Source: Escherichia coli (lineage in GTDB: Bacteria; Pseudomonadota; Gammaproteobacteria; Enterobacterales; Enterobacteriaceae). Taken from it: 64,000 nucleotides of DNA. Position numbers and translations under genes: made by a program. This document shows positions 1 through 64,000 of this stretch, piece by piece (within the stretch, counting starts at the first letter, position 1; the number at the start of each line of letters is the position of its first letter). The notes beneath the pieces were generated by a model, which searched no databases, was not told where the DNA came from, and was given only the letters and a program-made list of their open reading frames with translations. The DNA is taken from NCBI RefSeq assembly GCF_003334785.1, contig NZ_QOWV01000007.1; one strand, written 5' to 3'.

Positions 1-170
1 AGCTACCGTTTCCAGTAGTTATCCCCCTCCATCAGGCAGTTTCCCAGACATTACTCACCCGTCCGCCACTCGTCAGCAAAGAAGCAAGCTTCTTCCTGTT
101 ACCGTTCGACTTGCATGTGTTAGGCCTGCCGCCAGCGTTCAATCTGAGCCATGATCAAACTCTTCAATTT
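1..170 (-). rRNA. rrsH: 16S ribosomal RNA, 5' end only (gene continues beyond window start)
   Basis: Reverse complement of 1..170 reads AAATTGAAGAGTTTGATCATGGCTCAGATTGAACGCTGGCGGCAGGCCTAACACATGCAAGTCGAACGG..., the canonical 16S 5' end; mature 5' end at window 170. Operon identity inferred from flanking gmhB. Confidence 0.95.
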
Positions 171-301
171 AAAAGTTTGATGCTCAAAGAATTAAACTTC
201 GTAATGAATTACGTGTTCACTCTTGAGACTTGGTATTCATTTTTCGTCTTGCGACGTTAAGAATCCGTATCTTCGAGTGCCCACACAGATTGTCTGATAA
301 A

Positions 302-313
302 TTGTTAAAGAGC
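302..313 (-). promoter_or_regulatory. rrn leader boxA antitermination element
   Basis: Minus strand reads GCTCTTTAACAA within TGCTCTTTAACAATTTATCAGACAATCTGTGTGGGCACTCG, the conserved rrn leader boxA context. Confidence 0.7.
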
Positions 314-354
314 AGTTGCGACGCGGCTTTCAGCTCACTGTCGCGAGGTGGCGT

Positions 355-382
355 ATATTACGCTTTCCTCTTTCAGAGTCAA
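355..382 (-). promoter_or_regulatory. rrn P2 promoter (-35 TTGACT / -10 TAATAT)
   Basis: Minus strand: TTGACT (window 377-382), 16-nt spacer, TAATAT (355-360), about 185 nt upstream of the mature 16S end. Confidence 0.6.
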
Positions 383-464
383 CCCTGAATTTCAGGATTT
401 TTCTCTTCAACCGAACCGGCTGTTTGTGTGAAGTGATTCACATCCGCCGTGTCGATGGAGGCGC

Positions 465-520
465 ATTATAGGGAGTCGGCTCAGGAAGACAAGCGGAAAA
501 ATGCATTTTTATTTCAACCG
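465..520 (-). promoter_or_regulatory. rrn P1 promoter with A/T-rich UP element
   Basis: Minus strand reads CTTGTCTTCCTGAGCCGACTCCCTATAATGCGCCTCC (-10 TATAAT at 465-470, -35 TTGTC near 487-492), with A/T-rich TTGAAATAAAAATGCATTTTT immediately upstream (496-520). Confidence 0.7.
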
Positions 521-532
521 CTCATCTTTTAA

Positions 533-1108
533 TCATTGTGCCGGTTTTTGCTGCTTTTTTATCGCTTGCGGCAGGTCTGCCAGGCTATTTAACACCCAAT
601 CCGCCGCGTTTTCTGCTTCAGGCGTAATAGGTTTACCCGTACGCACCAGCACTTTTGTTCCCACGTTCGCCGCAACCGCTGCCTGCATATCTTCTAATTT
701 ATCGCCCACCATATAAGAAGCGGCCATATCAATATGCAAATAATCGCGTGCTGACAAAAGCATCCCCGGATGTGGTTTGCGGCAATCGCAGACCTGGCGA
801 AACTCTTCAACACTACCCTGCGGATGATGCGGGCAATAATAGATACCATCCAGATCGACATCTCGGTCCGCCAGCGACCAGTCCATCCACTCGGTCAGCG
901 TTTCAAACTGTGCTTCGGTAAATTTACCGCGAGCAATGCCAGACTGGTTGGTTACTACCACCAGCGCAAAGCCCATTTTTTTTAGCTCGCGCATGGCGTC
1001 AATAACACCGTCGATAAATTCAAAGTTGTCGATCTCATGGACATAGCCGTGATCGACATTAATGGTGCCATCACGGTCAAGAAAAATTGCGGGTACGCTC
1101 TTCGCCAC
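533..1108 (-). CDS. gmhB: D-glycero-beta-D-manno-heptose-1,7-bisphosphate 7-phosphatase (HAD family)
   Basis: 191-aa ORF with HAD motif FLDRDGTIN near the N-terminus; length and position match gmhB upstream of the rrn operon. Confidence 0.93.
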
Positions 1109-1197
1109 CTTTTATAGCTCCTTAATAAGGCATGTGACGCTAGTATCGCATGTTTCGACCTGCAAGAAAGTGCTCTTCGCATAAACCTGATTGATTT

Positions 1198-1213
1198 AGA
1201 CGTCTGGATGCCT
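1198..1213. promoter_or_regulatory. Putative MetJ operator (tandem met boxes) upstream of metN
   Basis: AGACGTCT (perfect 8-bp met box) followed by GGATGCCT, about 90 bp upstream of the metN start. Confidence 0.45.
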
Positions 1214-1295
1214 TAACATCCATTTCATTGACGGCGTTGCCCGTTTCAGGCATTCGAGATGCCACGACTAACTTAATGACGATAATAAATAATCA

Positions 1296-2327
1296 ATGAT
1301 AAAACTTTCGAATATCACCAAAGTGTTCCACCAGGGCACCCGCACCATCCAGGCGTTGAACAACGTCAGCCTGCATGTGCCAGCTGGACAAATTTATGGC
1401 GTTATCGGTGCCTCAGGCGCGGGTAAGAGTACGCTTATACGTTGTGTAAACCTGCTGGAGCGCCCAACCGAGGGTAGCGTGCTGGTCGATGGCCAGGAAC
1501 TGACCACGCTGTCAGAATCCGAGTTGACCAAAGCTCGCCGCCAGATTGGTATGATTTTCCAGCATTTTAACCTGCTCTCTTCGCGTACTGTTTTTGGCAA
1601 CGTGGCTCTGCCGCTGGAGCTGGACAACACACCGAAAGACGAGGTCAAACGTCGCGTGACGGAATTGCTGTCATTGGTTGGTCTTGGCGATAAGCATGAT
1701 AGCTACCCGTCGAATCTTTCCGGTGGGCAGAAACAACGTGTGGCAATTGCCCGTGCGTTAGCCAGCAATCCCAAAGTATTGCTGTGTGATGAAGCCACCA
1801 GCGCGCTGGACCCGGCAACGACACGTTCTATTCTCGAACTGCTGAAAGACATCAACCGCCGTCTGGGGTTGACGATTCTGTTGATCACCCACGAAATGGA
1901 CGTTGTGAAGCGCATTTGTGATTGCGTGGCGGTCATCAGCAATGGAGAACTGATCGAGCAGGACACGGTAAGTGAAGTGTTCTCGCATCCGAAAACGCCG
2001 CTGGCGCAGAAGTTTATTCAGTCGACCCTGCATCTGGATATCCCGGAAGATTACCAGGAACGTCTGCAAGCGGAGCCATTTACTGACTGCGTGCCGATGC
2101 TGCGTCTGGAGTTTACCGGTCAATCGGTCGATGCCCCACTGCTTTCTGAAACCGCGCGTCGTTTCAACGTCAACAACAACATTATTAGCGCGCAGATGGA
2201 TTACGCCGGTGGCGTTAAGTTCGGCATCATGCTGACTGAAATGCACGGCACACAACAAGATACGCAAGCCGCCATTGCCTGGCTGCAGGAACACCATGTA
2301 AAAGTAGAGGTACTGGGTTATGTCTGA
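1296..2327 (+). CDS. metN: Methionine ABC transporter ATP-binding protein
   Basis: 343-aa ORF with Walker [10 protein letters not shown] and ABC signature [15 protein letters not shown]; 8-bp overlap with metI. Confidence 0.95.
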
Positions 2328-2973
2328 GCCGATGATGTGGCTGCTGGTTCGTGGCGTATGGGAAACGCTGGCAATGACCTTCGTATCCGGTTTTTTTGGC
2401 TTTGTGATTGGTCTGCCGGTTGGCGTTCTGCTTTATGTCACGCGTCCGGGGCAAATTATTGCTAACGCGAAGCTGTATCGTACCGTTTCTGCGATTGTGA
2501 ACATTTTCCGTTCCATCCCGTTCATTATCTTGCTTGTATGGATGATTCCGTTTACCCGCGTTATTGTCGGTACATCGATTGGTTTGCAGGCAGCGATTGT
2601 TCCGTTAACCGTTGGTGCAGCACCGTTTATTGCCCGTATGGTCGAGAACGCTCTGCTGGAGATCCCAACCGGGTTAATTGAAGCTTCCCGCGCAATGGGT
2701 GCCACGCCGATGCAGATCGTCCGTAAGGTGCTGTTACCGGAAGCGCTGCCGGGTCTGGTGAATGCGGCAACTATCACCCTGATTACCCTGGTCGGTTATT
2801 CCGCGATGGGTGGTGCAGTCGGTGCCGGTGGTTTAGGTCAGATTGGCTATCAGTATGGCTACATCGGCTATAACGCGACGGTGATGAATACGGTACTGGT
2901 ATTGCTGGTCATTCTGGTTTATTTAATTCAGTTCGCAGGCGACCGCATCGTCCGGGCTGTCACTCGCAAGTAA
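2320..2973 (+). CDS. metI: Methionine ABC transporter permease
   Basis: 217-aa hydrophobic ORF, translationally coupled to metN (ATGTCTGA overlap). Confidence 0.95.
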
Positions 2974-3012
2974 CGTTCAACACAACATAAATAATTGAAG
3001 AAGGAATAAGGT

Positions 3013-3828
3013 ATGGCGTTCAAATTCAAAACCTTTGCGGCAGTGGGAGCCCTGATCGGATCACTGGCACTGGTAGGCTGCGGTCAGGATGAAAAAGATC
3101 CAAACCACATTAAAGTCGGCGTGATTGTTGGTGCCGAACAGCAGGTTGCAGAAGTCGCGCAGAAAGTTGCGAAAGACAAATATGGCCTGGACGTTGAGCT
3201 GGTAACCTTCAACGACTATGTTCTGCCAAACGAAGCATTGAGCAAAGGCGATATCGACGCCAACGCCTTCCAGCATAAACCGTACCTTGATCAGCAACTG
3301 AAAGATCGTGGCTACAAACTGGTCGCAGTAGGCAACACTTTTGTTTATCCGATTGCTGGTTACTCCAAGAAAATCAAATCACTGGATGAACTGCAGGATG
3401 GTTCGCAGGTTGCCGTGCCAAACGACCCAACTAACCTTGGTCGTTCACTGCTGCTGCTGCAAAAAGTGGGCTTGATCAAACTGAAAGATGGCGTTGGCCT
3501 GCTGCCGACCGTTCTTGATGTTGTTGAGAACCCCAAAAATCTGAAAATTGTTGAACTGGAAGCACCGCAACTGCCGCGTTCTCTGGACGACGCGCAAATC
3601 GCTCTGGCAGTTATCAATACCACCTATGCCAGCCAGATTGGCCTGACTCCGGCGAAAGACGGTATCTTTGTTGAAGATAAAGAGTCCCCGTACGTAAACC
3701 TGATCGTGACGCGTGAAGATAACAAAGACGCCGAGAACGTGAAGAAATTCGTCCAGGCTTATCAGTCTGACGAAGTTTACGAAGCAGCAAACAAAGTGTT
3801 TAACGGCGGAGCTGTTAAAGGCTGGTAA
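3013..3828 (+). CDS. metQ: Methionine-binding lipoprotein (ABC substrate-binding)
   Basis: 271-aa ORF with signal peptide and lipobox LVGC; NlpA-type binding protein. Confidence 0.95.
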   Translation: MAFKFKTFAAVGALIGSLALVGCGQDEKDPNHIKVGVIVGAEQQVAEVAQKVAKDKYGLDVELVTFNDYVLPNEALSKGDIDANAFQHKPYLDQQLKDRGYKLVAVGNTFVYPIAGYSKKIKSLDELQDGSQVAVPNDPTNLGRSLLLLQKVGLIKLKDGVGLLPTVLDVVENPKNLKIVELEAPQLPRSLDDAQIALAVINTTYASQIGLTPAKDGIFVEDKESPYVNLIVTREDNKDAENVKKFVQAYQSDEVYEAANKVFNGGAVKGW

Positions 3829-3865
3829 TTTTTAGGCTGTTTCCACAATTTGTAATATCATTCAG

Positions 3866-3893
3866 GACGGGCGCTTGCCCGTCTTGTCATTTT
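3866..3893 (+). terminator. Intrinsic terminator after metQ
   Basis: Hairpin GGACGGGCGCTTGCCCGTC followed by a T-rich run. Confidence 0.5.
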
Positions 3894-3945
3894 TACAAGC
3901 TCCTGATTCAATATTGACGTTTTGATCATACATTGAGGAAATACT

Positions 3946-4350
3946 ATGCGTGCTTTACCGATCTGTTTAGTAGCACTCATGCTAAGCGGCTGTTCCATGT
4001 TAAGCAGATCCCCTGTCGAACCCGTTCAAAGCACTGCACCCCAGCCGAAAGCGGAGCCTGCAAAACCGAAAGCGCCGCGCGCCACGCCGGTCCGAATTTA
4101 TACCAATGCAGAAGAATTAGTCGGCAAACCGTTCCGCGATCTCGGTGAAGTCAGTGGCGACTCTTGCCAGGCCTCTAATCAGGACTCTCCGCCGAGCATT
4201 CCAACCGCACGTAAGCGGATGCAAATCAACGCCTCTAAAATGAAAGCCAATGCTGTATTACTGCATAGCTGCGAAGTCACCAGCGGTACGCCAGGCTGCT
4301 ATCGTCAGGCTGTATGTATCGGTTCTGCGCTTAACATTACGGCGAAATGA
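3946..4350 (+). CDS. rcsF: Outer-membrane lipoprotein sensor of the Rcs phosphorelay
   Basis: 134-aa ORF with lipobox LSGC and a Pro/Lys-rich linker; 4-bp overlap with tsaA. Confidence 0.93.
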   Translation: MRALPICLVALMLSGCSMLSRSPVEPVQSTAPQPKAEPAKPKAPRATPVRIYTNAEELVGKPFRDLGEVSGDSCQASNQDSPPSIPTARKRMQINASKMKANAVLLHSCEVTSGTPGCYRQAVCIGSALNITAK

Positions 4351-5054
4351 GCAGTTTCCAGTTCGAGCAAATAGGCGTTATTCGCTCGCCCTATAAAGAA
4401 AAGTTCGCCGTTCCGCGCCAGCCAGGTCTGGTAAAAAGCGCCAACGGCGAACTGCATCTCATTGCTCCCTACAACCAGGCCGACGCCGTTCGCGGCCTGG
4501 AAGCGTTCAGCCATTTATGGATCCTTTTCGTCTTTCATCAAACGATGGAAGGCGGCTGGCGTCCGACTGTGCGTCCACCGCGCCTCGGCGGTAACGCCAG
4601 AATGGGGGTTTTCGCAACACGCTCTACTTTCCGCCCTAACCCAATTGGCATGTCGCTGGTAGAGCTGAAAGAGGTTGTTTGCCATAAAGACAGCGTGATT
4701 CTGAAGCTCGGCAGTCTGGATCTGGTCGATGGTACGCCGGTAGTGGATATCAAACCGTATCTCCCCTTTGCCGAATCGCTTCCCGATGCCAGTGCCAGCT
4801 ATGCGCAAAGTGCGCCAGCTGCAGAGATGGCGGTGAGTTTTACCGCAGAGGTCGAAAAGGAGCTTTTGACGCTGGAGAAGCGTTATCCGCAGTTAACGCT
4901 GTTTATCCGCGAAGTACTGGCGCAGGACCCGCGCCCGGCCTATCGTAAAGGTGAGGAAACGGGCAAAACCTATGCCGTCTGGCTACATGATTTTAACGTT
5001 CGCTGGCGCGTCACCGACGCAGGTTTTGAAGTCTTTGCGCTGGAACCGCGTTAA
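4347..5054 (+). CDS. tsaA: tRNA (adenine37-N6)-methyltransferase, YaeB/TrmO family
   Basis: 235-aa ORF matching the YaeB family; position between rcsF and proS. Confidence 0.9.
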   Translation: MSSFQFEQIGVIRSPYKEKFAVPRQPGLVKSANGELHLIAPYNQADAVRGLEAFSHLWILFVFHQTMEGGWRPTVRPPRLGGNARMGVFATRSTFRPNPIGMSLVELKEVVCHKDSVILKLGSLDLVDGTPVVDIKPYLPFAESLPDASASYAQSAPAAEMAVSFTAEVEKELLTLEKRYPQLTLFIREVLAQDPRPAYRKGEETGKTYAVWLHDFNVRWRVTDAGFEVFALEPR

Positions 5055-5165
5055 ATTCACGCCCTTCTCTTTTGACATTTCTTTTGCACTGGTAAACTAA
5101 ATCACTTTTTTTTGTCCCAGGCTCGCCTTGAGCCTGTTCTACCTTCCAACTGGAACCGTAACAAC

Positions 5166-6884
5166 ATGCGTACTAGCCAATACCTGCTCTCCACTCTCAA
5201 GGAGACACCTGCCGACGCCGAGGTGATCAGCCATCAGCTGATGCTGCGCGCCGGGATGATCCGCAAGCTGGCCTCCGGGTTATATACCTGGCTGCCGACC
5301 GGCGTGCGCGTTCTGAAAAAAGTCGAAAACATCGTGCGTGAAGAGATGAACAACGCCGGTGCGATCGAGGTGTCGATGCCGGTGGTTCAGCCAGCCGATT
5401 TGTGGCAAGAGAGTGGTCGTTGGGAACAGTACGGTCCGGAACTGCTGCGTTTTGTTGACCGTGGCGAGCGTCCGTTCGTACTCGGCCCAACTCATGAAGA
5501 AGTTATCACTGACCTGATTCGTAACGAGCTTAGCTCTTACAAACAGCTGCCGCTGAACTTCTATCAGATCCAGACCAAGTTCCGCGACGAAGTGCGTCCG
5601 CGTTTCGGCGTCATGCGTTCCCGCGAATTCCTGATGAAAGATGCTTACTCTTTCCATACTTCTCAGGAATCCCTGCAGGAAACCTACGATGCAATGTATG
5701 CGGCCTACAGCAAAATCTTCAGCCGCATGGGGCTGGATTTCCGCGCCGTACAAGCCGACACCGGTTCTATCGGCGGCAGCGCCTCTCACGAATTCCAGGT
5801 GCTGGCGCAGAGCGGTGAAGACGATGTGGTCTTCTCCGACACCTCTGACTATGCAGCGAACATTGAACTGGCAGAAGCTATCGCGCCGAAAGAACCGCGC
5901 GCTGCTGCTACCCAGGAAATGACGCTGGTTGATACGCCGAACGCGAAAACCATCGCGGAACTGGTTGAACAGTTCAATCTGCCGATTGAGAAAACGGTTA
6001 AGACTCTGCTGGTTAAAGCGGTTGAAGGCAGCAGCTTCCCGCTGGTTGCGCTGCTGGTGCGCGGTGATCACGAGCTGAACGAAGTTAAAGCAGAAAAACT
6101 GCCGCAGGTTGCAAGCCCGCTGACTTTCGCGACCGAAGAAGAAATTCGTGCCGTGGTTAAAGCCGGTCCGGGTTCACTGGGTCCGGTAAACATGCCGATT
6201 CCGGTGGTGATTGACCGTACCGTTGCGGCGATGAGTGATTTCGCTGCTGGTGCTAACATCGATGGTAAACACTACTTCGGCATCAACTGGGATCGCGATG
6301 TCGCTACCCCGGAAGTTGCAGATATCCGTAACGTGGTGGCTGGCGATCCAAGCCCGGATGGCCAGGGTACGCTGCTGATCAAACGTGGTATCGAAGTTGG
6401 TCACATCTTCCAGCTGGGTACCAAGTACTCCGAAGCACTGAAAGCCTCCGTACAGGGTGAAGATGGCCGTAACCAAATCCTGACGATGGGTTGCTACGGT
6501 ATCGGGGTAACGCGTGTGGTAGCTGCGGCGATTGAGCAGAACTACGACGAACGAGGCATCGTATGGCCTGACGCTATCGCGCCGTTCCAGGTGGCGATTC
6601 TGCCGATGAACATGCACAAATCCTTCCGCGTACAAGAGCTTGCTGAGAAACTGTACAGCGAACTGCGTGCACAAGGTATCGAAGTGCTGCTGGATGACCG
6701 CAAAGAGCGTCCGGGCGTGATGTTTGCTGATATGGAACTGATCGGTATTCCGCACACTATTGTGCTGGGCGACCGTAACCTCGACAACGACGATATCGAA
6801 TATAAATATCGTCGCAACGGCGAGAAACAGTTAATTAAGACTGGTGACATCGTCGAATATCTGGTGAAACAGATTAAAGGCTGA
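5166..6884 (+). CDS. proS: Prolyl-tRNA synthetase (class II)
   Basis: ORF-track entry starts at an upstream in-frame ATG; the start at MRTSQYLL (5166) gives 572 aa with class II motifs and an editing insertion. Confidence 0.95.
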
Positions 6885-6890
6885 TGCCAG

Positions 6891-6921
6891 AAAGGGTCCT
6901 GAATTTCAGGGCCCTTTTTTT
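6891..6921 (+). terminator. Intrinsic terminator after proS
   Basis: AGGGTCCTGA...TCAGGGCCCT hairpin followed by TTTTTTT. Confidence 0.65.
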
Positions 6922-6937
6922 ACATGGATTGTATAAA

Positions 6938-7762
6938 ATGGATAAACCAAAGGCGTACTGCCGCCTGTTTCTCCCCAGCTTTCTTTTACTTTCGGCTTGT
7001 ACCGTTGATATCAGCCAGCCAGACCCATCAGCCACAGCAGTAGATGCCGAGGCAAAAACATGGGCTGTCAAATTCCAGCATCAAAGCTCTTTCACCGAAC
7101 AATCAATAAAAGAAATAACGGCACCTGATCTCAAACCCGGCGATTTGCTGTTCTCCTCAAGCCTTGGGGTAACCTCATTTGGAATCCGCGTCTTCAGCAC
7201 TTCCTCTGTGAGTCACGTTGCAATCTTTCTGGGTGATAATAACGTTGCAGAAGCGACAGGCGCTGGCGTCCAGATCGTTTCCCTTAAAAAAGCGATGAAG
7301 CATAGTGATAAGCTTTTCGTCTTACGAGTCCCGGATCTTACCCCGCAACAAGCCACAGATATCACCGCGTTTGCCAATAAAATCAAAGATAGCGGTTATA
7401 ACTATCGCGGCATTGTCGAATTTATTCCCTTTATGGTGACTCGCCAGATGTGCTCACTGAATCCGTTCTCCGAGGATTTTCGCCAACAGTGCGTCAGCGG
7501 CCTGGCGAAAGCGCAGTTAAGCAGTGTGGGCGAAGGAGACAAAAAGTCGTGGTTTTGTTCGGAATTTGTCACGGATGCCTTTGCCAAAGCCGGGCATCCA
7601 CTTACACTGGCGCAATCGGGCTGGATTAGCCCTGCCGATCTGATGCATATGCGTATTGGTGATGTCTCTGCGTTTAAGCCAGAAACGCAGTTACAGTATG
7701 TTGGGCACCTGAAGCCTGGGATTTATATCAAGGCGGGTCGCTTTGTTGGTTTGACCCGGTGA
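6938..7762 (+). CDS. yaeF: Putative lipoprotein, YaeF/YiiX family (predicted permuted papain-like hydrolase)
   Basis: Start chosen at MDKPKAYCRLF (274 aa); signal peptide with lipobox LLSAC; conserved Cys in WFCSEF. Confidence 0.85.
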   Translation: MDKPKAYCRLFLPSFLLLSACTVDISQPDPSATAVDAEAKTWAVKFQHQSSFTEQSIKEITAPDLKPGDLLFSSSLGVTSFGIRVFSTSSVSHVAIFLGDNNVAEATGAGVQIVSLKKAMKHSDKLFVLRVPDLTPQQATDITAFANKIKDSGYNYRGIVEFIPFMVTRQMCSLNPFSEDFRQQCVSGLAKAQLSSVGEGDKKSWFCSEFVTDAFAKAGHPLTLAQSGWISPADLMHMRIGDVSAFKPETQLQYVGHLKPGIYIKAGRFVGLTR

Positions 7763-7764
7763 TA

Positions 7765-7890
<126 letters not shown>

Positions 7891-7961
7891 AACGTGCAAA
7901 TTCAAAATGTTGAAATATATCCTTCTGGCCTGTTTTGCGTTTGTTTCTGTCTCAAGACGGG

Positions 7962-8672
7962 TTACTGCCCCAAACTACTGCAATCCTGGTTGGGGTAAAA
8001 TTTCCCTGCCGTATCGGGTGCCAATACTTTAGTCGGCGCACCGGTATCCGGATTACCCTCAAGCGTAAAGTGACCTTCTACTGACAGTAACACCGGTTTT
8101 TCACTGTGACCGCGCGCAGCCAGGTAGCTACGCTCCAGCTCTGCGTTATTCGCTACCATGAAACGTTTTCCGGTCGCGCAATCAGTGAAGGTCGCCGCAT
8201 CAGCCATATAAAAATACATGCCCCGCAGGGTCATCGGCGTCATAGGTAAACTGGATTGTGCCGCTTCCAGCGTATAGTTGAACTGCGATTCAATCGGATT
8301 GCCTTCACGATCGAGCATCTCCAGCGCATCGCCTTTCGCCCGATAATATGACTTTTCACCTTTGCTGTCGGTTAATACCAGCTTGTCAGCGGTTCGCGCC
8401 CATGTACCGTAGGAAGCGAAGGAGGAAGGTTCTTCACGAGCACCGAGATAACGCTCATTCATCACCCATGTTCCGTCTTTTTCGAGGAACAGAGAGGTTT
8501 CGATTCCTTCGCAATCGGCACACGGCAGCACGCCGCGCCAACTTTGCGGCATCGGTTTCAGTTCGGCAGCCTGCGCCGGAGAAAGCGTATCGACTTCGGC
8601 CCGATTATTACATCCCATCAGAGTAAAGAGGCTGATTACAGCCATCGCTGTCACTATCGCTTTTTTCACCAT
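7962..8672 (-). CDS. nlpE: Outer-membrane lipoprotein NlpE (Cpx-pathway surface sensor)
   Basis: 236-aa ORF with lipobox LMGC and a CxxC motif (LPCADCEG). Confidence 0.92.
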   Translation of the reverse strand: MVKKAIVTAMAVISLFTLMGCNNRAEVDTLSPAQAAELKPMPQSWRGVLPCADCEGIETSLFLEKDGTWVMNERYLGAREEPSSFASYGTWARTADKLVLTDSKGEKSYYRAKGDALEMLDREGNPIESQFNYTLEAAQSSLPMTPMTLRGMYFYMADAATFTDCATGKRFMVANNAELERSYLAARGHSEKPVLLSVEGHFTLEGNPDTGAPTKVLAPDTAGKFYPNQDCSSLGQ

Positions 8673-8685
8673 CCATTCCTTCTTT

Positions 8686-9108
8686 TTATTCCCGACCGCT
8701 GCGCACTTTGCCGCGCATCGCCTTCACGCTTGATTTTTGTGCTTTCGATGCCAGCCTGCGCTCTTTCGATGCACGGGTGGGCCGCGTGGGTCGTCGGGCT
8801 TTTTTTTCTGTTGTTAATTCTTTAATCATAGCCACCAGCCGGGCCAGAGCTGCTTCGCGGTTCAGTTCCTGACTGCGGTATTCCTGTGCCTTAATGACAA
8901 TCACGCCATCACTGCTGATCAAATGATGGCTGGCGGCGAGCAGACGCTCTTTGTAATACTCTGGCAGGCTGGACGCCCGAATGTCAAAACGCAGATGAAT
9001 AGCCGTTGAGGTCTTATTAACATGCTGCCCGCCCGCGCCCTGCGCACGAATGGCGGTGATCTCAAGCTCACCATCGGGAATAGCAACATGTCGGGAAATC
9101 ACAATCAT
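8686..9108 (-). CDS. arfB: Peptidyl-tRNA hydrolase ArfB (alternative ribosome rescue factor B)
   Basis: 140-aa ORF with GGQ motif ([10 protein letters not shown]) and a basic C-terminal tail. Confidence 0.93.
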
Positions 9109-9650
9109 GAAGGTTGTTGCCAGGCGGTTAAGTTCACTTCCAGATTATTCTTATCATCCGATAACCAGATCACGCCATCCTGAATCGTTGCCTGCAGCGT
9201 CATGGTACGATCGGCAAAGGCGCTTACTTTCGCCAGTTGTTCATCGTCCAGATACCAGACGGAAAGATTGGCAAACTGCACACATTTGCTCTGATTTTGC
9301 TGCCACCAGATTTGCGCCGCCCGACTATTATAGGTAAACAGCGCCACTTCTGCGGCCTGGGTGCAGGCTTTCTTAATCCGCCGCTCATCCGGCAGCCCCA
9401 GCTCAATCCACAAATCAATGCCCAGGTGATCGTTACGCAGCCACGCTTCCGGCTCATCATCGGCACACAAACCACGGGTAAATTGCAGACGTTCATCAGC
9501 ATATTTCAGCCACGCCAGCAAGCGCAGCATCATACGCTCCTGGGTTTCTGAAGGATGGCGCGCCAGCGTCAGAGAGGCATCGAGAAACTGGTTGCGGTCG
9601 AGATCGGCCACATTAACCGTCGCTTTATAAATTGTCGCTTTAAGCGCCAT
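9105..9650 (-). CDS. yaeQ: YaeQ family protein (function unknown)
   Basis: 181-aa ORF; its stop overlaps the arfB start by 4 bp. Confidence 0.9.
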
Positions 9651-9815
9651 AAGAAAACTCCTTTCGAATCAGGAGGCCATTGTAACGGAATACGTGCAGT
9701 TGCGGCGCTGATATTGCAGAAATGAGTGTGGTATAGTCACCTTGCGAAACAGAGTTTATCTTCGTAGGCTTAGACTTGCATCCACGGTTAAGTCAGAGTG
9801 CTGACAGGAGGGCAT

Positions 9816-10016
9816 GTGGAAAAATATTGTGAGTTAATACGCAAGCGGTACGCGGAAATCGCCAGCGGAGACTTAGGATACGTTCCGGACGCGCTGGGCT
9901 GCGTTTTGAAAGTGCTGAATGAAATGGCTGCCGACGACGCCCTTTCTGAGGCTGTCAGGGAAAAAGCAGCATACGCTGCGGCAAACTTACTGGTGAGCGA
10001 TTATGTCAATGAATGA
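9816..10016 (+). CDS. yaeP: Small protein YaeP (UPF0253)
   Basis: 66-aa product from a GTG start preceded by AGGAGG; ORF-track entry begins 6 codons upstream at an ATG. Confidence 0.8.
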
Positions 10017-10263
10017 TACGTATCAACCAATCAATTGTGATGATTACGATAATCTTGAGCTCGCCTGCCAGCATCATTTAATGCTGACACTTGAGCTGAA
10101 AGATGGCGAAAAATTGCAGGCAAAAGCCAGTGATTTAGTCTCCCGCAAAAATGTGGAGTACCTGGTCGTCGAGGCCGCTGGCGAAACCCGCGAGCTGCGT
10201 CTGGATAAAATTACCAGCTTTAGCCACCCGGAAATCGGTACGGTGGTGGTAAGCGAATCCTGA
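10009..10263 (+). CDS. rof: Rho-binding antiterminator Rof (YaeO)
   Basis: 84-aa ORF starting [17 protein letters not shown]; 8-bp overlap with yaeP. Confidence 0.9.
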
Positions 10264-10272
10264 TTGACTTTC

Positions 10273-10305
10273 GCCGGATGCGACGTTTGATGCGTCTTAT
10301 CCGGC
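10273..10305. repeat. REP-like palindrome, likely bidirectional terminator
   Basis: GCCGGATGCGACGTTTGATGCGTCTTATCCGGC between convergent rof and tilS. Confidence 0.7.
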
Positions 10306-10311
10306 TTTCAC

Positions 10312-11610
10312 TTAACTAAGCGTTTTCTGCCAGACAAAACTTACGCCATTCTCACCTTCAGCCACACCTTCTTGCGTCACAAATACCCCTGCCGCCGCAA
10401 TCAGCGTTTCGCCATAAAACAGCAGTGGCGTGGTGTCACGTAGCCACGGCGGCACGCCCAGCTCTTGCCAGATTTTCTTTAGCTTACGTCCGCCGTTACG
10501 CCCGACAATATGCAGCAATCCTGGCGCTTTGAAACGCACGCTGACCGCTTCGTCTGCACGCGGAGGGCGAATATCGCCTCCCGCATTAAGCTGTACACTT
10601 CCCAGCCCCGCCGGTAATTCCAGCGGTTGAAGCCACGTCTGCCACGGCACAATGTTTTCGCTTTGCCCGGTGACGGATTTAATCCACCACAGTTGCGACT
10701 GATAGCGTCGGATTTCAAACGCGCCCAAACGTAAACAGGGTGAGGCATCTTCCCGCGCCAGCGCCACTTCCTGCCAGATCCTCACCAACGCGTCGCGGGA
10801 AGGCATCGGTGCATTCTGCCCTGCCAGCCAGCGGCGGATAATCGCCGCGCGGCGGGCATCACTCATCGCCAGCATTGGCACAATCTGCAGCGTCCCCTGC
10901 GGCGATTGACAGTGTGCTAAATCATCTGCCAGCAGTTCATCCAGCAGGCTCTCTTGTTCAGCACAAAGTGCGGCGCTGCGGGCCGTTGCTTCGGCAAAAT
11001 GCGGCCAACGCTGCTGCAATAACGGCACTACGCGCAGGCGCAGAAAGTTACGATCGTATGAGTCGTCCTGATTACTTTCGTCTTCAATCCAGCGTAAATC
11101 ATACTGACGCGCCCACTGCACCAGTTCCCCCCGCGTGCGGGCGAGCAACGGGCGAATAAGCCGCGTTCCGGCAAACTCCGAGACTTCCGCCATAGCCGAA
11201 AGCCCGGCAGGGCCACTGCCGCGTTTTAGCGCCAGCAGAAAGGTTTCACATTGATCGTCGAGATGTTGCGCGGTGACCAGCACTTCACCGGGCAACAAGG
11301 TGCGGGCAAATGCCTGATAACGTGCCTGCCGCGCCTGGGCCTCAATGCCCAGTCCTTCTTGCGCAAGTTGTACGCGTTCGACCACCAGCGGCACCTGCCA
11401 CTGTTGGCAGACGTTTTCGCAATGCGTAACCCAGGCATCGGCATTGGCACTTAAACCGTGATGCACATGAATAGCGCGCAGAGCGACACCCGGATTTTCC
11501 GTCCGCCACTGCACCAACTGATGCAGCAGAACGGTGGAGTCAAGCCCGCCGCTAAAGGCCACCAGAATCTGGCGTGAGGTGAGAAGTTGTCTATTGAGCG
11601 TGAGTGTCAT
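10312..11610 (-). CDS. tilS: tRNA(Ile)-lysidine synthetase
   Basis: 432-aa ORF with PP-loop motif SGGLDS near the N-terminus. Confidence 0.95.
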
Positions 11611-11674
11611 GATGGTGCGATTTTACAGTAGCAATGCCCGGCACGTTACCGGGCAAATGCGGCGATGACAAGCC

Positions 11675-12064
11675 TTACTGCTCATACAGTTCCAACGGCA
11701 GCCCGTCCGGATCGTTAAAGAAGGTGAAGCGTTTTTGCGTGTATGGATCGACACGGATGGTTTCACACTTCACGTTATGGCTTTCAAGGTGCGCCACTGC
11801 CGCATCGATGTCATCAACGCTAAAAGCCAGATGACGCAGACCGCAAGCTTCCGGTCGGCTGGGTCGTTCCGGCGGGAACGGAAATGAGAAAAGCTCAATC
11901 ACATATTGCCCATTAAGCGCCAAATCCCCTTTCCATGAGTCGCGCGCTTCGCGATAGACTTCGCTTTGCAGCGTGAAACCAAGAATATCGCAGTAGAAAG
12001 CTGTGCTCACCGCATAATCCGTCGCAATAATCGCAATATGGTGAACCTGTTTTAAACCCAGCAT
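11675..12064 (-). CDS. yaeR: VOC/glyoxalase-family protein
   Basis: 129 aa from MLGLKQVHHIAI; ORF-track entry extended 9 codons upstream. Confidence 0.85.
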   Translation of the reverse strand: MLGLKQVHHIAIIATDYAVSTAFYCDILGFTLQSEVYREARDSWKGDLALNGQYVIELFSFPFPPERPSRPEACGLRHLAFSVDDIDAAVAHLESHNVKCETIRVDPYTQKRFTFFNDPDGLPLELYEQ

Positions 12065-12120
12065 AACGTCTCCTTTATTTGTTAACAGCACGTTACTCGC
12101 CCGGAAGCCGCTCTGGCAAG

Positions 12121-14262
12121 TTATCCCGCCATTTTTAGGACTCGTACGCGGTAAACGCCGTCTTCGTCCTGTTTCGCGCCGTGAATATCCGTTTCAAAAC
12201 CGGGGTAATGTTGCCCGACGGAACAAAGCATCAGTAGAAAATCGAGTACTGTGCGGCTCTCTTTGGTCAGCATTTCTCCAGGCATCAACAGCGGTACGCC
12301 CGGTGGATAAGGCAGGATCATATTTGCCGATACTCTACCGACCAGTTGTTCCAGCGCAATGGTTTCTACTTCGCCTTTAATTTGTCGTTGCCATGCCTGA
12401 TGTGGCGTCATGATCATCTCCGGCAAAGTATCGAATGCCCGCAACATCAAACCGGGAAGATCGTGTTTACGAATCAGCTTATGGATCCCTTGTGCCAGAT
12501 CCTGAATACGCATATTGCGGTAGAAATCGGGATCTTCTGCATAGAGATCGGGTAGCATATTTTTGATCCGCAGGTTGAGATCGTAAGAGCGTTTGAATTC
12601 CGTCAACCCACGCAATAATCCCATTGCTTTGGTTTTATCGATGCCAATACTAAAGAGAAACAGCAGGTTATAAGGGCCGGTTTTCTCTACTACGATCCCA
12701 CGTTCGTCGAGGAATTTTGCTACCAGCGCCGCCGGGATCCCCTCCTCGCTCATATTGCCCTGCTCGTCCATCCCCGGTGTCAAAATAGTGACTTTAACCG
12801 GATCGAGAAACATATGATCGGCATCCGCATCGTTAAAGCCGTGCCACTGTTCGCCAGGCGCAACGGGCCAGCATTCGGCTTCATCCACCTGCGGCGGTTG
12901 CCAGATATCGAAAAACCAACCGTCAGACTCTTCCCGCAGCCGCTGGACCTCTTTGCGAAAATGCAGAGCTCGTTCTACTGAACGGTTAATCAGCCGTTTG
13001 CCCGGATTACCACGCAGCATCGCCGCCGCCGTCTCAACCGAAGCAACAATGGGATAACTGGGCGAGGTGGTGGTATGCATCATAAAGGCTTCGTTAAAGG
13101 CCTCTTCGTCATACTCGCCTTTAATGTGGATCAGCGAAGCCTGCGATAACGCCGCCAGCATTTTGTGGGTCGATTGCGTTTCGAAGATCACTTTTCCCGC
13201 AACACGCTCGCCGCTCATACCACTTTTACCCTGGTAGATCGGATGAAAATGGGTGTACGGCACCCAGGCAGAATCGAAGTGAATCGACGGGACATCCAGC
13301 GTCTGTTTGATCCAGTCGGTGTTGTAGAGCAAGCCATCATAGGTGGAGTTGGTGATCACCGCATGAACCGGCCATTGTGCTTGCGTGGTAGCAGCGACTT
13401 TCTCTTCGATGCTGTCGCGAGTAAATTCACGGCGCGGGATCCCACCAAGAATCCCCAACGCATTACGCGTCGGTTTCAGCCAGACTGGCACTACATCGTT
13501 CATCATCAACAGATGCGCCAGCGATTTATGACAATTGCGGTCGATCAACAGCGTACTGCCGGATGGCGCGGCGTACATACCCACAATTTTGTTCGACGTC
13601 GATGTTCCGTTGGTAACGATATAACTCTGTTCCGCGCCAAAAGTCCGCGCGATGTACTCTTCCGCTTCCAGGTGTGGCCCGGTGTGGTCGAGCAACGAAC
13701 CAAGCTCGGTGACCGAAATAGAGACATCAGCCTTAAGAGTATTCCCGCCGAAAAAATCATAAAACAGACAGCCAACCGGGCTTTTTTGATATGCGGTGCC
13801 GCCCATATGCCCCGGCGTACAAAAGGTGTACTTCCGCTCTTTGACGTAGGTAAACAAGGCTTTCGTGAACGGCGGTGTAATGTTATCAAGATATTCGTCG
13901 GTGTACTGACGCATACGAATGGCGATATCTTCCGCCTGCCCCAGCGCATATTCAAAAAACCAGAGCGCCATCCGCATATCCTGCACGCTGACATCCATCG
14001 TCGAGTGGGTGTTGATGAAGGCATAAAGCGGGAGATATTCATTAAGCTGATTGATATCGCTACATAAATCGAGACTGTACTCATCCCAGTCAAAAATCAC
14101 GCCGCAAATTCGAGGGTTATGTTCGATAAATTTCAGCAAATCAACGCTGTTTTGTGGCCAGATAATCTGAAAGCCTTGCGCCACCAGCGCCGACTCCAGT
14201 TCTTTGATGGGCTCATCTTTATAAAAGACGCCATGCGGTCCCATAATGGCAATGATGTTCAT
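12121..14262 (-). CDS. ldcC: Lysine decarboxylase (PLP-dependent; constitutive paralog)
   Basis: 713-aa ORF with PLP-lysine motif STHK; located beside accA rather than in a cad operon. Confidence 0.95.
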   Translation of the reverse strand: MNIIAIMGPHGVFYKDEPIKELESALVAQGFQIIWPQNSVDLLKFIEHNPRICGVIFDWDEYSLDLCSDINQLNEYLPLYAFINTHSTMDVSVQDMRMALWFFEYALGQAEDIAIRMRQYTDEYLDNITPPFTKALFTYVKERKYTFCTPGHMGGTAYQKSPVGCLFYDFFGGNTLKADVSISVTELGSLLDHTGPHLEAEEYIARTFGAEQSYIVTNGTSTSNKIVGMYAAPSGSTLLIDRNCHKSLAHLLMMNDVVPVWLKPTRNALGILGGIPRREFTRDSIEEKVAATTQAQWPVHAVITNSTYDGLLYNTDWIKQTLDVPSIHFDSAWVPYTHFHPIYQGKSGMSGERVAGKVIFETQSTHKMLAALSQASLIHIKGEYDEEAFNEAFMMHTTTSPSYPIVASVETAAAMLRGNPGKRLINRSVERALHFRKEVQRLREESDGWFFDIWQPPQVDEAECWPVAPGEQWHGFNDADADHMFLDPVKVTILTPGMDEQGNMSEEGIPAALVAKFLDERGIVVEKTGPYNLLFLFSIGIDKTKAMGLLRGLTEFKRSYDLNLRIKNMLPDLYAEDPDFYRNMRIQDLAQGIHKLIRKHDLPGLMLRAFDTLPEMIMTPHQAWQRQIKGEVETIALEQLVGRVSANMILPYPPGVPLLMPGEMLTKESRTVLDFLLMLCSVGQHYPGFETDIHGAKQDEDGVYRVRVLKMAG

Positions 14263-14315
14263 GTGTTCCTCCTGGAAAATCCTTCCTTAATCATAGCCTG
14301 CTCAAACCGTGGCGA

Positions 14316-14346
14316 TAAAAAAGGGCCACCGAAGTGACCCTTTTTC
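14316..14346 (-). terminator. Intrinsic terminator after accA
   Basis: Minus strand AAAGGGTCACTTCGGTGGCCCTTTTTT hairpin plus U-run. Confidence 0.6.
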
Positions 14347-14360
14347 AGAACTTTTGCGAA

Positions 14361-15320
14361 TTACGCGTAACCGTAGCTCATCAGGCGCTGATAACGACGA
14401 TTTTTTAAATCTTCAGTGCTTAACACGTCGAGATCGGCCAGATCCGCCAGCAGTTGCGCTTTCAACGATGCCGCCATCGCTTCCGGGTTACGGTGAGCAC
14501 CACCCAGTGGTTCCGGGATGATGGAGTCGATCAGTTTCAGTTCTTTCAGACGCGGAGCAATGATACCCATCGCTTCAGCCGCCAGCGGCGCTTTGTCGGC
14601 GCTCTTCCACAGAATGGACGCACAACCTTCCGGCGAGATAACGGAATAGGTGCTGTATTGCAGCATATTCACTTTATCGCCCACGCCAATCGCCAGCGCA
14701 CCGCCAGAACCACCTTCACCGATAACCGTACAAACTACCGGTACGCCGAGGCGAGACATTTCACGCAGGTTGCGTGCAATGGCTTCAGACTGACCACGCT
14801 CTTCTGCGCCCACGCCAGGATAAGCCCCCGGGGTGTCGATAAAGGTGATGATAGGCATCTTAAAGCGTTCAGCCATTTGCATCAGACGCAGTGCTTTGCG
14901 GTAACCTTCTGGCGCTGGCATACCAAAGTTACGGCGAATTTTTTCTTTGGTTTCACGACCTTTTTGATGACCAATGATCATCACCGGACGACCATCGAGA
15001 CGGGCGATACCACCGACGATAGCTTTATCGTCTGCATACGCGCGGTCGCCAGCCAGTTCGTCAAATTCATCAAATGCCAGGCGAACGTAATCCAGGGTAT
15101 AAGGACGCTGTGGATGGCGTGCCAGTTGCGCAATCTGCCATGCACCGAGATCGGCGAAGATTTTACGTGTCAGTTCTACGCTTTTTTCACGCAGACGATG
15201 CACTTCTTCATCGATGTTAATATCCAGTTTCTCATCCTGACGGCTAACCGCAGTCAGAGAATCGATTTTCGCTTCCAGCTCTGCAATCGGCTGTTCAAAA
15301 TCAAGGAAATTCAGACTCAT
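14361..15320 (-). CDS. accA: Acetyl-CoA carboxylase carboxyltransferase alpha subunit
   Basis: 319-aa ORF; carboxyltransferase alpha sequence; 12 bp downstream of dnaE. Confidence 0.96.
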
Positions 15321-15332
15321 AGTATTCCTGTA

Positions 15333-18300
15333 TTAGTCAAACTCCAGTTCCACCTGCTCCGAACCAATGAGGCCACGGAGATCGTTTAATAAACGATCGC
15401 TCGGAGAGACACGCCACGTCGCGCCAAAACGCAACCGCGCGCGTGCATCCGCCCTCTGATAGTAGAGATGTACTGGAATTGTCCCAGAGCGGTGGGGTTC
15501 CAGAGACTGACGGAGTCGGTTTAAAAGCTGGTCATCAATTTGCCTGTCCGTCAGCGAGATAGCAAGCCCGCGAGCATATTTTTCCCGGGCTTCGTCAATA
15601 TCCATCACTTCGCGAGCGGTCATTTTAAGCCCACCGCTGAAGTCATCAAAGCTGACCTGTCCGCTGACGATAAGTATGCGGTCTTTTTCCAGCAATTGCT
15701 GGTATTTATCCAGGGCGTCAGTAAACAACATCACTTCCAGCCGCCCGGAACGGTCATCCAGCGTGCAGATACCGATACGATTGCCGCGCTTGGTGACCAT
15801 AACCCGCGCGGCAACAACGAGCCCCGCAGCCGTGATGACTTTACCACGTTCTGTCGGGTGCATGTCTTTCAGCCTTACGCCTCCGACATAACGCTCAATC
15901 TCTTTTAAATACTGGTTGATAGGGTGTCCGGTCAGGTACAGGCCTAACGTTTCACGTTCCCCATCTAATACCACCTGCTCCGGCCACGGTTGGCAGCTGG
16001 CGTAGGATTGTTCAATTTGTTCCGGCTCTTCGGCCAGCACGCCGAACATATCGGCCTGACCGATAGCTTCCGCTTTCGCGTGTTGATCTGCCGCTTTTAA
16101 CGCATCGCCCAGCGAGTTCATCAGCGCTGCGCGATGTGGCCCAAGACGGTCAAACGCCCCGGACATGATCAGTTTTTCCAGCACGCGACGGTTCAACTTT
16201 TTGGTGTCGGTACGGGCGCAGAGATCAAACAGTTCGCGGAAGTAGCCGCCTTTATTACGGGCTTCGATGATGGCCTCAATCGGACCTTCACCGACCCCTT
16301 TGATCGCGCCAATACCATACACGATTTCGCCGTCGTCGTTGACGTGGAAATGGTAAAGACCGGAGTTTATATCTGGTGGCAGGATTTTCAGCCCCATCCG
16401 CCAGCACTCATCCACCAGACCCACCACCTTCTCGGTGTTGTCCATATCGGCGGTCATTACCGCCGCCATAAACTCCGCAGGATAGTGCGCTTTCAGCCAT
16501 AACGTTTGATATGACACCAAAGCATAGGCCGCAGAGTGCGATTTGTTAAATCCGTAACCAGCGAATTTCTCCACCAGGTCGAAGATTTTCATCGCCAGTT
16601 CAGCGTTGATTCCGTTCTTTTCTGCACCTTCAGCAAATACAGAACGTTGCTTAGCCATCTCTTCCGGCTTTTTCTTACCCATCGCACGACGCAGCATATC
16701 CGCGCCACCGAGGGTATAACCAGAAAGCACCTGCGCAATCTGCATGACCTGTTCCTGATACAGGATAATGCCGTAGGTTGGCTCCAGTACCGGTTTCAGG
16801 CTTTCATGCTGCCACTGTACGTCCGGATAGGAGATCTCTTCACGACCATGTTTACGGTCGATAAAGTTATCCACCATCCCTGATTGCAACGGACCGGGGC
16901 GGAACAGTGCCACTAGGGCGATCATATCTTCGAAGCAGTCAGGTTGTAGACGCTTGATCAGGTCCTTCATGCCGCGCGATTCAAGCTGGAATACCGCCGT
17001 GGTTTCCGAGCGTTGCAGCATGTCGAAGCTTTTCTTATCATCCAGCGGGATCGCAGCGATATCCAGCGGCGGCTCGCCATTCTTCGCCCGCCGCTTGTTG
17101 ATCATCTCCAGCGCCCAGTTGATGATGGTGAGCGTACGCAAACCAAGGAAGTCGAACTTCACCAGTCCGGCGTATTCAACGTCGCTTTTATCAAACTGGG
17201 TGACCGGATGTTTGCCCTCTTCATCGCAGTAAAGCGGCGCAAAATCGGTAATTTTGGTCGGCGCGATAACCACCCCACCGGCGTGCTTACCGGCGTTACG
17301 GGTGACCCCTTCCAGTTTGCGCGCCATGTCGATCAGCGCCTTAACTTCTTCATCCGCTTCGTAGATTTCCGGCAGCTGCGGCTCGGCTTCAAACGCTTTC
17401 GCCAGCGTCATCCCCGGATCGGGCGGGATCAGTTTCGAGATACGATCGACAAAGCCGTACGGATGCCCCAGCACGCGGCCTACGTCGCGGATCACCGCTT
17501 TCGCCGCCATTGTACCGAAGGTGATGATCTGCGATACCGCATCACGACCGTACATGTCCGCTACGTGCTCGATAACCTGATCGCGTTTCTCCATACAGAA
17601 GTCAACGTCGAAGTCAGGCATGGAGACACGTTCCGGGTTAAGGAAACGTTCGAACAGCAGGTCAAATTCCAGCGGATCGAGGTCGGTGATTTTCAGCGCG
17701 TAGGCCACCAGTGAACCCGCACCGGAGCCACGGCCTGGCCCTACCGGTACGCCGTTATCTTTCGACCACTGGATAAATTCCATAACGATGAGGAAGTAGC
17801 CCGGGAAGCCCATCTGGTTGATAACCTGAAGTTCAGTCTCCAGACGTTCGTCATATTCCGGGCGGCGCTTAAGACGTTCTTCCTCATCAGGGAATAAAAA
17901 GGCCAGACGCTCTTCCAGGCCCTCTTTTGCACGCTTGACCAGATAATCTTCGGTGCTCATGTCCCCGGTCGGGAACTGCGGCAGGAAGTATTCACCAAGA
18001 CGCACGGTTACGTTACAGCGTTTGGCGATCTCAACGGTGTTGGCAAGGGCTTCGGGGATGTCGGCAAACAGCTCACACATCTCCTCTTCGCTACGCATAT
18101 ATTGCTGCGGCGAATAGTTACGCGGGCGTTTAGGATCGTCGAGGGTAAAGCCGTCGTGGATCGCGACGCGGATTTCGTGTGCGTCAAAGTCGCTGCTGTC
18201 GATAAAGCGCACGTCGTTGGTCGCCACGACGGGCAAACCGCGCGCTTCCGCCAGTTCCACCGCCGCGTGCAGATAGCTTTCTTCATCCGGCCTGCCGGTG

Positions 18301-18815
18301 CGGATCAGCTCGAGAAAATAGCGATCCGGGAAGTGTTCTTCATAAAACGCGACACACTCATCTACCAGCGCGCTGTTACCACGCAAAAGACTGCGTCCGA
18401 CGTCGCCCATGCGTCCGCCGGAAAGAAGGATCAACCCTTCGTTTAATTCGATAAGCCAGTCGCGATCGATGATCGGCCCGGCGGCACCGTACCCGCGCTG
18501 ATACGCTTTTGAGATCAGCAACGTCAGATTCTGATAGCCGGTATTGTTCGCCGCCAGTACCGTCAGGTGGGTTAACTCATCACCCAGCAGGTCGCACTGG
18601 ACGTTAAAATCTGCCCCGACGATAGGCTTAATCCCTGCGCCATGTCCCGCTCCGTAGAACTTCACCAGACCACAAAGGTTGGTGAAATCGGTGATCGCCA
18701 GTGCTGGCATACCCAACGCCGCCGCCTTTTTTACCAACGGTGCGGTTTTGGCCAGGCCATCGATCATCGAGTAGTCGCTGTGCACCCGCAGGTGTACGAA
18801 ACGTGGTTCAGACAT
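15333..18815 (-). CDS. dnaE: DNA polymerase III alpha subunit
   Basis: 1160-aa ORF with N-terminal PHP domain and Pol III alpha core. Confidence 0.97.
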
Positions 18816-18851
18816 CTTCAGATTCCGGTTTACTTAATCTCGACACAAGAA

Positions 18852-19448
18852 TCAGGACGCAAGTCCCAGTGCGCGTTTGACAGGCCCAAAGCTGCGCCGA
18901 TGGTGTTCGGTCGCGCCGTGTTCAGCCAGTTTTTCCAGATGAAAAGCGGTTGGGTACCCTTTGTGTTGGGCAAAACCATATTGCGGGAAAACAATATCCA
19001 GCGCCGCCATTTCGGCGTCACGCGTCACTTTCGCCAGGATAGACGCGGCACTGATTTCCGGTACGCGGCTATCGCCTTTCACCACAGCCATCGCAGGCAT
19101 CGGTAATTTCGGGCAGCGGTTACCATCAATCAACACATATTCCGGCGCAATATGCAGCCCAGCGACGGCACGCTGCATCGCCAGCATGGTCGCATGAAGA
19201 ATGTTCAGCTCGTCGATTTCGTGGGGTTCCGCGCGGCCCAGACTCCAGCTCAACGCTTTCTCTTTGATCTCTTCATAGAGCGCCAGACGGCGTTTTTCGC
19301 TCAGCTTTTTAGAATCATTCAGCCCGGCAATCGGGCGCGCCGGGTCAAGGATCACCGCAGCGGTGACGACCGCGCCAACTAACGGCCCGCGTCCGACTTC
19401 ATCCACACCCGCAACCAGCTGCGTGTGCGGATAAACAAATTCGATCAT
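18852..19448 (-). CDS. rnhB: Ribonuclease HII
   Basis: 198-aa ORF; 4-bp overlap with lpxB. Confidence 0.95.
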
Positions 19449-20593
19449 TGTGCTAACTCCAGAACGGCTTGTGCCGCCTGCTCATCGGCATTGCAGCGGA
19501 TCTGCTGATGCAGTTCACGGAAGGTATCGTGCATCGCGTGGCTGGTTTTCCCGTTCGCCAACAGCGGTAACAGCGCCGCAGCCAGTTTTTGCGGCTCACA
19601 CTCTTCCTGCAATAATTCTTTGACTAACTCTCTGCCCGCCAGCAGATTTGGCAGCGAGACATAATCAGTTTTCACCAGCCGCTTCGCCAACCAGAAGGTA
19701 AAAGGCTTCATGCGATATCCCACCACCATCGGGCATTTCGCCAGCATACACTCCAGGGCTGCCGTACCCGACGCCAGTAGCGCCGCATCGCTGGCGACCA
19801 TCGCCTCACGGCCCATCCCATCCAGCAAATGAACTGAAAGGTCTGGCGCGACTTCAGCTTTGATGCGTTCAAACTGCTCGCGGCGTTTGGCATTCACCAG
19901 TGGCACCACGATTTCGAGATCCGGATATGTCTGGCGCAAAAGCTGGGCCGTTTTCAGGAAATCGGCACTAAGCATTTCAACTTCTGCACCACGGCTCCCC
20001 GGTAGCAACGCCAGGCAGTGGGCATCGTGAGGGATCCCCAGCACATCACGGGCGGCATTTTTATCTGGATCTAATGGCATGGCATCAGCCATGGTATGAC
20101 CGATAAAGCGGCACGGTACGTTGTATTTGTCATAAAACGCTTTTTCGAAAGGCAGAAATGCGAGCACCAGATCGGTGGCTCTGCCTATTTTGAAAACACG
20201 TTTCTGTCGCCACGCCCAGACTGACGGACTGACGTAATGAATGGTTTTGATACCCTGCTTTTTGAGGTTACCTTCAAGAGTAATATTGAAGTCAGGCGCA
20301 TCAATACCAACAAAAACATCTGGCTTCAGTTCGCCAAAACGCTTTGTCAGATCGGCACGAATATGCAGTAAGCGACGCAGACGACCGAGCACTTCAACAA
20401 TGCCCATCACCGCCAGTTCTTCCATTTCGTACCAGGCTTCGCAGCCTTCAGCCTGCATTCGTGGCCCGGCAACACCAACAAAGCGGGCGTTGGGCACATG
20501 TTCTTTCAGAGCGCGGATTAAACCGGCCCCCAGGATATCGCCGGAGGTTTCTCCGGCGACCAGGGCAATCGTTAATGGACGCTGTTCAGTCAT
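19445..20593 (-). CDS. lpxB: Lipid-A-disaccharide synthase
   Basis: 382-aa ORF; start shares one nucleotide with the lpxA stop (TAATG). Confidence 0.96.
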
Positions 20594-21381
20594 TAACGAA
20601 TCAGACCGCGCGTTGAGCGTGCAAAGAAATCGGTAAAGGCTTTCACTTCCGGATATGTTTCCGCCAGTTCAGCAATTTCCGGTTTCACTTCATCGAGCGT
20701 TTTACCGCTACGATAAATCAGCTTATACGCATTGCGGATAGCGGTAATCGCCTCACGGCTGAATCCGCGGCGCTTCAGCCCTTCGATATTGACACCGAAC
20801 GGCGTTGCGTGGTTACCCTGCGCAATGACATAAGGAGGGACGTCCTGCGCCACACCGGAGCAGCCGCCAACCATCACGTGCGCACCAATGATGCAGAACT
20901 GATGGACTGCGGTCATGCCGCCGATGATCGCGAAGTCGTCAACCGATACGTGACCCGCCAGCGTTGCGTTGTTGGCGAGAATACAGCGGTTACCTACCGT
21001 ACAATCGTGCGCAATGTGCGCGTTGATCATCAGTAAGTTGTCGCTGCCCACCTTCGTCAATCCACCGCCCTGGACTGTGCCACGATGAATGGTGACGCTT
21101 TCGCGAATGCGGTTACGATCGCCGATTTCCACACGGGTCGGTTCGCCAGCATATTTCAGATCCTGGTTAACTTCGCCGATGGAGGCGAACTGATAAATCT
21201 CATTATCGCGGCCAATTTTAGTATGACCATTCACGACAACGTGAGATTTCAGTACGGTACCCTCACCAATTTCGACATGGGGTCCAACGATACAAAAAGG
21301 ACCAATGTGTGCGTTCGCGCCAATTGACGCGCCCTCTTCCACAATGGCGGTTGGATGCACAAAGGCGGATTTATCAATCAC
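20593..21381 (-). CDS. lpxA: UDP-N-acetylglucosamine acyltransferase
   Basis: 262-aa ORF with left-handed beta-helix hexapeptide repeats. Confidence 0.96.
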
Positions 21382-21384
21382 GTA

Positions 21385-21840
21385 TCAGGCCTCCCGGCTA
21401 CGAGCACACATCATCGTTGCTTCGCAAACTACTTTACCATCGACCAGAGCAACCCCTTTAAAACGGGTCAGGCCGCGGCGCGTTTTTTCGAAAGTGACTT
21501 CCATGATCATTTGATCGCCAGGCACGACCGGGCGCTTGAAGCGCGCTTCGTCAATACCAGCGAAGTAGTACAGCTCACCCGGTTCCAGTTTTCCTACGCT
21601 TTTAAACGCCAGAATACCTGTTGCCTGTGCCATTGCTTCCAGAATCAGCACACCCGGGAAAATCGGTTTTCCAGGGAAATGGCCCTGGAAGAATGGCTCA
21701 TTGACAGAGACATTTTTTACTGCGCGCAGAAAACGACCTTCTTCAAAATCCAGCACGCGATCCACCAGTAAGAACGGGAAACGGTGCGGCAGAAGTTCTA
21801 AAATCTCTTCAATCTGCAGAGTATGAGTGTTAGTAGTCAA
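21385..21840 (-). CDS. fabZ: 3-hydroxyacyl-ACP dehydratase FabZ
   Basis: 151 aa from a TTG start (rc of window 21838-21840), preceded by AGGAAGAG; ORF-track entry extends 31 codons upstream to an ATG. Confidence 0.9.
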
Positions 21841-21944
21841 GATACTCTTCCTGTCAAAATATAAGAAACGACAATAATAACACGGCCTGCCGCAATCGTA
21901 AGAATGAGACAGGCCGTAAAGTTTGGCGAACAAAAGATGGAACG

Positions 21945-40233: not shown

Positions 40234-40289
40234 CCCGAACTGACGGTTAATTCGGGCATTCCCCTCTACCCTTCGGGCTGAGGGGAATG
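40234..40289. terminator. Two adjacent hairpins between convergent yaeH and cdaR
   Basis: CCCGAACTGACGGTTAATTCGGG, then CATTCCCCTC...GAGGGGAATG (10-bp stem); no clear U-run. Confidence 0.4.
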
Positions 40290-40320
40290 AGCCAGCGCCG
40301 CCTCAACCTTAACGCATAAC

Positions 40321-41478
40321 CTACCGCTCTTCATCCAGTTGTAACGCCACATACAGCAGCAACCTGTCATCAAAATTGCCCAAATCAAGCCCGGTCAGTT
40401 CCGATATACGATTAAGCCGATACTCCAGGGTATTACGATGAATAAACAACGCCTTTGACGTTGCCAGCGGTTGCACATTGTGGCGAAACCACGCCGCCAG
40501 CGTTCGTCGCAGCAAGCCGTTATTGTCCATCGTTTTCAGCCGCGCCAGCGGTCGCGCCAGTTCGTTGGCCTGCCAGTCGCCACGCAAACTGTCGAGTAAC
40601 ACAGGTAACATCAGATCCTGATAAAAATAGCAGCGACTTTCTGGCATCCGCTGTTTACCCACCACCATCGTCGTTTTCGCCGTACGATAGGATCGGGCAA
40701 TACTGCCAGGACCGGTAAAATAGTTGCCCAGTGAAACGCGAAAACGCAGCTGGCCGTACTCTTTCATGCGGGTAATCAGTTGTTCAACTCGCTTACGATG
40801 ATCTTCTGCATCCCAGCGCCCAAAAGAGTTCAACGCCGGTTTCAACACCACCATTTCGGTTAGCGAGACAATCGCCACCAGATTATTACGCTCGGGCGTA
40901 GTCAGCGCGTTTTGCAGTTGTTGTAACTCCGCCATTGCGCTGTCCACGCCAAGCTGACCGCTGTCGACCTCAACAATAGCCACCACTCGCGGTTGATTGA
41001 GATCGATCCCCAGCCGTTGCGCCCATTCAGTAAGTGCGGGAGTATTCTCCTCTGCCTGAATCAGGTTCATCACCAGTTCTTCCCGCAAACGGCTATCCTG
41101 CGCCAACAAGTGCATCAACCGCGACTGTTCCAGCATCATTTCAGCCGTCATGCAAACCAGTTCGCCATATTTACGCAGATTCTCTGGTTCACCTGTCAGG
41201 CCAATTACGCCGACAATTTCACCTTCCAGCCGTAACGGTAGATTAATCCCCTGCCGCACACCGTGCAGATGACGTGCTACCGCGTCATCGATATCGACGA
41301 CTCGTCCCTGTGAAAGTACCAGCAATGCACCTTCGTGCAATTCACCAATACGCTCACGATCGCCGCTGCCGATAATTCGCCCACGGGCATCCATTACGTT
41401 GATATTGGTATCGATGATGCGCATGGTACGTGCCACGATATCCTGCGCCATTTTGGTATCAAGATGCCAGCCAGCCAT
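40321..41478 (-). CDS. cdaR: Carbohydrate diacid regulator CdaR (SdaR)
   Basis: 385 aa from MAGWHLDTKMAQ; C-terminal HTH; ORF-track entry extended 6 codons upstream. Confidence 0.9.
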   Translation of the reverse strand: MAGWHLDTKMAQDIVARTMRIIDTNINVMDARGRIIGSGDRERIGELHEGALLVLSQGRVVDIDDAVARHLHGVRQGINLPLRLEGEIVGVIGLTGEPENLRKYGELVCMTAEMMLEQSRLMHLLAQDSRLREELVMNLIQAEENTPALTEWAQRLGIDLNQPRVVAIVEVDSGQLGVDSAMAELQQLQNALTTPERNNLVAIVSLTEMVVLKPALNSFGRWDAEDHRKRVEQLITRMKEYGQLRFRVSLGNYFTGPGSIARSYRTAKTTMVVGKQRMPESRCYFYQDLMLPVLLDSLRGDWQANELARPLARLKTMDNNGLLRRTLAAWFRHNVQPLATSKALFIHRNTLEYRLNRISELTGLDLGNFDDRLLLYVALQLDEER

Positions 41479-41595
41479 AAGTCCTCCGTTATGCACGGCT
41501 TAGCATAAGGAAGTACGTAACGTACGGCATTGTGCAAATGCCTAAAGGATGATGAAGATGTATGGAGTTGTGGTGAAGTTCACAGATTGTAAGGA

Positions 41596-41626
41596 GAACC
41601 CCTTCCCGTTTTCAGGAAGGGGTTGA
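41596..41626 (-). terminator. Probable terminator after degP
   Basis: Minus strand CCCCTTCCTGAAAACGGGAAGGGG hairpin immediately after the degP stop. Confidence 0.45.
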
Positions 41627-41632
41627 GGGAGA

Positions 41633-43057
41633 TTACTGCATTAACAGGTAGATGGTGCTGTCGCCGCGCTGAATGTTGAGTGCCAGCACAGACGGTTTGC
41701 TGTCGAGAACTTTACGCAGTTCAGCGATGTTTTTCACTGCCTGCTGGTTCGCGCCAATAATCACATCACCTTTCTTCAGGCCGATCTGCGCAGCCGGAGT
41801 GCCCGTTTTCACGTTGTTCACTACCACGCCCTGATCTTTGCCTTTGTTGCTCATCTCAGCGCCTTCAATGCCGTTGAAGATGGAGCTGGAATCAACCTGA
41901 TTCTGGCTGCTCTGCTGCAGTTCCAGGTTCACGTTAACCTGCTTACCGTCGCGCAGTAAGCCCAGGGTCAGTTTGCTGCCTACCGGCATAGTACCCACCT
42001 GAGCACGCAGTGCGGCAAAGCTGCTGATCGGCTTACCGTTCAGTGAGGTGATCACATCACCCGCTTTAATGCCCGCTTTTGCAGCGGAGGAATTAGGCAG
42101 AACCTGGCTTACGAAAGCACCGCGCTGGGCGTCAACTTTCATCGCTTTCGCCAGTTCGGAGTTCAGCTCAGTCCCCATAATACCCAGCTCACCGCGTTTC
42201 ACCTGGCCGTATTCCACCATCTGCGAGGTCAGGTTTTTCACCATGTTACTCGGGATAGCAAAACCGATACCGATGTTGCCGCCGTCCGGTGCGAGGATCG
42301 CGGTGTTGATACCGATCAGTTCGCCGTTCAGGTTAACCAGCGCACCACCGGAGTTACCACGGTTGATCGCTGCATCGGTCTGGATGAAGTTTTCGTAGTT
42401 TTCGGCATTCAGGCCGCTACGCCCCAGCGCAGAGACAATCCCGGAAGTTACCGTCTCGCCCAGACCAAACGGGTTACCAATCGCTACGGTGTAATCACCC
42501 ACGCGCAGTGCATCAGAATCCGCCATCTTAATTGCGGTCAGGTTTTTCGGGTTCTGGATTTGGATCAGCGCGATATCAGAGCGCGGATCTTTGCCAACCA
42601 TCTTCGCGTCGAACTTACGGCCATCGCTCAGTTGAACTTTAATGACCGTCGCGTTATCAACAACGTGGTTGTTGGTGACGACATAGCCTTTATCGGCATC
42701 AATGATGACGCCGGAACCCAGCGCCATGAATTTCTGTTGCTGGCCGCCACCATTACCGCCCTGGCCACCCTGGCAGAACGGAGAGCTCTGGAACGGAGAA
42801 CCTTCCTGGCAGAACGGAGAATCATCACCGAAGAACTGCTGGAAATTACGCGGCATACGCGGCGTATTAACGGTTGTGCTACCTTCTACGTTAATGCTGA
42901 CCACTGAAGGCATCACCTTTTCGAGCATCGGTGCAAGGCTTGGCATCTGCTGGGCTGTCGTTGCTGAAGAAGTCTCAGCCGCCGTTGCAGAGAGCGGAGA
43001 TAACGCCAAACCTAAACTCAGAGCCAGTGCACTCAGTGCTAATGTGGTTTTTTTCAT
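41633..43057 (-). CDS. degP: Periplasmic serine endoprotease/chaperone DegP (HtrA)
   Basis: 474-aa ORF with signal peptide, catalytic GNSGGAL, and two PDZ domains. Confidence 0.97.
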   Translation of the reverse strand: MKKTTLALSALALSLGLALSPLSATAAETSSATTAQQMPSLAPMLEKVMPSVVSINVEGSTTVNTPRMPRNFQQFFGDDSPFCQEGSPFQSSPFCQGGQGGNGGGQQQKFMALGSGVIIDADKGYVVTNNHVVDNATVIKVQLSDGRKFDAKMVGKDPRSDIALIQIQNPKNLTAIKMADSDALRVGDYTVAIGNPFGLGETVTSGIVSALGRSGLNAENYENFIQTDAAINRGNSGGALVNLNGELIGINTAILAPDGGNIGIGFAIPSNMVKNLTSQMVEYGQVKRGELGIMGTELNSELAKAMKVDAQRGAFVSQVLPNSSAAKAGIKAGDVITSLNGKPISSFAALRAQVGTMPVGSKLTLGLLRDGKQVNVNLELQQSSQNQVDSSSIFNGIEGAEMSNKGKDQGVVVNNVKTGTPAAQIGLKKGDVIIGANQQAVKNIAELRKVLDSKPSVLALNIQRGDSTIYLLMQ

Positions 43058-43099
43058 GTATTTCAGTCTCGATTAACAGATAACGCAAAATTGCTGTGT

Positions 43100-43132
43100 T
43101 CTTCAGATTCGTTTTATAGCCTGAAGTTCCGA
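43100..43132 (-). promoter_or_regulatory. sigmaE-type promoter of degP
   Basis: Minus strand GGAACTTCAGGCTATAAAACGAATCTGAAG: -35 GGAACTT, 16-nt spacer, -10 TCTGA. Confidence 0.7.
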
Positions 43133-43186
43133 ACTAAAGTTTCTGCAAAAGGTAAAAATTTATTGTTCGTCTTTACAAAAGCCTGG

Positions 43187-44704
43187 TTATTGTTCTACGG
43201 CCATCAGACGTCGGTATTCATCCCACGCATAGAGGTCGGTCATACCGCTGATATAATCCTGCAGCAGGCGGCAACGGTAATAATATTCCCATAGCGGAAA
43301 CTCAGGAGAATCTGACGGTAATTTACTGACAGCCTCGACATAGGCCAGCCGATGGCGCGTCGAGAGTTTGTGGAATAAGCGCGATTCAATAGGGAAACGT
43401 TTCACCCGTTCTTTTTCTACCAGTTCAGTAAAGTCTGATAACGACAGGCTTAATAAAGGACGATAAATCTCTAATAATCCGCTAATGACCCGATAGCCCT
43501 GCAATTCAAGCTGCTCGACATCTGGATGGCTAAACACATGTTTTACAGCGACATTTTTATATAGCTTAAGAAGATCGCTGCATTCGCTGGCATCTTCCAA
43601 TAATGCATGATTAAACGTTCCGGCGAAAATCGCAGGCAGATTATCAATAAATCGTTGTGCCGCGTAGGGTACCAGTTTATTTAGGGTGTTTACCCGTAAA
43701 TACATAAAAAACTGATCTTCCGTACTGCGGCTTAAACTATTTGAGCGTGATTTTTCCCAGGCATTTTCAACCACCAGCGAAAAGAGCGAACCTTTCTCAT
43801 GCTGGCCCCACGCTTCGTGCAAATGATGATAAAGCTGCTCAACGGTAAATATTCTTTTCTCTACCGCATCTTCAAGGTCTGCCACACAATAGGAGATGTC
43901 GTCGGCAGCTTCCATAATCCACGTTAATGGAAAACGACTGTAAAGCGCCAAATTAAGTTCTTTACGCAACCGGGCAATATAGGCTTCTTCAGAAAGATAA
44001 TAACCCGGCTTTTTCATTAAATAGTGATGTGTCTCAGGCGTTTCGCCACGCCACCACGCCGGACGGGTATATTTTAAAATACCGCCAACCTGTGCCCAGG
44101 TGAGATTCATCCGCATCAATGTATGCACCAGGCGAATGCCTTGTGCATTCCCCTCAAAATGACATAAGTCCTGACGAATCTTGCGCCGCAGCTCGTTAAG
44201 CGGTTCTTCCCCGTCCCGTAAACGTAGTGCCGCCACGCTGCAGCGATCGTCAGTCAGAGGCTGGCTTTCGGCATCTTCCGGGTGCAAACGTTGGCGAAAC
44301 CAGTCATTTATCGCCGCTTCGCCAAAATGACCAAACGGCGGATTGCCGATATCGTGCATCAGGCATGACATCTCAACAATGCTTTCAAAGGGACCGGTCA
44401 GTTCATCCAGGCCGTATGCTTCCAGTAATTTAAGCTCTTTCAGACGGCTTAAAATTTCTTTGGCGATGTAGCGCCCCACCTGCTGGACTTCCATCGAGTG
44501 GGTAAGACGCGTGCGCACGGCGGCATTGCGCTCCAGTGGAAAAACCTGGGTCTTTTGTTGCAGACGACGAATTGCCGGAGAGTTGATGATACGCCCGCGA
44601 TCGCTCTCGAAGATCCGCAGGATCTCATGTTCGGTTTTAACGCCCTGCGGTGAACGGTAACGACGATGCCAGTTTATTTTTTTTCGGAAATCAATCTGTG
44701 CCAT
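43187..44704 (-). CDS. dgt: dGTP triphosphohydrolase
   Basis: 505-aa ORF with HD-domain motif [10 protein letters not shown]. Confidence 0.96.
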
Positions 44705-44787
44705 GTCCTCTCCCGCGTGAGAAATACGCTTCCCCGTAAGCGCATGGTAAACTATGCCTTCAAATCGGGCTTATCGCGAGTAAATCT

Positions 44788-45486
44788 ATGAAAATCGGCA
44801 TCATTGGTGCAATGGAAGAAGAAGTTACGCTGCTGCGTGACAAAATCGAAAACCGTCAAACTATCAGTCTCGGCGGTTGCGAAATCTATACCGGCCAACT
44901 GAATGGAACCGAGGTTGCGCTTCTGAAATCGGGCATCGGTAAAGTCGCTGCGGCGCTGGGTGCCACTTTGCTGTTGGAACACTGCAAGCCAGATGTGATT
45001 ATTAACACCGGTTCTGCCGGTGGCCTGGCACCAACGTTGAAAGTGGGCGATATCGTTGTCTCGGACGAAGCACGTTATCACGACGCGGATGTCACGGCAT
45101 TTGGTTATGAATACGGTCAGTTACCAGGCTGTCCGGCAGGCTTTAAAGCTGACGATAAACTGATCGCTGCCGCTGAGGCCTGCATTGCCGAACTGAATCT
45201 TAACGCTGTACGTGGCCTGATTGTTAGCGGCGACGCTTTCATCAACGGTTCTGTTGGTCTGGCGAAAATCCGCCACAACTTCCCACAGGCCATTGCTGTA
45301 GAGATGGAAGCGACGGCAATCGCCCATGTCTGCCACAATTTCAACGTCCCGTTTGTTGTCGTACGCGCCATCTCCGACGTGGCCGATCAACAGTCTCATC
45401 TTAGCTTCGATGAGTTCCTGGCTGTTGCCGCTAAACAGTCCAGCCTGATGGTTGAGTCACTGGTGCAGAAACTTGCACATGGCTAA
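44788..45486 (+). CDS. mtnN: 5'-methylthioadenosine/S-adenosylhomocysteine nucleosidase
   Basis: 232-aa ORF starting [13 protein letters not shown]. Confidence 0.96.
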
Positions 45487-46279
45487 GTCACTGTTCAGGG
45501 CGCTGGTCGCCCTGTCTTTTCTTGCGCCACTGTGGCTCAACGCCGCGCCGCGCGTCATCACGCTTTCTCCCGCCAACACTGAACTTGCCTTTGCCGCCGG
45601 GATCACGCCGGTTGGGGTCAGCAGCTATTCCGACTATCCTCCACAAGCGCAAAAGATTGAGCAGGTTTCCACCTGGCAGGGGATGAATCTGGAACGCATT
45701 GTCGCGCTGAAACCCGATCTGGTGATTGCCTGGCGTGGAGGTAATGCCGAGCGGCAGGTTGACCAGCTGGCTTCGCTGGGAATAAAAGTGATGTGGGTCG
45801 ATGCGACAAGCATTGAACAAATTGCCAATGCGTTACGTCAACTGGCCCCCTGGAGTCCGCAACCAGACAAGGCCGAACAAGCCGCGCAATCCCTGCTGGA
45901 TCAGTACGCGCAATTGAAAGCGCAATATGCTGATAAACCTAAAAAACGTGTTTTTCTGCAATTCGGCATTAATCCGCCATTTACCAGTGGAAAAGAGTCG
46001 ATTCAGAACCAGGTACTCGAAGTTTGTGGCGGAGAAAACATCTTTAAAGACAGCCGGGTTCCCTGGCCGCAAGTTAGCCGCGAACAGGTGTTAGCACGCT
46101 CGCCACAGGCGATTGTCATTACAGGCGGACCGGACCAAATTCCTAAAATCAAACAATACTGGGGTGAACAGCTCAAAATTCCCGTTATTCCTCTCACGAG
46201 TGACTGGTTTGAACGTGCAAGCCCACGTATTATCCTCGCTGCACAACAGCTCTGTAATGCGCTTTCACAGGTAGATTAG
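45479..46279 (+). CDS. btuF: Vitamin B12 periplasmic binding protein
   Basis: 266 aa from [23 protein letters not shown] (signal peptide); 8-bp overlap with mtnN; ORF-track entry extended 9 codons upstream. Confidence 0.93.
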
Positions 46280-46316
46280 CGCCTGACCTTTTCAGGTGCT
46301 CAGTGGGGATTGAACA

Positions 46317-46940
46317 ATGCTCGTCTATTGGCTGGATATAGTCGGCACAGCGGTATTTGCCATCTCCGGCGTTTTGTTAGCCGGAAAATTGCGTATGGAC
46401 CCTTTTGGTGTTCTGGTACTGGGCGTGGTAACCGCAGTAGGCGGCGGGACAATTCGCGACATGGCGCTGGATCACGGCCCGGTATTTTGGGTGAAAGATC
46501 CCACCGATCTGGTCGTTGCAATGGTCACCAGCATGCTGACCATCGTGCTGGTGCGCCAGCCAAGACGCTTACCAAAATGGATGTTGCCGGTGCTGGACGC
46601 CGTTGGTCTGGCGGTGTTTGTCGGCATTGGCGTGAATAAAGCCTTTAATGCGGAAGCCGGTCCGTTAATCGCGGTTTGTATGGGCGTCATTACTGGCGTT
46701 GGCGGCGGGATCATTCGTGATGTTCTGGCCCGCGAAATCCCCATGATTTTACGTACAGAAATCTACGCAACTGCCTGTATTATCGGCGGTATTGTCCACG
46801 CTACGGCTTATTACACATTTTCCGTACCACTGGAAACAGCCAGTATGATGGGCATGGTCGTGACGCTATTGATTCGGCTGGCGGCTATTCGTTGGCATCT
46901 TAAGCTACCGACGTTTGCGCTGGATGAGAATGGGCGTTGA
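46317..46940 (+). CDS. yadS: UPF0126 inner-membrane protein with internal duplication
   Basis: 207-aa hydrophobic ORF with two copies of a GGG[TI]IRD motif (VTAVGGGTIRDM and ITGVGGGIIRDV). Confidence 0.9.
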   Translation: MLVYWLDIVGTAVFAISGVLLAGKLRMDPFGVLVLGVVTAVGGGTIRDMALDHGPVFWVKDPTDLVVAMVTSMLTIVLVRQPRRLPKWMLPVLDAVGLAVFVGIGVNKAFNAEAGPLIAVCMGVITGVGGGIIRDVLAREIPMILRTEIYATACIIGGIVHATAYYTFSVPLETASMMGMVVTLLIRLAAIRWHLKLPTFALDENGR

Positions 46941-46946
46941 AGAGAG

Positions 46947-46975
46947 AAGATGTGCCGGATAGTTTATCCGGCACA
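46947..46975. terminator. Perfect palindrome between convergent yadS and erpA (bidirectional terminator candidate)
   Basis: ATGTGCCGGATA gtt TATCCGGCACAT. Confidence 0.5.
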
Positions 46976-46986
46976 TGAACAACAGA

Positions 46987-47331
46987 TTAGATACTAAAGG
47001 AAGAACCGCAACCGCAGGTGCTTTTCGCGTTCGGGTTGGTCACGATGAAACGAGAACCTTCCAGACCTTCGGTATAATCAACGGAACCGCCGACCAGATA
47101 TTGCAGGCTCATCGGATCAACCACCAGGCCAACGCCCTGTTTTTCGATGGTCATATCGCCTTCGTTCACCTGATCATCAAAGGTGAAACCATACTGGAAG
47201 CCGCTGCAACCGCCACCGGTGATATACACGCGTAATTTCAGATTCGGGTTATCTTCGTCAGCGATCAGGCTTTTAACTTTGTTGGCTGCTGCGTCGGTAA
47301 ACTCCAGCGGCAGTGCTACGTCATCACTCAT
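46987..47331 (-). CDS. erpA: A-type iron-sulfur cluster carrier ErpA
   Basis: 114 aa from [11 protein letters not shown]; C-terminal CGCGSSF motif; ORF-track entry extended 11 codons upstream. Confidence 0.94.
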
Positions 47332-47412
47332 ATTTTGCTCCAAACGACATCGGCAATTGGGCAAATTCTAACCCAATAATAATCGCCATTATCTAATACC
47401 CTGGTATTTCGT

Positions 47413-48852
<1,440 letters not shown>

Positions 48853-49058
48853 TCATACAAATAAGATGACGGCATTTTACTCGCACGTTCCATGAAAATC
48901 CTTTGCAAAGCGTAATGTTTCAAATGCACAAAACTTTTATACTCTAAGAAATCAGGATTGCACCAGTACAAGCAGCCTGATGTTTGACGAGTATTTAACT
49001 TGTTATGAATAACATAGAATAGCAGCCATTCACTTTTTCTACGAATCAGGAACCCTCC

Positions 49059-50339
49059 ATGAGTAAGTCTGAAAATCTTTACAGCGCAGCGCGCGAGCTG
49101 ATCCCTGGCGGTGTGAACTCCCCTGTTCGCGCCTTTACTGGCGTGGGCGGCACTCCACTGTTTATCGAAAAAGCGGACGGCGCTTATCTGTACGATGTTG
49201 ATGGCAAAGCCTATATCGATTATGTCGGTTCCTGGGGGCCGATGGTGCTGGGCCATAACCATCCGGCAATCCGCAATGCCGTGATTGAAGCCGCCGAGCG
49301 TGGTTTAAGCTTTGGTGCACCAACCGAAATGGAAGTGAAAATGGCGCAACTGGTGACCGAACTGGTCCCGACCATGGATATGGTGCGCATGGTGAACTCC
49401 GGCACTGAAGCGACCATGAGCGCCATCCGCCTGGCCCGTGGTTTTACCGGTCGCGACAAAATTATTAAATTTGAAGGGTGTTACCATGGTCACGCTGACT
49501 GCCTGCTGGTGAAAGCCGGTTCTGGCGCACTCACGTTAGGCCAGCCAAACTCGCCGGGCGTTCCGGCAGATTTCGCCAAACATACCTTAACCTGTACTTA
49601 TAATGATCTGGCTTCTGTACGCGCCGCATTTGAGCAATACCCGCAAGAGATTGCCTGTATTATCGTCGAGCCGGTGGCAGGCAATATGAACTGTGTTCCG
49701 CCGCTGCCAGAGTTCCTGCCAGGTCTGCGCGCGCTGTGCGACGAATTTGGCGCGTTGCTGATCATCGATGAAGTGATGACCGGTTTCCGCGTAGCGCTAG
49801 CTGGCGCACAGGATTATTACGGCGTAGTGCCAGATTTAACCTGCCTCGGCAAAATCATCGGCGGTGGAATGCCGGTAGGCGCATTCGGTGGTCGTCGTGA
49901 TGTAATGGATGCGCTGGCCCCGACGGGTCCGGTCTATCAGGCGGGTACGCTTTCCGGTAACCCGATTGCGATGGCAGCGGGTTTCGCCTGTCTGAATGAA
50001 GTCGCGCAGCCGGGCGTTCACGAAACGCTGGATGAGCTGACAACACGTCTGGCAGAAGGTCTGCTGGAAGCGGCAGAAGAAGCCGGAATTCCGCTGGTCG
50101 TTAACCACGTTGGCGGCATGTTCGGTATTTTCTTTACCGACGCCGAGTCCGTGACGTGCTATCAGGATGTGATGGCCTGTGACGTGGAACGCTTTAAGCG
50201 TTTCTTCCATATGATGCTGGGCGAAGGTGTTTACCTGGCACCGTCAGCGTTTGAAGCGGGCTTTATGTCCGTGGCGCACAGCATGGAAGATATCAATAAC
50301 ACCATCGATGCTGCACGTCGGGTGTTTGCGAAGTTGTGA
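49059..50339 (+). CDS. hemL: Glutamate-1-semialdehyde 2,1-aminomutase
   Basis: 426-aa ORF; class III aminotransferase. Confidence 0.97.
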
Positions 50340-50344
50340 TCCAG

Positions 50345-50480
<136 letters not shown>

Positions 50481-50496
50481 CCGTTATATGGAAAAA

Positions 50497-52479
50497 TTAA
50501 CGGCTCTGCTTTCTCAACAAATAGATAAAATATGGCGCGCCGATAAAGGTTGACAGCAGCCCCGCCGGGATCTGGAATGGAAACAGCACCATCCGCCCAC
50601 ACCAGTCAGCGAACACCAGCAGTAAACCACCCACCAGCGCCGAAATTACGATGTGTGGCATCGTCCGTCGAAAGCCCATCATCCGCGCAATATGCGGTGC
50701 CATTAAACCAACAAAACTCAACGGTCCAATAGTCATCGTCGCGGTCGCCGTCAGGCAAGCCGCTAACAGCAGCAGCGCAATTCGCGTCGGCGTCAGCGCC
50801 ATTCCTACGGCTCGGGCGGTATCACCACCCAGCGGTAAAATGGTCAGCCAGCGGCGGCACAGCGGGGTAATCGCCAGCAAAATCACCATCACAATTCCGG
50901 TGCGCCAGACCTGCGCATCGGTCGCGTTGTAGGTCGAACCGGAAATCCAGGTCAGCACTTGCGCCATTCGCGGGTCACCACTTGCCTGCAACATCATCAA
51001 AAGCATGGTGAACGCGGTGCTTAACGCCATCCCCGCCAGTAACATACGGTGTGGGGAAAATCCACCGCGGCCGGCGGCGATCATAATGATCAACAGCGTC
51101 ACCGCCGCGCCGAGACTGCCTGCAGGTAACAGCCAGCCAAAGGCATTACCCGGCACCAGAAACAGCATCAACACCACGCCAAACGCCGCGCCGGAGCTAA
51201 TCCCCAGCACTTCCGGGCTTGCCATCGGGTTTCCGGTCAGTCGCTGAATAATACAGCCCGCCACCGCCAGCATGACGCCCGCAAACAGCGCCGCCATAAT
51301 TCGCGGCCAGCGCCAGGGCATTAAATCCTCGAGCAACGCCCCGCTCGCCCACGTCCAGCCGTGCGCATCACGACCAAACGACAGCGCCACCACCACAGCC
51401 ATCAACAGCAGCACGCCGCCCGCGAGGGCAAACGCCAGCACATGTTGGCGTTCAGCCGCGACACGATCGTTGACCTTCATATCCGGCGCGCTAATGCTGC
51501 GTAAACGCGGCAACAGCCACAGTAGCAGCGGCGCACCGATCAACGCAGTGACCGAACCGGTGGACACTTCCATCCACACGCGAGTCAGCCAGAGGATGAT
51601 TTGATCGGAAAGCCAGAGGATCAGCGCACCAATCAACGACGCCAGCATCAGTCGTGGCAGCAGACGCCGCGCCCCCAGCATTTTTGCCAGCAGCGGCGCG
51701 AACAACCCGATAAAGCCGATAATCCCCACAGCGTTCACCAGCAGCGCACTGATGACAATCGCCAGCGACAGCGCCGCCAGACGCGCAAGCGACAAGGCCA
51801 GCCCGAGATTGCGCGCCACGCCATCATCAAGCCCCATCAGGGTTAACGGACGAAGTAGCAGCAACGTCAGCATCACACCGCCCAGCAGCTGCGGCCATAA
51901 ACGCTCAACGCCGCCCCAGTCGGTTTGCGTCAGCGTTCCAGTGCTCCACAGAAACATGCTTTGCAGTTGGTCATGATGGAAGATAACCAGTAACTGATTG
52001 ATTGCGCCGCAATAAAGGCTCACTACCAACCCCGCGAGAATCAGCGTTACCGGCGACAGCCGTTTCCCCCACGCGACGCCAAAGACAATTAAGCCAACAA
52101 CACAAGCCCCTGCCAGCGCAGCAAACTGGCTCGCCATCGCACCAGGGATCGCCCAGAGCGTAGTGACGGTAATCCCCAGTTGCGCGCCTGTAGCAACGCC
52201 AAGCGTCGTCGGCTCCGCCAGCGGGTTACGCAGCACTTGCTGAAACAGCACGCCCACCAGCCCCAGACCCGCGCCCACCAGCAGCGAAATCGCCAGACGC
52301 GGCAACAAGCTGTAGTGAAAAATCATCTGCTCGATGACGTCAATATCCGGCGACCAGGCAGCCTGCGCCCACTGGCTACGCGGCAGCGCCTGCGAGAAGT
52401 TCATCCAGGTGAGCGCCGTAGCGACAATCACTAACAGCGCCAGCAATAACGCCGGGAAAAGCGCAATTCGTTTACTCAC
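50497..52479 (-). CDS. fhuB: Ferric hydroxamate ABC transporter permease (duplicated-domain)
   Basis: 660-aa polytopic ORF; 4-bp overlap with fhuD. Confidence 0.96.
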   Translation of the reverse strand: MSKRIALFPALLLALLVIVATALTWMNFSQALPRSQWAQAAWSPDIDVIEQMIFHYSLLPRLAISLLVGAGLGLVGVLFQQVLRNPLAEPTTLGVATGAQLGITVTTLWAIPGAMASQFAALAGACVVGLIVFGVAWGKRLSPVTLILAGLVVSLYCGAINQLLVIFHHDQLQSMFLWSTGTLTQTDWGGVERLWPQLLGGVMLTLLLLRPLTLMGLDDGVARNLGLALSLARLAALSLAIVISALLVNAVGIIGFIGLFAPLLAKMLGARRLLPRLMLASLIGALILWLSDQIILWLTRVWMEVSTGSVTALIGAPLLLWLLPRLRSISAPDMKVNDRVAAERQHVLAFALAGGVLLLMAVVVALSFGRDAHGWTWASGALLEDLMPWRWPRIMAALFAGVMLAVAGCIIQRLTGNPMASPEVLGISSGAAFGVVLMLFLVPGNAFGWLLPAGSLGAAVTLLIIMIAAGRGGFSPHRMLLAGMALSTAFTMLLMMLQASGDPRMAQVLTWISGSTYNATDAQVWRTGIVMVILLAITPLCRRWLTILPLGGDTARAVGMALTPTRIALLLLAACLTATATMTIGPLSFVGLMAPHIARMMGFRRTMPHIVISALVGGLLLVFADWCGRMVLFPFQIPAGLLSTFIGAPYFIYLLRKQSR

Positions 52480-53369
52480 GCCTTACCTCCGATGGCGTTA
52501 TCCAGAACGCGCACAAAGTGCATTGCCGAGAGCGTCGCACCATAAAACCAGACTGCAGGTACGCGCTGAAAGCGTCCGGCGCGGACAAACGGCATGGCCT
52601 GCCACAGCGGCGTTGCCATTAGCGCATCCATGTCTTTGCTGTTGTCGTGATCAAAACAGAGCACATCAACGTCTTTATACGCCGCCAGACGATCGATACT
52701 GACGGCGGTACTGCCCCAGAAGTTGGTTTCCCCTTGCCAGGCATTTGGGATGCCGTACTCATCAAGAATTTCCTGGAACAAGCTGTTTGGACCGAAGACC
52801 AGCATATGGCGCGGATCGATAAGCGTCGTCAGCAATAACGGACGCGCACCACGCTTCACAAAGCGGGGTTTCATGCTGCGGATAAAGTCTTCATATTGCG
52901 CTAAATGCGTTTCCGCTGCGCTTTGCAGGTTAAGTAAATCTGCCATTTCCGTCAGCGATTTACGCGCCATCGCCAACGGCTGTTTGCCGTCACTGAAGTT
53001 AAATCCGCGACCCGGCGCAATACGAGCCAGCATTTCTGGTGAAGGGCCATATCCTGCCGACCAGACCATAAACGATGGTTTCATTTCGGTCAGCAGTTCA
53101 AGGTTAGGTTCTGTGCGCAAACCGACGTCGATCACTGAGTCCGGCAATGGTGGTTCGCTGACCCACAGGCGATAGTTGATGGTATCCGCCACGCCGTAAG
53201 GCACGATGCCGAGCGCCAGCAGTAATTCCACCGGCAACCACTCCAGCGCCACAATACGATTGGGATCAATAGCCGCCGCGTGGGCGGTATTCATCTGCCA
53301 TAACAACGGAGAAAGCGCCATCGCCGTTAACAGTCGACGGCGCGAAATAAGAGGTAAGCCGCTCATCAA
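52476..53369 (-). CDS. fhuD: Ferric hydroxamate periplasmic binding protein
   Basis: ORF with Tat-like signal (RRRLLTAMALSPLL); 4-bp overlap with fhuC. Confidence 0.95.
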   Translation of the reverse strand: MMSGLPLISRRRLLTAMALSPLLWQMNTAHAAAIDPNRIVALEWLPVELLLALGIVPYGVADTINYRLWVSEPPLPDSVIDVGLRTEPNLELLTEMKPSFMVWSAGYGPSPEMLARIAPGRGFNFSDGKQPLAMARKSLTEMADLLNLQSAAETHLAQYEDFIRSMKPRFVKRGARPLLLTTLIDPRHMLVFGPNSLFQEILDEYGIPNAWQGETNFWGSTAVSIDRLAAYKDVDVLCFDHDNSKDMDALMATPLWQAMPFVRAGRFQRVPAVWFYGATLSAMHFVRVLDNAIGGKA

Positions 53370-54163
53370 TAAACAAAACTCACAGGTGCAGCACCCGCCG
53401 GATGCGGCAAAATACCCATCGGGATGCCATAAATCATTTCGAGGGTTTCGCCGCGCATAATTTCCGCAGGCGTTCCCTGAGCAATCATTTCACCGCCGCG
53501 CAGGGCGACCAGATAATCACAGTAGCGTGCCGCCATATTGATATCGTGCAACACGGCAATGACCGTCAGGCCACGCTCCTGACTTAAACGGTGCACCAGC
53601 GACAGCACATCAACCTGGTGGGCGATATCCAGCGCCGAGGTCGGTTCGTCGAGCAACAGACAACGGCTATCCTGCGCCACCAGCATGGCGATCCACGCCC
53701 GCTGACGTTCGCCGCCAGAGAGACTATCGACCAGCCGATGCGCCAGCGGTTTTAAGCCAACCAGCGAGATAGCTTCCTCGACTTTTTCGCGATCTGCCGC
53801 CCCAAAGCGCCCCAGCGCGCCATGCCACGGGTAACGACCAATCGCCACCAGTTCACGCACGGTCATCCCTTCTGCCGGAGGAAGCTGCTGCGGCAAATAA
53901 GCCACTTTGCGGGCAAACGCTTTGCTGCTCCAGCTTTCCAGCGGTTGGGCATCAAGAAGAATCTCCCCTTCCGACGGCGGCTGATGACGGCCAAGCATTT
54001 TGAGCAGAGTGGATTTACCAGAACCGTTGTGACCAATCAGACCGGTCACTTTCCCGGCAGGAAAGGTTAACGACAGCGGATGCAAAAGCGTGCGCCCGGG
54101 CACACGAAAGGAGATATTACGCAGTGCAAAAGTGGTATCGGAATGATTCGTGTATTCCTGCAT
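53366..54163 (-). CDS. fhuC: Ferric hydroxamate ABC transporter ATPase
   Basis: 265 aa from MQEYTNHSDTTF; Walker A GHNGSGKST and LSGGERQRAWIA; ORF-track entry extended 14 codons upstream. Confidence 0.95.
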   Translation of the reverse strand: MQEYTNHSDTTFALRNISFRVPGRTLLHPLSLTFPAGKVTGLIGHNGSGKSTLLKMLGRHQPPSEGEILLDAQPLESWSSKAFARKVAYLPQQLPPAEGMTVRELVAIGRYPWHGALGRFGAADREKVEEAISLVGLKPLAHRLVDSLSGGERQRAWIAMLVAQDSRCLLLDEPTSALDIAHQVDVLSLVHRLSQERGLTVIAVLHDINMAARYCDYLVALRGGEMIAQGTPAEIMRGETLEMIYGIPMGILPHPAGAAPVSFVY

Positions 54164-54213
54164 AACAGCCAACTTGTGAAATGGGCACGGAAATCCGTGC
54201 CCCAAAAGAGAAA

Positions 54214-56457
54214 TTAGAAACGGAAGGTTGCGGTTGCAACGACCTGACGTTCTGCGCCCCAGAAGCAGCCATAAGTGTTAAAGCAGCTGGCGACGTATTC
54301 ACGATCGAACAGGTTGTTAACATGCAGCGCCACGTTGGAGCCAGCCATGCCGACTCGCGCCAGATCATAACGTACTAACGCATCCACGACCGTATAACTT
54401 CCCACTTTAAAGGAGTTAGCCGGATCACCATAACTGGAGCCAGTATAACGACCACCGGTGCCCAGCGTCAGACCTGAAAGCGGACCGTCAAAGAAGGTGT
54501 AGTCAGCCCACAACGAAGCCATGTGTTTTGGCACCTGTGCAGGCGTATTGCCTTTATAGGTAGTATCGGTGGTGTATTCCGCATCGGTGTAAGTATAAGA
54601 ACCGACTACGTTAACACTCGCCGACAGCGCCGCTTTCGCTTCGATTTCTACGCCACGTGCGCGGATCTCGCCACCTTCAACCGAGAAGAAGGAACCCTCA
54701 GGGTCCGCCATCAGGTTGTTGGTTTTAGTGAGATTATACACGGCACCAGTAACTACAATCGGACGATCTTCCGGTACATATTTCACGCCGACTTCATACT
54801 GCTTACCTTTAGACGGTGCGAAAATATTACCATCCTTCCCAACTTGCGAAGAAGGTTCAAACGATTCGCTATAGCTGAAGTAAGGTGTTACACCATTATC
54901 AAACAGGTAGTTAACACCACCACGCCAGGTAAACTGTTTGTCATCACGTTTATCGGTCGTCCCGGCAACGCGGTTAAGAGATTCTTGATCTGCCCAGTCA
55001 TAACGACCGCCTAGGGTGACCAGCACTTTATCCCACTGCGCCTGATCCTGAACATAAACGCCCGTTTGTTTCTGTTTATTCAGAATGCGGTAAGGGCCGG
55101 AGTTTGCCGGATCTTTGGCATTGAAGTCGAAATCGGTATTCACCGGATTGTACAGATTGAGCAGTGGCACAGAGTCGTCGTAACCAAACCAGGCGTTGAT
55201 GTCATTACGCATACGCATAAAGTCGACACCGGTCAGCAGGGTGTGGTCGATATCACCAGTGGCAAACTTGCTCTGCAACTGGGTATCAACGGAGAAGTTT
55301 TGCAGCTTCTCATCATCAACGACGTATTTACGTGCCAGATAATGGCCTTTATCCGCTGGCGCTAATGCCGCACACTGTTTGCTGTAAGCATTCGCCGGAT
55401 CGGAGCAGACGCCGTAACCATAAACGCTGTTTTGCGAGGTTTTGTTTTCAGCAAAGCGCAGGTTCTGACGCACAGTAAAGGTGTCGTTAAATTCGTGATC
55501 GAAGCTGTAGCCGACCATCTTCTCATTACGAGAATAGGTGTTGTTCTTCGCCCCTTCATTAAAGTCTGTCGGCAGACGCTTACCGTTCGGCAGCGGCTCA
55601 ACGGTTCCCTCTTTCGGCAACCAGCCGTAATAACCGGTTTCCGGCTCGTTCTGGAAGTAAGAAAGGAAGGTAAAATTGGTTTTATCATCCGGACGCCAGG
55701 TGAACGCCGGTGCAATAGCATAACGCTGCTCTTCTGACCCTTTCTGCTGGGCATTGGCAGAACGCGCAAGACCGGTCAGGCGATAAGAGTAAACACCGTC
55801 ATCATCCAACGAATCGCTAAAGTCAAAACCAGTCTGGAACAGGCTGTCAGTACCGGCTTTAAACTGAACTTCTTTCAGCGGTTCGGTGGTCGGACGCTTG
55901 CTGACCATATTCAACAGGCCGCCAGGACTGCTTTTACCGTAAAGCACGGAAACCGGGCCACGCATAATTTCAGCGCGTTCCAGCATATACGGGTCAATGA
56001 CCGCATCGTTATAGAAGTTGCCCTGCAACTTCAGGCCATTCAGATAGTTATTCTGGCTTTGGCCTTCTGCCGCAAAGCCGCGAATGATCAGGTGGTCATA
56101 GGTGTTGGATGCGCCACGCGTACCAACAGAGACACCCGGCGTGTAGCTAAGCGCTTCTTTTACCGACTTCGGCTGATGCAGCGCCATCTCTTCGGCGGTC
56201 ACAACAGAAATAGACTGTGGCACTTTTTGAATCGGCGTATCGGTTTTAGTGCCGGTAGCAGACTGTCGCGCCGCAATAGTTGCAGCAGGCCCCCATGCGC
56301 TTTCTTGCGGCGCAGGTGCAGCGGTAACGGTGATAGTGTCTTCTTTCGGTTCAACCGCTGCCTGTGCATAAACAGACATGCCGCTAACCGCTGTGGCTAC
56401 TACAACTGCGATTTTACGCAGTGAGTGTTTTGGCTGAGCAGTTTTGGAACGCGCCAT
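54214..56457 (-). CDS. fhuA: TonB-dependent ferrichrome outer-membrane transporter
   Basis: 747-aa ORF with signal peptide, TonB box DTITVTA, and C-terminal aromatic ...ATFRF. Confidence 0.97.
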   Translation of the reverse strand: MARSKTAQPKHSLRKIAVVVATAVSGMSVYAQAAVEPKEDTITVTAAPAPQESAWGPAATIAARQSATGTKTDTPIQKVPQSISVVTAEEMALHQPKSVKEALSYTPGVSVGTRGASNTYDHLIIRGFAAEGQSQNNYLNGLKLQGNFYNDAVIDPYMLERAEIMRGPVSVLYGKSSPGGLLNMVSKRPTTEPLKEVQFKAGTDSLFQTGFDFSDSLDDDGVYSYRLTGLARSANAQQKGSEEQRYAIAPAFTWRPDDKTNFTFLSYFQNEPETGYYGWLPKEGTVEPLPNGKRLPTDFNEGAKNNTYSRNEKMVGYSFDHEFNDTFTVRQNLRFAENKTSQNSVYGYGVCSDPANAYSKQCAALAPADKGHYLARKYVVDDEKLQNFSVDTQLQSKFATGDIDHTLLTGVDFMRMRNDINAWFGYDDSVPLLNLYNPVNTDFDFNAKDPANSGPYRILNKQKQTGVYVQDQAQWDKVLVTLGGRYDWADQESLNRVAGTTDKRDDKQFTWRGGVNYLFDNGVTPYFSYSESFEPSSQVGKDGNIFAPSKGKQYEVGVKYVPEDRPIVVTGAVYNLTKTNNLMADPEGSFFSVEGGEIRARGVEIEAKAALSASVNVVGSYTYTDAEYTTDTTYKGNTPAQVPKHMASLWADYTFFDGPLSGLTLGTGGRYTGSSYGDPANSFKVGSYTVVDALVRYDLARVGMAGSNVALHVNNLFDREYVASCFNTYGCFWGAERQVVATATFRF

Positions 56458-56477
56458 TGGTATATCTCTGATGTAAA

Positions 56478-56528
56478 GTGAATGATAACGTAAACGAGAA
56501 TGATTATTATAAAGATAAGATAATATTC
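56478..56528 (-). promoter_or_regulatory. fhuA promoter with Fur box
   Basis: Minus strand CTTATCTTTATAATAATCATTCTCGTTTACGTTATCATTC contains GATAAT/ATCATT-type hexamer repeats 20-70 bp upstream of the fhuA start. Confidence 0.6.
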
Positions 56529-56676
56529 GAAACGCTGGCGGGTTCGCAAGCGGTACGCAATCTGAGCGTTCCTGAAGGGTTAATAAACAACCAGATGAAA
56601 AGAAAGGGTTAATATCTTAGATGGGATGTTATTTTACCGGATGGCAACTCGCCATCCGGTATTTCACGCTTAGATG

Positions 56677-59211
56677 TTAATTACTACCAAACATATCCTT
56701 GATCCAACCGGCTACACCGTCGCTGTCTTTCTGCTCTTGCTGAGCAGGTTGCTGTTGCGGCTGTTGCTGCGGCTGAGAAGACTGATCAAACGGATTGCCT
56801 GACGGCTGCTGCTGCATCTCGCTCTGCTGGCACAGCGATTGCGGATCGCTGGTCCAGACCGGCAAGATACGCATGCCACCGCTGCAAACAAAGTTGCCGT
56901 CGTAGTCCACGCCCATATCTGCAATATCTTCTGGCGGAACAAGATTCAGCGGCGTTGGCGTCTGGTTAGCCAGATAACGCTGATAAATCGACATTGCCCC
57001 GCTGGCACCATACAGTTTGGTCGGCTGGTTGTTATCACGGCCGACCCAGGTGATGGTCACCGTGCTGCCGTCAATGCCCGCAAACCAGGTATCTACGTTA
57101 TTGTTGGTAGTCCCTGTTTTCCCTGCCAGATGCAGGTTCGGGTATTTCGCCCCAAGCTGACGACCCGTACCGCGTTGTACCACCTGCTGCATGGTCCATA
57201 GTGTCAGATACGCCGCCTGCGCCGGAACAGCGCGTTCCGCCTGCGGGAAGCTCTGATACAGCACTTTGCCATCTTCCGCGATTACCGAACGCAGCGCAGA
57301 AAGCGGTGCACGGTTACCACCGCTGGCGATGGTCTGGAATGCCTGCGCCACTTCGATTGGCGTTAAGTTCAACGCCCCCAGCAGCATTGCCGGAACCGGA
57401 TGCAACTGATCTTTCGGTACGCCCAGTTTAATCCAGGTCTCCGTAACCGCAGGCAGCCCCAGCGCCATCCCCAGATTTACCGTCGGCACGTTCATCGAAC
57501 GGGTCAACGCATCCACCAGCATCACTCTGCCGCTTTCGCTATAACGACGGTCATCATTCTGCGGTGACCAGACCTGGCCATTCGGCTGACGCAGCGCAAT
57601 TGGCGCATCCGCAATCCACGTATTCAGACGATAGATTTTCGGCTGGCTTAAGGCCGTCAGATAAGTCGCTGGTTTTGCAAGGGAACCAATCGAACGACGC
57701 GCCTGCATCGCACGGTTGTAGCCCGCAAACTGCGGCTCAGAACCTCCGACCATCGCACGAACTTCACCACTAAAGCGGTCGACGACCACAATCGCAGTTT
57801 CAAGATCGCTCAACTTACGCTGTTTCTTCAGTGCCGGAATGCCTTCCACGGCGGCTTTTTCTGCCGCGTCCTGGGCCACCGAGTCAAAGGTAGTGAAGAT
57901 CTTCACGCCGGAGAGATCTTTTACCTTATCGCCCAGTTTTGCCTGCAGCTCCTGACGCACCAGTTGCATAAAGGCTGGCTGAGGAGAGATCACCCCACCG
58001 CGCGGCTGAACCCCCAGCGGACGGGCACTCAACATGTCATAGAGTTCTTGATCAATAATCTGTTGCTGTTGCAGCAGACGCAGCACCAGATTACGTCGCT
58101 CCAGCGCCAGTTTTGGGTTACGCCACGGGTTGTAGATGGACGCCCCTTTCACCATACCGACTAACAGCGCCTGCTGGTCGAGGCTTAGCTCTTCTACCGG
58201 GCGACCAAAGTAATACAAGCTTGCCAGCGGGAAGCCGCGGATTTCGTTGTCGCCGCTCTGACCGAGATACACCTCGTTCATATACAGCTCAAGAATACGG
58301 TCTTTGCTGTAACGCGCGTCCATGATCAGCGCCATGTAAGCTTCGTTCGCTTTACGCCAGTAAGAACGCTCGCTGGAGAGGAACAGGTTTTTCACCAGCT
58401 GTTGCGTCAGCGTACTCGCACCCTGTACCGTGCGTCCGGCGGTCAGGTTTGCCAGCACCGCACGTCCGATTGAGTAGAGACTGATTCCATCATGCTCGTA
58501 AAAATGACGGTCTTCTGTCGCCAGCAAAGTATCCACCAGCAAATCCGGGAAACCACTGCGCGGCACAAACAGACGCTGCTCACCGTTTGGCGAAGAGATC
58601 ATGGTGATCAGACGCGGATCAAGACGGAAGAAACCGAACTGACGGTTGTTCTCCATATTGACGATCGTCGCCAGATGATCGCCATCAAAGGTCAGACGCG
58701 CGCGCACCTGTCCTTCTTTACTGTCCGGGAAATCAAACGGACGGCGAATCATCTCAATGCTGTTGGCCTGCACGGTAAATTCGCCAGGACGGGTCATTTT
58801 CGACACCTGACGATACTGGGTCGCCTCCAGCAGCTTCACCATCTCGTTCTTGCTGATGGTCATGTCTGGCTCAAGATTGACCATTCGGCCATAAACTGCC
58901 GCAGGCAGTTGCCAGACCTTGCCATCAATACGGCTACGAATTTTTTGATCGAGATAAACGCCGTAAATGGCGATCAGCACGGCAAAAACGATAGCCAGTT
59001 TTAGCAGTAGCCATAGCCAGCCGCGTTTGCCACGAGGCTTACGCCCTTTGCCTTTGCCCTTACCTTTGCGCGGCATCGGTTCTTCATCCTCATAGTCATC
59101 ATAATCGTCGTAATCATCGTCATCTTCGTAACGACGACGGCTTACCTTTTGTTTGACCGGACGCGTCGGTTTCCCTTTGCGTCCAATTGGCTCGCGGTCA
59201 TTCCCGGCCAT
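56677..59211 (-). CDS. mrcB: Penicillin-binding protein 1B (bifunctional transglycosylase/transpeptidase)
   Basis: 844 aa from [14 protein letters not shown]; second in-frame Met at [11 protein letters not shown] (short isoform); acidic [15 protein letters not shown] then basic tail before the TM helix. Confidence 0.96.
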
Positions 59212-59308
59212 GCTTTTTCTCCGCAATATTCAGGCGCAAAAGCCCGATTTTCTGTTCTTCTGTTACAAGACAGAAGAAGATATCTCTCAAAATTTGTGCT
59301 CGATCGGT

Positions 59309-59394
59309 CCCCTCTCCCTTGAGGGAGAGGGTTAGGGTGAGGGTGAACGTGCGCGCTGATGCCCTCACCCCGGCCCTCTCCCACAGGGAGAGGG
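59309..59394. repeat. GC-rich composite palindromic intergenic repeat (boxC-like)
   Basis: Three nested inverted repeats: CCCTCTCCCT tg AGGGAGAGGG; GGGTGAGGGTGAACG...GCCCTCACCC; CCCTCTCCC aca GGGAGAGGG. Family assignment is from memory. Confidence 0.6.
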
Positions 59395-59406
59395 AGAAAA
59401 CCAACC

Positions 59407-61836
59407 TTACGAATACTTTTTCGTCCGTCGCGTCGGTGCAGTATTTGCCGGGTCGTCCGGCCAGACATGTTTGGGATAACGCCCTTTCATCTCTTTTTGC
59501 ACCTCACGGTACGCTCCTTTCCAGAAGGCGCTCAAATCTCGTGTGATTTGTAATGGCCTTTGGGCAGGTGAAAGCAACTCCAGCACCAGCGGCACGCGCC
59601 CCTGGGCGATCGTCGGATTGGTGGCCTCGCCAAACATCTCTTGCATTCTCACCGCCAGCGCGGGCGGGTTATCTTCATGATAACGAATGGCGATCCGGCT
59701 TCCCGTCGGCACAGTGTAATGCGCAGGCAATTCACTATCCAGACGTTGCTGCATTCCCCAATCAAGTAATCCGCGTAGTGCCTGATAAATGTCGAGTGAT
59801 TTCAGGCCGCGTAGTGAATGTACGCCAGTCATATGTGGCAGCAGCCACGTTTCCAGCGCTGCCAATAAACTTTCATCATCAACCGCTGGCCAGTCATATT
59901 CCGGCAACCACTTTGCGGCGCATAACAAACGCAAGCGTAGCTGTTCCGCTTCCGCCGTCCAGTTGAGCACGCTTAAACCTTTATCACGGATGCCATTAAG
60001 CATCGCCTGATGCAACTCGTCTTCTGACGGTTTCGCCAGCGGCTGCACTTTCACCGTCAACTGACCGATTTGTAGCCGACGCCAGGCTTTCAGCGTACCT
60101 TGCGCGTCATCCCACTCCACAGTGTCAGACTGCTGTACCAGCTGCGGGCAGCGTTGTACTAACTCATCAATATCGACCAGCAGCGCCAGTAAAATCCGCG
60201 CATCCGGCGAGGCGCTGCCCTGCAATAATAACGGTGCGATCAACCATTCGTGGCGGCTTAGCGCGTCGTTGGCATCGAGCATCGCTCCCATGCCGTTTGC
60301 CAGTTGATAGCGTCCATCTTGCCCACGGCGACGAGCAATGCGATCGGCAAACGCCCCGGCAAGTAGCGGCGCGATAAGCGAACTGTCTGCCTCACCGCCA
60401 CGTACGTTTAAGCGTTTTAACAGTTGCTGACTACGTTGCTGCCAGGCTGGTTGATTGCGCGAAAACGCCACGCCCAGGTCACTATTGCCCATCCGTGGCG
60501 GCTCTTCGAGAATGGCGGCAATTTTTGCCGCGGTAGCAGCTTCGTCGTCGTTCTTCGCGCTAACCAGCATTGCCGCTAAACGCGGATCGTTACCCAGCGC
60601 TGCCATTTTTTGCCCTTGCGCACTAAGCCGTTCACCCTCCAGTGCCCCCAGCATTTGTAACAGACGTTTCGCGGCCAGTAGATTCACTACTGGCGGTTGA
60701 TCCAGCCAGCTCATCTGCGCCGGATCGCTGCATCCCCATTGCAGTAATTCCATCAGCAAACCGGAAAGATCGCTTTGTAAGATCTCCGGTTCACTTTGCG
60801 CCGCGGCGCGTTCTGCTTGTTCTTTGGCGATTAAATGCAGGCTGATACCCGGCTCCAGACGCCCGGCGCGCCCGGCACGCTGCGTCATGGATGCCTGGCT
60901 AACGCGTTGAGTAATCAGTCGCGTAAGCCCCGTGCGCGGATCAAAACGCGCCACACGCTCCTGGGCACAATCCACCACCAGACGAATACCTTCAATGGTT
61001 AAACTGGTTTCAGCAATATTGGTCGCCAGCACCACTTTACGCATCCCTTGCGGTGCCGGGAGGATCGCTTTTCGCTGATCGTTCAGCGACAACGCGCCAT
61101 ACAGCGGGCAGAGCAATACATCACTGCCGATGCGCGAAGCCAGTTGTTCCTGCACACGCTGAATTTCTCCGACGCCAGGTAAAAATAACAGTAATGATCC
61201 GCTTTCCTGACGCAGCATTTCAGCGGTGGCTACCGCAACGGCATCGTCAAAACGCTGATGCGCGGGCAGCGGTAAATAACGGCGTTCAACCGGAAACGAG
61301 CGCCCTTCTGAGATGACGACAGGCGCTTCTGGCAGCATTTGCTGCAAGCGGTCGTTGTCCAGGGTAGCCGACATAATCAGCAGTTTAAGGTCATCACGCA
61401 GACCTTGTTGCACATCGAGTAACAGCGCCAACGCCAAATCCGCCTGCAAGCTGCGCTCATGAAATTCATCAAGGATCACCAGTCCAACACCGCTCAGTTC
61501 CGGGTCACGCTGGATCATGCGCGTCAGCACGCCTTCGGTAACCACTTCCAGGCGGGTATTCGGCCCGACGCAGTTTTGCGCACGCATCCGGTAGCCAACG
61601 GTATCGCCTGGCTTTTCGTTAAGCAGCTCCGCCAGCCGTTGCGCGACGTTACGCGCCGCCAGACGACGCGGCTCCAGCAGGATAATTTTCCCGTTAATGC
61701 CGGGATGCGCCAGCAGTTGCAGCGGCAGCCAGGTTGATTTCCCGGCCCCGGTCGGCGCACTTAATAATACCTGCGGCGCACAATCGAGAGCGGTAAGTAA
61801 TTCAGGTAAGACGGCAGCAACGGGCAACGACGACAC
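59407..61836 (-). CDS. hrpB: ATP-dependent DEAH-box RNA helicase HrpB
   Basis: 809 aa from a GTG start (rc of 61834-61836); Walker A TGAGKST and DEFH; ORF-track entry extended to an upstream ATG. Confidence 0.9.
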   Translation of the reverse strand: MSSLPVAAVLPELLTALDCAPQVLLSAPTGAGKSTWLPLQLLAHPGINGKIILLEPRRLAARNVAQRLAELLNEKPGDTVGYRMRAQNCVGPNTRLEVVTEGVLTRMIQRDPELSGVGLVILDEFHERSLQADLALALLLDVQQGLRDDLKLLIMSATLDNDRLQQMLPEAPVVISEGRSFPVERRYLPLPAHQRFDDAVAVATAEMLRQESGSLLLFLPGVGEIQRVQEQLASRIGSDVLLCPLYGALSLNDQRKAILPAPQGMRKVVLATNIAETSLTIEGIRLVVDCAQERVARFDPRTGLTRLITQRVSQASMTQRAGRAGRLEPGISLHLIAKEQAERAAAQSEPEILQSDLSGLLMELLQWGCSDPAQMSWLDQPPVVNLLAAKRLLQMLGALEGERLSAQGQKMAALGNDPRLAAMLVSAKNDDEAATAAKIAAILEEPPRMGNSDLGVAFSRNQPAWQQRSQQLLKRLNVRGGEADSSLIAPLLAGAFADRIARRRGQDGRYQLANGMGAMLDANDALSRHEWLIAPLLLQGSASPDARILLALLVDIDELVQRCPQLVQQSDTVEWDDAQGTLKAWRRLQIGQLTVKVQPLAKPSEDELHQAMLNGIRDKGLSVLNWTAEAEQLRLRLLCAAKWLPEYDWPAVDDESLLAALETWLLPHMTGVHSLRGLKSLDIYQALRGLLDWGMQQRLDSELPAHYTVPTGSRIAIRYHEDNPPALAVRMQEMFGEATNPTIAQGRVPLVLELLSPAQRPLQITRDLSAFWKGAYREVQKEMKGRYPKHVWPDDPANTAPTRRTKKYS

Positions 61837-61909
61837 AAAACGCTCCAGAGGGTTAACATTCTTCGCGCCACATTGTAGCATCGCGGTAATTCATAACCGA
61901 GTGCCTCAC

Positions 61910-63159
<1,250 letters not shown>

Positions 63160-63336
63160 TAAAGTAAGTAACTGGTTAATTTACATTCTGGTCGCGTGCG
63201 CAAATACGCTTTTCCTCACACAGTTGTCAAGTGTTACGTTTAGATAATTGCTATCCGGAAAAGCATCTGCTATTTATAGCGGCCTCATTTTTCCCCCGAA
63301 CATGGGGATCGATAGTGCGTGTTAAGGAGAAGCAAC

Positions 63337-63792
63337 ATGCAAGAAGGGCAAAACCGTAAAACATCGTCCCTGAGTATTCTCGCCATCGCTGGGGTGGAAC
63401 CATATCAGGAGAAGCCGGGCGAAGAGTATATGAATGAAGCCCAGCTGGCGCACTTCCGTCGTATTCTGGAAGCATGGCGTAATCAACTCAGGGATGAAGT
63501 CGATCGCACCGTTACACATATGCAGGATGAAGCAGCCAACTTCCCGGACCCGGTAGACCGTGCAGCCCAGGAAGAAGAGTTCAGCCTCGAACTGCGTAAC
63601 CGCGATCGCGAGCGTAAGCTGATCAAAAAGATCGAGAAGACGCTGAAAAAAGTGGAAGACGAAGATTTCGGCTACTGCGAATCCTGCGGTGTTGAAATTG
63701 GTATTCGCCGTCTGGAAGCGCGCCCGACAGCCGATCTGTGCATCGACTGCAAAACGCTGGCTGAAATTCGCGAAAAACAGATGGCTGGCTAA
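63337..63792 (+). CDS. dksA: RNA polymerase-binding transcription factor DksA
   Basis: 151 aa from [12 protein letters not shown]; C4 zinc finger CESCG...CIDC; acidic coiled-coil tip. Confidence 0.96.
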
Positions 63793-63819
63793 TTACAGCC
63801 GTTCCATCACGTTTACCAC

Positions 63820-63849
63820 AGGCGGGAAATGCTCCCGCCTTATTTTTTG
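63820..63849 (+). terminator. Intrinsic terminator after dksA
   Basis: AGGCGGGAAATGCTCCCGCCT hairpin followed by TATTTTTTG, 10 bp before the gluQ start. Confidence 0.65.
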
Positions 63850-63858
63850 TTCAAAGAG

Positions 63859-64000
63859 ATGACAGACACACAGTATATTGGCCGCTTCGCCCCCTCTCCT
63901 TCCGGCGAGCTTCATTTTGGCTCTCTGATCGCCGCGCTCGGCAGCTATTTGCAGGCTCGCGCCCGGCAAGGTCGCTGGCTGGTACGCATAGAAGATATCG
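63859..64000 (+). CDS. gluQ: Glutamyl-Q tRNA(Asp) synthetase, N-terminal fragment (continues beyond window)
   Basis: Translation [47 protein letters not shown]; class I aaRS HIGH-like motif. Confidence 0.9.

Follow-up and report, generated by a model that had tools for sequence, protein, structure and literature searches.

How can the end of a protein-coding gene and the upstream activating region of a ribosomal RNA promoter occupy the same DNA? The question is raised by one end of the window (the whole stretch of Escherichia coli DNA analyzed here, 64,000 nucleotides long), where the initial annotation had read tandem rrn promoters, an UP element, and boxA on the minus strand against the 3' end of gmhB, and had argued that activator sites would have to overlap gmhB and place its last codons under a dual constraint. 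Positions 100 to 1300 of the window are 100% identical to K-12-type E. coli genomes, e.g., J53, and match all 5,426 complete E. coli genomes; by the annotation of J53 (metN, gmhB, 16S rRNA gene), the window is the reverse complement of metN-gmhB-rrnH. The reading frame next to the promoter encodes GmhB, the HAD-family heptose 1,7-bisphosphate phosphatase: all 191 residues align with residues 21 to 211 of PDB 2gmw with 0 differences, and the protein annotated at the J53 locus, where the DNA is 100% identical, is WP_001140187.1. We regard it as very probable (roughly 94%, for the joint reading with P1, UP element, Fis sites, P2, and boxA) that this region is the upstream control region of the E. 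coli rrnH rRNA operon. The main elements, apart from the Fis sites, are as follows.

1..170, minus strand: 5' part of the rrsH 16S rRNA gene, the rest being cut by the window edge (Rfam SSU_rRNA_bacteria, 111 bits, model positions 1-164; RefSeq annotation of the identical J53 locus).
302..314, minus strand: boxA TGCTCTTTAACAA, antitermination element of the rrn leader (invariant in all seven K-12 rrn leaders).
347..382, minus strand: rrnH P2, with -35 TTGACT (382..377), 16-bp spacer, -10 TAATAT (360..355), and a predicted start near C347 (consensus scan; core columns invariant in seven operons).
456..492, minus strand: rrnH P1 core, with -35 TTGTCT (492..487), 16-bp spacer, -10 TATAAT (470..465), GC-rich discriminator GCGCCTCC (464..457), and putative start A456 (consensus scan; rrn alignment).
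496..516, minus strand: UP element (-60..-40), an A-tract followed by a T-tract, with the palindrome AAAAATGCATTTTT at 510..497 (in register with the rrnB P1 UP element).
533..1108, minus strand: gmhB coding sequence, 191 amino acids, GTG start, TGA stop at 535..533 (open reading frame list; RefSeq WP_001140187.1; identical to PDB 2gmw).

Several lines of evidence identify the promoter elements. Rfam places the 5' end of the 16S rRNA at window position 170 on the minus strand, and a consensus scan returned 5 promoter-like sites, compared with an expectation of 1.9 from shuffled sequences. When the other six K-12 rrn upstream regions were fetched and anchored on TATAATGCGCC, P1 fell into register in all seven; in the alignment from -65 to position +10 of the 16S rRNA, the P1 -10 hexamer with its GCGCC discriminator, the P2 core, and the stretch from boxA through the 16S start are invariant. 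P1 has the near-consensus hexamers, 16-bp spacer, and GC-rich discriminator before the start that are expected of an rrn P1 core. Contigs of 72 among the first 81 aligned species extend this far, and in these the P1 columns from -19 to -6 are 100% conserved, two of them excepted (84% and 96%). By homology to rrnB P1, transcription would start at A456, 286 nt upstream of the 16S rRNA, and by analogy with rrnB P2, the second start probably lies near C347, 109 nt downstream of the first; these distances fit the spacing of an rrn P1 (about 290 nt to the mature 16S rRNA, with P2 about 110 to 120 nt farther on). The boxA sequence is an exact match at 314..302, downstream of P2 and 132 to 144 nt upstream of the 16S rRNA; its role in antitermination is well established. 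At -40..-60, the sequence TGAAATAAAAATGCATTTTTC is A/T-rich, as in the UP element of an rrn P1, its detailed fit to the published UP consensus being poor, and its columns are mostly 85 to 98% conserved across Enterobacteriaceae. The tandem promoters, UP element, and boxA named in the initial annotation are thus all present, in register with rrnB and the other K-12 operons and at about the predicted 130 to 350 nt upstream of the 16S rRNA. The UP element does adjoin the gmhB stop codon as described, but the gap to its -60 edge measures 16 bases (532..517), not about 13.

Some further features of this region were noted in passing. A perfect 14-bp palindrome (AAAAATGCATTTTT, window 497-510, minus strand), largely conserved across Enterobacteriaceae, forms the core of the UP element. 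In a comparison over window 171-456, two sequence types can be told apart between P1 and boxA among the seven K-12 rrn operons, one comprising rrnH, rrnE, and rrnD (P2 -10 TAATAT) and the other rrnB, rrnA, rrnC, and rrnG (TATTAT), a pattern that suggests a mosaic produced by gene conversion. From about +59 of P1 onward (equivalent to window positions of about 346-397), the O157:H7 copy loses register with that of K-12, which points to an indel in the P1-P2 spacer. Elsewhere in the window, Rfam reports a match to naRNA4 (nucleoid-associated noncoding RNA 4, CssrE) at 7807-7883 on the minus strand (92.8 bits).

The part of the question that concerns gmhB turns on the Fis sites. We scored 15-mers by a simple home-made scheme based on rules taken from PMC3547798 (G at -7, C at +7, R at -3, Y at +3, no A at -4, no T at +4, and an A/T-rich center). 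As a control, it recovered rrnB sites I and III at exactly -71 and -143 and found the -71 site in six of the seven operons. In rrnH, the scheme returned matches at -71 (score 8.0), -91 (7.5), -122 (7.0), and -134 (8.5); a 90-bp stretch thus holds three scores of 7.5 or more, where the 64-kb window would lead one to expect 0.47 (Poisson P = 0.012). Coordinates were converted as MG1655 coordinate = 223941 minus window coordinate, and U00096.2 and U00096.3 coordinates are assumed by us to coincide at the rrnH locus, which is the basis for mapping the Table S3 entries below. EcoCyc lists four Fis sites here (MG1655 coordinates; Table S3 of PMC3547798).

520..534, minus strand: Fis site I, center -71, GATTAAAAGATGAGC, overlapping G534 and A533 of the gmhB stop codon (EcoCyc 223407-223421; rule score 8.0).
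540..554, minus strand: Fis site II, center -91, GCAGCAAAAACCGGC, inside gmhB codons 185-190 (EcoCyc 223387-223401).
583..597, minus strand: Fis site III, center -134, GGGTGTTAAATAGCC, inside gmhB codons 171-176 (EcoCyc 223344-223358; ChIP-chip overlap).
630..644, minus strand: Fis site IV, center -181, GCGTACGGGTAAACC, inside gmhB codons 155-160, weak and not conserved (EcoCyc 223297-223311; score 5.5 by the same rules).

The mapping is corroborated by the rrnB entries, which land on -71, -102, and -143, and by the exact coincidence of three rrnH sites with our predictions. The -134 site is also overlapped by a Fis region from ChIP-chip (Cho et al.) at 223332-223381, i.e., -153..-104 (Table S3 of PMC3547798), and for the operon as a whole, gel shifts with a roughly 500-bp rrnH probe agreed with the number of Fis sites previously reported and were accompanied by reporter data from a fis mutant (PMC4696680). 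The rule scan, the conservation described below, and the EcoCyc list all give a Fis site I at -71 with further sites upstream, as at other rrn P1 promoters. Two candidates were set aside: a site at -102, as in rrnB, is excluded by eye in rrnH, with A at -4 and G at +7, and the match at -122 is conserved in only 28% of species and is absent from EcoCyc. Our literature search found no paper on gmhB together with rrnH, and what it found under rrnH P1 gives no site positions. Since gmhB is co-directional with rrnH and ends 77 bp before the P1 start, with its stop codon at -79..-77, sites II to IV fall within gmhB codons 155 to 190 and site I shares two bases with the stop codon, so that the overlap of activator sites with gmhB is borne out.

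To follow this overlap through the family, we took one genome per species, giving 80 Enterobacteriaceae gmhB loci, and added five complete genomes (Serratia, Yersinia, Erwinia, Hafnia, and Dickeya); counts are given over 86 species. Among about 615 positions, the best-conserved matches to the Fis rules are those at -71 (100%), -91 (93%), and -134 (85%), and these coincide exactly with EcoCyc sites, to which EcoCyc adds -181. At site I, G-78 (-7) and C-64 (+7) are present in 86/86 species, A never occurs at -4 nor T at +4, and positions -6 to -4 vary freely, which is the textbook Fis pattern. At site II, G-98 and C-84 are likewise found in 86/86 species among variable neighbors, C-84 being invariant in coding (15% of species) and intergenic contexts alike. 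The site III motif passes the rule in 85% of species, but the protein sequence also dictates most of its key bases. Site IV has its -7 G, which falls at a third codon position, in only 53/86 species. Since the key bases of sites I and II are invariant, those of site III are mostly protein-fixed, and that of site IV is often lost, constraint on the Fis sites declines with distance from the promoter.

The spacing of the region is as constant as its key bases. The alignment is gapless, and in 77/77 species in which P1 is visible (86 sampled), the first base of the -10 hexamer lies 638 nt past the gmhB start. SNPs in the six sampled E. coli strains lie outside the key Fis bases. Serratia, Yersinia, Erwinia, Hafnia, and Dickeya (5/5) keep the gmhB-rrn junction in register, and among these five outgroups there is none in which gmhB is not followed by rrn. 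The synteny of metI-metN and gmhB-rrn is maintained from Escherichia to Dickeya and Yersinia. In most of the draft genomes among the 80 loci, the contig stops 50 to 500 bp after gmhB, because the rRNA repeat breaks assemblies at the conserved junction.

Does the overlap leave a mark on the codons of gmhB? No broad synonymous constraint was found at the 3' end: windowed diversity over codons 161 to 184 is 0.93 to 1.0 of expectation, and third-position conservation is 0.619 for codons 161 to 185 versus 0.627 for codons 16 to 160 (p = 0.70), showing no excess for the block. Conservation of 98.5% or more is reached at only 3 of the 175 degenerate third positions, those of the GTG start codon, codon 184, and codon 185. 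Codon 184 is AAA in 85/86 species, its third base being the A at -101, and the third base of codon 185 is G-98, the -7 G of the -91 Fis site, present in 86/86. Codon 185 always ends in G though its residue is K, M, Q, S, or T depending on the species, and the other Lys columns of gmhB use AAG in 13 to 61% of species. Start codon apart, the only two synonymous sites in gmhB that are frozen thus both lie at the Fis contact edge, and the substitution pattern indicates a local synonymous constraint, on codons 184 and 185 and the bases just after, rather than a broad one. Fis matches and an excess of synonymous conservation, whose absence would have spoken against the initial annotation, are thus both present, but the dual constraint it predicted holds for codons 184 and 185 and fails for the last 25 codons as a block. 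At the other end of the gene, synonymous diversity over codons 1 to 18 (window about 1055-1108) is reduced to 0.61 to 0.70 of expectation. No other part of gmhB is under broad synonymous constraint, and the reduction presumably reflects translation initiation from the GTG start.

The protein end of gmhB behaves differently across species. Its stop codon occurs at six positions in the 86 species, giving GmhB of 185 (1 species), 186 (9), 187 (9), 188 (54), 190 (10), or 191 (3) amino acids, and it lies inside Fis site II in 73/86. Variation is found even within E. coli: at window position 538 (promoter position -82), a C/T polymorphism switches between Gln190 (CAA) and a TAA stop. The four sampled strains with T, namely, JJ1886 (which we take to be B2), APEC O1, AVS0453, and CRECJHTL34, have a 190-amino-acid GmhB, and K-12, O157, and O145 have the 191-amino-acid form. 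The K-12 90-mer at 496-585 is matched exactly by only 1,215 of 5,425 genomes. In the GmhB alignment, L176, L179, P180, and I183 are invariant and nothing past K184 is conserved. The AlphaFold2 model (mean pLDDT 83.6) has a terminal helix at residues 176 to 187 and falls below a pLDDT of 50 at residues 189 to 191, and the PDB chains of 3l8e comprise residues 1 to 187 only. The tail past about residue 185 therefore appears dispensable, which explains why the position of the stop codon can shift over DNA that is itself fixed.

Other explanations were weighed against this reading. In one, the protein sequence would by accident give rise to the Fis-like motifs within gmhB, and only site I, which is noncoding in most species, would be functional. 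Such an explanation agrees with the absence of any excess of third-position conservation over the last 25 codons and with windowed ratios of 0.93 to 1.0, as well as with the key bases of site III, mostly first and second codon positions fixed by conserved residues, and with the loss of the -7 G of site IV in all but 53/86 species. It does not, however, account for G-98, which is invariant despite five different residues at codon 185, nor for C-84, which is invariant in coding and intergenic contexts with variable bases on both sides, and it has to contend with the listing of all four sites in EcoCyc and the ChIP-chip coverage of site III. We consider it unlikely as a whole; for sites III and IV taken separately, a by-product reading is plausible, and for site II it is not. 

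Two RNA-based explanations concern codons 184 and 185 and the gap after the stop codon, respectively, and we judge each of them to be highly improbable. Codons 184 and 185 (AAA AAG) might be invariant as part of A_AAA_AAG (window 560..554, minus strand), a dnaX-type -1 frameshift site yielding an alternative GmhB tail, and in K-12 the heptamer is indeed in the slippery frame, (AT)A AAA AAG, with a -1 shift leading to an alternative tail of 10 residues. The full heptamer, however, is present in only 23/86 species, with mostly C or T at the first position, and the G is kept where codon 185 is ATG, CAG, ACG, or TCG, none of which is slippery; RNAalifold moreover finds no conserved structure downstream over -82..-25, a stretch that begins after the first 15 nt past the heptamer. 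A dnaX-type heptamer is therefore rejected as the cause of the conservation of codons 184 and 185, and A_AAA_AAG in the gmhB tail is probably incidental. Alternatively, the conservation seen from the stop codon to the -35 hexamer might reflect an RNA hairpin that terminates gmhB transcripts, given that K-12 RNA can fold as GAUGAGCGG...CCGCUUGUC around the UP palindrome. This fold, though, is not significant (z = -1.69, with 10 of 200 shuffles as good), the terminator scan returned nothing on the minus strand, and RNAalifold on 76 distinct sequences predicts no pairs. An intrinsic terminator at the gmhB 3' end is rejected, as a conserved GC-rich hairpin with a U-tract was not found.

A control region shared between an rrn P1 and the gene upstream remains the preferred reading, with no observation against it, and it has close parallels. 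In K-12, the upstream genes murI (rrnB), hemG (rrnA), gmhB (rrnH), and clpB (rrnG) end at -84..-82, -88..-86, -79..-77, and -154..-152, respectively, and all are co-directional, whereas rrnC, rrnD, and rrnE have divergent upstream neighbors. The rrnB P1, downstream of murI, resembles that of rrnH in its Fis site I at -71, its UP element, its identical -10 hexamer and discriminator, and its co-directional upstream gene, and the murI coding sequence contains rrnB Fis sites II and III (bioRxiv 10.1101/2024.03.27.586983). It differs in its upstream Fis sites (-102 and -143 versus -91, -134, and -181 in rrnH) and in its -35 hexamer (TTGTCA versus TTGTCT), and rrnH goes one step beyond it in that the stop codon shares 2 bp with site I. 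At rrnA, downstream of hemG, EcoCyc places Fis sites at -71, -91, -111, and -133, which include the -71/-91 pair of rrnH; there, the -91 site overlaps the hemG stop codon and two further sites lie in the hemG coding sequence, but its core promoter and leader follow the rrnB type, rrnH belonging instead with rrnE and rrnD. A stable-RNA promoter outside the rrn operons, that of tyrT, has three Fis sites, one of them in the reading frame of the co-directional purU (bioRxiv 10.1101/2024.03.27.586983), with the difference that it drives a tRNA operon and rrnH an rRNA operon.

How the region would work follows from the element identities and positions, the cataloged Fis sites, and the conservation pattern, which are observed here, combined with what the literature and the sequence suggest of Fis and alpha contacts, activation, and read-through. 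Sigma-70 RNA polymerase would initiate at A456 of P1 through its near-consensus core, with the C-terminal domains of its alpha subunits expected, from the literature, to bind the A/T-rich UP element at -40..-60. Fis dimers at -71, -91, -134, and -181 would activate P1, the dimer at -71 touching alpha and the upstream dimers adding activation, and the GC-rich discriminator would confer sensitivity to ppGpp/DksA and to NTPs. P2 lies 109 nt downstream, followed by the leader with boxA, which is expected to nucleate antitermination, and then by the 16S rRNA. The activating region has a fixed geometry, and the gmhB frame continues into stop-rich, A/T-rich DNA up to the first stop; because no terminator lies in the 77-bp gap, gmhB transcripts would be expected to read through into P1. 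It is tempting to go further and to describe the last residues of GmhB as 'translated promoter DNA', with the end of the reading frame drifting over an indel-free Fis/UP scaffold and, given that there is no terminator between gmhB and rrnH, with gmhB transcription and translation ending within Fis sites II and I and so perhaps physically altering Fis occupancy. If true, this would couple the expression of an LPS-core gene to rrnH P1 activity, although we hold it to be quite unlikely.

To conclude, rrnH P1, P2, the UP element, and boxA abutting gmhB are already known, with the promoter, UP element, and Fis sites cataloged; the overlap arrangement is ordinary among rRNA operons, and the overlap of rrn Fis sites with an upstream coding sequence has been explicitly described for rrnB and murI. 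What is added here is modest new detail, namely, a synonymous constraint limited to pinpoint sites and a stop codon that drifts while the scaffold stays free of indels, and its importance past good annotation is small. As the constraint is confined to codons 184 and 185 and the protein tail is labile, the conflict between coding and regulation is small and is largely settled in the promoter's favor. The locus thereby provides a clean worked example of how an overlap between Fis sites and a coding sequence is accommodated, the regulatory geometry being frozen while the GmhB tail is free to change length.

Follow-up and report, generated by a model that had tools for sequence, protein, structure and literature searches.

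Positions 1198–1221 of the analysed DNA are almost certainly the MetJ operator, already known and published, that serves the metNIQ (metD) operon of E. coli. MetJ is a ribbon-helix-helix repressor with S-adenosylmethionine as its corepressor; one dimer occupies each 8-bp met box, and neighbouring dimers contact each other cooperatively. When S-adenosylmethionine is plentiful, E. coli halts both the import and the synthesis of methionine, and the control of the importer by MetJ is textbook knowledge. The identification of metD as metNIQ is said to have been made in papers of 2002 (Merlin et al., Gal et al.).

The boxes were scored with the information-weight matrix and the site rule of Augustus & Spicer 2011 (PMC3228920, Table 3), whose single-box threshold of 3.145 bits is called arbitrary by its own authors. 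A preliminary description of this DNA had recognized a perfect met box followed by a degenerate second box at 1198–1213, and the sequence between gmhB and metN indeed reads AGACGTCT GGATGCCT. These are boxes 1 and 2; the extent given there fell short of a third in-register box, TAACATCC, which carries the operator to 1221. The matrix scan and the comparison with other met-regulon operators that had been suggested as checks both bore out the assignment. The scan returned three in-register boxes that sum to 20.43 bits as the sole rule-passing site within the window (by which we mean the whole 64,000-nucleotide stretch that was analysed); the matrix was seeded with the metNIQ site and refined partly on orthologues, so this score is not fully independent. 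The comparison led to the entry for b0199 metN of strain MG1655, which is listed as agacgtctggatgccttaacatcc with three boxes, 20.45 bits and a gap of 74 to the start codon (PMC3228920, Table S1). Sequence and box count are the same in the window, and so is the gap of 74 between position 1221 and the ATG at 1296.

Functional evidence comes from the same study. A 400-bp Ec.metN operator-lacZ fusion gave a repression ratio of 0.05 for wild type versus delta-metJ, which amounts to 20-fold MetJ-dependent repression, and metNIQ was among the "known metboxes" that seeded the matrix (PMC3228920). The article describes gel shifts with 50 nM MetJ and 250 µM AdoMet for the tested repressed operators, and direct binding of MetJ to the metN fragment is taken from its text. 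An independent comparative study also placed metNIQ in the core MetJ regulon. The preliminary description had spoken of a methionine-dependent repression of metNIQ. The repression stands, given the published operator and the reporter ratio, but the corepressor is S-adenosylmethionine (PMC6005444) and methionine acts only indirectly. The main value of the present analysis is that the scan is shown to recognize true regulatory sites, and there is little beyond this. It does sharpen the geometry: once the published transcription start is combined with the published boxes, the array is seen to fill the promoter spacer, and the third box coincides with the −10 hexamer.

The first 4 kb of the window contain the 5′ end of a minus-strand 16S rRNA gene, followed by gmhB, metN, metI and metQ (Table 1). 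On this E. coli chromosome, gmhB and metN are 187 bp apart, and the operator lies in the space between them. Relative to MG1655, the window is reverse-complemented (window position = 223,941 − MG1655 coordinate); 2500 of 2501 bases are the same in the two, and the sole mismatch is outside the operator. MG1655 encodes metJ (b3938), which itself lies outside the 64-kb window. A 401-bp intergenic query found a match in all but one of the 5426 complete E. coli genomes, with gmhB and metN as the annotated neighbors. The queries 1000–1400 and 1186–1232 also gave three gmhB-metN matches on plasmid-labelled records, and a few E. coli genomes with two copies of the gmhB-metN region. In nearly all Enterobacterales draft assemblies (loci L002–L021) the contig ends about 0.8–1.4 kb upstream of metN. 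This is consistent with an rRNA operon beside gmhB, as in the window, breaking the assembly, an indication that this rrn-gmhB-metN arrangement has been conserved widely.

Table 1. Coordinates in the window of the metNIQ operator, the metN promoter and the surrounding genes.
Feature	Positions	Strand	Relative to metN start	Score (bits)	Basis or remark
gmhB	533–1108	minus			
metN −35 hexamer (putative), TTGATT	1191–1196	plus	−36 to −31		from published start; TTGA invariant in 22-species alignment
Complete MetJ operator, three contiguous 8-bp met boxes	1198–1221		−29 to −6	20.43	
Met box 1, AGACGTCT	1198–1205		−29 to −22	12.58	perfect consensus
Met box 2, GGATGCCT	1206–1213		−21 to −14	4.22	
Met box 3, TAACATCC	1214–1221		−13 to −6	3.63	includes −10 hexamer
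metN −10 hexamer (putative), TAACAT	1214–1219	plus	−13 to −8		from published start, conserved; 17 nt past −35
metN transcription start, A	1227	plus			NC_000913 222714 (minus); coordinate mapping verified
metN 5′ untranslated leader, 69 nt	1227–1295	plus			published start
metN, methionine ABC importer ATPase subunit, first gene of the regulated operon	1296–2327	plus			ORF and RefSeq annotation
metI, permease subunit	2320–2973	plus			ORF and RefSeq annotation
metQ, methionine-binding lipoprotein	3013–3828	plus			ORF; name by metNIQ gene order in PMC3228920

Promoter geometry and conservation of the operator

The metN start is taken from Kim et al. 2012 (supplementary file 2, PMC3415461), one high-throughput data set, in which it is supported by 83 reads and gives a 5′ UTR of 69 nt. 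The upstream sequence in that entry ends in ...TTGATTTAGACGTCTGGATGCCTTAACATCCATTTCA, and the K. pneumoniae metN start is at the same base, with the same motif (PMC3415461). The Cappable-seq and ROSE supplements had no entry for the metN start, and a literature search for the metN promoter gave unrelated matches only. From the published start we infer TTGATT and TAACAT as the −35 and −10 hexamers; in more distant Enterobacterales the former reads TTGACT. With these assignments, the operator overlaps the metN core promoter, filling the 17-nt spacer and covering the −10 element.

The mechanism may be pictured as follows. With S-adenosylmethionine abundant, MetJ dimers would bind cooperatively, presumably one per box. 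Bound at −29 to −6 of the sigma-70 promoter, they would deny RNA polymerase access to the −10 element and the spacer, an occlusion that would lower transcription of the methionine importer about 20-fold. Since the boxes span −29 to −6, over both spacer and −10, the geometry points to promoter occlusion, and repression most likely proceeds by the exclusion of RNA polymerase, the blocked step being read from this geometry.

A consensus scan of the plus strand reported a single promoter match, ATGCCA-16-GATAAT (1259–1286). It was rejected as the main promoter because it would place the start about 3 nt before the ATG, as opposed to the mapped 1227; it may serve as a minor second promoter. Kim et al. 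2012 (PMC3415461) also list a weak 5′ end (14 reads) at window position 2312 (NC_000913 221629, minus), within the 3′ end of metN and 8 nt before metI. It could reflect an internal promoter or a processing site.

For conservation, 80 metN loci were collected, one genome per species, anchored on the MetN protein rather than on a DNA motif, and the 300 nt upstream of each were scanned. All 21 fetched Enterobacterales loci carried a site, 55–103 nt before the ATG, with three boxes in 20 of them. The upstream alignment of 22 Enterobacterales sequences revealed one sharp block, TTGAyTTAGmCGTCTrGAyrcCyTAACATCC, which corresponds to 1191–1221, and the flanks on both sides had diverged. Box 1 was AGACGTCT or AGCCGTCT in all 22 sequences. 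Box 2 read GGATGCCT, AGATGCCT, AGACGCCT, AGACACCT or similar, and its forms in more distant Enterobacterales (AGACGCCT, AGACACCT, AGATGCCT) scored 5.6–7.8 bits. Box 3 was TAACATCC in 21 of the 22, with TACCATCC as the single exception, an invariance that cannot be separated from its function as −10 hexamer. Box 3 begins with TA, off the met-box consensus at positions 1 and 2, and is nevertheless invariant because this TA is the conserved start of the −10 element. Within the species, the 47-nt promoter-operator (query 1186–1232) was shared without change by 5258 of the 5426 complete E. coli genomes; in the one variant that was inspected, the −35 hexamer and the boxes were intact and all change lay elsewhere.

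Farther afield, most Vibrionaceae metN loci had three to four boxes with 26–35 bits, and those of Orbaceae, Psychromonas, Aeromonas and Haemophilus had two. No qualifying tandem site was found within the 300 nt upstream of metN in Rodentibacter and Salinivibrio, although both belong to MetJ-bearing orders; each had one strong box only. The Bacteroidota, Halomonadaceae, Negativicutes and other outside-group loci sampled had no qualifying site, and the best single box among them was at most 8 bits.

The coincidence of operator and promoter raises the alternative that the conserved block is the metN core promoter alone, in which case its likeness to met boxes would be incidental and the control by MetJ indirect. 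The block does start exactly at the −35 hexamer and end just past the −10, and box 3, the most invariant of the boxes, is the −10 hexamer. Promoter spacers, however, are normally without sequence constraint, yet 1198–1213 is conserved and varies among met-box-compatible bases only (AGmCGTCT rGAyrcCy), which argues for a repressor site rather than a promoter alone. Vibrionaceae, Orbaceae, Psychromonas and Aeromonas differ in promoter context and still keep two to four tandem boxes, whereas the taxa sampled outside the MetJ-bearing orders (these orders as given in PMC3228920) are without boxes. The gel shifts that the same article reports for tested repressed operators speak against indirect control as well. 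We consider a promoter without an operator very improbable, and retain the reading of a MetJ operator laid over the metN promoter.

The protein comparison behind the locus collection yielded a separate observation. The MetN proteins of nine Bacteroidota loci (Pedobacter, Flavobacterium and others) are 61–72% identical to E. coli MetN, compared to 64–68% for Vibrio and 54–58% for Halomonadaceae, so that Bacteroidota are as close as Vibrio or closer. These identities suggest that the transporter may have been horizontally transferred between Bacteroidota and Gammaproteobacteria. The upstream scan found no met boxes at these Bacteroidota metN loci.

Box scores and the expectation from chance

The performance of the scanner was controlled on the metJ-metBL-metF locus of MG1655 (4,127,500–4,134,000), from which it returned no sites other than the two known operators: metJ/metB with four boxes and 31.18 bits and metF with four boxes and 24.92 bits, each at its published score. 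At metN, boxes 2 and 3 are weak and barely exceed the single-box threshold. The in-register 8-mers that flank the array score −9.93 and −19.42 bits with the published matrix, and with values this strongly negative the ends of the array are sharp. Box 1 does not stand isolated, since it has two in-register partners, and box 2 is nearer the consensus in other Enterobacterales (AGACGCCT, 7.84 bits).

One alternative explanation is chance, by which AGACGTCT would be a short palindrome with an AatII site, functionless and only happening to precede metN. About one perfect 8-mer is indeed to be expected in 64 kb: the window has one against 0.65 expected, and at least one occurred in 45 of 100 shuffles. 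Likewise, qualifying tandem sites of low score arose at 0.66 per shuffled window. Thus, the lone perfect box is not significant. The tandem array is. Only 0.93% of the 8-mers in the window exceed the single-box threshold, and only 4 of 1000 dinucleotide-preserving shuffles of the window (0.4%) reached at least 20.43 bits; the probability of two more in-register boxes, given one strong box, is approximately 2.6e-4; and among the 12 highest-scoring single boxes of the window, the one at 1198 was alone in having passing neighbors. The site is, furthermore, kept at all Enterobacterales loci between flanks that diverge, and MetJ-dependent repression has been measured (PMC3228920). Because the conservation and the reporter data agree with the tandem score, we regard chance as excluded for practical purposes.

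Equally implausible is the proposal that the inverted repeat TGGATG-N6-CATCCA (1205–1222) is an RNA hairpin, a terminator or the site of another dimeric regulator: a terminator scan flags its 6-bp stem, followed by TTTCATT, but the repeat is upstream of the published start at 1227 and hence outside the metN mRNA, its T-tract is poor, an Rfam scan of 1050–1400 at E ≤ 1 gave no match, and the terminator-like hairpin was rejected as simply the dyad to be expected of boxes 2 and 3, which are adjacent and palindromic.

The metN leader and the gmhB side

Downstream of the start, a hairpin can be drawn in the leader at +4 to +19 (window 1230–1245, ACGGCGTTGCCCGT). Its position recurs in many Enterobacterales (loci L002–L020) and the stem sequences differ: GACGG/CCGTT in E. 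coli, TTACGG/CCGTAA in Enterobacter, GCTTTGG/CCAAAGC in Yersinia, CTTTGG/CCAAAG in Hafnia and GTTGATA/TATCAAC in Acerihabitans. The folding energies of the first 26 nt of the leader, added up for 22 species, came to −108.8 kcal/mol, which 0 of 300 shuffles reached (shuffled sequences, −67.9 ± 8.9); the E. coli leader by itself folded no more stably than its shuffles (z = 0.29). The Yersinia and Hafnia leaders have a T-rich run after the hairpin. Farther along, about 30–35 nt before the metN ATG, is the motif (T)GCCACGG (window 1259–1270, ATGCCACGACTA). It is kept from Escherichia to Yersinia, Erwinia and Hafnia (loci L002–L019) while the surrounding leader diverges, and in E. coli K-12 it reads GCCACGA. 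The region 1278–1298 is without a recognizable Shine-Dalgarno sequence for metN, and a conserved A/T-rich stretch, GACGATAATAAATAATCA, precedes the ATG. A literature search for a link of GcvB or another small RNA to metN or metQ gave nothing relevant. The hairpin, the GCCACGG motif and the absent Shine-Dalgarno sequence raise the possibility that the leader holds a second, undescribed layer of control on top of MetJ, such as a site bound by a small RNA or a protein, or an element that affects the stability of the mRNA. We consider it unlikely, although conceivable.

On the other side of the gap, a second conserved intergenic block is found at 1141–1152 (TAGTATCGCATG), the minus strand of which reads TGcGATACT. 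Its sequence makes it a candidate for the extended −10 element of gmhB. Transcription of gmhB would then begin near 1135, with the met boxes at about −63 to −86 from that start and outside the gmhB core promoter, so that MetJ would not be expected to affect gmhB. The tables of Kim et al. 2012 contain no entry for a gmhB start (PMC3415461).

Comparison with known MetJ operators

Set beside the metNIQ operator of E. coli K-12 (b0199), the site in the window shows no difference, with the 24-mer, the three boxes and the 74 nt before the ATG all identical. The operators of E. coli metJ/metB and metF consist, as does that of metN, of contiguous 8-bp boxes and are recovered by the same scanner. They differ in having four boxes, with 31.2 and 24.9 bits, whereas metN has three, with 20.4 bits.

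At E. coli metE/metR, the MetJ operator is combined with MetR activation. This operator resembles that of metN in its three tandem boxes (21.08 bits) and in the ACATCC tail of its last box, the full sequence being agccgtcc agatgttt acacatcc (PMC3228920). It is listed for both of the divergent genes, metR and metE, whereas the metN operator is listed for metN only (PMC3228920). The metN operator is also unlike it in possessing a perfect consensus box and in lacking a nearby MetR-like TGAA-N5-TTCA element, of which none was found in the gmhB-metN intergenic region with up to one mismatch allowed.

The Vibrionaceae metNIQ operators share with that of E. coli the orthologous operon, the tandem boxes upstream of it and the consensus AGACGTCT box. 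In contrast to the E. coli operator, they reach the higher box numbers and scores given above, through the series ATACGTTT AGACGTCT AGACGTAA AAATATCT, and are located 74–171 nt from the ATG.

Follow-up and report, generated by a model that had tools for sequence, protein, structure and literature searches.

The yaeF gene of Escherichia coli very probably encodes a processed lipoprotein that carries a periplasmic, circularly permuted NlpC/P60 thiol hydrolase domain, as judged from family profiles, a lipobox and the correspondence of four residues to the catalytic residues of solved structures. The bond that it cuts would most likely be an amide, located either in the stem peptide of peptidoglycan or in a peptide attached to peptidoglycan, a candidate that we put forward tentatively. 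Taken as a whole, with its three layers of identity and chemistry, substrate, and expression, we consider the explanation given here probable. As a genome-scan finding yaeF is ordinary, i.e., it is a previously annotated gene whose family and predicted lipoprotein nature are already part of standard annotation. Nevertheless, among the envelope proteins of E. coli K-12, YaeF is one of those left that combine an evident catalytic fold with an unassigned substrate. A decision between peptidoglycan and acyl chain would complete part of the catalogue of enzymes that remodel the E. coli wall and membrane, and it bears on the widespread view that permuted NlpC/P60 enzymes all have lipids as their targets.

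Identity and coding sequence of yaeF

The window (the whole stretch of DNA analysed, 64,000 nucleotides) is 100% identical to E. coli DH5alpha across positions 6800-8000, and the boundaries of the open reading frame match exactly those of the RefSeq yaeF coding sequence of that strain (WP_001336393.1). The coordinates of the gene and of the features discussed below are collected in Table 1. An in-frame ATG at 6884 was considered as an alternative start and rejected: it overlaps the proS stop codon, would place the proS terminator inside the translated region, and is absent in Citrobacter and Klebsiella, while the ATG at 6938 is invariant.

The assignment to the YaeF/YiiX family made in the first-pass annotation was borne out by profile-HMM searches. 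YaeF (UniProt P37056) matches the NCBIfam equivalog model NF008552, "YaeF family permuted papain-like enzyme", with 534.1 bits (E 5.3e-161; curated cut-off 279 bits), residues 1-274 covering model positions 1-274. Pfam Peptidase_C92 (PF05708) matches residues 65-156 (E 2.9e-8), and a second, weak piece lies near Cys207 (E 3.2); the match falls into two pieces because of an insertion specific to the YaeF clade, described below. A literature search retrieved no experimental work on YaeF, no activity and no phenotype, in agreement with the earlier statement that its substrate is unknown.

Table 1. Features of the yaeF locus, with positions in the window
Feature	Position	Strand	Basis or remark
proS intrinsic terminator, GC-rich hairpin and T-run	6889..6921	+	fold energy, covariation
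Conserved short leader TTTTTTACATGGATTGTATAAA	6915..6937	+	near-invariance across genera
yaeF coding sequence	6938..7762	+	274 codons and TGA; 274 aa preprolipoprotein; mature form 254 aa, about 27.6 kDa
Signal peptide (aa 1-20) and lipobox L18-S19-A20-C21	6938..7000	+	sequence reading
Permuted NlpC/P60 (Peptidase_C92) catalytic domain, about aa 60-260	7115..7717	+	
His93 codon (CAC), predicted general base of the triad	7214..7216	+	aligns to His49 of YiiX and BcPPNE
Glu105 codon, predicted third (His-orienting) triad residue	7250..7252	+	aligns to Glu64 of YiiX and BcPPNE
Tyr154 codon, predicted oxyanion/P1-carbonyl tyrosine	7397..7399	+	aligns to Tyr115 of YiiX
Cys172...Cys185 pair, predicted periplasmic disulfide	7451..7492	+	conservation
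Cys207 codon (TGT), predicted nucleophile	7556..7558	+	aligns to YiiX Cys128 and BcPPNE Cys154
REP/BIME cluster between convergent yaeF and nlpE	7767-7890	.	repeats, Rfam, multicopy
nlpE, convergent neighbour of yaeF	7962..8672	-	gene order

Signal peptide and predicted envelope location

The N-terminus of YaeF, MDKPKAYCRLFLPSFLLLSAC, has a basic n-region (K3, K5, R9) followed by a hydrophobic core, and the signal segment MDKPKAYCRLFLPSFLL-LSAC21 satisfies the lipobox pattern [LVI][ASTVI][GAS]C, so the signal peptide and lipobox read from the sequence in the first-pass annotation are both present. The lipobox is not missing from orthologues either: Cys21 is invariant in 21 of 21 YaeF orthologues from about 12 enterobacterial genera, and T22, at position +2, is kept in 19 of them. 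Among the more distant short homologues (stand-alone proteins of about 200-300 aa), roughly one in two carries a lipobox as well. Cys21 is the predicted acylated N-terminus of the mature lipoprotein. Under the +2 sorting rule for lipoproteins, Thr rather than Asp at +2 predicts Lol-dependent sorting to the outer membrane. YaeF would be a Sec/Lgt/LspA-processed lipoprotein held by acylated Cys21 and, since its +2 residue is Thr and not Asp, most probably seated in the inner leaflet of the outer membrane.

Catalytic domain and predicted triad

The structure model of YaeF (pLDDT 89.8) superposes on solved members at 2.1 A rmsd, and the predicted fold matches the solved YaeF/YiiX-like permuted NlpC/P60 structures, which together with the HMM matches supports the permuted papain-like fold proposed earlier. 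A single-sequence search of PDB sequences with YaeF gave a best match of only E 0.11, to Bacillus cereus BcPPNE (3kw0), and a profile was required: built from 75 family members, it matched 3kw0 at E 2.4e-14 and E. coli YiiX (2if6) at E 1.7e-11, and its alignment places H93, E105, Y154 and C207 on the catalytic residues of these two structures. Those residues are His49, Glu64, Tyr115 and Cys128 in YiiX, and His49, Glu64 and Cys154 in BcPPNE (PMC3142127). The conserved Cys noted previously within WFCSEF (W205-F206-C207-S208-E209-F210) is indeed this position; it begins helix 207-217 and is a Cys in 74 of the 75 family members. His93 is likewise kept in 74 of 75, Glu105 is invariant (75/75), and Tyr154 is Tyr in 68 members and Phe in 6. 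The order His93, Glu105, Tyr154, Cys207, with the His and the polar residue before the Cys, is that of a circular permutation. The superposition and the placement of these residues lend indirect support to a predicted Cys207-His93 dyad.

In the predicted mechanism, His93, oriented by Glu105, would deprotonate Cys207, which would attack a substrate carbonyl polarised by Tyr154 and form an acyl-thioester intermediate, to be resolved by water or, in the transferase case, by an acceptor.

A clade-specific two-helix insertion

A two-helix insertion specific to the YaeF clade, at aa about 156-193, separates Tyr154 from Cys207; the model places its helices at 156-173 and 179-193. The spacing from the Tyr to the Cys is 53 residues in YaeF, versus 13 in YiiX and 27 in BcPPNE. 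The insertion carries two conserved cysteines, C172 in 71 and C185 in 72 of the 75 family members, and a Cys172-Cys185 disulfide probably staples it. As modelled, it would stand where YiiX has the segment that shapes its S1 pocket.

YiiX, although it belongs with YaeF to the YaeF/YiiX-like permuted NlpC/P60 proteins of PF05708, differs in further respects. Its identity to YaeF is only 26%, and on the equivalog model for YiiX, whose cut-off is 216, YaeF reaches 19.8 bits; unlike YiiX, YaeF has a lipobox, the two-Cys insertion and a conserved C-terminal extension (YVGH257LK). Arg84, Arg130 and Asn155 of YaeF are conserved, as is His257. For BcPPNE, as for YiiX, identity is 25-26% over the superposed core. 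The restrictive, lysine-binding S1' residues of BcPPNE, Glu67/Asp68, are absent in YaeF (AEATGAG versus mEsvEDdG), and BcPPNE, unlike YaeF, is not a Gram-negative envelope lipoprotein.

Candidate substrates

Ten fusion proteins, scored against both models, reached 121-212 bits on the YaeF model versus at most 36 bits on the YiiX model, and because the YaeF-model scores exceed the YiiX-model scores, we place the fused domains in the YaeF clade. Among 65 multidomain homologues, the Pfam partners include Amidase_2 (7), Amidase_3 (6), Phage_lysozyme (3) and PG_binding_1 (1), with about 5 further matches to M15/VanY-type peptidases and Extensin-like_C; peptidoglycan hydrolase domains occur in at least about 19 of the 65. 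No lipase, phospholipase or acyltransferase partner domain was found in the same 65 proteins. At one fusion locus the adjoining gene encodes another protein with Amidase_3 and VanY domains. The neighbours of the fusion proteins gave no meaningful match to NCBIfam (a single chance-level ParM, E 0.005) and no match to PHROGs.

On these grounds E. coli YaeF would not be a lipid amidase but a peptidoglycan peptidase of minor importance, tethered to the outer membrane. More broadly, the YaeF clade may be a peptidoglycan-directed branch of the permuted NlpC/P60 enzymes, with E. coli YaeF as an overlooked tethered peptidase, a generalisation that we hold to be less likely than not. If it is true, YaeF possibly cuts stem peptides or the link between peptidoglycan and protein. 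The YaeF-type domain would also supply the endopeptidase module in a set of large multi-enzyme proteins that degrade the wall and lack a signal peptide, themselves encoded in a conserved and entirely unannotated gene cluster. YaeF belongs to the same superfamily as the canonical NlpC/P60 endopeptidases MepS/Spr, MepH, NlpC and YafL, and MepS is a lipoprotein, as YaeF is predicted to be. Weak local similarity to NlpC/P60 is present near GD...SHVxIY (Pfam NLPC_P60 E 4e-4; MepS E about 4e-3), and, if the fusion evidence is right, YaeF may have the same substrate class as these enzymes.

Distant phage relatives (phrog_1128) match YaeF residues 54-237 at E 2.8e-22. They are single-domain proteins of about 155-160 aa and, unlike YaeF, have no lipobox. 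Their genes belong to the tail/baseplate modules of Ralstonia P2-like phages and Bacillus herelleviruses, the usual place of virion-associated peptidoglycan hydrolases, which speaks for a peptidoglycan substrate. Since their identity to YaeF is 25-31%, the phage proteins may be nearer to the BcPPNE/YiiX branch. The family carries the PHROG label "enoyl-CoA hydratase/carnithine racemase-like", which looks like a mis-annotation; some records read "peptidoglycan peptidase".

Several points count against a peptidoglycan substrate: the hydrophobic S1 pockets of the closest structures, the acyl or lipid activities measured for other permuted NlpC/P60 enzymes, the homologues of LnsA and a review of C92 enzymes (all taken up below), the general proteases among the fusion partners, and the membrane anchor, which fits a lipid substrate equally well. 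The gene neighbourhoods of stand-alone homologues lend it no support. A lipid- or acyl-directed YaeF is the alternative that we take most seriously, and it has a real, if minority, claim: an outer-membrane-anchored amidase, esterase or acyltransferase that, via a Cys207 thioester, removes or transfers a fatty acyl chain of a phospholipid, a lipoprotein N-terminus or a lipo-amino acid. The two closest structures, YiiX and BcPPNE, both have hydrophobic S1 pockets, YiiX was co-crystallised with a fatty acid (in the S1 tunnel), and a hydrophobic S1 pocket or lipid binding was proposed for the YaeF/YiiX-like family (PMC3142127). The next structural neighbours of YaeF are TseH (6v98), PLAAT4 and MARTX RID, and the permuted NlpC/P60 enzymes with measured activity all act on acyl or lipid groups, Tox-Act1 and TseH as phospholipases and LRAT/PLAAT as acyltransferases or phospholipases (PMC12994826). 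In Staphylococcus aureus, lipoprotein N-acylation requires LnsA, whose closest homologues are permuted NlpC/P60 enzymes only (PMC7387801), and a review describes C92 enzymes as lipid amidases (PMC10318531). A lipoprotein anchor would, moreover, put the YaeF domain beside the membrane. Against this stand the low identity to YiiX and BcPPNE, the score far under the YiiX cut-off, the replacement of the S1-forming segment by a clade-specific insertion of 40 residues with a predicted disulfide, and the count of lipid-enzyme partners, 0 of 65, set against that of peptidoglycan hydrolase domains. TseH, Tox-Act1, PLAAT/LRAT and MARTX RID are far more distant from YaeF, in separate clades of the published tree (PMC12994826), and their lipid activities are measured whereas the hydrolase activity of YaeF is predicted. 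Should the peptidoglycan assignment hold, the blanket description of C92 enzymes as lipid amidases would be wrong for the YaeF clade.

It is improbable that YaeF is instead a protease on envelope proteins, processing or degrading lipoproteins or periplasmic proteins and acting on neither peptidoglycan nor lipid. The papain-like triad is compatible with peptide-bond hydrolysis, and the commonest fusion partners are in fact proteases (Peptidase_C70 in 22 of 65, Trypsin in 4, Trypsin_2 in 3, S8 in 1), on account of which the large fusion proteins could be degradative toxins with mixed targets. The product of nlpE, a conserved neighbour, is a lipoprotein of envelope stress, but the gene is convergent with yaeF and forms no operon with it, and the literature searched describes no NlpC/P60-superfamily member as a general protease. 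Nor did any partner or substrate candidate emerge from homologue neighbourhoods: the loci of four distant stand-alone lipoprotein homologues share no neighbourhood, their neighbours being cmoA/B-cutC, trxC-DTW, pepP and a fatty-acid hydroxylase.

The proS terminator and transcription of yaeF

The proS stop codon (6882-6884) is directly followed by a hairpin of 13-14 bp at about 6889-6919 and a run of 7 T ending at 6921. The fold has a dG of -22.6 kcal/mol (z -4.2), and equally good folds were obtained in 0 of 200 shuffles. Citrobacter, Klebsiella and Intestinirhabdus share the hairpin with Escherichia, and across 9 enterobacterial loci 5 of its 10 pairs show compensatory changes on both sides. 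A simple terminator scan missed this element, probably because flanking A/T pairs lengthen the stem and absorb part of the T-run; the terminator is real by folding and covariation despite that miss.

The gap from the T-run to the yaeF ATG is 16 nt. The leader is nearly invariant in Escherichia, Citrobacter and Klebsiella, where the adjoining third-codon positions of proS vary, and we infer that it has a function; the only Shine-Dalgarno-like element in it is GGA at 6926-6928. A sigma-70 scan of 6500-8100 found no promoter upstream of yaeF, its sole site being internal, at 7581, and inspection by eye gave no convincing sigma-E-like or CpxR-like box near the gene. A TATAAA at 6932-6937, also seen by eye, was rejected as the promoter: it abuts the ATG, so transcription would begin inside the coding sequence. 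An Rfam "rimP leader" match at 6860-6972 was dismissed as chance (23.5 bits versus a gathering score of 47, E 0.52).

Because just 16 conserved nucleotides separate the T-run from the ATG, yaeF may be transcribed in E. coli by polymerase that reads through the proS terminator or starts at a promoter within proS, a proposal for which we see roughly even prospects. Low basal expression of yaeF would therefore be expected.

Conservation of yaeF

Almost all E. coli carry the gene, with >=80% coverage in 5415 of 5426 complete genomes, and purifying selection acts on it, with dN/dS of 0.06-0.20 against other Escherichia and Citrobacter alleles. These values, and the invariance of the four catalytic residues, the lipobox and the Cys pair in YaeF orthologues, make it very improbable that the E. 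coli gene is decaying or non-catalytic, with poor expression downstream of the proS terminator and no enzymatic role, even though there is no room for a promoter of its own, F97 replaces the family's Tyr in the K-12 allele, the orthologue searches retrieved no Salmonella sequence, and the protein database holds numerous truncated YaeF clusters, many of whose entries stem from short contigs.

The REP cluster and nlpE

Downstream of yaeF, 7767-7890 contains REP-type imperfect palindromes and inverted repeats, and Rfam RF02564 (naRNA4, REP-derived) matches at 7807-7883 on the minus strand with 92.8 bits versus a gathering score of 59.5. REP is a multicopy element, as the 1.2-kb query matched E. 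coli genomes at a median of 35 places each, and a further copy lies in the window at 50353-50386. The first-pass annotation had placed the gene alone between strong terminators. On the proS side this stands, by fold and covariation, but not for the REP cluster: its hairpin at 7853-7882 is followed by CTACAAAAAAC, an A-run and not a U-run, and a terminator scan of 7763-7960 found no terminator-like site. That the gene sits alone also needs qualifying, given the short gap to the proS T-run and the lack of an upstream sigma-70-like promoter. The REP cluster is variable or absent at the yaeF-nlpE site in some strains, and the gene order proS-yaeF-nlpE is kept in Klebsiella and Serratia.

Identity and genomic context of yaeF

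The region at positions 6800-8000 is 100% identical to the chromosomes of E. coli DH5alpha and other K-12-type strains, and the window is E. coli K-12-like. All complete E. coli genomes searched (5426/5426) have some match to this region, 5415 of the 5426 with at least 80% query coverage. The RefSeq yaeF of DH5alpha (WP_001336393.1, 'YaeF family permuted papain-like enzyme') maps exactly to 6938-7762 on the plus strand, and therefore the coordinates proposed in the first-pass annotation are those of the annotated CDS, base for base. The gene, its family, and its predicted lipoprotein nature are already present in RefSeq, NCBIfam, and UniProt names, i.e., a known gene was correctly re-identified. 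The gene order proS-yaeF-nlpE is also found in Klebsiella and Serratia, with a proS-yaeF gap of about 53-55 nt in E. coli and Klebsiella and 201 nt in Serratia. An upstream in-frame ATG at 6884, which overlaps the proS stop (TGATG) and would add 18 codons to yaeF across the terminator hairpin, has no conserved counterpart in other genera and probably does not serve as the start.

Coordinates of yaeF, its flanking elements, and related loci (window positions unless a locus handle is given)
Feature	Position	Strand	Remark
proS	end 6884	+	upstream flank of yaeF
Conserved leader TTTTTTACATGGATTGTATAAA	6915-6937	+	23 nt, proS terminator stem to yaeF ATG
yaeF	6938-7762	+	
Codon 97	7226-7228		
Cys207 codon	7556-7558		TGT
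REP-type palindromes	7767-7890		between yaeF and nlpE
naRNA4 match (RF02564)	7807-7883	-	REP-derived
34-nt REP	7853-7886		
nlpE	7962-8672	-	downstream, convergent with yaeF
Second REP copy	50353-50386		
Recurrent YaeF-domain cluster	L004 3401-15681		unrelated contig
Recurrent YaeF-domain cluster	L005 334-10127		unrelated contig
Recurrent YaeF-domain cluster	L091 422-9149		unrelated contig
Ralstonia phage RsoM1USA gp26	L093 5986-6450		tail/baseplate module; tblastn
Bacillus phage Juglone gp97	L094 5001-5486		tail/baseplate module; tblastn

Flanking elements and expression

The gene had been described as sitting alone between two strong terminators, that of proS and a REP cluster. The proS terminator is real: a 13-14 bp hairpin followed by a T-run (dG -22.6 kcal/mol, z -4.2 vs shuffles), its pairing is kept in nine loci from Escherichia, Citrobacter, Klebsiella, and Intestinirhabdus, and both-sided compensatory changes occur at 5/10 pairs, though a simple terminator scan did not pick it up. 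Only 16 nt separate its T-run from the yaeF ATG, and a promoter scan found no promoter-like site upstream of yaeF. Across Escherichia, Citrobacter, and Klebsiella the leader hardly varies and is better conserved than the adjacent proS codons, which vary at third positions; this points to a functional element for translation initiation or read-through, and the leader leaves no room for a separate yaeF promoter. We infer that transcription of yaeF either reads through the proS terminator or starts at a promoter within proS; in neither case would yaeF be a separate unit shielded by terminators.

The presence of the REP cluster is equally supported, by palindromes, an above-threshold naRNA4 match (92.8 bits vs a gathering score of 59.5), and multiple copies across E. 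coli genomes. Its label as a strong terminator is unsupported, because the run that follows the hairpins 3' of yaeF consists of A, not U, and the terminator scan flagged no terminator-like site on this side. Both flanking elements are present as described; the strong-terminator label of the REP cluster and the apparent insulation of yaeF are the two looser points. The cluster is strain-variable: several E. coli lineages (e.g., N58, locus L089) lose query similarity at the yaeF stop, and in lineages like N58 the yaeF-nlpE gap is 155 nt vs 199 nt. The second REP copy in the window has 2 mismatches to the 34-nt REP.

YaeF is a predicted lipoprotein of the permuted NlpC/P60 type

The N-terminus of YaeF (MDKPKAYCRLFLPSFLLLSAC) shows all three parts of the proposed lipoprotein signal peptide: the n-region is basic, the core is hydrophobic, and L18-S19-A20-C21 forms the lipobox. 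Loss of the lipobox was looked for in orthologues, and Cys21 is invariant in 21/21. By the established sorting rule for lipoproteins, the Thr at +2 in YaeF predicts outer-membrane anchoring.

Later papers credit the YaeF/YiiX (C92) family, named after YaeF, to Anantharaman and Aravind 2003. The assignment of YaeF to this permuted papain-like family was upheld by profile-HMM searches, in which the NCBIfam YaeF equivalog model scored 534 bits end to end (cut-off 279), the sister model YiiX only 19.8 bits, and Pfam returned Peptidase_C92 (E 2.9e-8) along with a weak canonical NLPC_P60 match near the His region. A single-sequence search of PDB sequences was marginal (3kw0 at E 0.11), and a 75-member family profile retrieved BcPPNE 3kw0 at E 2.4e-14 and YiiX 2if6 at E 1.7e-11. 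The AlphaFold2 model from the 75-member alignment is confident (mean pLDDT 89.8, pTM 0.88).

The catalytic residues are His49, Glu64, Tyr115, and Cys128 in YiiX and His49, Glu64, Tyr127, and Cys154 in BcPPNE (Xu et al., PMC3142127). In HMM alignments YaeF His93, Glu105, Tyr154, and Cys207 fall on these positions, thus confirming, at the level of alignment, the permuted order His, Glu, Tyr, Cys. The conserved Cys noted in the motif WFCSEF (residues 205-210) is Cys207, and the anticipated His-Cys dyad is predicted to be His93/Cys207. Because of family membership, Cys207, activated by His93/Glu105, would form a thioester with the substrate's acyl group, and Tyr154 would polarise the substrate carbonyl.

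Conservation and a clade-specific insertion

Citrobacter, Klebsiella, Enterobacter, Intestinirhabdus, Serratia, Cedecea, Buttiauxella, and other genera carry full-length YaeF orthologues (50-82% identity), and remoter ones are found in Pantoea, Yersinia, Neisseria, Kingella, and Snodgrassella. Across 21 orthologues neither Cys21, the four catalytic positions, nor the Cys172/Cys185 pair varies, and the wider clade (n=75) retains H93 in 74/75, E105 in 75/75, Y154 in 68/75, C207 in 74/75, C172 in 71/75, and C185 in 72/75. The second Cys pair sits inside a two-helix insertion in the AlphaFold2 model (helices 156-173 and 179-193), which lengthens the Tyr-to-Cys spacing to 53 residues, in contrast to 13 in YiiX and 27 in BcPPNE. 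A periplasmic Cys172-Cys185 disulfide is predicted, and the insertion would form a clade-specific substrate pocket.

The K-12 allele compared with other Escherichia and Citrobacter alleles gives dN/dS of 0.06-0.20, and yaeF is therefore under purifying selection. Neither the protein search nor a scan of one genome per species found a Salmonella orthologue, even though yaeF occupies the same proS-nlpE position in Citrobacter, Klebsiella, and Serratia; this suggests lineage-specific loss in Salmonella.

Two positions of the K-12-type allele are unusual. Codon 97, four residues past His93, encodes Phe in the K-12-type allele; 68 of 75 members of the wider family (~90%) have Tyr there, as do the E. 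coli lineages O157 and N58. Position 240 is Ile in K-12 and O157, Ser or Thr in the other E. coli alleles examined, and Glu in most other genera.

Multidomain relatives and candidate substrates

A search of the accessible literature found no report of a YaeF activity or phenotype, in keeping with the first-pass annotation, which gave the substrate as unknown. Current opinion assigns lipid substrates to the permuted NlpC/P60 enzymes. It draws on a fatty acid in the hydrophobic S1 tunnel of the YiiX crystal (PMC3142127), the lipid activities of LRAT/PLAAT, Tox-Act1, and TseH (PMC12994826), the S. aureus lipoprotein N-acylation factor LnsA, whose nearest homologues are permuted NlpC/P60 proteins only (PMC7387801), and a 2023 classification calling C92 enzymes lipid amidases (PMC10318531).

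The YaeF clade itself presents a different picture. When 1.8 billion representative proteins were searched exhaustively by HMM, 697 relatives emerged, including ~270-aa lipoproteins and many 400-1700-aa proteins that lack a signal peptide. In the latter the YaeF-like domain retains every catalytic residue and the Cys pair; in ten multidomain proteins scored, this domain reached 121-212 bits with the YaeF model vs at most 36 bits with that of YiiX. The Pfam partners in 65 multidomain proteins were Peptidase_C70 (22/65), Amidase_2 (7/65), Amidase_3 (6/65), Phage_lysozyme (3/65), M15/VanY-type peptidases and Extensin-like_C (about 5 hits), PG_binding_1 (1/65), Trypsin (4), Trypsin_2 (3), and subtilase (1/65); no lipase, phospholipase, or acyltransferase domain was found (0/65), which speaks against a lipid substrate. 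Homologues combine Amidase_3, YaeF-like, and C70 domains (P0172), lysozyme, C70, and YaeF-like domains (P0163), or an AmpD-like amidase and a YaeF-like domain (P0162). Such combinations are typical of multi-enzyme wall hydrolases, where an NlpC/P60 or CHAP module acts as endopeptidase.

YaeF also matches the phage family phrog_1128 (E 2.8e-22), and tblastn phage matches carrying this family's label in RefSeq lie within tail/baseplate modules of a P2-like Ralstonia phage and Bacillus herelleviruses. Such modules are the normal site of virion-associated peptidoglycan hydrolases. With 25-31% identity, these relatives are remote enough that they may sit closer to the BcPPNE/YiiX branch than to the YaeF clade.

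The multidomain and phage evidence points away from a lipid substrate for the YaeF clade specifically; the fusion partners also include general proteases, which counters the peptidoglycan reading, and the gene neighbourhoods of stand-alone lipoprotein homologues were uninformative. Weighing the lipid precedents, the fusion and phage evidence, and these counterpoints, we therefore lean tentatively, at less than even confidence, toward peptidoglycan or a peptidoglycan-linked peptide as the substrate. An acyl or lipid substrate is nearly as likely, an envelope protein is improbable, and a YaeF devoid of a catalytic role is very unlikely. That the clade as a whole forms a peptidoglycan-directed branch of the permuted enzymes is a serious possibility, though less likely than not.

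Recurrent gene cluster and phage annotation

The large YaeF-domain proteins lacking signal peptides (with Peptidase_C70, lysozyme, or amidase), many of which open with the N-terminal motif MPAQIRPNRLEVTDRFPMLGFTIRT, lie in a recurrent gene cluster on three unrelated contigs. Its other ORFs had no Pfam or PHROG match and a single chance-level NCBIfam match; families of ~333-370, ~244-260, and ~699-734 aa are common to all three loci (BLASTP E 1e-8 to 1e-69). The cluster may encode a so far undescribed system for wall degradation or toxin delivery. We would also like to note that PHROG 1128 is labelled 'enoyl-CoA hydratase/carnithine racemase-like' despite matching the permuted NlpC/P60 domain of YaeF; this appears to be an annotation error passed from record to record, and the role of a tail-associated hydrolase fits better than the labelled function.

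Follow-up and report, generated by a model that had tools for sequence, protein, structure and literature searches.

Overlapping gene pairs at the Escherichia coli yae locus: junction anatomy, the start of rof and the linkage of yaeQ with arfB

Genes and flanking elements of the locus

The window analysed here is a stretch of 64,000 nucleotides of Escherichia coli DNA, and all positions are counted from its first base. The region of interest matches E. coli K-12 MG1655 at 100% identity and is present, at a conserved position, in all but one of 5426 complete E. coli genomes; it is core genome and non-mobile, and corresponds to the well-annotated yae locus of E. coli K-12. Two small operons lie back to back and diverge, yaeQ-arfB-nlpE on the minus strand and yaeP-rof on the plus strand. 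The open reading frames of arfB, yaeQ, yaeP and rof had been placed in an earlier annotation made from the letters of the DNA (the sequence-only reading), and these positions proved exact when compared with the sequence and the ORF list. The arrangement is already known: it is drawn in Fig. 1e of Said et al., Nat Commun 2024 (PMC11018626; see also Fig. 8e), who describe the same DNA and report an overlap with the preceding ORF of 4 nt for arfB and of 8 nt for rof, with a view of yaeQ-arfB limited to E. coli. As first put forward, the finding thus restates a published locus description and matters little.

Downstream of nlpE the locus is bounded by a REP-type repeat (7807-7883, no strand assigned) that matches the Rfam family naRNA4 (RF02564) at 92.8 bits, compared with a gathering score of 59.5. 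A second, weaker naRNA4 match follows rof at approximately 10199-10306 (27.9 bits, E = 0.05). These matches agree with the REP elements reported to bracket the yae locus (PMC11018626). The Rfam search returned REP/naRNA4 matches only, with none for the leaders or junctions, and no inverted repeats of at least 12 nt occur in 7700-10400.

The first gene of the minus-strand operon, yaeQ (9105-9650, minus strand), encodes a protein of 181 residues, assigned to the YaeQ family by a full-length match to Pfam PF07152 (E = 3e-71) and by identity to solved YaeQ structures. It has the PD-(D/E)XK superfamily fold, with a restriction-endonuclease-like α/β core. Across 80 homologues the acidic positions E35, E/D66 and E/D83 and the basic residues K9, R39, R43 and R148 are invariant; K94 is a further invariant basic residue. 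Strand 3 carries E-x-G instead of (D/E)xK; the title of Guzzo et al. 2007 refers to the YaeQ motif as a 'variation of the motif'. The statement in the sequence-only reading that yaeQ has been reported as a suppressor of rfaH defects is correct (Wong et al. 1998, as cited in PMC9252766 and PMC3424549). A predicted -10 hexamer of the yaeQ promoter, TACAAT (9679-9684, minus strand), corresponds to a conserved 'attgta' block in an intergenic alignment of 26 Enterobacterales loci.

The second gene, arfB (yaeJ; 8686-9108, minus strand), encodes the stop-codon-independent peptidyl-tRNA hydrolase ArfB (140 residues). Its identity follows from a full-length match to NCBIfam NF006718 (201 bits, cut-off 100), a GGQ catalytic motif at residues 26-28 (window positions 9033-9025) and a basic C-terminal tail. 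ArfB rescues ribosomes and releases peptides unaided in vitro, and in a strain devoid of ssrA and arfA it supports growth only if overexpressed from a multicopy plasmid (PMC3989581). The third gene, nlpE (7962-8672, minus strand; placed by the ORF list, the sequence and the RefSeq annotation), has its own ribosome binding site, GAAGGA, and starts 13 nt past the arfB stop. Most Enterobacterales loci have it on the downstream side of arfB, and the entire tilS-to-nlpE block is syntenic within this bacterial order.

On the plus strand, yaeP (9816-10016) runs from a GTG start, preceded by the ribosome binding site AGGAGGG (9806-9812), to a TGA stop at 10014-10016. Its 66-residue product is a small three-helix protein of the UPF0253 family, with full-length matches to NCBIfam NF003436 (137.4 bits, cut-off 99) and Pfam PF06786 (E = 8e-34) and a solved structure (PDB 5H1N). 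The family is small, amounting at 50% identity to 36 clusters in a set of 1.84 billion representatives. A promoter scan predicts a yaeP-rof promoter at 9708-9737 (plus strand; CTGATA, an 18-nt spacer and an extended -10 element, TGgTATAGT), of which the -35 element and TGnTATAGT are kept from E. coli to Yersinia and Pectobacterium. Within the 5' leader of yaeP, alignment of Enterobacterales loci revealed a conserved core, CTTCGTAGGCTTA (9760-9772, plus strand). Most Enterobacterales loci whose leader can be recognised retain it between variable flanks; the exceptions are three loci with one or two substitutions (L005, L014, L026) and four from which it has been lost (L020, L021, L023, L024). 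Neither an Rfam match nor a consensus structure by RNAalifold was obtained for this core and leader. A hairpin in the leader was considered and dropped, as variation in its putative 5' arm is uncompensated; a sequence-specific site is preferred.

The last gene, rof (yaeO; 10003-10263, plus strand), encodes an Sm-like inhibitor of Rho. The assignment is based on a full-length match to NCBIfam NF008636 (176.7 bits, cut-off 117), the Sm-like fold and conserved N-terminal residues that contact Rho. Structures are available as PDB 1SG5 (86 residues, including the 10003 start), 8W8D (84 residues) and 8PTM. Cryo-EM structures show that Rof by itself binds Rho, and it inhibits termination in vitro (PMC11018626); excess Rof inhibits growth (PMC11018626, PMC9765468).

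The two junctions and the start codon of rof

Gene overlap alone is nothing unusual in this DNA. Eight of the 39 co-directional gene pairs in the first 50 kb of the window are overlapping neighbours, and some of these, such as rcsF/tsaA, rnhB/lpxB and mtnN/btuF, have no functional relation. At the yaeQ-arfB junction, the TGA stop of yaeQ and the ATG start of arfB share the sequence ATGA (9105-9108, minus strand), so the 4 bp overlap claimed in the sequence-only reading is correct. Among the 27 Enterobacterales loci that carry arfB, the junction is ATGA in 19 and TGATG in 2, while in the remaining 6 the two genes are 1-7 nt apart. GTG starts are frequent in the arfB relatives, which have 4- or 1-nt overlaps or 1-7-nt gaps, and spacing never exceeds 7 nt (27/27) despite the varying junction sequence. 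No Shine-Dalgarno or purine-rich motif precedes the E. coli arfB ATG in the sequence. The RNA fold of this junction is worse than that of shuffled sequence (z = +1.3).

The extent of the yaeP/rof overlap depends on which start codon is assigned to rof. The RefSeq CDS starts at ATG 10003, yielding 86 residues and an overlap of 14 nt (10003-10016, plus strand), while the UniProt-style model starts at ATG 10009, yielding 84 residues and an overlap of 8 nt. The 8 bp claimed in the sequence-only reading thus holds on the shorter Rof model but not on the longer one, which comparison between species favours. A putative translation-initiation region lies inside the end of yaeP (9987-10005, plus strand), where GGTGA (9992-9996), which can pair with the 16S rRNA 3' end, is followed by a 6-nt spacer and ATG 10003-10005. 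Both GGTGA and ATG 10003 are kept in all 29 loci compared, including Rosenbergiella, from which yaeP is gone. Codon 10009, by contrast, reads ACG, ATC or GTG in 7 of the 29. The comparison suggests that the native start of rof is probably ATG 10003 and that the real overlap is 14 nt. This differs from the description by Said et al. 2024 (PMC11018626), in which rof has the 84-residue start and no Shine-Dalgarno sequence. The RBS-like motif of rof may allow initiation that is partly or wholly independent of yaeP.

The geometry of the yaeP/rof overlap is identical in all 27 yaeP-bearing Enterobacterales loci. Such uniformity of a 14-nt overlap exceeds what the tuning of expression alone would obviously need. 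Across 27 species, the synonymous sites of yaeP codons 58-64 are near-invariant, which is not the case for Leu, Val and Ala codons elsewhere in yaeP, and the frozen sites include codons 58-62, which lie upstream of the overlap. These frozen synonymous sites point to selection on the junction sequence. A predicted local hairpin spans the GGUGA and AUG of rof; its 5' arm is invariant, hence uninformative on covariation, and the fold of the junction RNA (-27.3 kcal/mol, z = -1.1) is not significant.

Linkage of the pairs across genomes

The comparison covered 80 genomes, from Enterobacterales and from outside that order (50 non-enterobacterial yaeQ loci), with 8-16 kb of local sequence per locus. 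Distant YaeQ sequences were drawn from PDB alignments, the protein homology search having yielded close relatives only. Within the Enterobacterales both junctions are kept, in line with the conservation that the sequence-only reading had proposed as a check. Members of the pairs are nevertheless separable: Pectobacterium and Brenneria have lost arfB while retaining yaeQ, and Rosenbergiella has lost yaeP while retaining rof. Five loci carry yaeP without a nearby rof (L082, L084-L087), and distant yaeP genes adjoin DUF4250, sulA or an ABC transporter rather than rof. Said et al. (PMC11018626) likewise report that the overlap of yaeP and rof is constant in Enterobacteriaceae, while the two are uncoupled in Vibrionaceae; in V. 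cholerae they are located on different chromosomes. Within the 8-16 kb examined, neither YaeQ/ArfB nor YaeP/Rof showed the pattern of obligate partners, that is, co-occurrence and linkage wherever either gene is found.

Outside the Enterobacterales, arfB is absent within 8 kb at 45 of the 50 yaeQ loci. The remaining five have both genes on one strand in an order opposite to that of the Enterobacterales, arfB coming directly before yaeQ and separated from it by 1, 11, 12, 126 and about 268 nt. All five upstream genes score 183-194 bits and pass the ArfB equivalog cut-off of 100. The outer neighbours of these pairs differ (valS, prfC, rmlC and others), which suggests that arfB and yaeQ move together as a pair. 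In a neighbour-joining tree of YaeQ, which has no support values, these loci are dispersed, and the number of independent origins is uncertain beyond the two gene orders. ArfB is the sole neighbour of yaeQ that recurs across genera outside the Enterobacterales, all other neighbour clusters being specific to one genus (Pseudoalteromonas, Shewanella, Marinobacter or Aeromonas). Judged from gene order, the recurrence in reversed order is a genuine hint, independent of the E. coli junction, that the two genes are functionally linked. An explanation of the overlaps in terms of expression leaves this adjacency in five unrelated contexts unaccounted for.

Interpretation of the overlaps

We favour, with a probability of roughly 0.6, the reading that the overlaps set the expression of arfB and rof; they do not in themselves show YaeQ to be a subunit of ArfB, or YaeP of Rof. 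In both pairs the start of the second gene sits within the end of the first, and ribosomes ending yaeQ or yaeP would be poised to begin arfB or rof. Because arfB lacks an RBS, it would probably depend on re-initiation at ATGA, which fits the low native ArfB activity. Initiation of rof would most likely occur at ATG 10003 through the weak GGUGA site within the last yaeP codons. The overlaps may thus constitute a device for low, proportionate expression of factors that are harmful or unneeded in excess. Both junctions have the anatomy of coupled pairs, with a start codon in or beside the upstream stop, weak initiation signals and an arrangement conserved in 27 of 27 loci each. Tight joins conserved across Enterobacterales make translational coupling plausible, and to this extent the sequence-only reading stands; a role of YaeQ and YaeP as accessory or regulatory subunits of the downstream factors, which it had drawn from the arrangement, is not supported.

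The pairs trpE-trpD and trpB-trpA are classic cases of translational coupling, with TGATG or ATGA junctions, and their coupled products are subunits of one enzyme. The yae pairs resemble them in that stop and start overlap or abut, the downstream RBS is weak or absent and the geometry is conserved. They differ in that the members of yaeQ/arfB and yaeP/rof can be separately lost or moved.

Genome compaction and inherited gene order might also account for the overlaps, in which case the downstream genes would be translated independently and the junctions would have no regulatory meaning. About 1 in 5 co-directional pairs in the window overlap, unrelated genes included, the synteny from tilS to nlpE means that junction conservation could be mere inheritance, and rof possesses an RBS-like motif of its own. 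We consider this explanation improbable, as independent initiation of arfB would be very poor given the lack of a recognisable RBS, the synonymous sites at the yaeP end have been frozen over a long evolutionary span, and the distance between yaeQ and arfB is capped at 7 nt in 27 Enterobacterales while the junction sequence varies. A slightly lower probability still attaches to YaeP being a dedicated partner of Rof, either an antitoxin-like antagonist or chaperone or a co-factor acting on Rho. The architecture does recall type II toxin-antitoxin systems, in which a small upstream gene overlaps a growth-inhibitory one, and the identical overlap in 27/27 yaeP-bearing Enterobacterales would suit such a role. 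A yaeP-rof clone was also tolerated while inducible rof alone blocked colonies (PMC9765468), although the vectors and promoters differed, making this only suggestive. However, overexpressed YaeP affected neither terminator read-through nor growth, rof alone being sufficient (PMC9765468), and Rof needs no partner to bind Rho or block termination (PMC11018626). rof persists without yaeP in Rosenbergiella, the two genes occupy separate chromosomes in V. cholerae (PMC11018626), and distant yaeP genes have other neighbours. In an AlphaFold2 model of a YaeP-Rof linker fusion (pTM 0.41; shallow paired alignment of 25-26 species, no PAE map) the domains are well folded, with no confident interface predicted. 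Neither neutralisation of Rof by YaeP nor binding is known. The claim that YaeP is a subunit of Rof is thus unsupported. A type II toxin-antitoxin assignment, for which a mobile, patchy locus with an indispensable antitoxin would be expected, was rejected: yaeP-rof is core and syntenic (5425/5426 E. coli), Rosenbergiella does without yaeP, and in Vibrio the two genes are unlinked.

Somewhat better placed, though still unlikely, is the possibility that YaeQ is a metal-dependent PD-(D/E)XK nuclease of the ArfB pathway that trims mRNA or other RNA on stalled ribosomes, sharing a function with ArfB without forming a stable complex. Its cut would empty the mRNA channel for ArfB or, once release has occurred, remove the faulty mRNA. 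The recurrence of arfB directly upstream of yaeQ, in reverse order and varied contexts, at 5 of 50 non-enterobacterial loci favours such a link: all five genes exceed the ArfB cut-off, the pair appears to move as a unit scattered over the YaeQ tree, and ArfB alone recurs beside yaeQ across genera. YaeQ also combines a nuclease-like fold with a charged cluster invariant in 80 homologues, and in a P. aeruginosa yaeQ mutant the tolerance to tobramycin, which targets the ribosome, is altered (PMC3197603). Against it, arfB is missing near 45 of the 50 yaeQ genes and from the yaeQ loci of Pectobacterium and Brenneria, and the tree, devoid of support values, allows origins to be counted only as two gene orders. 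A published survey found the ArfB neighbourhood unconserved save for a pseudouridine synthase (PMC6514570), and ArfB, which occurs widely among bacteria and in mitochondria, is self-sufficient in vitro (PMC6514570, PMC3989581). Nuclease activity of YaeQ is unreported and its motif departs from the canonical one. The AlphaFold2 model of a YaeQ-ArfB linker fusion, with well-folded domains and the same alignment depth (25-26 species, no PAE map), reached a pTM of 0.54, about the value for two independent domains. Structure prediction, which the sequence-only reading had suggested as a check, therefore returned no confident packing for either pair, a weak negative that still allows interaction. 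The proposal of YaeQ as an ArfB subunit is correspondingly weak, since ArfB acts alone and the two genes are so often unlinked.

Nucleases that cleave mRNA in connection with ribosome rescue include SmrB in E. coli and Cue2/NONU-1 in eukaryotes. YaeQ is similar in having a nuclease fold and a gene linked to a rescue factor that needs truncated mRNA. It differs in being PD-(D/E)XK rather than SMR in fold, in a linkage to arfB confined to a minority of lineages, and in that no nuclease activity, ribosome binding or rescue phenotype is reported. The occurrence of both gene orders and of varied flanks (valS, prfC, rmlC), together with the active-site-like charged cluster, leaves room for a more specific version, in which YaeQ would cut mRNA so that the ArfB tail can enter an empty channel and arfB-yaeQ would form a conserved rescue module. 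We rate this version a shade less likely again than a general role in the ArfB pathway.

Two results reach beyond the expression-setting reading that we prefer. The assignment of an 86-residue Rof, with its own conserved weak ribosome-binding site and a 14-nt overlap, is probably a useful by-product for specialists: Rho is contacted by the N-terminus of Rof, and tagging that end abolishes activity, so that constructs built on the 84-residue model may differ from the native protein. The recurrence of arfB-yaeQ provides a concrete lead on YaeQ, for which four crystal structures exist, and, if the link is true, would reveal a two-gene rescue module overlooked by earlier gene-neighbourhood surveys.

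Gene content and overlaps

The ORFs of the region agree with the RefSeq annotation: nlpE (7962-8672), arfB (8686-9108) and yaeQ (9105-9650) on the minus strand, yaeP (9816-10016) and rof (10003 or 10009 to 10263) on the plus strand, and tilS (10312-11610) on the minus strand. The region is 100% identical to that of E. coli K-12 MG1655, and of 5426 complete E. coli genomes 5425 carry it. YaeQ, ArfB, YaeP and Rof each score well over the threshold of their curated family. Structures were identified by sequence search for YaeQ (3C0U and three homologues), YaeP (5H1N) and Rof (1SG5, 8W8D and 8PTM), and by fold search for ArfB (2JVA and 4V95). An ATGA at 9105-9108 is common to the yaeQ stop and the arfB start, while the yaeP stop (10014-10016) gives an overlap with rof of 8 nt from the ATG at 10009 or 14 nt from that at 10003. 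ORFs, annotation and junction sequence thus bear out the genes and overlaps described in the sequence-only reading.

This arrangement is already published. Said et al. 2024 (PMC11018626) drew the locus, bracketed by REP elements, with arfB and rof devoid of Shine-Dalgarno elements and reaching 4 and 8 nt into the ORFs before them; they described the yaeP-rof overlap as constant throughout Enterobacteriaceae, and yaeP and rof as located on separate chromosomes of V. cholerae. Their REP elements were recovered here as matches to Rfam naRNA4, whose members are nucleoid-associated RNAs derived from REP elements; a strong match (92.8 bits) lies at 7807-7883 between yaeF and nlpE. The GeCoViz paper (PMC9252766), too, worked through yaeQ-yaeJ (arfB) to illustrate an operon-like gene pair. 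Nor are the overlaps unusual: over the window's first 50 kb, 8 of the 39 co-directional neighbour pairs overlap, including the unrelated rcsF/tsaA, rnhB/lpxB and mtnN/btuF. Overlap by itself carries little information on shared function.

Proposed partnership of YaeQ with ArfB and of YaeP with Rof

A scan with a YaeQ alignment, using one genome per species, yielded 80 loci (30 Enterobacterales, 50 other Proteobacteria). In 27 of 29 informative Enterobacterales, yaeQ is directly followed by arfB, through ATGA (19 junctions), TGATG (2) or a gap of 1-7 nt (6); arfB often starts with GTG and has no clear ribosome-binding site at these junctions. In Pectobacterium and Brenneria, arfB is cleanly lost and nlpE now abuts yaeQ. 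Beyond Enterobacterales, no arfB was found within 8 kb of yaeQ in 45 of 50 loci, and the two genes are dispensable as a pair in most lineages. The remaining five (three gammaproteobacterial MAGs, one Halothiobacillaceae and one Gallionellaceae genome) carry arfB as the immediate 5' neighbour of yaeQ, in the same orientation and separated from it by 1, 11, 12, 126 and about 268 nt. The upstream genes encode bona fide ArfB (183-194 bits, cut-off 100), the outer neighbours vary (valS, prfC, rmlC, an unknown small ORF), and the loci fall at scattered positions in a neighbour-joining tree of YaeQ that carries no support values. In two of them the pair sits amid translation genes: valS, arfB (4-nt overlap) and yaeQ in Halothiobacillaceae (L061, 4736-8552), and prfC (release factor 3), arfB and yaeQ (1-nt gap) in Gallionellaceae (L074, 5719-8558). 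Among the loci outside Enterobacterales, every other recurrent neighbour of yaeQ is confined to one genus. The two genes occur side by side much more often than expected by chance, and in two orders, which partly contradicts the published view that the ArfB neighbourhood is not conserved, a pseudouridine synthase excepted (PMC6514570). One database entry (P0018, Escherichia albertii, 231 aa) joins YaeQ (PF07152) and RF-1/ArfB (PF00472) domains; this single case probably arose through a frameshift or a misassembly at the ATGA junction, not from a natural fusion.

The suggestion that YaeQ is a subunit of ArfB is weak, yaeQ being mostly unlinked to arfB outside Enterobacterales; a looser functional link, at which the recurrence in two orders hints, is a reasonable, testable idea. 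AlphaFold2 models of fusions with a 30-residue Gly/Ser linker (paired but shallow alignments of 25-26 species, no PAE map) lent no support to either partnership. YaeQ-ArfB reached a pTM of 0.54; both domains folded well, and confidence was low in the linker and in the GGQ loop; YaeP-Rof reached 0.41, with Rof well and YaeP moderately folded. Such values are as expected of independent domains, a weak negative given these limits.

For YaeP, a role as subunit or obligate regulator of Rof is unsupported, because distant homologues occur elsewhere and because of published experiments. The family is very small, forming 36 clusters at 50% identity out of 1.84 billion representatives, and no rof was found within 4 kb of the distant yaeP homologues, whose neighbours are a DUF4250 gene (1-nt overlap) in one, an upstream ABC transporter in one and an upstream sulA in three. 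The first of these (P0248, 57% identity; L082, 4001-4398) overlaps a 63-aa DUF4250 gene at TAATG, in a trmO-proS neighbourhood reminiscent of that in E. coli. Overexpressed YaeP leaves terminator read-through unaffected and rof alone suffices (PMC9765468); Rof alone binds and inhibits Rho (PMC11018626). A toxin-antitoxin-like reading fits the architecture of yaeP-rof but is contradicted by the distribution of the genes and by the loss of yaeP in Rosenbergiella.

The report of yaeQ as an rfaH suppressor that the sequence-only reading mentions does exist (Wong 1998) but was contested by a 2004 paper. On the opposite strand, rof begins ~350 bp away from the start of yaeQ, and a multicopy clone carrying yaeQ together with rof, which encodes a Rho inhibitor, could mimic such suppression.

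Predicted promoters, leader and translation of the two operons

The locus is best viewed as two divergent operons with promoters back to back: a conserved predicted yaeQ -10 element (TACAAT, 9684-9679, minus strand) and a conserved predicted yaeP promoter (CTGATA-N18-TGnTATAGT, 9708-9737, plus strand). From the conserved geometry we infer that, most likely, ribosomes arriving from the upstream gene would translate the downstream one. The arfB gene has no ribosome-binding site of its own and rof a weak, embedded one. The former fits the published insufficiency of chromosomal arfB, since cells without ssrA and arfA are rescued only by multicopy arfB (PMC3989581). Rof is toxic in excess (PMC9765468, PMC11018626).

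The 5' leader of yaeP contains a 13-nt core, CTTCGTAGGCTTA (9760-9772, plus strand), that most Enterobacterales loci share, those of Pectobacterium, Brenneria and Yersinia as well as E. coli, within a varying leader. The core has no Rfam match, supported hairpin or covariation, and may bind a small RNA or protein regulator of yaeP-rof. A small hairpin, GTCAG-N4-CTGAC (9792-9805, plus strand), directly 5' of the yaeP ribosome-binding site AGGAGGG, is retained in most Enterobacteriaceae with a variable loop.

The start of rof

The yaeP-rof geometry is the same in all 27 Enterobacterales loci with yaeP. The ATG at 10003 is kept in 29/29 rof loci; at 10009, four of them read ACG, two ATC and one GTG. 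Six nt 5' of the ATG at 10003 stands an invariant GGTGA, complementary to the 16S rRNA 3' end. Codons 58-64 of yaeP are nearly frozen at synonymous sites, other Leu, Val and Ala codons of the gene varying freely; a second reading frame cannot account for codons 58-62, as these precede the overlap. In Rosenbergiella (L029, 7498-8000; L030) the yaeP ORF is deleted except for its last ~30 nt, including GGTGA and the rof ATG, and the rof product has 86 aa and begins MSI. Both of these loci also lack nlpE. Further upstream, yaeP codons 48-49 (9957-9962, plus strand) read AGGGAA, with the rare Arg codon AGG in 23/26 loci and GAA in 26/26, a pattern that may reflect an internal Shine-Dalgarno-like element or some other constraint on the nucleotides.

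Databases differ on the start, with 86 aa in RefSeq and PDB 1SG5 and 84 aa in UniProt-style annotation, PDB 8W8D and Said et al. Comparison of these loci points to 10003, the RefSeq position, as the most likely start of rof, and to a weak ribosome-binding site belonging to rof itself; the overlap with yaeP would then be 14 nt. The choice of start matters because Rof touches Rho with its N-terminus and loses its activity when tagged there (PMC11018626).

Follow-up and report, generated by a model that had tools for sequence, protein, structure and literature searches.

The window, a stretch of 64,000 nucleotides of Escherichia coli DNA, carries the gene yaeP on the plus strand at 9816–10016, with a GTG start codon, 66 codons and a TGA stop at 10014–10016. 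Translation from 9816 gives a protein of 66 residues (MEKYCELIR...LLVSDYVNE) that belongs to the YaeP family (PF06786/UPF0253). A Shine–Dalgarno (SD) sequence, AGGAGG, precedes the start at 9806–9811 and is separated from it by the four-nucleotide spacer GCAT (9812–9815), both on the plus strand. The gene lies directly upstream of rof, which it overlaps, and is divergent from yaeQ–arfB, an arrangement that is characteristic of the family in the Enterobacteriaceae and is described in the literature.

The yaeP reading frame extends upstream of 9816 to an in-frame TAA (9789–9791, plus strand), which is the upstream bound of a mechanically derived ORF of 72 codons. The first possible start of this ORF is a GTG at 9798–9800 (plus strand); sequence, conservation and the lack of an SD sequence indicate that it is not the functional start. 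A first-pass annotation of the window had proposed that yaeP starts at the GTG at 9816, and it contrasted this with a 72-residue ORF starting from an ATG at 9798. The frame is indeed open from 9798, but the codon there is GTG and not ATG. The only ATG near the yaeP start, which is absent from that account, is found at 9814–9816; it lies in another frame and shares its last base with the GTG (cAUGUGg, with the AUGUG motif at 9814–9818). It opens a seven-codon ORF (MWKNIVS) on the plus strand that spans 9814–9837 and ends with a TAA at 9835–9837.

Positions 9541–10341 of the window are the exact reverse complement of positions 213600–214400 of K-12 MG1655 (NC_000913.3), and a 701-bp region has matches of at least 95% identity in 5425 of 5426 complete E. 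coli genomes. The MG1655 reference places yaeP (b4406) at 213925..214125, which corresponds base for base to 9816..10016 and to the gene model of the first-pass annotation, and the RefSeq/PGAP coordinates are identical in two further E. coli genomes that were checked. The proposed model is therefore the annotation that already exists. Comparison with b4406 (NC_000913.3, RefSeq, PDB 5H1N) revealed the same sequence, the same GTG start, the same stop and the same 66 residues, with no difference. The start at 9816 is thus correct but already known from the reference annotation, RefSeq, a crystal structure and a 2022 paper on AUGUG sites. The 72-residue entry that had been put forward for correction is a mechanical longest open frame and was never an annotation. 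The case illustrates that the position of an SD sequence, read from the sequence alone, sufficed to choose the correct start, and that a listing of longest ORFs is not equivalent to an annotation.

Evidence from the protein side leads to the same start. The structure PDB 5H1N comprises the 66-residue protein (MEKYCEL...VNE) and a tag, which agrees with the translation and with the reference annotation and confirms the product length that had been claimed. The equivalog model of the YaeP family, NF003436, gives a match of 138.7 bits (cutoff 99), and its positions 2–68 of 68 align to residues 6–72 of the 72-residue ORF, so that the extension falls outside the model. PF06786 is precomputed on all of the homologues. 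Distant homologues (40–64% identity, 64–69 residues) mostly begin at a methionine that aligns with the 9816 codon, and the window's protein has both the length of the family (approximately 64–69 residues) and its N-terminus, three residues before a Y-(xx)-C-E/D motif. DNA was examined for three homologues that lie outside the yaeQ–yaeP–rof synteny; each has ATG at the 9816-equivalent position, and in-frame stops are found 3, 12 and 15 nt upstream.

The SD sequence was described in the first-pass annotation as strong, as optimally spaced and as lying inside the longer ORF. The last point follows from the coordinates, as the AGGAGG starts at 9806 and the ORF opens at 9798. The duplex of AGGAGG with the 3′ tail of 16S rRNA was calculated at -10.8 kcal/mol, which is beyond the 1st percentile of the window background when a 9-nt tail is used (-8.0 kcal/mol) and about at the 1st percentile with a 13-nt tail (-11.0 kcal/mol). 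Upstream of 9798, the duplex is close to background: -2.4 kcal/mol against a mean of -2.06 for the 9-nt tail, and -4.6 kcal/mol against a mean of -3.68 for the 13-nt tail. A complement of the 16S tail followed by a spacer of 4 nt is within the range for canonical SD-led initiation (approximately 4–9 nt). With regard to spacing, Kohl et al. (2022; NAR 51:271, PMC9841429) include yaeP among the atGTG starts, with the SD sequence AGGAGG, a DtoStart of 12 and an abundance of 94.5 ppm. The optimum DtoStart in their reporter series was approximately 13–14, and short spacers were more harmful to GUG starts than to AUG starts (PMC9841429). The yaeP spacer is therefore near-optimal but 1–2 nt short, which makes "optimally spaced" slightly generous, whereas "strong" is right. 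A search for experimental start-site data gave no entry for yaeP in the supplementary files examined from TRAINSPOTTER, tetracycline profiling, Salmonella riboproteogenomics and Kohl et al.

By motif counts, AGGAGG is found 8 times in the window against 16 expected (both strands), and AGGAGG-N4-GTG once against 0.24 expected, which alone is not rare. The decisive support for the SD sequence beyond chance is the presence of GGAGG at a constant distance from the start in all 79 of the other species compared. This comparison set consisted of the yaeP loci of 79 other Enterobacteriaceae species (80 with the window), anchored on the protein alignment; a locus search with a six-sequence alignment yielded Enterobacteriaceae only, and more distant DNA was reached by exact-protein look-ups. 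The GGAGG occupies positions -9 to -5 relative to the start in 79/79 species (80/80 with the window). At the position of the 9816 codon, 77 species have GTG and two have ATG (GTG 78 and ATG 2 when the window is included), and yaeP is 66 codons long in 82/82 loci.

SD sequence, spacing and start codon are thus conserved among orthologues that have no conserved in-frame alternative upstream. Across the 80 loci, the codon homologous to 9798 is GTG in 14, ATG in seven and TTG in four, and a non-start codon in the rest (GCG, ACG, ACT, GTA, ATA, ACA and others); in two loci it is a TAG stop. The nearest in-frame upstream stop is located at -27 in 45/80 loci, one species has a TAA at -3, and in 36/80 loci there is no in-frame ATG, GTG or TTG between the start and the preceding stop. 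The pattern of variation also changes at the start codon. Positions -18 to -16 are 46–67% conserved at all three codon positions, and positions -9 to -5 are 100% conserved whatever their codon position, including an A that would be the free third base of a glycine codon. Spacer positions -4 and -3 are 81% and 73% conserved, respectively, and -2 and -1 (AT) are 95–96% conserved. Three-base periodicity, reflecting third-position wobble, is found only downstream of 9816. As the A of GGAGG is invariant even though any GGN encodes glycine, and wobble begins only after 9816, the "TGGH" of longer database entries is the SD sequence read as protein. These patterns argue that any N-terminal extension of YaeP would not be under coding selection.

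At its 3′ end, yaeP overlaps rof on the same strand. In MG1655, rof (b0189, 213678..213932; 84 residues) is annotated from the ATG that corresponds to 10009–10011 and extends over 10009–10263 (plus strand) in the window. This confirms the proposed overlap between the yaeP stop and the rof start, which is formed by ATGAATGA at 10009–10016 and amounts to 8 nt, as in the MG1655 annotation. A second rof start is the upstream ATG at 10003–10005 (plus strand), which is used by PGAP and NF008636 and would give an 86-residue Rof and a 14-nt overlap; NF008636 matches Rof residues 1–86. Both lengths are represented in the PDB (1SG5, 86 residues; 8W8D, 84 residues). The ATG at 10003 is present in 79/79 species, and the ATG at 10009 is replaced by ACG in two. 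In vitro profiling by INRI-seq gave 8–13 CPM at the annotated rof initiation site in 5/5 replicates and a minor peak of 7.9 CPM at the ATG at 10003 (PMC9825163). The 8-nt overlap, the two possible Rof starts (84 and 86 residues) and the lack of a canonical rof SD sequence have been described before (10.1101/2023.08.30.555460), and the literature treats yaeP–rof as one unit.

Practically all of the 82 loci retain the junction, ...TATGTCAATGAATGA, and with it the geometry of a coupled pair, in which the stop of the first gene (TGA, 10014–10016) overlaps the start of the second on the same strand. The last ten yaeP codons (9987–10016, plus strand) contain an embedded rof initiation region. They show zero synonymous changes across 79 species, and their third positions are 97–100% identical, compared with 40–90% at most other codons. 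There is no GGAGG-type SD sequence for rof (-2.8 kcal/mol with the 9-nt tail), but an invariant SD-like GGUGA at 9992–9996, 6 nt before the ATG at 10003 and 12 nt before the ATG at 10009, can form a duplex of -7.6 kcal/mol with the UCACC of the 13-nt 16S tail and possibly helps rof initiation.

Ribosomes that stop at the UGA at 10014–10016 would sit over both rof AUGs and could re-initiate at 10009, at 10003 or at both, so rof is most likely expressed by translational coupling. The pair resembles other translationally coupled overlapping genes (ATGA and longer overlaps) in its 8-nt (or 14-nt) overlap, in the lack of a canonical SD sequence reported for the downstream gene, and in the invariance of the junction and the preceding 30 nt across the family. 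It differs from them in that we infer coupling from this arrangement, that both ATGs, which are separated by 6 nt, may be usable starts, and that the GGUGA could allow some independent ribosome binding. The low in vitro rof peaks were obtained on a template that lacks the yaeP start, so coupling may not be obligatory.

Upstream of yaeP, a consensus scan predicted a sigma-70 promoter for yaeP–rof at 9708–9737 (plus strand), with a -35 element CTGATA (9708–9713), an 18-nt spacer and an extended -10 element TGgTATAGT (9729–9737; -10 hexamer at 9732–9737). Both hexamers are at least 90% conserved among 78 distinct intergenic sequences. The implied transcription start, at approximately 9744, is upstream of both candidate start codons, so the promoter does not discriminate between them; a look for an experimentally mapped start returned none. 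Directly after the predicted -10 element, a nearly invariant block of approximately 35 nt, CACCTTGCGAAACAGAGTTTATCTTCGTAGGCTTA (9738–9772, plus strand), extends from the region of the predicted transcription start into the predicted 5′ UTR, of which it makes up the first ~29 nt. Its consensus is CACCTTGC(G/T)AAACAGAGTTTATCTTCGTAGGCTTA; TCTTCGTAGGCTTA is found exactly in 65/89 loci, and the block, conserved throughout the Enterobacteriaceae, is still recognizable in a distant relative with 64% identity (L083, positions 735–757). The block is a possible regulatory site of the yaeP–rof operon. Two Kluyvera loci (L059 and L073) have a leader deletion of ~27 nt, in which the segment homologous to ~9773–9796 of the window is gone and the conserved block, CTGACAGGAGG and the GTG start are spared.

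Several structural candidates in the 5′ UTR were considered and rejected. A single-sequence fold had a z-score of -1.5, and the RNAalifold consensus (-3.1 kcal/mol) showed no real covariation. A covariation of CCAC/GUGG with UCAC/GUGA that was seen by eye gave no helix on testing. A hairpin GUCAG-N4-CUGAC at 9792–9805, which would place the GTG at 9798 in its loop, is pairable in 91% of cells, but shuffled sequences perform no worse and covariation is virtually absent. An Rfam scan of 9500–10400 returned nothing except a sub-threshold naRNA4 hit downstream of rof. This hit (10199–10306, both strands) reaches 27.9 bits, below the gathering score of 59.5. It overlaps both the rof 3′ end and the spacer between rof and tilS, and is REP-like, which is consistent with the REP elements reported to bracket the locus.

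From the sequence anatomy, annotation, conservation and homologue N-termini, all of which were directly observed, we infer how ribosomes would behave at this locus. A mechanism is proposed where the AGGAGG at 9806–9811 binds the 3′ tail of 16S rRNA and the 4-nt spacer brings the GUG at 9816 into the P site of the 30S subunit. The in-frame GUG at 9798, which has no SD sequence, would be unused, and the AUG at 9814, with only 2 nt between it and the SD sequence, would be sterically too close to compete. We consider it very probable that YaeP is made as a 66-residue protein by SD-led initiation at 9816, with 9798 and 9814 unused and rof most likely coupled. As the presumed translation entry point for rof, which encodes a Rho inhibitor, yaeP makes the locus one of some current interest, and useful leads may lie in the conserved leader block and in the rof initiation region with its invariant sequence.

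Should ribosomes reach rof by way of the stop/start overlap, Rof levels would be set by any factor that controls initiation at 9816. A more elaborate reading is that the yaeP initiation region could be a throttled, regulated gate for Rof, which is toxic. It would combine a very strong SD sequence with a GUG start, a spacer of 4 nt that is too short and a decoy AUG, all of which are conserved across the Enterobacteriaceae, and the leader block at 9738–9772 could bind a regulator or an sRNA. We regard this extension as unlikely.

A different possibility is that initiation is divided, with most ribosomes starting at the GUG at 9816 and a minority at an in-frame CUG at -15 (9801–9803, plus strand) or at the GUG at 9798, which would yield a minor YaeP proteoform of 71–72 residues. 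This reading derives from INRI-seq, which uses retapamulin to profile initiation in vitro on a pool of synthetic transcripts (PMC9825163). There, the CTG at -15 was listed as a putative non-annotated initiation site of yaeP with 71.8 CPM in 5/5 replicates and an in vivo Ribo-RET value of 0 (PMC9825163, Table S3). In the pipeline, a peak can be assigned to any of six codons within 15 ± 3 nt, and the GTG at 9798 therefore fits the signal as well. The template contained 30 nt of native leader behind GGG, which is an artificial setting that lacks the native 5′ context. As evidence, the peak does not strongly favour upstream initiation and does not strongly exclude it either.

Comparative data provide arguments on both sides. 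CTG is found at -15 in 71/80 loci and [C/T/G]TG in 76/80, the frame from -15 to the start is open in all but one locus, and by our reading of the sequence UAAG at 9789–9792 could serve as a 4-nt SD sequence at the same aligned spacing. Against this, the CTGACA at -15 to -10 is 87–97% conserved without any codon-position pattern, which points to a constraint on RNA or DNA rather than on coding, and the one interrupted locus has its TAA at -3. CUG is, moreover, a very poor initiator. Together with the zero value in vivo, these observations make divided initiation very unlikely.

The CTGACA also belongs to a promoter-like sequence, CTGACA-N18-TATTGT (9801–9830, plus strand), that straddles the yaeP start and in which both hexamers are essentially invariant. 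The third positions of Tyr4 (TAT) and Cys5 (TGT), which make up the second hexamer, are invariant in 79/79 species, although other pairs of yaeP codons are invariant too. The sequence could reflect coincidence, an internal promoter or another constraint at the nucleotide level, and is a weak lead.

The overlapping AUG raises the question of start-codon ambiguity, in which a substantial share of ribosomes would initiate at 9814, translate MWKNIVS to the stop at 9835–9837 and thereby throttle yaeP–rof. Kohl et al. surveyed E. coli for genes whose annotated start lies within ATGTG or GTGTG and showed that ambiguity is possible at such sites (PMC9841429). The ATGTG is present in 71/79 species, and the AT at -2 and -1 is well conserved, unlike -4 and -3. 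The short peptide is not conserved as such; the ORF is a bare ATG-TGA in 11 species, and in the others the yaeP codons simply dictate its sequence. yaeP is included in Table 2 of that study with GUG as the annotated start and the AUG 2 nt nearer to the SD sequence, and it is tabulated as not ambiguous (PMC9841429). The ambiguous class has a DtoStart of 12/14, in contrast to 10/12 at yaeP, which is accordingly predicted to be unambiguous, and reporters with the yaeP geometry (2-nt spacer, DtoStart 10/12) were active from GUG exclusively (PMC9841429). The AUG at 9814 is predicted to be unused because its spacer to the SD sequence is only 2 nt, and ambiguous initiation at yaeP is highly improbable.

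That the 72-residue ORF is itself the gene, starting at the GTG at 9798 with AGGAGG as no more than the Gly-Gly codons of an LTGGH extension, is scarcely credible and appears effectively refuted by the comparative data: the frame is open, the INRI-seq peak lies within 3 nt of the 9798 codon and database entries of 71–85 residues elsewhere carry an ...LTGGHV... extension, but the best upstream duplex (-2.4 to -4.6 kcal/mol) is near the background mean and ends 2 nt before 9798, only ~25/80 loci have a start codon at -18 and two have TAG there, the extension varies without a coding pattern around an invariant A of GGA and is impossible in distant homologues, and the reference annotation, the NCBIfam model and the crystal structure all have 66 residues.

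The longer entries form a group of their own. Public databases contain YaeP entries of 71, 72, 80 and 85 residues from other genera that run through the SD sequence (…LTGGHV…); in our set they include proteins P0003, P0006–P0008, P0012, P0015 and others, and loci L057, L075, L078 and L080. In the 71-residue NCBI entries, for example from Raoultella, the -18 codon is ATA, which leaves the CTG at -15 as the necessary start. All of these entries (71–85 residues) are probably over-extended annotations and resemble the N-termini that are produced by choosing the longest ORF. E. coli differs in this respect, as the curated and PGAP annotations that were checked are already correct.

On the opposite strand, the leader of the divergent gene yaeQ contains a hairpin, CUCCUgauucgaaAGGAG (9658–9675, minus strand), that sequesters the yaeQ SD sequence. 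The full stem is specific to Escherichia, and other genera keep approximately three of its pairs.

Follow-up and report, generated by a model that had tools for sequence, protein, structure and literature searches.

The non-ATG starts of fabZ, hrpB and yaeP in Escherichia coli are very probably ordinary near-cognate sites, with the fabZ TTG lying in a constrained initiation region

The TTG start of fabZ and the GTG starts of hrpB and yaeP are very probably ordinary, correctly annotated near-cognate initiation sites, and the UUG of fabZ appears to lie inside a constrained initiation region rather than to mark a gene held at low output. The first-pass annotation had proposed non-ATG starts for these three genes, and the RefSeq/PGAP annotation places them at identical coordinates. 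The three starts are already known, and since they stand in every current E. coli annotation, the start-codon finding itself adds nothing new. The window considered throughout, a 64-kb stretch of DNA, is K-12-like E. coli chromosome, colinear with positions 159941-223940 of K-12 RP437 (reverse complement), from which it differs by 20 scattered SNPs and no indels. None of these SNPs falls in fabZ or its leader; one, at window position 52482, lies 3 nt 5′ of the fhuB GTG start. GTG or TTG opens 9 of the 58 annotated coding sequences in the window. The 17% frequency of such starts in E. coli (start-codon rates taken from Hecht et al.) predicts about 9.9, and TTG starts number 2 against 1.7 expected, so that the window is ordinary in this respect. 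The nine genes are hrpB, fhuB, frr, cdsA, skp, fabZ, lpxA, yaeP and gmhB. Six of them were absent from the list of the first-pass annotation, all on the minus strand: fhuB (GTG, first base 52479), frr (GTG, first base 31069), cdsA (TTG, first base 28264), skp (GTG, first base 23459), lpxA (GTG, 21379..21381, 3 nt past the fabZ stop) and gmhB (GTG, first base 1108). Among these, cdsA, skp and lpxA share the gene cluster of fabZ, which is ordered bamA-skp-lpxD-fabZ-lpxA-lpxB-rnhB.

The fabZ coding sequence occupies 21840..21385 on the minus strand and encodes 151 amino acids from a TTG start to a TGA stop, by ORF scan as well as in RefSeq (WP_000210739.1); the gene as annotated in E. coli has the same coordinates, start codon and protein, with nothing different. 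Its initiation codon (21838..21840, minus) is preceded by the Shine-Dalgarno (SD) region AGGAAGAG at 21845..21852 (minus; -12..-5, with the core AGGA at -12..-9), and the minus strand at the start reads GACAGGAAGAGTATC-TTG-ACT-ACT-AAC-ACT-CAT. The first in-frame ATG is found only at 21633. On the 5′ side, the ATG-initiated lpxD (21945..22970, minus) stops 104 nt upstream of the fabZ start. The encoded protein is a β-hydroxyacyl-ACP dehydratase of the hot-dog fold, PF07977 being detected on all homologs, and its 151 residues match the E. coli FabZ structure PDB 6N3P over the full length (E = 6e-99). The 6N3P chain starts with M-TTNTHTLQ, and the crystal constructs 6N3P (E. coli) and 5BUX (Y. 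pestis) both open with M-TT(N/D)THTL, while a search of solved FabZ structures and homologs gave no match to a 31-residue N-terminal extension. The literature likewise treats TTG as the assigned fabZ start (PMC11448367).

Conservation of the fabZ start was examined with 80 orthologous loci, taken from contigs of Enterobacteriaceae, Erwiniaceae and Yersiniaceae with one genome per species. TTG is present at the homologous site in 81 of 81 sequences from these three families, a phylogenetically related sample that is confined to Enterobacterales, with Vibrio, Pasteurellaceae and Pseudomonas outside it. The same codon is found in Pectobacterium, in Leminorella (Budviciaceae) and in the endosymbionts Baumannia and Blochmannia. 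The SD region AGGAAGAG is invariant across the 81 sequences apart from a single A>C change. Further upstream, the open frame extends over anything from 5 to 61 codons without a conserved start, and about 20 Pantoea/Erwinia loci carry an in-frame TAG five codons upstream and no start codon between it and the TTG. The predicted SD:anti-SD energy is -4.3 kcal/mol at the annotated start and -0.7 kcal/mol at the upstream in-frame TTG (21931..21933, minus), which would give a 182-residue form and which we rejected, as it has no SD and its extension is not conserved. The fabZ SD is nevertheless modest, an energy of -4 kcal/mol being reached by about 20% of random 20-mers.

Similar observations were made for the other two genes, both of which simply start with GTG and have a better SD there than at the upstream alternative. 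The hrpB coding sequence (61836..59407, minus; 809 aa, RefSeq) is preceded by the SD GGAG at 61843-61846 (minus, -10..-7), with an SD:anti-SD energy of -6.2 kcal/mol compared with -2.4 kcal/mol for the upstream ATG. The GTG and GGAG-N6 are kept in Pluralibacter and Edwardsiella, and HrpB is called from M-S(S/L)LPVAA in most genera. The upstream ATG (61879..61881, minus), which would add 15 residues, was rejected because it has no SD and because its extension peptides show no relationship from one genus to another. In the 73-bp divergent spacer between thpR and hrpB, this ATG overlaps a conserved promoter-like string: at window positions 61853-61882 this spacer contains a conserved aTGcTACAATg, corresponding to an extended -10 element (TGnTACAAT) on the hrpB strand. 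On the opposite strand, a scan calls a promoter in the thpR direction, TTAACA-17-TAGCAT; the sigma-70 promoter scan upstream of hrpB called no promoter on the minus strand. As a lead drawn from the sequence, the upstream ATG may be placed 5′ of the hrpB transcription start.

The yaeP coding sequence (9816..10016, plus; 66 aa, RefSeq WP_000417058.1) follows the SD AGGAGGG at 9806-9812 (plus, -10..-4), for which the SD:anti-SD energy is -10.8 kcal/mol, compared with -2.4 kcal/mol for the upstream GTG, so that this energy favors the annotated over the upstream start in fabZ, yaeP and hrpB alike. Both the GTG and the AGGAGGG SD are kept in Klebsiella and Scandinavium, and in most genera YaeP proteins are called with a length of 66 aa. 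The upstream GTG (9798..9800, plus; 6 additional residues) was rejected, as the codon is ACG in Klebsiella and Scandinavium, which leaves no alternative start in the eight open upstream codons. We also observed that the start of rof lies within yaeP, 14 nt from its end (window 10003-10016, plus), with overlapping frames, which suggests translational coupling; the overlap is found in Klebsiella and Scandinavium as well (L090, L091).

Comparison of ortholog N-termini, as the first-pass annotation had suggested, thus showed that the annotated starts and their SDs are kept for all three genes and that the extensions are not. Its extension lengths of 31, 15 and 6 codons for fabZ, hrpB and yaeP were also recovered by the ORF scan, and an SD does precede each non-ATG start. 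Its description of the longer reading frames as starting with ATG holds only for hrpB (61881), those of fabZ and yaeP opening with TTG (21933) and GTG (9798), respectively. That longer isoforms of 182 (FabZ), 824 (HrpB) and 72 residues (YaeP) are made in addition is extremely improbable. The upstream frames are indeed open in E. coli, and several databases contain longer FabZ and HrpB proteins predicted by gene callers. However, none of the three upstream starts has an SD, and the extensions show no relationship across genera, are broken by stops or are devoid of a start codon. In the case of FabZ, the extension would moreover run through a spacer stem-loop of about -20 kcal/mol and appears in no solved structure. 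No direct N-terminal or initiation-profiling record for fabZ, hrpB or yaeP was found in TetRP (PMC4909307), TRAINSPOTTER (PMC13245402) or Ribo-RET (bioRxiv 520783). The three start assignments therefore rest on annotation and comparative evidence, which is strong. N-terminal sequencing was reportedly carried out by Mohan et al. in 1994.

Many FabZ database entries of other Enterobacterales are over-extended at the N-terminus, reaching 171-196 aa (P0002, P0005, P0007, P0011, and P0026), and one such cluster has 2370 members. Long database forms of 171-208 aa have only the peptide DRKSIL in common, which is the translated SD block, and the over-extension arises because gene callers skip the TTG. 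HrpB is likewise over-extended in Pantoea, Erwinia and Yersinia (P0285, P0294, P0308, and P0324). In Yersinia, FabZ (P0024 and P0026) additionally ends in about 25 C-terminal residues with abundant Pro, Val and Lys (...KPDVVKPDVV...), a tail that E. coli FabZ lacks.

The first-pass annotation took the TTG of fabZ to imply deliberately low translation initiation, a view that published ribosome profiling contradicts. Translation efficiency (TE), defined as ribosome density divided by mRNA abundance, was taken from Supplementary file 1 of Burkhardt et al. (2017, eLife; PMC5318159), which reports one condition in one study. In this table, fabZ (TTG) has a TE of 1.527 with a ribosome density of 1413, and it ranks about 8th in a comparison of 57 of the 1116 rows. 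Its TE equals that of skp (GTG; 1.506, density 1987) and is 4 times that of lpxD (ATG; 0.367, density 378) and 8 times that of lpxA (GTG; 0.185, density 230), bamA (ATG) standing at 0.857 with a density of 396. Other genes provide a scale: rpsB at 1.40, tsf at 1.98, ftsZ at 1.0 and cdsA (TTG) at 0.206. According to the same table, mRNA abundance is 1030 for lpxD, 925 for fabZ and 1241 for lpxA, with a span of 925-1320 from skp to lpxA. As mRNA levels are similar across this segment, FabZ is made about 4-6 times faster than LpxD and LpxA by translation. An expression-limiting start codon would be expected to give a low TE relative to operon neighbors, and no such deficit was observed for fabZ in these data. 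As for protein levels, a published model of the lipid A pathway gives no FabZ copy number, and only correlations are reported by Noga et al. (2020).

The idea that TTG acts as a brake holding an essential, dosage-sensitive FabZ deliberately low is thus unlikely, although several observations speak for it. UUG is intrinsically weaker than AUG, reporters with GUG or UUG yielding 10-100% of AUG levels (Hecht et al.), AUG is favored by genome-wide selection (Belinky et al., 2017), and the fabZ TTG is invariant in 81 of 81 sequences. The neighboring cdsA also starts with TTG, and its plasmid-borne TTG>ATG swap is lethal on induction (PMC11448367); the authors of that study, Hikage et al. (2024), suggest that fabZ may be a similar case. 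Co-regulation of FabZ and LpxC levels is furthermore described in cited text. Against this stands the fabZ TE of 1.53 (PMC5318159), which no other gene of the operon exceeds and which is in the range of rpsB and tsf, the low TTG gene there being cdsA. Photorhabdus and Arsenophonus, in addition, use ATG with the same SD block.

In these Morganellaceae, the fabZ start lies one codon downstream and is ATG (Photorhabdus, L084 382-429; Arsenophonus, L087 381-429). In Photorhabdus, an in-frame TAG has replaced the ancestral TTG and immediately precedes the ATG; the SD block and the CATACTCTG segment are kept. ATG is therefore naturally tolerated at fabZ with one extra spacer codon. Elsewhere, the strong conservation of the fabZ TTG among the aligned sequences suggests that it is probably selected. 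Start codons nearby are equally conserved, with GTG at lpxA in 81/81 and ATG at lpxD in at least 79/81 sequences, and the conservation of the fabZ TTG may therefore reflect that start codons of conserved genes change slowly in general, and not a tuning of dosage. Across genomes, a tendency of UUG starts to drift to AUG has been described, and SD conservation is stronger in non-AUG genes (Belinky et al., 2017), the latter in keeping with the frozen SD of fabZ. A fair reading of the fabZ data is that they fit a tuned and constrained start, with a fixed set-point, and do not fit a low one.

The constraint extends beyond the start codon. A near-invariant block, GACAGGAAGAGTAT(T/C)TTGAC, covers -15..+4 (21836..21855, minus) with column entropy of about 0, whereas in the 81 sequences the adjoining spacer reaches about 1 bit per column and third-codon positions farther downstream have 0.4-1.7 bits. 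Neutral sites of fabZ are saturated: four-fold sites have a median entropy of 1.19 bits, and a single one of the 58 is invariant. Farther upstream, a stem-loop of the form CGGCCUG...CAGGCCG (21883..21916, minus) ends 42 nt before the fabZ start. It was present in 85 of 87 loci, the two exceptions being Blochmannia and Baumannia, and comprises about 14 bp with a median ΔG of -21.9 kcal/mol (-19.7 in E. coli). Its base is invariant and its interior takes 67 distinct forms, all of which fold. The 3′ end of the stem-loop lies 41-43 nt from the fabZ start in 77 of the 85 loci, while the lpxD-fabZ spacer ranges from 99 to 278 nt; this fixed distance in a variable spacer indicates that the element belongs to the fabZ leader and not to the lpxD tail. 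It is followed by a U-rich tail, UGUUAUUAUUG (21872..21882, minus), with invariant or nearly invariant columns.

The tail is U-rich but interrupted, and a terminator scan flags only the inner 5-bp part of the stem-loop. A role as a strong intrinsic terminator was rejected, since mRNA abundance passes from 1030 to 925 across the spacer with no fall (PMC5318159). An Rfam scan of 21300-22300 identified no family, the only hits being chance-level snoRNA or lncRNA matches (E ≥ 0.6), and a sigma-70 promoter scan called no minus-strand promoter in the fabZ spacer. Genomic SELEX, on the other hand, reports RNA polymerase holoenzyme binding in the lpxD-fabZ spacer at K-12 position 202068 (about window 21873). 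Its intensity there is strongest for sigma-E, at 30.9 versus 4-5 for the neighboring entries listed. The listing for this spacer also includes sigma-F, sigma-H and a sigma-70 candidate, TCGCCA-15-TCTCAT, and it places an "internal promoter" between fabZ and lpxA. We found no convincing conserved promoter motif near the SELEX site in the lpxD-fabZ spacer.

A putative weak hairpin was also predicted around the start itself (21818..21848, minus), pairing AGAGUAU (-8..-2) with AUACUCU (+16..+22) and leaving UUG in the loop. For -16..+32, these 7 bp, which leave the AGGA core unpaired, make up the minimum free energy structure in E. coli (-5.5 kcal/mol) and in most relatives, and RNAalifold recovers the hairpin. 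The only invariant four-fold site of the 58, Thr7, and the next lowest, Leu8, both fall in its 3′ arm. The arms show very little variation; pairing is maintained at 98%, in a count that included six added, more divergent loci, and only one compensatory pair was observed. We consider this start-region hairpin an unproven hypothesis, its link between the arm and the invariant sites being post hoc.

These elements together raise the question of a cis-regulatory leader in which UUG, the weak hairpin and the upstream stem-loop modulate FabZ in response to temperature, IF3, sigma-E envelope stress or mRNA processing, a scheme that we regard as quite improbable. The low entropy of the Thr7 and Leu8 sites, the recurrence of the hairpin as local minimum free energy structure in most lineages, the G:C>A:U double change in Blochmannia, the near-universal stem-loop held at a fixed distance with varying interiors, and the strong sigma-E holoenzyme binding in the spacer are all consistent with it. 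The double change is, however, a single covariation event in an AT-biased endosymbiont, and 23 of 500 shuffles do as well. A 76-nt fold at the fabZ start is unremarkable (z = -0.35), Leminorella and Arsenophonus each drop one pair of the hairpin, and the coincidence of its arm with the invariant sites was spotted on the same data. The data of PMC5318159 also bear against such a switch. By DMS-seq, the fabZ start region is the least structured of its operon, with a Gini index over -20..+40 of 0.269 in vivo; in mRNA left untranslated by kasugamycin treatment the value is 0.294, so that the region is unstructured even without translation, and mRNA does not drop over the spacer. A wider formulation, namely that the lpxD-fabZ spacer is an undescribed order-wide cis-acting leader comprising the stem-loop, the U-rich tract, the SD/UUG block and the weak hairpin, possibly with a sigma-E promoter, and that it sets or switches the ratio in which FabZ is synthesized relative to LpxA and LpxD, is tentative and rather unlikely.

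In the reading that we find most likely, UUG would be one fixed part of an initiation region that is under tight constraint and gives FabZ a particular output. The 30S subunit would bind an independent initiation region within the 104-nt lpxD-fabZ spacer, guided by the modest SD (AGGA) 8 nt 5′ of UUG, which initiator fMet-tRNA would decode to begin the 151-residue enzyme. The -15..+4 region, UUG included, has been kept fixed over at least six Enterobacterales lineages, and we infer selection on FabZ dosage. High throughput would probably come from the unstructured start region and ORF and from the U-rich leader, rather than from the start codon or SD, and the upstream hairpin may contribute to fabZ translation together with that leader. 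On a transcript shared with lpxD and lpxA, fabZ has, together with skp, the highest translation efficiency of the operon.

Known systems resemble fabZ in part. One is cdsA, which, like fabZ, is essential, serves lipid synthesis and is annotated with a TTG start (Hikage et al., 2024; PMC11448367). The cdsA TTG is conserved in Gram-negatives and has been proposed to limit expression, and several back-up near-cognate starts of this gene have been studied by experiment (PMC11448367). In PMC5318159, cdsA is poorly translated (TE 0.206), unlike fabZ (1.527), which separates the two genes with respect to the idea of essential products kept low. The AUU start of infC, which encodes IF3, is the classic regulatory non-canonical start and acts in a demonstrated autoregulatory loop. 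Like the UUG of fabZ, it is a weak start codon kept by selection and discriminated by IF3; unlike in infC, no regulator or feedback is known to act on the UUG of fabZ. Standby leaders offer a further parallel, for example the 5′ hairpin of ompA and the standby model of de Smit and van Duin. They share with fabZ a stable hairpin at a fixed distance 5′ of the SD, followed by a single-stranded U-rich stretch. The fabZ hairpin, whose likeness is at most a lead, lies inside an operon, in contrast to standby leaders at a primary 5′ end.

Taken together, these results make fabZ a counter-example to the notion that a rare start codon means low expression, as it combines TTG and a modest SD with a TE in the top range of its operon. 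They also mean that many FabZ and HrpB database entries from other Enterobacterales bear spurious N-terminal extensions. The conserved leader elements might be the sole part worth follow-up. If the tentative leader reading is true, the leader would determine how hydroxymyristoyl-ACP is divided between the phospholipid and lipid A pathways, and functional spacer elements would bear on the balance of phospholipid and LPS, which is relevant to LpxC-inhibitor antibiotics.

Follow-up and report, generated by a model that had tools for sequence, protein, structure and literature searches.

A decayed boxC unit as the probable determinant of the yaeH mRNA 3' end in the convergent yaeH-cdaR gap of Escherichia coli

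The gap between the convergent genes yaeH and cdaR of Escherichia coli K-12 contains two abutting stem-loops, and on sequence comparison most of it appears to be one decayed type-A boxC unit. The larger stem-loop, hairpin B, probably sets the 3' end of yaeH mRNA by way of Rho-dependent termination and subsequent trimming of the RNA; this explanation, taken as a whole from the decayed repeat to the trimmed end, was judged the best of those considered. In kind, the element belongs with the ordinary 3' stem-loops found on Rho-type transcripts, and the same element is possibly also a weak terminator for cdaR. Modestly new are the boxC derivation of hairpin B and the allele dimorphism of the gap. 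The analysis proposes a concrete, testable role for an unannotated gap in the best-studied bacterial genome.

Locus and hairpins

The window is the whole stretch of DNA that was analysed (64,000 nt). The region around 40.2 kb is identical to the E. coli K-12 MG1655 sequence in reverse orientation. Coordinates were converted using window = 223941 - MG1655 coordinate, and the conversion was confirmed with the 61-nt sequence listed by Adams et al. 2021. According to the open reading frames and the annotation, the yaeH (b0163, DUF3461) CDS lies at 39846-40232 on the + strand, and the CDS of its convergent neighbor cdaR (b0162) lies at 40321-41496 on the minus strand, leaving a gap of 88 bp at 40233-40320. 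The operon b0166-b0165-b0164-b0163, with yaeH last, is listed in the SMRT-Cappable-seq supplement, and yaeH is the final gene of the dapD-yaeI-yaeH read-through transcript. No promoter-like sites were found in the yaeH-cdaR gap by a sequence scan. Rfam gave no fitting family, as a scan of the window at the gathering threshold and a permissive scan of 40150-40420 returned chance-level matches only (for instance, a plant miRNA and an lncRNA). Literature searches on yaeH returned matches that were nearly all unrelated acronyms.

An earlier note on this DNA had described an 88-bp convergent gap holding two adjacent stem-loops with stems of 6 and 10 bp, and both the layout and the stems were borne out. 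Hairpin A (40234-40256) pairs CCCGAA with TTCGGG over 6 bp in + strand RNA and reaches 8 bp with G-U pairs in minus-strand RNA. Hairpin B (40257-40289) directly adjoins hairpin A and forms a 10-bp outer stem of CATTCCCCTC and GAGGGGAATG with an inner CCC/GGG stem. Because it sits in a convergent gap, hairpin B is also a 3' UTR structure of the opposite gene; the cdaR 3' UTR has both hairpins in reverse order (B first, then A).

Folding energies in K-12 were -6.8 (+) and -8.6 (-) kcal/mol for hairpin A and -21.8 (+) and -22.4 (-) kcal/mol for hairpin B. A 101-nt region was more stable than its shuffles on either strand, folding at -31.9 kcal/mol (z -2.4) on the + strand and at -40.5 kcal/mol (z -3.0) on the minus strand. 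Perfect stems of at least 10 bp with a loop of 3-20 nt occurred four times in the 64 kb, hairpin B among them, compared with 1.5 +/- 1.7 in dinucleotide shuffles, and the exact hairpin B pattern was seen in 0 of 100 shuffles. This stem count was used in place of a generic inverted-repeat listing of the window, which was uninformative.

The yaeH-strand 3' end and Rho

The Term-seq data of Adams et al. 2021 (eLife, PMC7815308, supplementary file 1) contain a dominant steady-state RNA 3' end on the yaeH strand at MG1655 183649(-), which is 40292 in the window. This is the last C of ...GAGGGGAAUGAGC, 3 nt beyond hairpin B. The coordinate appears three times in the file, which has one tab for each growth condition, and the end is thereby placed in all three conditions; its scores in two rows are 70971.9 and 131285, of the same order as those of the neighboring dapD terminator. 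The earlier note had suggested 3'-end mapping, which these published data already supply for the yaeH strand, and had named a lack of transcript ends near the hairpins as counting against its reading; such a lack is not seen. Adams et al. 2021 (PMC7815308) label the end as "antisense cdaR" and not as the end of yaeH. It lies 60 nt beyond the yaeH stop, outside the 50-nt limit used there for a "primary" end. From its strand and position, we infer that it belongs to yaeH, and the published "antisense cdaR" end would be re-labeled as the yaeH mRNA end.

In the yaeH direction, the consensus scan found no terminator-like sites on the + strand of the gap. The + strand sequence after hairpin B is AGCCAGCGCC, with no U; an intrinsic terminator was taken to be a GC-rich hairpin with a U-rich tract starting 0-2 nt after it. 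Directly 3' of hairpin B, a C-rich, G-poor tract (40290-40379, + strand) extends into sequence antisense to the 3' end of cdaR and is a candidate rut region. The C/G ratio in 80-nt windows of this tract is 2.5-2.7, at the 99.8-99.9th percentile of both strands of the 64 kb; for 40290-40369, C/G = 2.5, the 99.8th percentile of the window.

A Rho termination region is given for the yaeH strand in supplementary file 2 of Adams et al. 2021 (PMC7815308) at 183583(-), window position 40358, a low-resolution coordinate obtained with 800-nt windows. Its Rho score is 5.05 (p 1.9e-7), and the reads upstream/downstream are 56/13 untreated and 99/116 with bicyclomycin. Read-through thus rises about 5-fold with this Rho inhibitor, as a region-level value from 800-nt windows and low counts. 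Because of the window size and the low read counts, the bicyclomycin effect could stem from antisense transcripts starting inside cdaR instead of from yaeH read-through. Entries for yaeH/cdaR were not found in the TERMITe 2025 supplements.

Dar & Sorek 2018 (NAR, PMC6061677) described Rho-dependent transcripts with precise steady-state ends just after stable stem-loops without a U-tract, with rut-like sequence directly downstream, the ends arising when PNPase/RNase II trim the RNA as far as the protective hairpin. The yaeH site is like these in its precise end a few nucleotides after a stable stem-loop, its lack of a U-tract, the excess of C over G just downstream, and the bicyclomycin-sensitive read-through. 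It is unlike them in that hairpin B would derive from boxC and not from REP or unique sequence, and in that the hairpin lies in a convergent gap and belongs to the cdaR 3' UTR as well.

The missing U-tract, the Rho region, the C-rich tract, and the match to the class of Dar & Sorek therefore favor Rho termination followed by trimming. In the absence of a U-tract, RNA polymerase most likely transcribes through both hairpins. Rho would bind the C-rich, G-poor RNA directly after hairpin B and terminate inside the antisense of the cdaR 3' end, after which the 3'-to-5' exonucleases PNPase and RNase II would trim the RNA back until blocked by hairpin B, leaving a 3' end 3 nt beyond its stem. The end would in that case be set by trimming and not by termination, Rho would act on the yaeH transcript itself, and hairpin B would define the steady-state 3' end of both the yaeH mRNA and the dapD-yaeI-yaeH read-through RNA and would presumably stabilize the mRNA. 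A Rho-dependent element, an RNase-protective element, and a degenerate repeat had been offered in the earlier note as options. The first is supported by the Rho region at 183583(-) (score 5.05) and the downstream C/G of 2.5, the second by the 3' end sitting 3 nt after hairpin B, and the third by the comparisons with boxC given below; the three are mutually compatible.

The cdaR strand

In the minus-strand direction, the U-rich tail AUUAUUUAC (40225-40233), which overlaps the yaeH stop codon, comes after hairpin A, and the two form a weak intrinsic-terminator-like site. The earlier statement that the hairpins lack a U-run is correct for hairpin B on the + strand and needs qualifying here; the tail on the cdaR strand had been missed. 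The consensus scan match on this strand has 8 pairs (4 G-C), a loop of 7, and the tail ATTATTTACG, with a weak hairpin of -8.6 kcal/mol. On the + strand, an A-rich run precedes hairpin A. In the cdaR direction, hairpin A with AUUAUUUAC may act as a weak intrinsic terminator.

It is rather unlikely, and compatible with the best explanation, that the hairpins serve mainly cdaR, with hairpin A and AUUAUUUAC as its intrinsic terminator, hairpin B as an upstream helper or stabilizer, and the yaeH end as a by-product. The only terminator-like consensus match in the gap is on the minus strand, and the minus-strand RNA folds better (-40.5 vs -31.9 kcal/mol). Several positions that are mismatched as A.C on the + strand pair as G.U in minus-strand RNA. 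In an alignment of 11 distinct Escherichia sequences (alignment A2), the hairpin A pair of columns 19-31 is A.C on the + strand in 9 of 11 and G.U on the minus strand in all 11, so that it is paired in 2/11 and 11/11, respectively; the hairpin B pairs 37-75 and 38-74 are paired in 9/11 and 7/11 on the + strand and in 11/11 each on the minus strand. Against this reading, hairpin A is weak (-8.6 kcal/mol, falling to -1.2 to -3.5 kcal/mol in some E. coli haplotypes), has no compensatory change, and folds better on the + strand in 3 of the 11 variants, and the U-tract is interrupted and in any case dictated by the end of the yaeH reading frame around its stop. Adams file 1 has no 3' end on the cdaR strand in this area, and cdaR/b0162 was not found in the supplementary tables searched, an absence that low expression of cdaR probably explains. 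The G-U asymmetry may also reflect only one or two ancestral events. As proof of a cdaR-strand role of hairpin A, the asymmetry was rejected, given the three variants that fold better on the + strand and the weak hairpin A of some haplotypes; it is a hint that hairpin A may matter more for the cdaR RNA.

boxC ancestry

The boxC repeats of E. coli are also called PIT or TMECO (Bachellier et al., 1990s; Hoyne and Maher 2000; Holder et al. 2015, PMC4666352). The arms of hairpin B had been likened in the earlier note to boxC-like arms at 59309-59394. That comparison element is a genuine boxC pair, TMECO nos. 1 and 2 of Holder et al. (MG1655 164547-164631). The three-block boxC core, CCCTCNCCC N3-6 GGGNGAGGG N3 GGGNGAGGG (Holder 2015, PMC4666352), was searched as a regular expression over the window and matched only at 59310-59343(+) and 59362-59394(-). 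It gave no match at 40.2 kb, where K-12 has CCCTCTACCC-TTC-GGGCTGAGGGG. By inspection and pattern scan, the third G-block for a purine-motif intrastrand triplex is absent from K-12.

Two nhmmer profiles were used for the orthologous sites. The core-only profile was built from 23 published TMECO cores and gave 22.5 bits (E 1e-5) for Escherichia sp. MOD1-EC7003 (L017), 18.3 bits for E. whittamii (L010), 12.5 bits for L011 and RMDEC465, 6.8 bits for one E. coli haplotype, and 2.1 bits (E 24) for K-12. The extended profile was built from 15 MG1655 type-A units with their flanks, from boxC loci elsewhere, for which 14 further MG1655 loci were fetched; its consensus is ...GCcCGGaCgGTC/CCCTCGCCCC ttt GGGGAGAGGG TTA GGGTGAGGG/GAACAGcC... 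With this profile, the E. whittamii site scored 30.5 bits (E 1.5e-8) and aligned with a single gap, of 6 nt, L017 had E 2.6e-6, L011 had E 2.7e-5 with a 12-nt gap, RMDEC465 had E 0.003, and the common E. coli haplotypes had E of about 0.014. K-12 was aligned at 40252-40284 with a marginal 8.3 bits (E 0.13). This was the top match in the 64 kb outside genuine boxC units, and the next background match scored 0.8 bits.

The likeness to other boxC copies thus holds through the orthologous yaeH-cdaR sites, which match the boxC profile (E. whittamii, E 1.5e-8); K-12 itself does not match the core pattern. Because K-12 fails the pattern and is marginal on the profile, the ancestry of its copy rests on sister-species orthology. 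The envelope of the putative decayed type-A unit is 40238-40303 (+, nhmmer), covering the 5' flank, block 1, the loop, what is left of blocks 2 and 3 in fused form, and the 3' flank. In the alignment, GCTCGGGCAGTC, made up of the hairpin A 3' arm and the junction, is the counterpart of the boxC 5' flank, and GAATGAGCC is that of the 3' flank. Like boxC, the K-12 element is intergenic and has a type-A 5' flank (GCnCGGnCrGTC), a block 1 of CCCTCTnCCC, a short loop rich in T, a 3' arm rich in G, and GAAcAGCC as its 3' flank. It departs from boxC in missing 12 nt, which comprise loop 2 together with most of block 2 and some of block 3, in not matching the three-block pattern, in having no capacity for the triplex, in occurring as a single copy, and in three gained substitutions that lengthen a new outer stem.

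The single-copy status was obtained with a 100-nt BLAST query, which at E <= 10 had a single location in each of 3566 E. coli genomes, and an active dispersed repeat was therefore rejected. As a single-copy sequence that fails the defining pattern of the family, the K-12 copy is called a relic and not an active family member. That the exact sequence is single-copy had been missed in the earlier note. When hairpin A, hairpin B, and the tail were compared with 80 loci by blastn-short to look for homology outside Escherichia, only L010, L011, and L017 had significant matches. A 12/13 match, inverted, between the hairpin A loop and the spacer of the Pseudocitrobacter boxC pair was dropped, being at chance level by a rough estimate of the search space and not recovered by blastn-short.

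In the history suggested by these alignments, deletions would have taken away most of blocks 2 and 3, three later substitutions would have re-zipped the remnant into the stable 10-bp stem-loop that is hairpin B, and hairpin A would form weakly by pairing of the former boxC 5' flank with sequence next to yaeH.

Variation and selection

Across the gaps of 80 species representatives, very different palindromic elements were found between yaeH and cdaR. Eight loci, those of Pseudocitrobacter and Enterobacter among them, hold intact boxC units; the pattern matches nowhere else in these loci, and all of the units lie in the yaeH-cdaR gap. REP-like GCCGGGTAAGGCG...CACCCGGC hairpins occupy the gap in Citrobacter and others, and plain terminators occur elsewhere. 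By inspection, without folding or counting, most surveyed gaps have a palindromic or terminator-like element after yaeH. One orthologous site traces a series from an intact repeat in other genera, through a 6-nt deletion, to a 12-nt deletion with stem-lengthening substitutions, which outlines a route from a dispersed repeat to a gene-specific 3' stem-loop.

The E. coli gap is dimorphic, with the K-12-type 88 bp in 3566 genomes and an unrelated 53 bp in 1784 (about one third). Carriers of the 53-bp gap include the type strain ATCC 11775, an APEC O2:K1:H7 strain, and strain PS_131_S11, and E. albertii has a gap of the 53-bp type. This gap has a single hairpin, GGCCGGGT-aaagtctc-ACCCGGCT, followed by GTAATTTTGT, a canonical terminator facing yaeH, and the terminator polarity is therefore swapped between the two alleles. 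The swap agrees with the remark of Dar & Sorek 2018 (PMC6061677) that terminators can switch between Rho-dependent and Rho-independent forms. The two unrelated E. coli solutions, one a Rho-type hairpin and the other a canonical terminator with the polarity reversed, constitute a natural experiment on the mode of 3'-end formation.

Within alignment A2, hairpin B has a stability of -17 to -24 kcal/mol in 11/11 variants, although deletions change the pairing scheme; at three of its pairs both positions vary, and the share of paired cells is 90.9%. Relative to the sister species, E. coli has three specific substitutions (A2 columns 39 G>T, 74 C>T, and 75 A>G), each of which creates a Watson-Crick pair, and the outer stem grows from 7 to 10 bp. 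With the boxC flank consensus as the reference, columns 39 and 75 likewise gain a pair, and for column 74 this depends on how the flank alignment is read. Conservation of hairpin A is poor, its energy running from -1.2 to -10.9 kcal/mol across the 11 variants, and no compensatory changes were found in it in A2. The pattern in hairpin B suggests selection.

These data also bear on whether the element is a neutral relic of a boxC insertion without selection, whose 3' end would be incidental because any stable hairpin blocks exonucleases. The gap is hypervariable in Enterobacteriaceae and dimorphic in E. coli, the K-12 copy is degenerate, and boxC loci are unusually variable according to Holder 2015 (PMC4666352), all of which would fit neutrality. 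It is nevertheless unlikely, as each of the three E. coli-specific substitutions adds a Watson-Crick pair, three pairs have compensatory changes, the stability of hairpin B is kept through two deletions, an element of palindromic or terminator-like appearance follows yaeH in most surveyed gaps on inspection, and the other E. coli allele provides a canonical terminator.

boxC units and RNA 3' ends

To our knowledge, no function has been assigned to boxC/PIT/TMECO since the 1990s. In substring searches of the Adams table, further boxC or boxC-like units, lying in either orientation, were seen to have a dominant Term-seq 3' end 3-4 nt beyond the hairpin that blocks 1 and 2 form. These ends are at MG1655 847200(-), 3781065(+) (primary for lldD, TMECO no. 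17), 3959467(-) (TMECO no. 20), and 4231270(-); a further boxC-associated end, at 632098(+), lies 11 nt past the hairpin. Within the literature searched, no papers linking boxC repeats to mRNA 3' ends were found. Together with the yaeH site, these five boxC-associated ends suggest an RNA-level use of a family studied mainly as DNA triplex. Tentatively, boxC may act like REP in general, as 3'-end-defining, protective stem-loops of often Rho-terminated transcripts in either orientation, and the yaeH-cdaR unit may have been kept and re-zipped by selection for such an RNA role while its triplex block was lost.

PIT/boxC reportedly lacked terminator activity in the work of Hoyne and Maher, as cited in Holder 2015 (PMC4666352), a report that is compatible with trimming and gives it no positive support. 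The report also weighs against hairpin B being a non-canonical intrinsic terminator of yaeH that releases the RNA near 40292 by the hairpin alone, with neither U-tract nor Rho. Such release would account for a precise, abundant 3' end 3 nt from a -22 kcal/mol hairpin and for an operon table that stops at yaeH. A weak rU:dA hybrid is required for established intrinsic termination, and the 3' flank AGCCAGCG has no U. As the read-through is bicyclomycin-sensitive and Dar & Sorek (PMC6061677) ascribe such ends to trimming, hairpin-only release is very unlikely.

A role at the DNA level, in which an intrastrand triplex or H-DNA would promote recombination or local genome instability, is the least credible explanation: boxC/TMECO elements form triplexes in vitro and mark variable loci (Holder 2015, PMC4666352), and the yaeH-cdaR gap is highly variable among strains and genera, but K-12 has no third G-block, leaving CCCTCNCCC-N3-6-GGGNGAGGG-N3-GGGNGAGGG unmatched, and a stable triplex in vivo is unsupported even for intact units (Holder 2015, PMC4666352).

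With Rho termination and trimming to hairpin B as the preferred explanation for the yaeH end, the element can be set beside two further kinds of 3' structure. Canonical intrinsic terminators, including bidirectional ones at convergent genes, are said to have been described by Ju et al. in 2019. The yaeH-cdaR element resembles them in its GC-rich hairpin in a convergent gap and in the cdaR-strand hairpin A followed by a U-rich run. It differs in having no U-tract on the yaeH side, in that the U-flanked hairpin is the weak one, and, from bidirectional terminators, in having two separate hairpins and not one symmetric hairpin. REP/BIME elements were reportedly recognized as mRNA 3' stabilizers by Newbury and Higgins in 1987. 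The proposed action of hairpin B is similar to theirs, in that they are dispersed palindromes at gene 3' ends whose RNA folds block 3'-5' exonucleases, often on Rho-terminated transcripts. Hairpin B is unlike them in its unrelated sequence, its single copy, and, by inspection, its lack of a REP consensus. The 53-bp E. coli allele, on the other hand, resembles a REP-type hairpin in shortened form (GCCGGGTAA...ACCCGGC) and is close in appearance to the Citrobacter copies.

The gap between the convergent genes yaeH and cdaR (window 40233-40320) is a recurrent landing site of palindromic repeats across Enterobacteriaceae. The gap was surveyed past yaeH, at about 1887-2010 of the fetched loci, in 80 species representatives (L006-L085). 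Intact boxC units were found in the gap of eight loci, where they were the sole boxC pattern matches within the 3.4 kb fetched, and REP-like units were found in the gap of many others. Several genera lacked cdaR, and in these the convergent neighbor of yaeH was degP. Within E. coli, the gap was dimorphic, with an 88-bp boxC-relic allele in 3566 genomes and an unrelated 53-bp allele in 1784 genomes; about 75 genomes matched neither. The 53-bp allele (for instance, positions 404-456 of loci L002/L003, and also L007 and L008) is common to E. coli and E. albertii, carries a canonical terminator facing yaeH, and resembles the Citrobacter-type REP hairpin in shortened form.

In strain RMDEC465 (locus L004, compared with window 40213-40232), which is labeled E. 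coli, the gap was only 85% identical to that of K-12 and close to that of Escherichia sp. MOD1-EC7003, and hairpin B, the boxC relic, contained a compensatory change from C-G to U-A. Therefore, RMDEC465 may be a member of a cryptic Escherichia clade or bear a recombinant segment.

Convergent gaps and the stretches just past stop codons hold many of the K-12 boxC units (MG1655 loci L091-L104), including those at tauD/hemB, aaeR/tldD, frlR/yhfS, zntA/tusA, and yjdP/phnP, with further sites after gntP and just after pstA. The type-A units have in common an extended flank consensus that reaches outside the 37-nt published core, with GCnCGGnCrGTC on the 5' side and GAACAGcC on the 3' side. Five boxC/TMECO or boxC-like units outside the window had a dominant Term-seq 3' end (MG1655 847200(-), 3781065(+), 3959467(-), 4231270(-), and 632098(+); Adams 2021, supplementary file 1) 3-4 nt beyond the block 1/block 2 hairpin, or 11 nt beyond it in one case. 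Both orientations were represented; two of these units belong to the canonical set of 23, and the other three are degenerate. Such dominant ends just past the hairpins suggest that boxC repeats, a family without an assigned function, have a REP-like part in RNA 3' ends. Another Term-seq 3' end beyond the window, at MG1655 2945855(-), fell at an apparent intrinsic terminator with hairpin arms GGGTGAGG/CCTCGCCC and TTA before the hairpin; this terminator may have been assembled from boxC fragments.

Elsewhere in the window, the cdaR-degP interval contained a perfect 10-bp hairpin at 41597-41624 (CCCCTTCC-TGAAAAC-GGGAAGGGG, then TTCTCCTT). This hairpin matches the degP 3' end published at MG1655 182347(+), which Adams 2021 (file 3, PMC7815308) places within a Rho termination region ("Yes," with a Rho score of 4.57). 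Rfam matches at the gathering level were the start of a 16S rRNA gene (1-170), the REP-derived nucleoid-associated RNA naRNA4 (7807-7883), CssrA (33147-33256), t44 (34095-34181), and the HtrA (degP) 5' UTR thermometer (43052-43097).

Follow-up and report, generated by a model that had tools for sequence, protein, structure and literature searches.

We find that the short minus-strand element between dgt and degP, in the 64,000-nucleotide stretch of Escherichia coli DNA analysed here (the window), is almost certainly degPp, the htrA promoter from which E. coli degP is classically transcribed by sigma-E (RpoE, sigma-24). Its -35/-10 region reads cGGAACTTcaggctataaaacgaaTCTGAagaacAcag on the minus strand, and the wider reading down to the degP start codon is ...agttcGGAACTTcaggctataaaacgaaTCTGAagaacAcagcaattttgcg...ATG. 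The original prediction had placed a GGAACTT-N16-TCTGA promoter on this strand, some 45-75 bp upstream of the degP start, and that is what the sequence holds: the two elements occupy 43130..43124 and 43107..43103, with a spacer of 16 nt between them, and lie 46-73 nt from the ATG at 43057 (the -10 element ends 46 nt, and the -35 element begins 73 nt, upstream of it). The agreement with the consensus for sigma-E had also been called close, a wording borne out by a -35 that agrees at 7/7 positions, by the 16-nt spacer and by a TCAAA-like -10 with the invariant C. The suggestion of envelope-stress control of degP is supported by the literature, in which DegP belongs to the conserved core sigma-E regulon (Rhodius 2006) and degP is under both sigma-E and Cpx control. 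The earlier picture is incomplete rather than wrong; it omitted the CpxR sites, an overlapping second start and an RNA thermometer. The core promoter, its mapped starts and the flanking genes are laid out as follows.

43187..44704, minus strand: dgt (dGTPase) coding sequence, with its TAA stop at 43189..43187 (ORF list; NCBIfam NF003429, 896 bits; RefSeq annotation).

43124..43130, minus strand: sigma-E -35 element GGAACTT, at -33..-27 relative to the start at 43097; 7/7 match to the Rhodius 2006 consensus.

43108..43123, minus strand: 16-nt spacer, CAGGCTATAAAACGAA, which includes TATAAA (43118..43113) and a dinucleotide that is polymorphic in E. coli (43122..43121).

43103..43107, minus strand: sigma-E -10 element TCTGA, at -10..-6 relative to the start at 43097; TCAAA is matched at its T, at the invariant C and at the final A.

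43104, minus strand: second mapped start, the G inside TCTGA (MG1655 180837), from TSS-seq; 47-nt leader, 7 nt upstream of 43097.

43097, minus strand: start (+1, an A) of the sigma-E promoter (MG1655 180844), from TSS-seq of 5'-triphosphate-enriched RNA; 40-nt leader.

41633..43057, minus strand: degP (htrA) coding sequence, 474 aa, periplasmic serine endoprotease/chaperone (ORF list, NCBIfam, RefSeq annotation).

The downstream gene had been called degP from its sequence, and rightly so: the 474-aa reading frame scores 935 bits against the NCBIfam equivalog NF008189 (cutoff 720), and the 501 bp around the site carry the dgt|degP annotation in 5,424 of 5,426 complete E. coli genomes, at a query coverage of at least 80%. 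With dgt upstream and cdaR (CdaR) downstream, the order is dgt-degP-cdaR on an E. coli K-12-type chromosome, and the motif lies, on the correct strand, inside the 129-nt dgt-degP intergenic region. The minus strand of the window from 43341 to 42941 is 100% identical to MG1655 180600..181000, and the two coordinate systems are related exactly by window x = 223941 - MG1655 coordinate; RegulonDB records a sigma-24 promoter region at MG1655 180545-180945. Among complete E. coli assemblies, we also noted that one genome of 5,426 is without a match to the dgt-degP junction (window 42900..43400), and that 3 of its 5,428 matches fall on plasmid-labelled records.

Cho et al. 2014, in a genome-wide map of 5'-triphosphate-enriched ends, list two starts for the degP;cdaR transcription unit. 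One of these, 180844, was found with 20 reads in exponential phase and in a condition with glutamine as the alternative nitrogen source, and is absent from the heat-shock condition listing of the same TSS-seq data; it corresponds to 43097, which leaves 5 nt between it and TCTGA and 26 nt between it and GGAACTT. In the sigma-E model of Rhodius 2006, with its -35 element GGAACTT and its -10 element TCAAA with an invariant C, a 16-nt spacer is strongly preferred (range 15-19), the discriminator is 5/6 nt long, 26/27 nt separate the -35 element from +1, and transcription starts with A or G. The geometry of the 180844 start agrees with this preferred geometry, and the start is therefore consistent with TCTGA as its -10 element. 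Promoter and model agree in the -35 element, in the TCAAA-like -10 element with its C, in the spacer, in the position of the start and in conservation among orthologues. The first position of the Rfam family RF02700, the degP leader, falls on 43097 as well, the same nucleotide as the mapped start. Similarly, in Salmonella the start with a 40-nt leader (the 'standard' start) has been found in three studies, the first of which saw the transcript only under stress. The position of the transcription start had been set beforehand as the refuting test of the original prediction; what was found is a start at 180844 (43097) that fits the -10 element and a Salmonella leader of 40 nt that fits it too, with partial dissent from tagRNA-seq (180840/42), which is weighed below. 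Cho et al. 2014 also carry a sigma-24 'binding' entry, which we considered as ChIP support and then set aside, since it was imported from RegulonDB and is not independent. Upstream of the -35 element, the stretch 43131..43165 is A/T-rich, with A- and T-tracts, and CpxR half-sites lie in the same DNA.

Conservation was followed in one genome per species, by a scan for orthologues anchored on a coding pattern (DegP residues 42-50); as the anchor lies in coding sequence, the promoter itself was unable to bias retrieval. The scan yielded 120 loci, nearly all from Enterobacterales, of which we kept the 105 that encode an MK[KR] start and extend 260 nt or more upstream of it; many of the sampled species are closely related, which should be borne in mind in reading the counts. 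The strict motif [GT]GAACTT-N16-TCNNA is found in 86 of the 105 degP upstream windows; over the 1,865,473 strand-bases that these loci comprise, it turns up 4 times as background, a rate of 0.00056 per 260-nt window. When one -35 mismatch and a spacer of 15-17 nt are allowed, the promoter is recognisable in 96 of the 105, and 93 of these 96 have a spacer of exactly 16 nt. Their -35 elements are GGAACTT (55), TGAACTT (34) and GGAACTA (7), and among their -10 elements are TCTGA (47), TCTCA (24) and TCTTA (23), with TCAAA never occurring. The third -10 position, which selection did not force, is T in 98% of the orthologues; the 2.00 bits reached by the GAACTT, TC and A columns, on the other hand, are forced by the selection pattern. 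The base 6 nt after the -10 element is A in 56/96. Even where neither spacer nor leader is related to the E. coli sequence, as in Yersinia, Serratia, Hafnia, Edwardsiella and Lonsdalea, the motif itself has been retained. Seven loci from Enterobacter and Lelliottia have GGAACTA as their -35 element, with the 16-nt spacer and TCTGA intact, and in Yersinia, Hafnia, Edwardsiella and Brenneria the promoter lies 137-221 nt from the ATG, which makes for much longer leaders. The degP sigma-E promoter and its layers of control are already published, and there is nothing new in the promoter itself; the comparative additions made here are modest ones, namely the invariant 16-nt spacer, a -10 element of the form TCTNA throughout Enterobacterales, and a GTAAA-N15-TTTAC pair (described below) that is fixed relative to the -35 element.

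The second of the two starts in the map, 180837, was detected exclusively in stationary phase; a sigma-S ChIP-chip peak (180216-180956) covers it, and there is no sigma-70 peak. Its position, 43104, is inside the sigma-E -10 element, and it is therefore not the product of E-sigmaE bound to TCTGA. In Salmonella a second htrA start, with a 47-nt leader, has been found in three studies and is reported to be constitutive and of low level. The best -10 candidate for the 43104 start is the TATAAA at 43118..43113, which is without the final T and leaves a discriminator of 8 nt. We consider it a serious possibility, falling a little short of an even balance, that E. coli has, like Salmonella, a genuine second degP promoter, with its start in the sigma-E -10 element and its -10-like TATAAA in the sigma-E spacer. 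If this is the case, two holoenzymes would compete for the same (about) 30 bp, the conservation of the spacer in Enterobacteriaceae would be explained, and the thermometer leader would be extended by 7 nt at its 5' end. Mean conservation is indeed higher in the spacer than in the 25 nt that follow the -10 element (0.84 versus 0.25 bits), which would fit a second function and is no proof of one. In the sources examined, this second promoter seems to have no separate entry for E. coli; its Salmonella equivalent is published. A GAAACTT at about 43143..43137 was tried as a sigma-E-like -35 element for the start with the 47-nt leader and rejected, there being no TC..A element 15-17 nt downstream of it.

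A bolder reading of the same data is that most degP transcription comes from this overlapping promoter, of sigma-S/sigma-70 type and possibly CpxR-activated, with sigma-E contributing only under severe stress. The slightly larger number of reads at 180837 (28 against the 20 at 180844), its restriction to stationary phase and the sigma-S peak could all be taken in this way, as could the constitutive Salmonella 47-nt-leader transcript beside the stress-specific 40-nt one, and the raised conservation of a spacer that includes CTATAAA. Cpx-mediated transcription of degP is also said, by Danese and co-workers in 1995, to be only partly E-sigmaE-dependent, and we counted this on the same side. We nevertheless think this reading rather unlikely. 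A consensus promoter/terminator scan of 42950..43350 found no sigma-70-type promoter (and no terminator); the TATAAA lacks its final T; there is no sigma-70 ChIP peak; and a link between RpoS and the degP promoter was not found in the literature searched. Moreover, degP is active from its sigma-E promoter at basal levels of sigma-E, and an overlapping promoter would add to the assignment of the sigma-E promoter, not replace it.

The exact start of the sigma-E transcript has been called into question by tagRNA-seq after controlled sigma-E induction, in which 28 consecutive nucleotides were tagged at degP, and the reported degP start was classed as a processing site, yet responded to sigma-E in the same way as true sigma-E starts; the PdegP 5' end does respond to sigma-E induction. 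The authors of that study predict starts at 180840/42, which are window positions 43101/43099, 2-4 nt further upstream, leaving only 1-3 nt after TCTGA. The sigma-E promoter could be real and its true start be 43101/43099, through a different -10 register or an unusual selection of the start site. This seems to us improbable: 28 consecutive tagged nucleotides amount to poor resolution at degP, a discriminator of 1-3 nt is outside the preferred 5/6 nt, 43101/43099 have no other TC..A element 5-6 nt upstream of them, and TSS-seq, the Rfam boundary and the three Salmonella studies agree on a 40-nt leader.

Taken alone, the match to the consensus is weak evidence, barely beyond chance. The exact motif string occurs once in the window and in none of 100 shuffles, in a test that was made post hoc. 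For the family-level motif, KGAACTT-N16-TCNNA, there is a single occurrence where 0.17 would be expected, and 15 of 100 shuffles contain one or more. GGAACTT-N16-TCAAA with up to two mismatches is not enriched in the window (6 matches against 4.6 expected), and TCTGA agrees with TCAAA at only 3/5 positions. With consensus statistics as weak as these, it is position and conservation that carry the case beyond chance; the probability of the family motif falling on the right strand of the intergenic region would be about 0.17 x 129/128000, or roughly 2e-4. The proposal that the match is a chance resemblance, with degP driven by other elements, can draw on the unenriched two-mismatch consensus, the 15 shuffles and the imperfect -10 element, and is so improbable that it can be set aside, given the right intergenic region and strand, a motif present in 86-96 of 105 orthologues against 0.00056 expected per window, an invariant 16-nt spacer, a mapped start with ideal geometry and the presence of degP among published sigma-E assays; the conservation, in particular, effectively refutes it. 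The window holds only one other reasonably sigma-E-like site on the coding strand, GGAACTA-N16-TCGAA inside rseP (26922..26949, minus strand; MG1655 196992..197019), about 0.9 kb upstream of bamA. It was considered as a sigma-E promoter and rejected, since the TSS table of Cho et al. has no start at the expected position (about 197025).

The preferred reading, then, is that of the sigma-E promoter with its start at 43097. For this reading the sequence, geometry, conservation and Rfam match were computed here, and the sigma-E dependence, Cpx control and thermometer function are taken from the literature. The Gross laboratory included degP in a set of 60 sigma-E promoters whose activity was measured both in vitro and in vivo, and placed it in Cluster 1 (GAAC and a T-tract in the -35 region), a class enriched for strongly competitive cores. 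With the other Cluster 1 promoters (rpoE, rseA, rybB, micA, yraP and others) degP shares the GAAC core followed by a T-tract and the activity at basal sigma-E; in contrast to them, it has TCTGA rather than TCAAA, is an outlier in the in vivo model of sigma-E promoter strength, and has a CpxR module upstream.

The Salmonella Typhimurium htrA promoter is closely similar, with the same -35 element, 16-nt spacer and TCTGA, the same position at -73 from the ATG and the same 40-nt leader, and differs at a few bases in spacer and discriminator. This Salmonella promoter with the 40-nt leader is reportedly sigma-E dependent, as Lewis and co-workers are said to have found in 2009. We take the Salmonella orthologue of degPp to be htrAp3, a name that comes from thermometer-leader reporter plasmids. 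The degP/htrA promoter was reportedly one of the two on which Erickson and Gross originally defined sigma-E in 1989, and we presume the promoter in the window to be the E. coli degPp/htrA promoter of their work and of that of Lipinska in 1988. A text search of the literature for the promoter sequence string returned only unrelated papers. The degP promoter serves mainly as a positive control, being a founding sigma-E promoter that was recognised from sequence alone.

We propose that, during envelope stress, sigma-E would be released from RseA, and that E-sigmaE would bind GGAACTT (-33..-27) and TCTGA (-10..-6), spaced at the optimal 16 nt, and initiate at the A at window position 43097. Phosphorylated CpxR (CpxR-P), bound to a conserved GTAAA-containing module centred at about -72 to -57, would supply a second envelope-stress input; its effect on E-sigmaE from this distance would probably be that of an upstream (class I-like) activator. 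At the start of the transcript, a 40-nt fourU hairpin would mask the Shine-Dalgarno sequence at low temperature, so that translation would be gated by temperature. In this sense the locus is a textbook example of envelope-stress control in layers, 129 bp accommodating sigma-E, CpxR, an overlapping second start and an RNA thermometer. The upstream elements concerned are the following.

43312..43326, minus strand: distal CpxR box 'degP2', GTAAATTACCGTCAG, in the 3' part of dgt, at -255 from the degP ATG (PMC9600279).

43162..43176, minus strand: proximal CpxR box 'degP1', GTAAAGACGAACAAT, at -79..-65 relative to the start at 43097 (list of known CpxR sites, PMC9600279).

43152..43156, minus strand: inverted pentamer TTTAC (the reverse complement of GTAAA), at -59..-55 relative to the start, in the A/T-rich UP-like stretch.

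Both boxes are among the 41 known CpxR sites, and degP2 was also recovered in a genome scan (PMC9600279). The half-sites of degP1 are GTAAA (43176..43172) and a degenerate second one, ACAAT (43166..43162), that matches at 2/5 positions; the published CpxR consensus is the direct repeat GTAAA-N5-GTAAA. A GTAAA stands 45/46 nt upstream of the -35 element in 81 of 82 unique orthologous promoters, a TTTAC stands 25/26 nt upstream of it in 77 of the 82, and 76 have both, at a background density of about 0.0044-0.005 per nt; neither element was forced by the selection of orthologues. These counts at fixed offsets argue that the conserved unit is GTAAA-N15-TTTAC (43152..43176), held at a fixed distance from the -35 element, and TTTAC may be a CpxR half-site that is contacted by CpxR. 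Like the CpxR-activated cpxP, dsbA and ppiA, degP has a GTAAA half-site upstream of its core promoter; unlike their boxes, its second direct half-site is degenerate (ACAAT), it is the inverted pair that is conserved, and the core is read by sigma-E.

Downstream of the promoter, the leader itself is a recognised RNA element.

43052..43097, minus strand: degP/htrA 5' leader, a fourU RNA thermometer (40-nt UTR and ATGAAA), Rfam RF02700.

The match to RF02700 is full length (model positions 1-46 of 46) and scores 77 bits, against a gathering score of 52; the Salmonella leader scores 78 bits. RF02700 describes the downstream partner of the promoter rather than the promoter itself, and its full-length match begins at the transcription start. 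In the cmscan alignment, UUUU (43090..43087) pairs with the Shine-Dalgarno GAGA (43070..43067). The minimum free energy of the leader is -3 kcal/mol (z = +0.95), which fits a thermometer and gives no independent thermodynamic support for one; for the Salmonella orthologue of the htrA thermometer, SHAPE and reporter work are published. Only four of the 18 genera sampled, Escherichia, Salmonella, Citrobacter and Enterobacter, gave a match to RF02700. Since the promoter is spread across Enterobacterales, the thermometer is by far the younger of the two.

Among E. coli genomes, 1,384 carry a 61-bp promoter that shares at least 99% identity with the one in the window, and in another 4,038 the identity is 95-99%. 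In the three E. coli alleles that were aligned, the differences are confined to the spacer, and the -35 and -10 elements, the CpxR module and the leader are the same in all three. The dinucleotide at 43122..43121 is AG in the K-12 type (CAGG) and GC in the majority type (CGCG, as read from one aligned example with two mismatches); the GC state is common to E. albertii and most Enterobacteriaceae. The window is 100% identical to the MG1655 degPp, at the same locus, and both have a spacer allele, CAGG, that is in the minority among complete E. coli genomes. In strain NZ_CP148323.1 the TATAAA of the spacer is changed to TCTAAA as well.

Apart from the degP leader, several Rfam families matched elsewhere in the window above their gathering scores, all on the minus strand: naRNA4/CssrE (92.8 bits) at 7807..7883, the CssrA sRNA (136 bits) at 33147..33256, the t44 RNA (83.5 bits) at 34095..34181 and, at 1..170, a 16S rRNA gene of which the first 164 positions are matched before the edge of the window truncates it.

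Follow-up and report, generated by a model that had tools for sequence, protein, structure and literature searches.

YadS of Escherichia coli, a TRIC-family inner-membrane protein, and the glycine riboswitches at loci of its relatives

Introduction

Prokaryotic members of the TRIC family have been solved from Colwellia psychrerythraea (CpTRIC, 5WUF), Cereibacter/Rhodobacter sphaeroides (RsTRIC, 5H36) and Sulfolobus (SaTRIC and SsTRIC; 5WUC-E, 5H35 and 5WTR). Crystallography of the homologues shows trimers (Su et al., 2017, PMC5477506; Kasuya et al., 2016), and these papers describe an inverted repeat, glycine motifs and one pore per protomer. In the available sections of Su et al. (2017, PMC5477506), the CpTRIC results are structural and the functional recordings are those of SaTRIC, which shows 159 pS in bilayers with a preference for K+ over Na+. 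K+ currents were recorded from RsTRIC in spheroplasts, and the protein rescues a K+ auxotroph; its glycine-kink mutants are inactive. The eukaryotic proteins TRIC-A and TRIC-B (TMEM38A/B; 5EGI, 6IYX and others), which reside in the ER/SR, are also trimers with one pore per protomer (PMC5477506; PMC5401562), and are longer than the prokaryotic proteins of ~210 residues and less glycine-rich (PMC5477506). Structures of Caenorhabditis elegans TRIC-B bind PIP2, whereas preparations of SsTRIC and EcTRIC carry a neutral lipid instead (PMC5401562).

EcTRIC is the name that Su et al. (2017, PMC5477506) gave to YadS of Escherichia coli, the seed of their structural-genomics target family, and the protein has been purified (Ou et al., 2017, PMC5401562). 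Its internal duplication, its glycine motifs and its relationship to TRIC have all been published, as has the name EcTRIC, and none of this is new. A direct assay or electrophysiology of YadS was not found in the literature.

In an RB-TnSeq preprint, UPF0126 genes were specifically required for glycine utilisation in five bacteria; the final paper, as relayed by a review, extends this to 11 bacteria. The glycine-utilisation genes include Shewanella SO1319, annotated yadS, together with Sama_2463, Psest_1636, AO353_13110 and PGA1_c00920. Their products share the two-domain PF03458 architecture with YadS; these genes have a glycine phenotype by RB-TnSeq, whereas none is known for yadS, and they may be orthologous to YadS or to YicG. 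The same authors saw no phenotype for yicG of E. coli, and their preprint does not mention yadS. Because transposon fitness data tie the family to glycine utilisation, Pfam calls PF03458 "Gly_transporter". Glycine is also a toxin of peptidoglycan synthesis, according to background cited in PMC6944388. The public record is in conflict, with NCBI presenting a cation channel on the basis of electrophysiology and Pfam a glycine transporter on the basis of fitness data. Knowing the cargo would put right how a very large family is annotated (7806 PF03458 representatives at 50% identity), and two y-genes of E. coli would gain a function.

Results

Locus and conservation of yadS

The window analysed is the whole 64-kb stretch of E. 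coli DNA, and the features discussed below are collected in Table 1. The YadS protein of the window is 100% identical to that of K-12. The surrounding 2.1-kb stretch (45400-47500) likewise shows 100% identity to K-12 MG1655, and of the 5426 complete E. coli genomes searched, 5425 contain a match to it. The median dN/dS of yadS, calculated against E. coli for 80 Enterobacteriaceae species, was 0.045; the 80 loci are species representatives, and the single-protein scan of genome contigs gave solely Enterobacteriaceae orthologues. The gene belongs to the core genome and is subject to strong purifying selection.

YadS scored 438 bits with the NCBIfam equivalog NF007874, for which the cut-off is 326, and its RefSeq product name is "TRIC cation channel family protein". 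The curated K-12 record for b0157 reads just "PF03458 family protein YadS", and a 2025 study puts yadS among the uncharacterised y-ome genes, in agreement with the first-pass annotation, which described the E. coli substrate as not established. From the literature, no E. coli phenotype is known for yadS.

Table 1. Positions of yadS, its parts and neighbours in the window, and of the glycine-riboswitch strings in loci of TRIC relatives
Feature	Sequence	Position	Strand	Description
mtnN and btuF	Window	44788..46279	+	8-nt overlap with each other; upstream of and co-directional with yadS (annotation)
btuF-yadS spacer	Window	46280..46316	+	37 nt; Shine-Dalgarno-like GGGGA at 46305-46309; ACA at 46314-46316 abuts ATG
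yadS (b0157) CDS	Window	46317..46940	+	ATG start, 207 aa + stop; TRIC-family inner-membrane protein (EcTRIC)
Repeat 1 (residues 1-87)	Window	46317..46577	+	TM1-TM3; PF03458 match 4-78, E 1.5e-24
Motif 1 VTAVGGGTIRDM (residues 38-49)	Window	46428..46463	+	In TM2
Repeat 2 (residues 88-176)	Window	46578..46844	+	TM4-TM6; PF03458 match 92-163, E 1.4e-21
Motif 2 ITGVGGGIIRDV (residues 125-136)	Window	46689..46724	+	In TM5; second glycine kink
TM7 (residues 172-193) and cytoplasmic tail	Window	46845..46937	+	AlphaFold2 helix; outside duplication
Perfect 12-bp hairpin (ATGTGCCGGATA...TATCCGGCACAT)	Window	46950..46976	.	Between convergent yadS and erpA
Riboswitch/peptidoglycan-enzyme/TRIC string	L090	3897-5639		Rhizobium sp. 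WL3: riboswitch, L,D-transpeptidase, TRIC
Riboswitch/peptidoglycan-enzyme/TRIC string	L089	327-5621		Microvirga sp. VF16: riboswitch, PBP1A, PBP2, TRIC
Riboswitch-YkuD-TRIC string	L111	46-1741		
Riboswitch-YkuD-TRIC string	L112	4892-6711		
Riboswitch-YkuD-TRIC string	L113	4890-6642		
Riboswitch-YkuD-TRIC string	L114	4880-6624		
Riboswitch-YkuD-TRIC string	L117	4621-6645		

Internal duplication and twin motifs

The first-pass annotation had described YadS as a UPF0126 protein made of two homologous halves, each with a glycine-rich motif at the equivalent position. Pfam PF03458 matched YadS twice, confirming the family membership, and the GGG-x-I-R-D cores do lie at equivalent positions of the two repeats (residues 42-48 and 129-135). 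Translation of the 64-kb window in six frames yielded the pattern GGG.[ILV]RD only twice, in each case from the yadS ORF.

The twin motifs could be ascribed to chance, to the compositional similarity of hydrophobic, glycine-rich helices, or to a gene in decay, and BLASTP of the two halves alone was indeed marginal (E = 0.076; 21/43 residues identical). However, the Smith-Waterman score of the halves was 89 compared with 30.3 ± 5.5 for 5000 shuffles (z = 10.7; Gumbel P ~6e-7), and none of the 5000 reached it; local-composition shuffles did not reach it either and gave P ~6e-6. Furthermore, one family profile was derived for residues 1-87 and another for residues 88-176, each from 103 diverse homologues; hhalign aligned the two over 79 columns spanning all three helices, with a probability of 98.4% and E = 6.5e-15. 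Self-alignment thus reveals significant similarity between the halves. Decay is contradicted by the dN/dS, by the presence of the region in all but one of the complete E. coli genomes and by the number of family representatives. Chance, composition and decay are thus refuted as explanations, and the probability left to them is negligible.

The notion of two halves needs one correction. The duplication comprises TM1-TM3 and TM4-TM6, and helix 7 lies outside it, so that YadS has 3 + 3 + 1 helices and not two exact halves. Because there are three helices per repeat, the two repeats have opposite orientations in the membrane.

Among the 103 homologues, G43, G44 and R47 of motif 1 were invariant and G42, T45 and D48 were at least 90% conserved. 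In motif 2, G130, R134 and D135 were invariant and G131 was at least 90% conserved, and the G129 column was variable (A41/F19/G16 of 103). Motif 1 aligned with GGG48-50 of SaTRIC, and motif 2 with GGG134-136 and R139-D140 of SaTRIC. As judged from the alignment, motif 1 is the counterpart of the glycine kink lining the centre of the pore in the solved homologues.

Fold, topology and pore residues

An AlphaFold2 model of YadS based on the 103-sequence alignment (pLDDT 96.6, pTM 0.91) consisted of seven long helices, at residues 2-24, 29-51 and 63-80 in repeat 1, at residues 89-111, 116-137 and 151-166 in repeat 2, and at the position of TM7 given in Table 1. In the C-terminal part, R187 was invariant and P198 was at least 90% conserved among the 103 homologues. 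Lysine and arginine residues number 11 on the C-terminal side of the membrane and one on the N-terminal side, and the N-terminus is therefore placed outside and the C-terminus inside, in agreement with the topology cited in PMC5477506, including that from GFP fusions. YadS is thus established as a seven-helix inner-membrane protein with two inverted three-helix repeats and a seventh helix. A linked-trimer model with 25-residue linkers and a 10-sequence alignment reached a best pTM of 0.77 with pLDDT 76, and three of five models were poor (pLDDT 52-56); this score, which is global only, hints at a compact YadS trimer.

A PDB sequence search with YadS retrieved 5wuf (CpTRIC, 2.8e-54), 5h36 (RsTRIC, 9e-40), 5wuc (SaTRIC, 2.5e-31) and 5h35 (SsTRIC, 3.4e-29), and nothing significant besides these four solved prokaryotic TRICs (five distinct chain sequences). 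Foldseek comparison of the model with 5wuf, 5h36, 5wud, 5wtr and 5h35 gave TM-scores of 0.85-0.90 and rmsd values of 1.4-2.0 A. It is virtually certain that YadS has the identity and fold of the TRIC family. The earlier wording that UPF0126 resembles trimeric intracellular cation channels was right but understated, as YadS is a published member of the family. With the eukaryotic TRICs, YadS shares the 3 + 3 + 1 fold and the kinked TM2 and TM5; in contrast, identity to TRIC-A and TRIC-B was 14-21%, TM-scores were 0.60-0.62, and the PDB sequence search returned no eukaryotic TRIC chain even at E <= 1. YadS is not a member of the eukaryotic TRIC-A/B (TMEM38) subfamily.

In alignments with the solved homologues, YadS keeps both their pore-lining and their pore-locking residues. 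The pore Phe pair in TM1 and TM4 (F14 and F101) aligned with F20 and F106 of SaTRIC, the glycine kinks are G42-G44 in TM2 and G129-G131 in TM5, and the lock in the C-terminal bundle (D94, R134, D135 and Y150) aligned with D99, R139, D140 and Y155 of SaTRIC. R139 of YadS is the one notable difference, since SaTRIC has there N144, the ion site on the threefold axis, the mutation of which raises open probability. This column was variable among the 103 homologues (N35, G26, A13 and R12).

CpTRIC was the closest of the solved relatives, with 51% identity over the full length, seven helices, a TM-score of 0.88 (rmsd 1.8 A) and the same glycine motifs, VTAVGGGTIRD being identical; at the threefold-axis ion site it has Asn where YadS has Arg139. 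RsTRIC was ~40% identical (TM-score 0.87) and has the pore Phe pair and the glycine kinks, whereas its TM5 reads F-G-G instead of G-G-G, Gly occupies the position of residue 139, and its gene, unlike yadS, is plasmid-borne and adjoins an Lrp/AsnC regulator. The archaeal SaTRIC and SsTRIC were 31-36% identical to YadS, with TM-scores of 0.85-0.90, and SaTRIC has I-S-N in repeat 1 where YadS has I-R-D.

YicG (b3646), the sole E. coli paralogue of YadS, was 42% identical over 151 aa (E 7e-38), has two PF03458 repeats and gave the same PDB matches. It differs from YadS in having F-G-G in TM5 and Glu in place of the TM1 pore Phe14; it clusters with a protein from Pseudomonas (56% identity) instead of with YadS, and its locus is dinD-yicG-ligB. 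In both YicG (L083 3875-4492) and the P. aeruginosa protein (L092 5001-5621), Glu occupies the position that is Phe in YadS and in all solved TRICs. The P. aeruginosa gene follows ychJ, with one small ORF in between.

Neighbours and transcript of yadS

In the annotation, erpA and clcA are on the opposite strand and converge on yadS from downstream. The order mtnN+ btuF+ yadS+ erpA- was conserved in 80/80 Enterobacteriaceae species loci, clcA- followed erpA in 76 of them, and the btuF-yadS spacers were short across the 80 species, mostly <45 nt. No sigma-70-like site was found on the + strand just upstream of yadS, and mtn-btuF-yadS is given as a transcription unit in a TraDIS paper (PMC11731830). 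The perfect hairpin between yadS and erpA has a T-rich tail on the erpA (-) strand only, with no obvious T-run for yadS, and is probably a terminator.

The conserved order would suit a YadS that acts as a facilitator or exporter of another small metabolite, for example one linked to the methyl cycle or B12, as its partners are mtnN and btuF. Metabolite efflux was proposed for prokaryotic TRICs by an earlier bioinformatic study (cited in PMC5401562), and the gene contexts of distant homologues are heterogeneous. However, the synteny was seen only in the sampled Enterobacteriaceae, and the one non-enterobacterial relative examined at a comparable level of similarity (57% identity) has different neighbours; moreover, no specific candidate emerges and there is no experimental hint, making such a cargo improbable.

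A Poly-seq study includes yadS among the polysome-associated mRNAs that are processed by MazF, and places the cleavage at an ACA located 3 nt from the start (PMC5001579). MazF cleavage at the ACA that abuts the yadS start codon in the window would leave the mRNA leaderless. Two very small proteins are annotated on the - strand carrying erpA and clcA (window 47300-48900), on the basis of the K-12 annotation only: YadW (21 aa) overlaps the erpA start, and YadX (15 aa) lies upstream of clcA.

Glycine riboswitches at loci of TRIC relatives

Homologues were sought in plasmid records, and their loci were scanned with Rfam. Glycine riboswitches (RF00504, 53-71 bits) headed co-directional strings of peptidoglycan-enzyme genes ending in a TRIC gene in 7/7 such loci, which are related and not independent samples, five of the seven having been retrieved as relatives of the first. 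The seven loci are of the Hyphomicrobiales type. In Rhizobium sp. WL3 (L090), the L,D-transpeptidase and TRIC genes overlap by 4 nt, and in Microvirga sp. VF16 (L089), a sarcosine oxidase gene adjoins the string. RF00504 occurs in tandem in at least L112.

Of eight further TRIC proteins retrieved as relatives of that from Rhizobium, five have a gene for a YkuD-type L,D-transpeptidase directly upstream, and a riboswitch was present in 5/5 of these and in 0/3 of the relatives lacking ykuD. None of 17 further plasmid-borne homologue loci contained a glycine riboswitch, and the association is therefore clade-specific and not family-wide. The loci of the distant representatives P0126, P0129, P0131 and P0133 were on short contigs or uninformative. 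A hairpin followed by T7 was found just before ykuD in L090 and L111, and no common expression platform, from which on/off logic could be read, was found across the loci.

The Cereibacter plasmid copy (L088) is RsTRIC (E = 2.6e-127). The riboswitch-linked proteins were 55-66% identical to RsTRIC and only 38-47% identical to YadS; the clade in which K+ was recorded is therefore under glycine control. The riboswitch-headed strings of peptidoglycan-enzyme and TRIC genes are new here, no paper on a glycine riboswitch with TRIC or transpeptidase having been found in the literature, and they provide independent regulatory evidence for glycine in the same clade as the K+-recorded protein. yadS itself, unlike the close relatives of RsTRIC, has no riboswitch: no Rfam match was found in the window between 44000 and 49000, nor at the yicG locus (L083). 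None of the neighbours of yadS (mtnN, btuF and erpA) is related to glycine.

In three of the riboswitch-linked loci, a conserved ORF of 99 aa with no Pfam match lies after the TRIC gene and in its orientation (L112 6730-7029, L113 6765-7064 and L114 6704-7003).

Discussion

Considering these results, we propose the following explanation for YadS. By analogy with homologues of 36-51% identity, YadS would assemble into a homotrimer in which each protomer has an hourglass pore of its own, and would work passively as a gated pore instead of as an energised pump; that YadS is a passive pore is, on the same analogy, very probable. In vivo, the pore may allow the small zwitterion glycine to reach equilibrium between the two sides of the inner membrane, so that it would be taken up at high external concentrations and released when the cell contains too much of it. 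The pore would also be permeable to K+, as measured in vitro for homologues. A passive pore would reconcile the uptake phenotypes, in which glycine is a nutrient, with a release role under glycine excess. Taken as a whole, with glycine as the physiological cargo and K+ as a leak, this is the best explanation, although we hold it tentatively, at slightly less than an even chance. Against glycine as the cargo, the biochemistry of the family consists of cation conductance only, and yadS has no riboswitch, no glycine-related neighbour and no known E. coli phenotype.

Alternatively, YadS may be a dedicated inner-membrane channel for monovalent cations, K+ in particular, serving K+ uptake or charge balancing, with the glycine phenotypes belonging to other subfamilies or being indirect. 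This would accord with the RefSeq product name, with the conservation in YadS of all pore and gating residues of the characterised homologues, and with the K+ selectivity of SaTRIC in bilayers and the K+ currents and K+-auxotroph rescue reported for RsTRIC and SsTRIC. However, the K+-requiring E. coli host of the rescue experiments did not grow with the empty vector. We infer that this host retains chromosomal yadS and yicG, so that their native levels supply no K+. Furthermore, a consistent K+-related gene context was seen in none of the loci examined, the clade of RsTRIC itself is under glycine-riboswitch control, and the glycine-specific fitness defects in 5-11 bacteria would be left unexplained. 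A dedicated K+ channel is thus unlikely.

The explanation with glycine as cargo may extend beyond E. coli. Co-regulation of cross-linking enzymes with a TRIC pore fits a glycine-stress response, and it is possible, if doubtful, that the prokaryotic TRICs, including YadS, are equilibrative glycine pores of such a response and not physiological K+ channels. In the Hyphomicrobiales, a glycine riboswitch would then co-induce the L,D-transpeptidase or PBP1A and PBP2 together with the TRIC pore against poisoning of the cell wall by glycine. The K+ conductance of RsTRIC and SaTRIC would be a side permeability, and YadS and YicG would constitute the CycA-independent route for glycine in E. coli.

Other plasmid-borne loci show further gene contexts. 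Genes for an M20 metallopeptidase lie directly upstream of TRIC in Mesorhizobium and Paraburkholderia plasmids (L098 2510-4660 and L099 2727-4636); in L099, the M20 peptidase and TRIC genes overlap by 4 nt, and genes for an M24 peptidase, a creatininase and a cytosine permease lie downstream. The M20 metallopeptidase could represent a second context able to release glycine, and, like the sarcosine oxidase of L089, the M20 peptidase with creatininase of L098/L099 fits glycine metabolism. On a Paracoccus plasmid (L097), a cobalamin riboswitch (3379-3576, - strand) lies ~420 nt upstream of the TRIC gene on the opposite strand; its resemblance to the position of yadS after btuF, which encodes a B12-binding protein, may be a coincidence.
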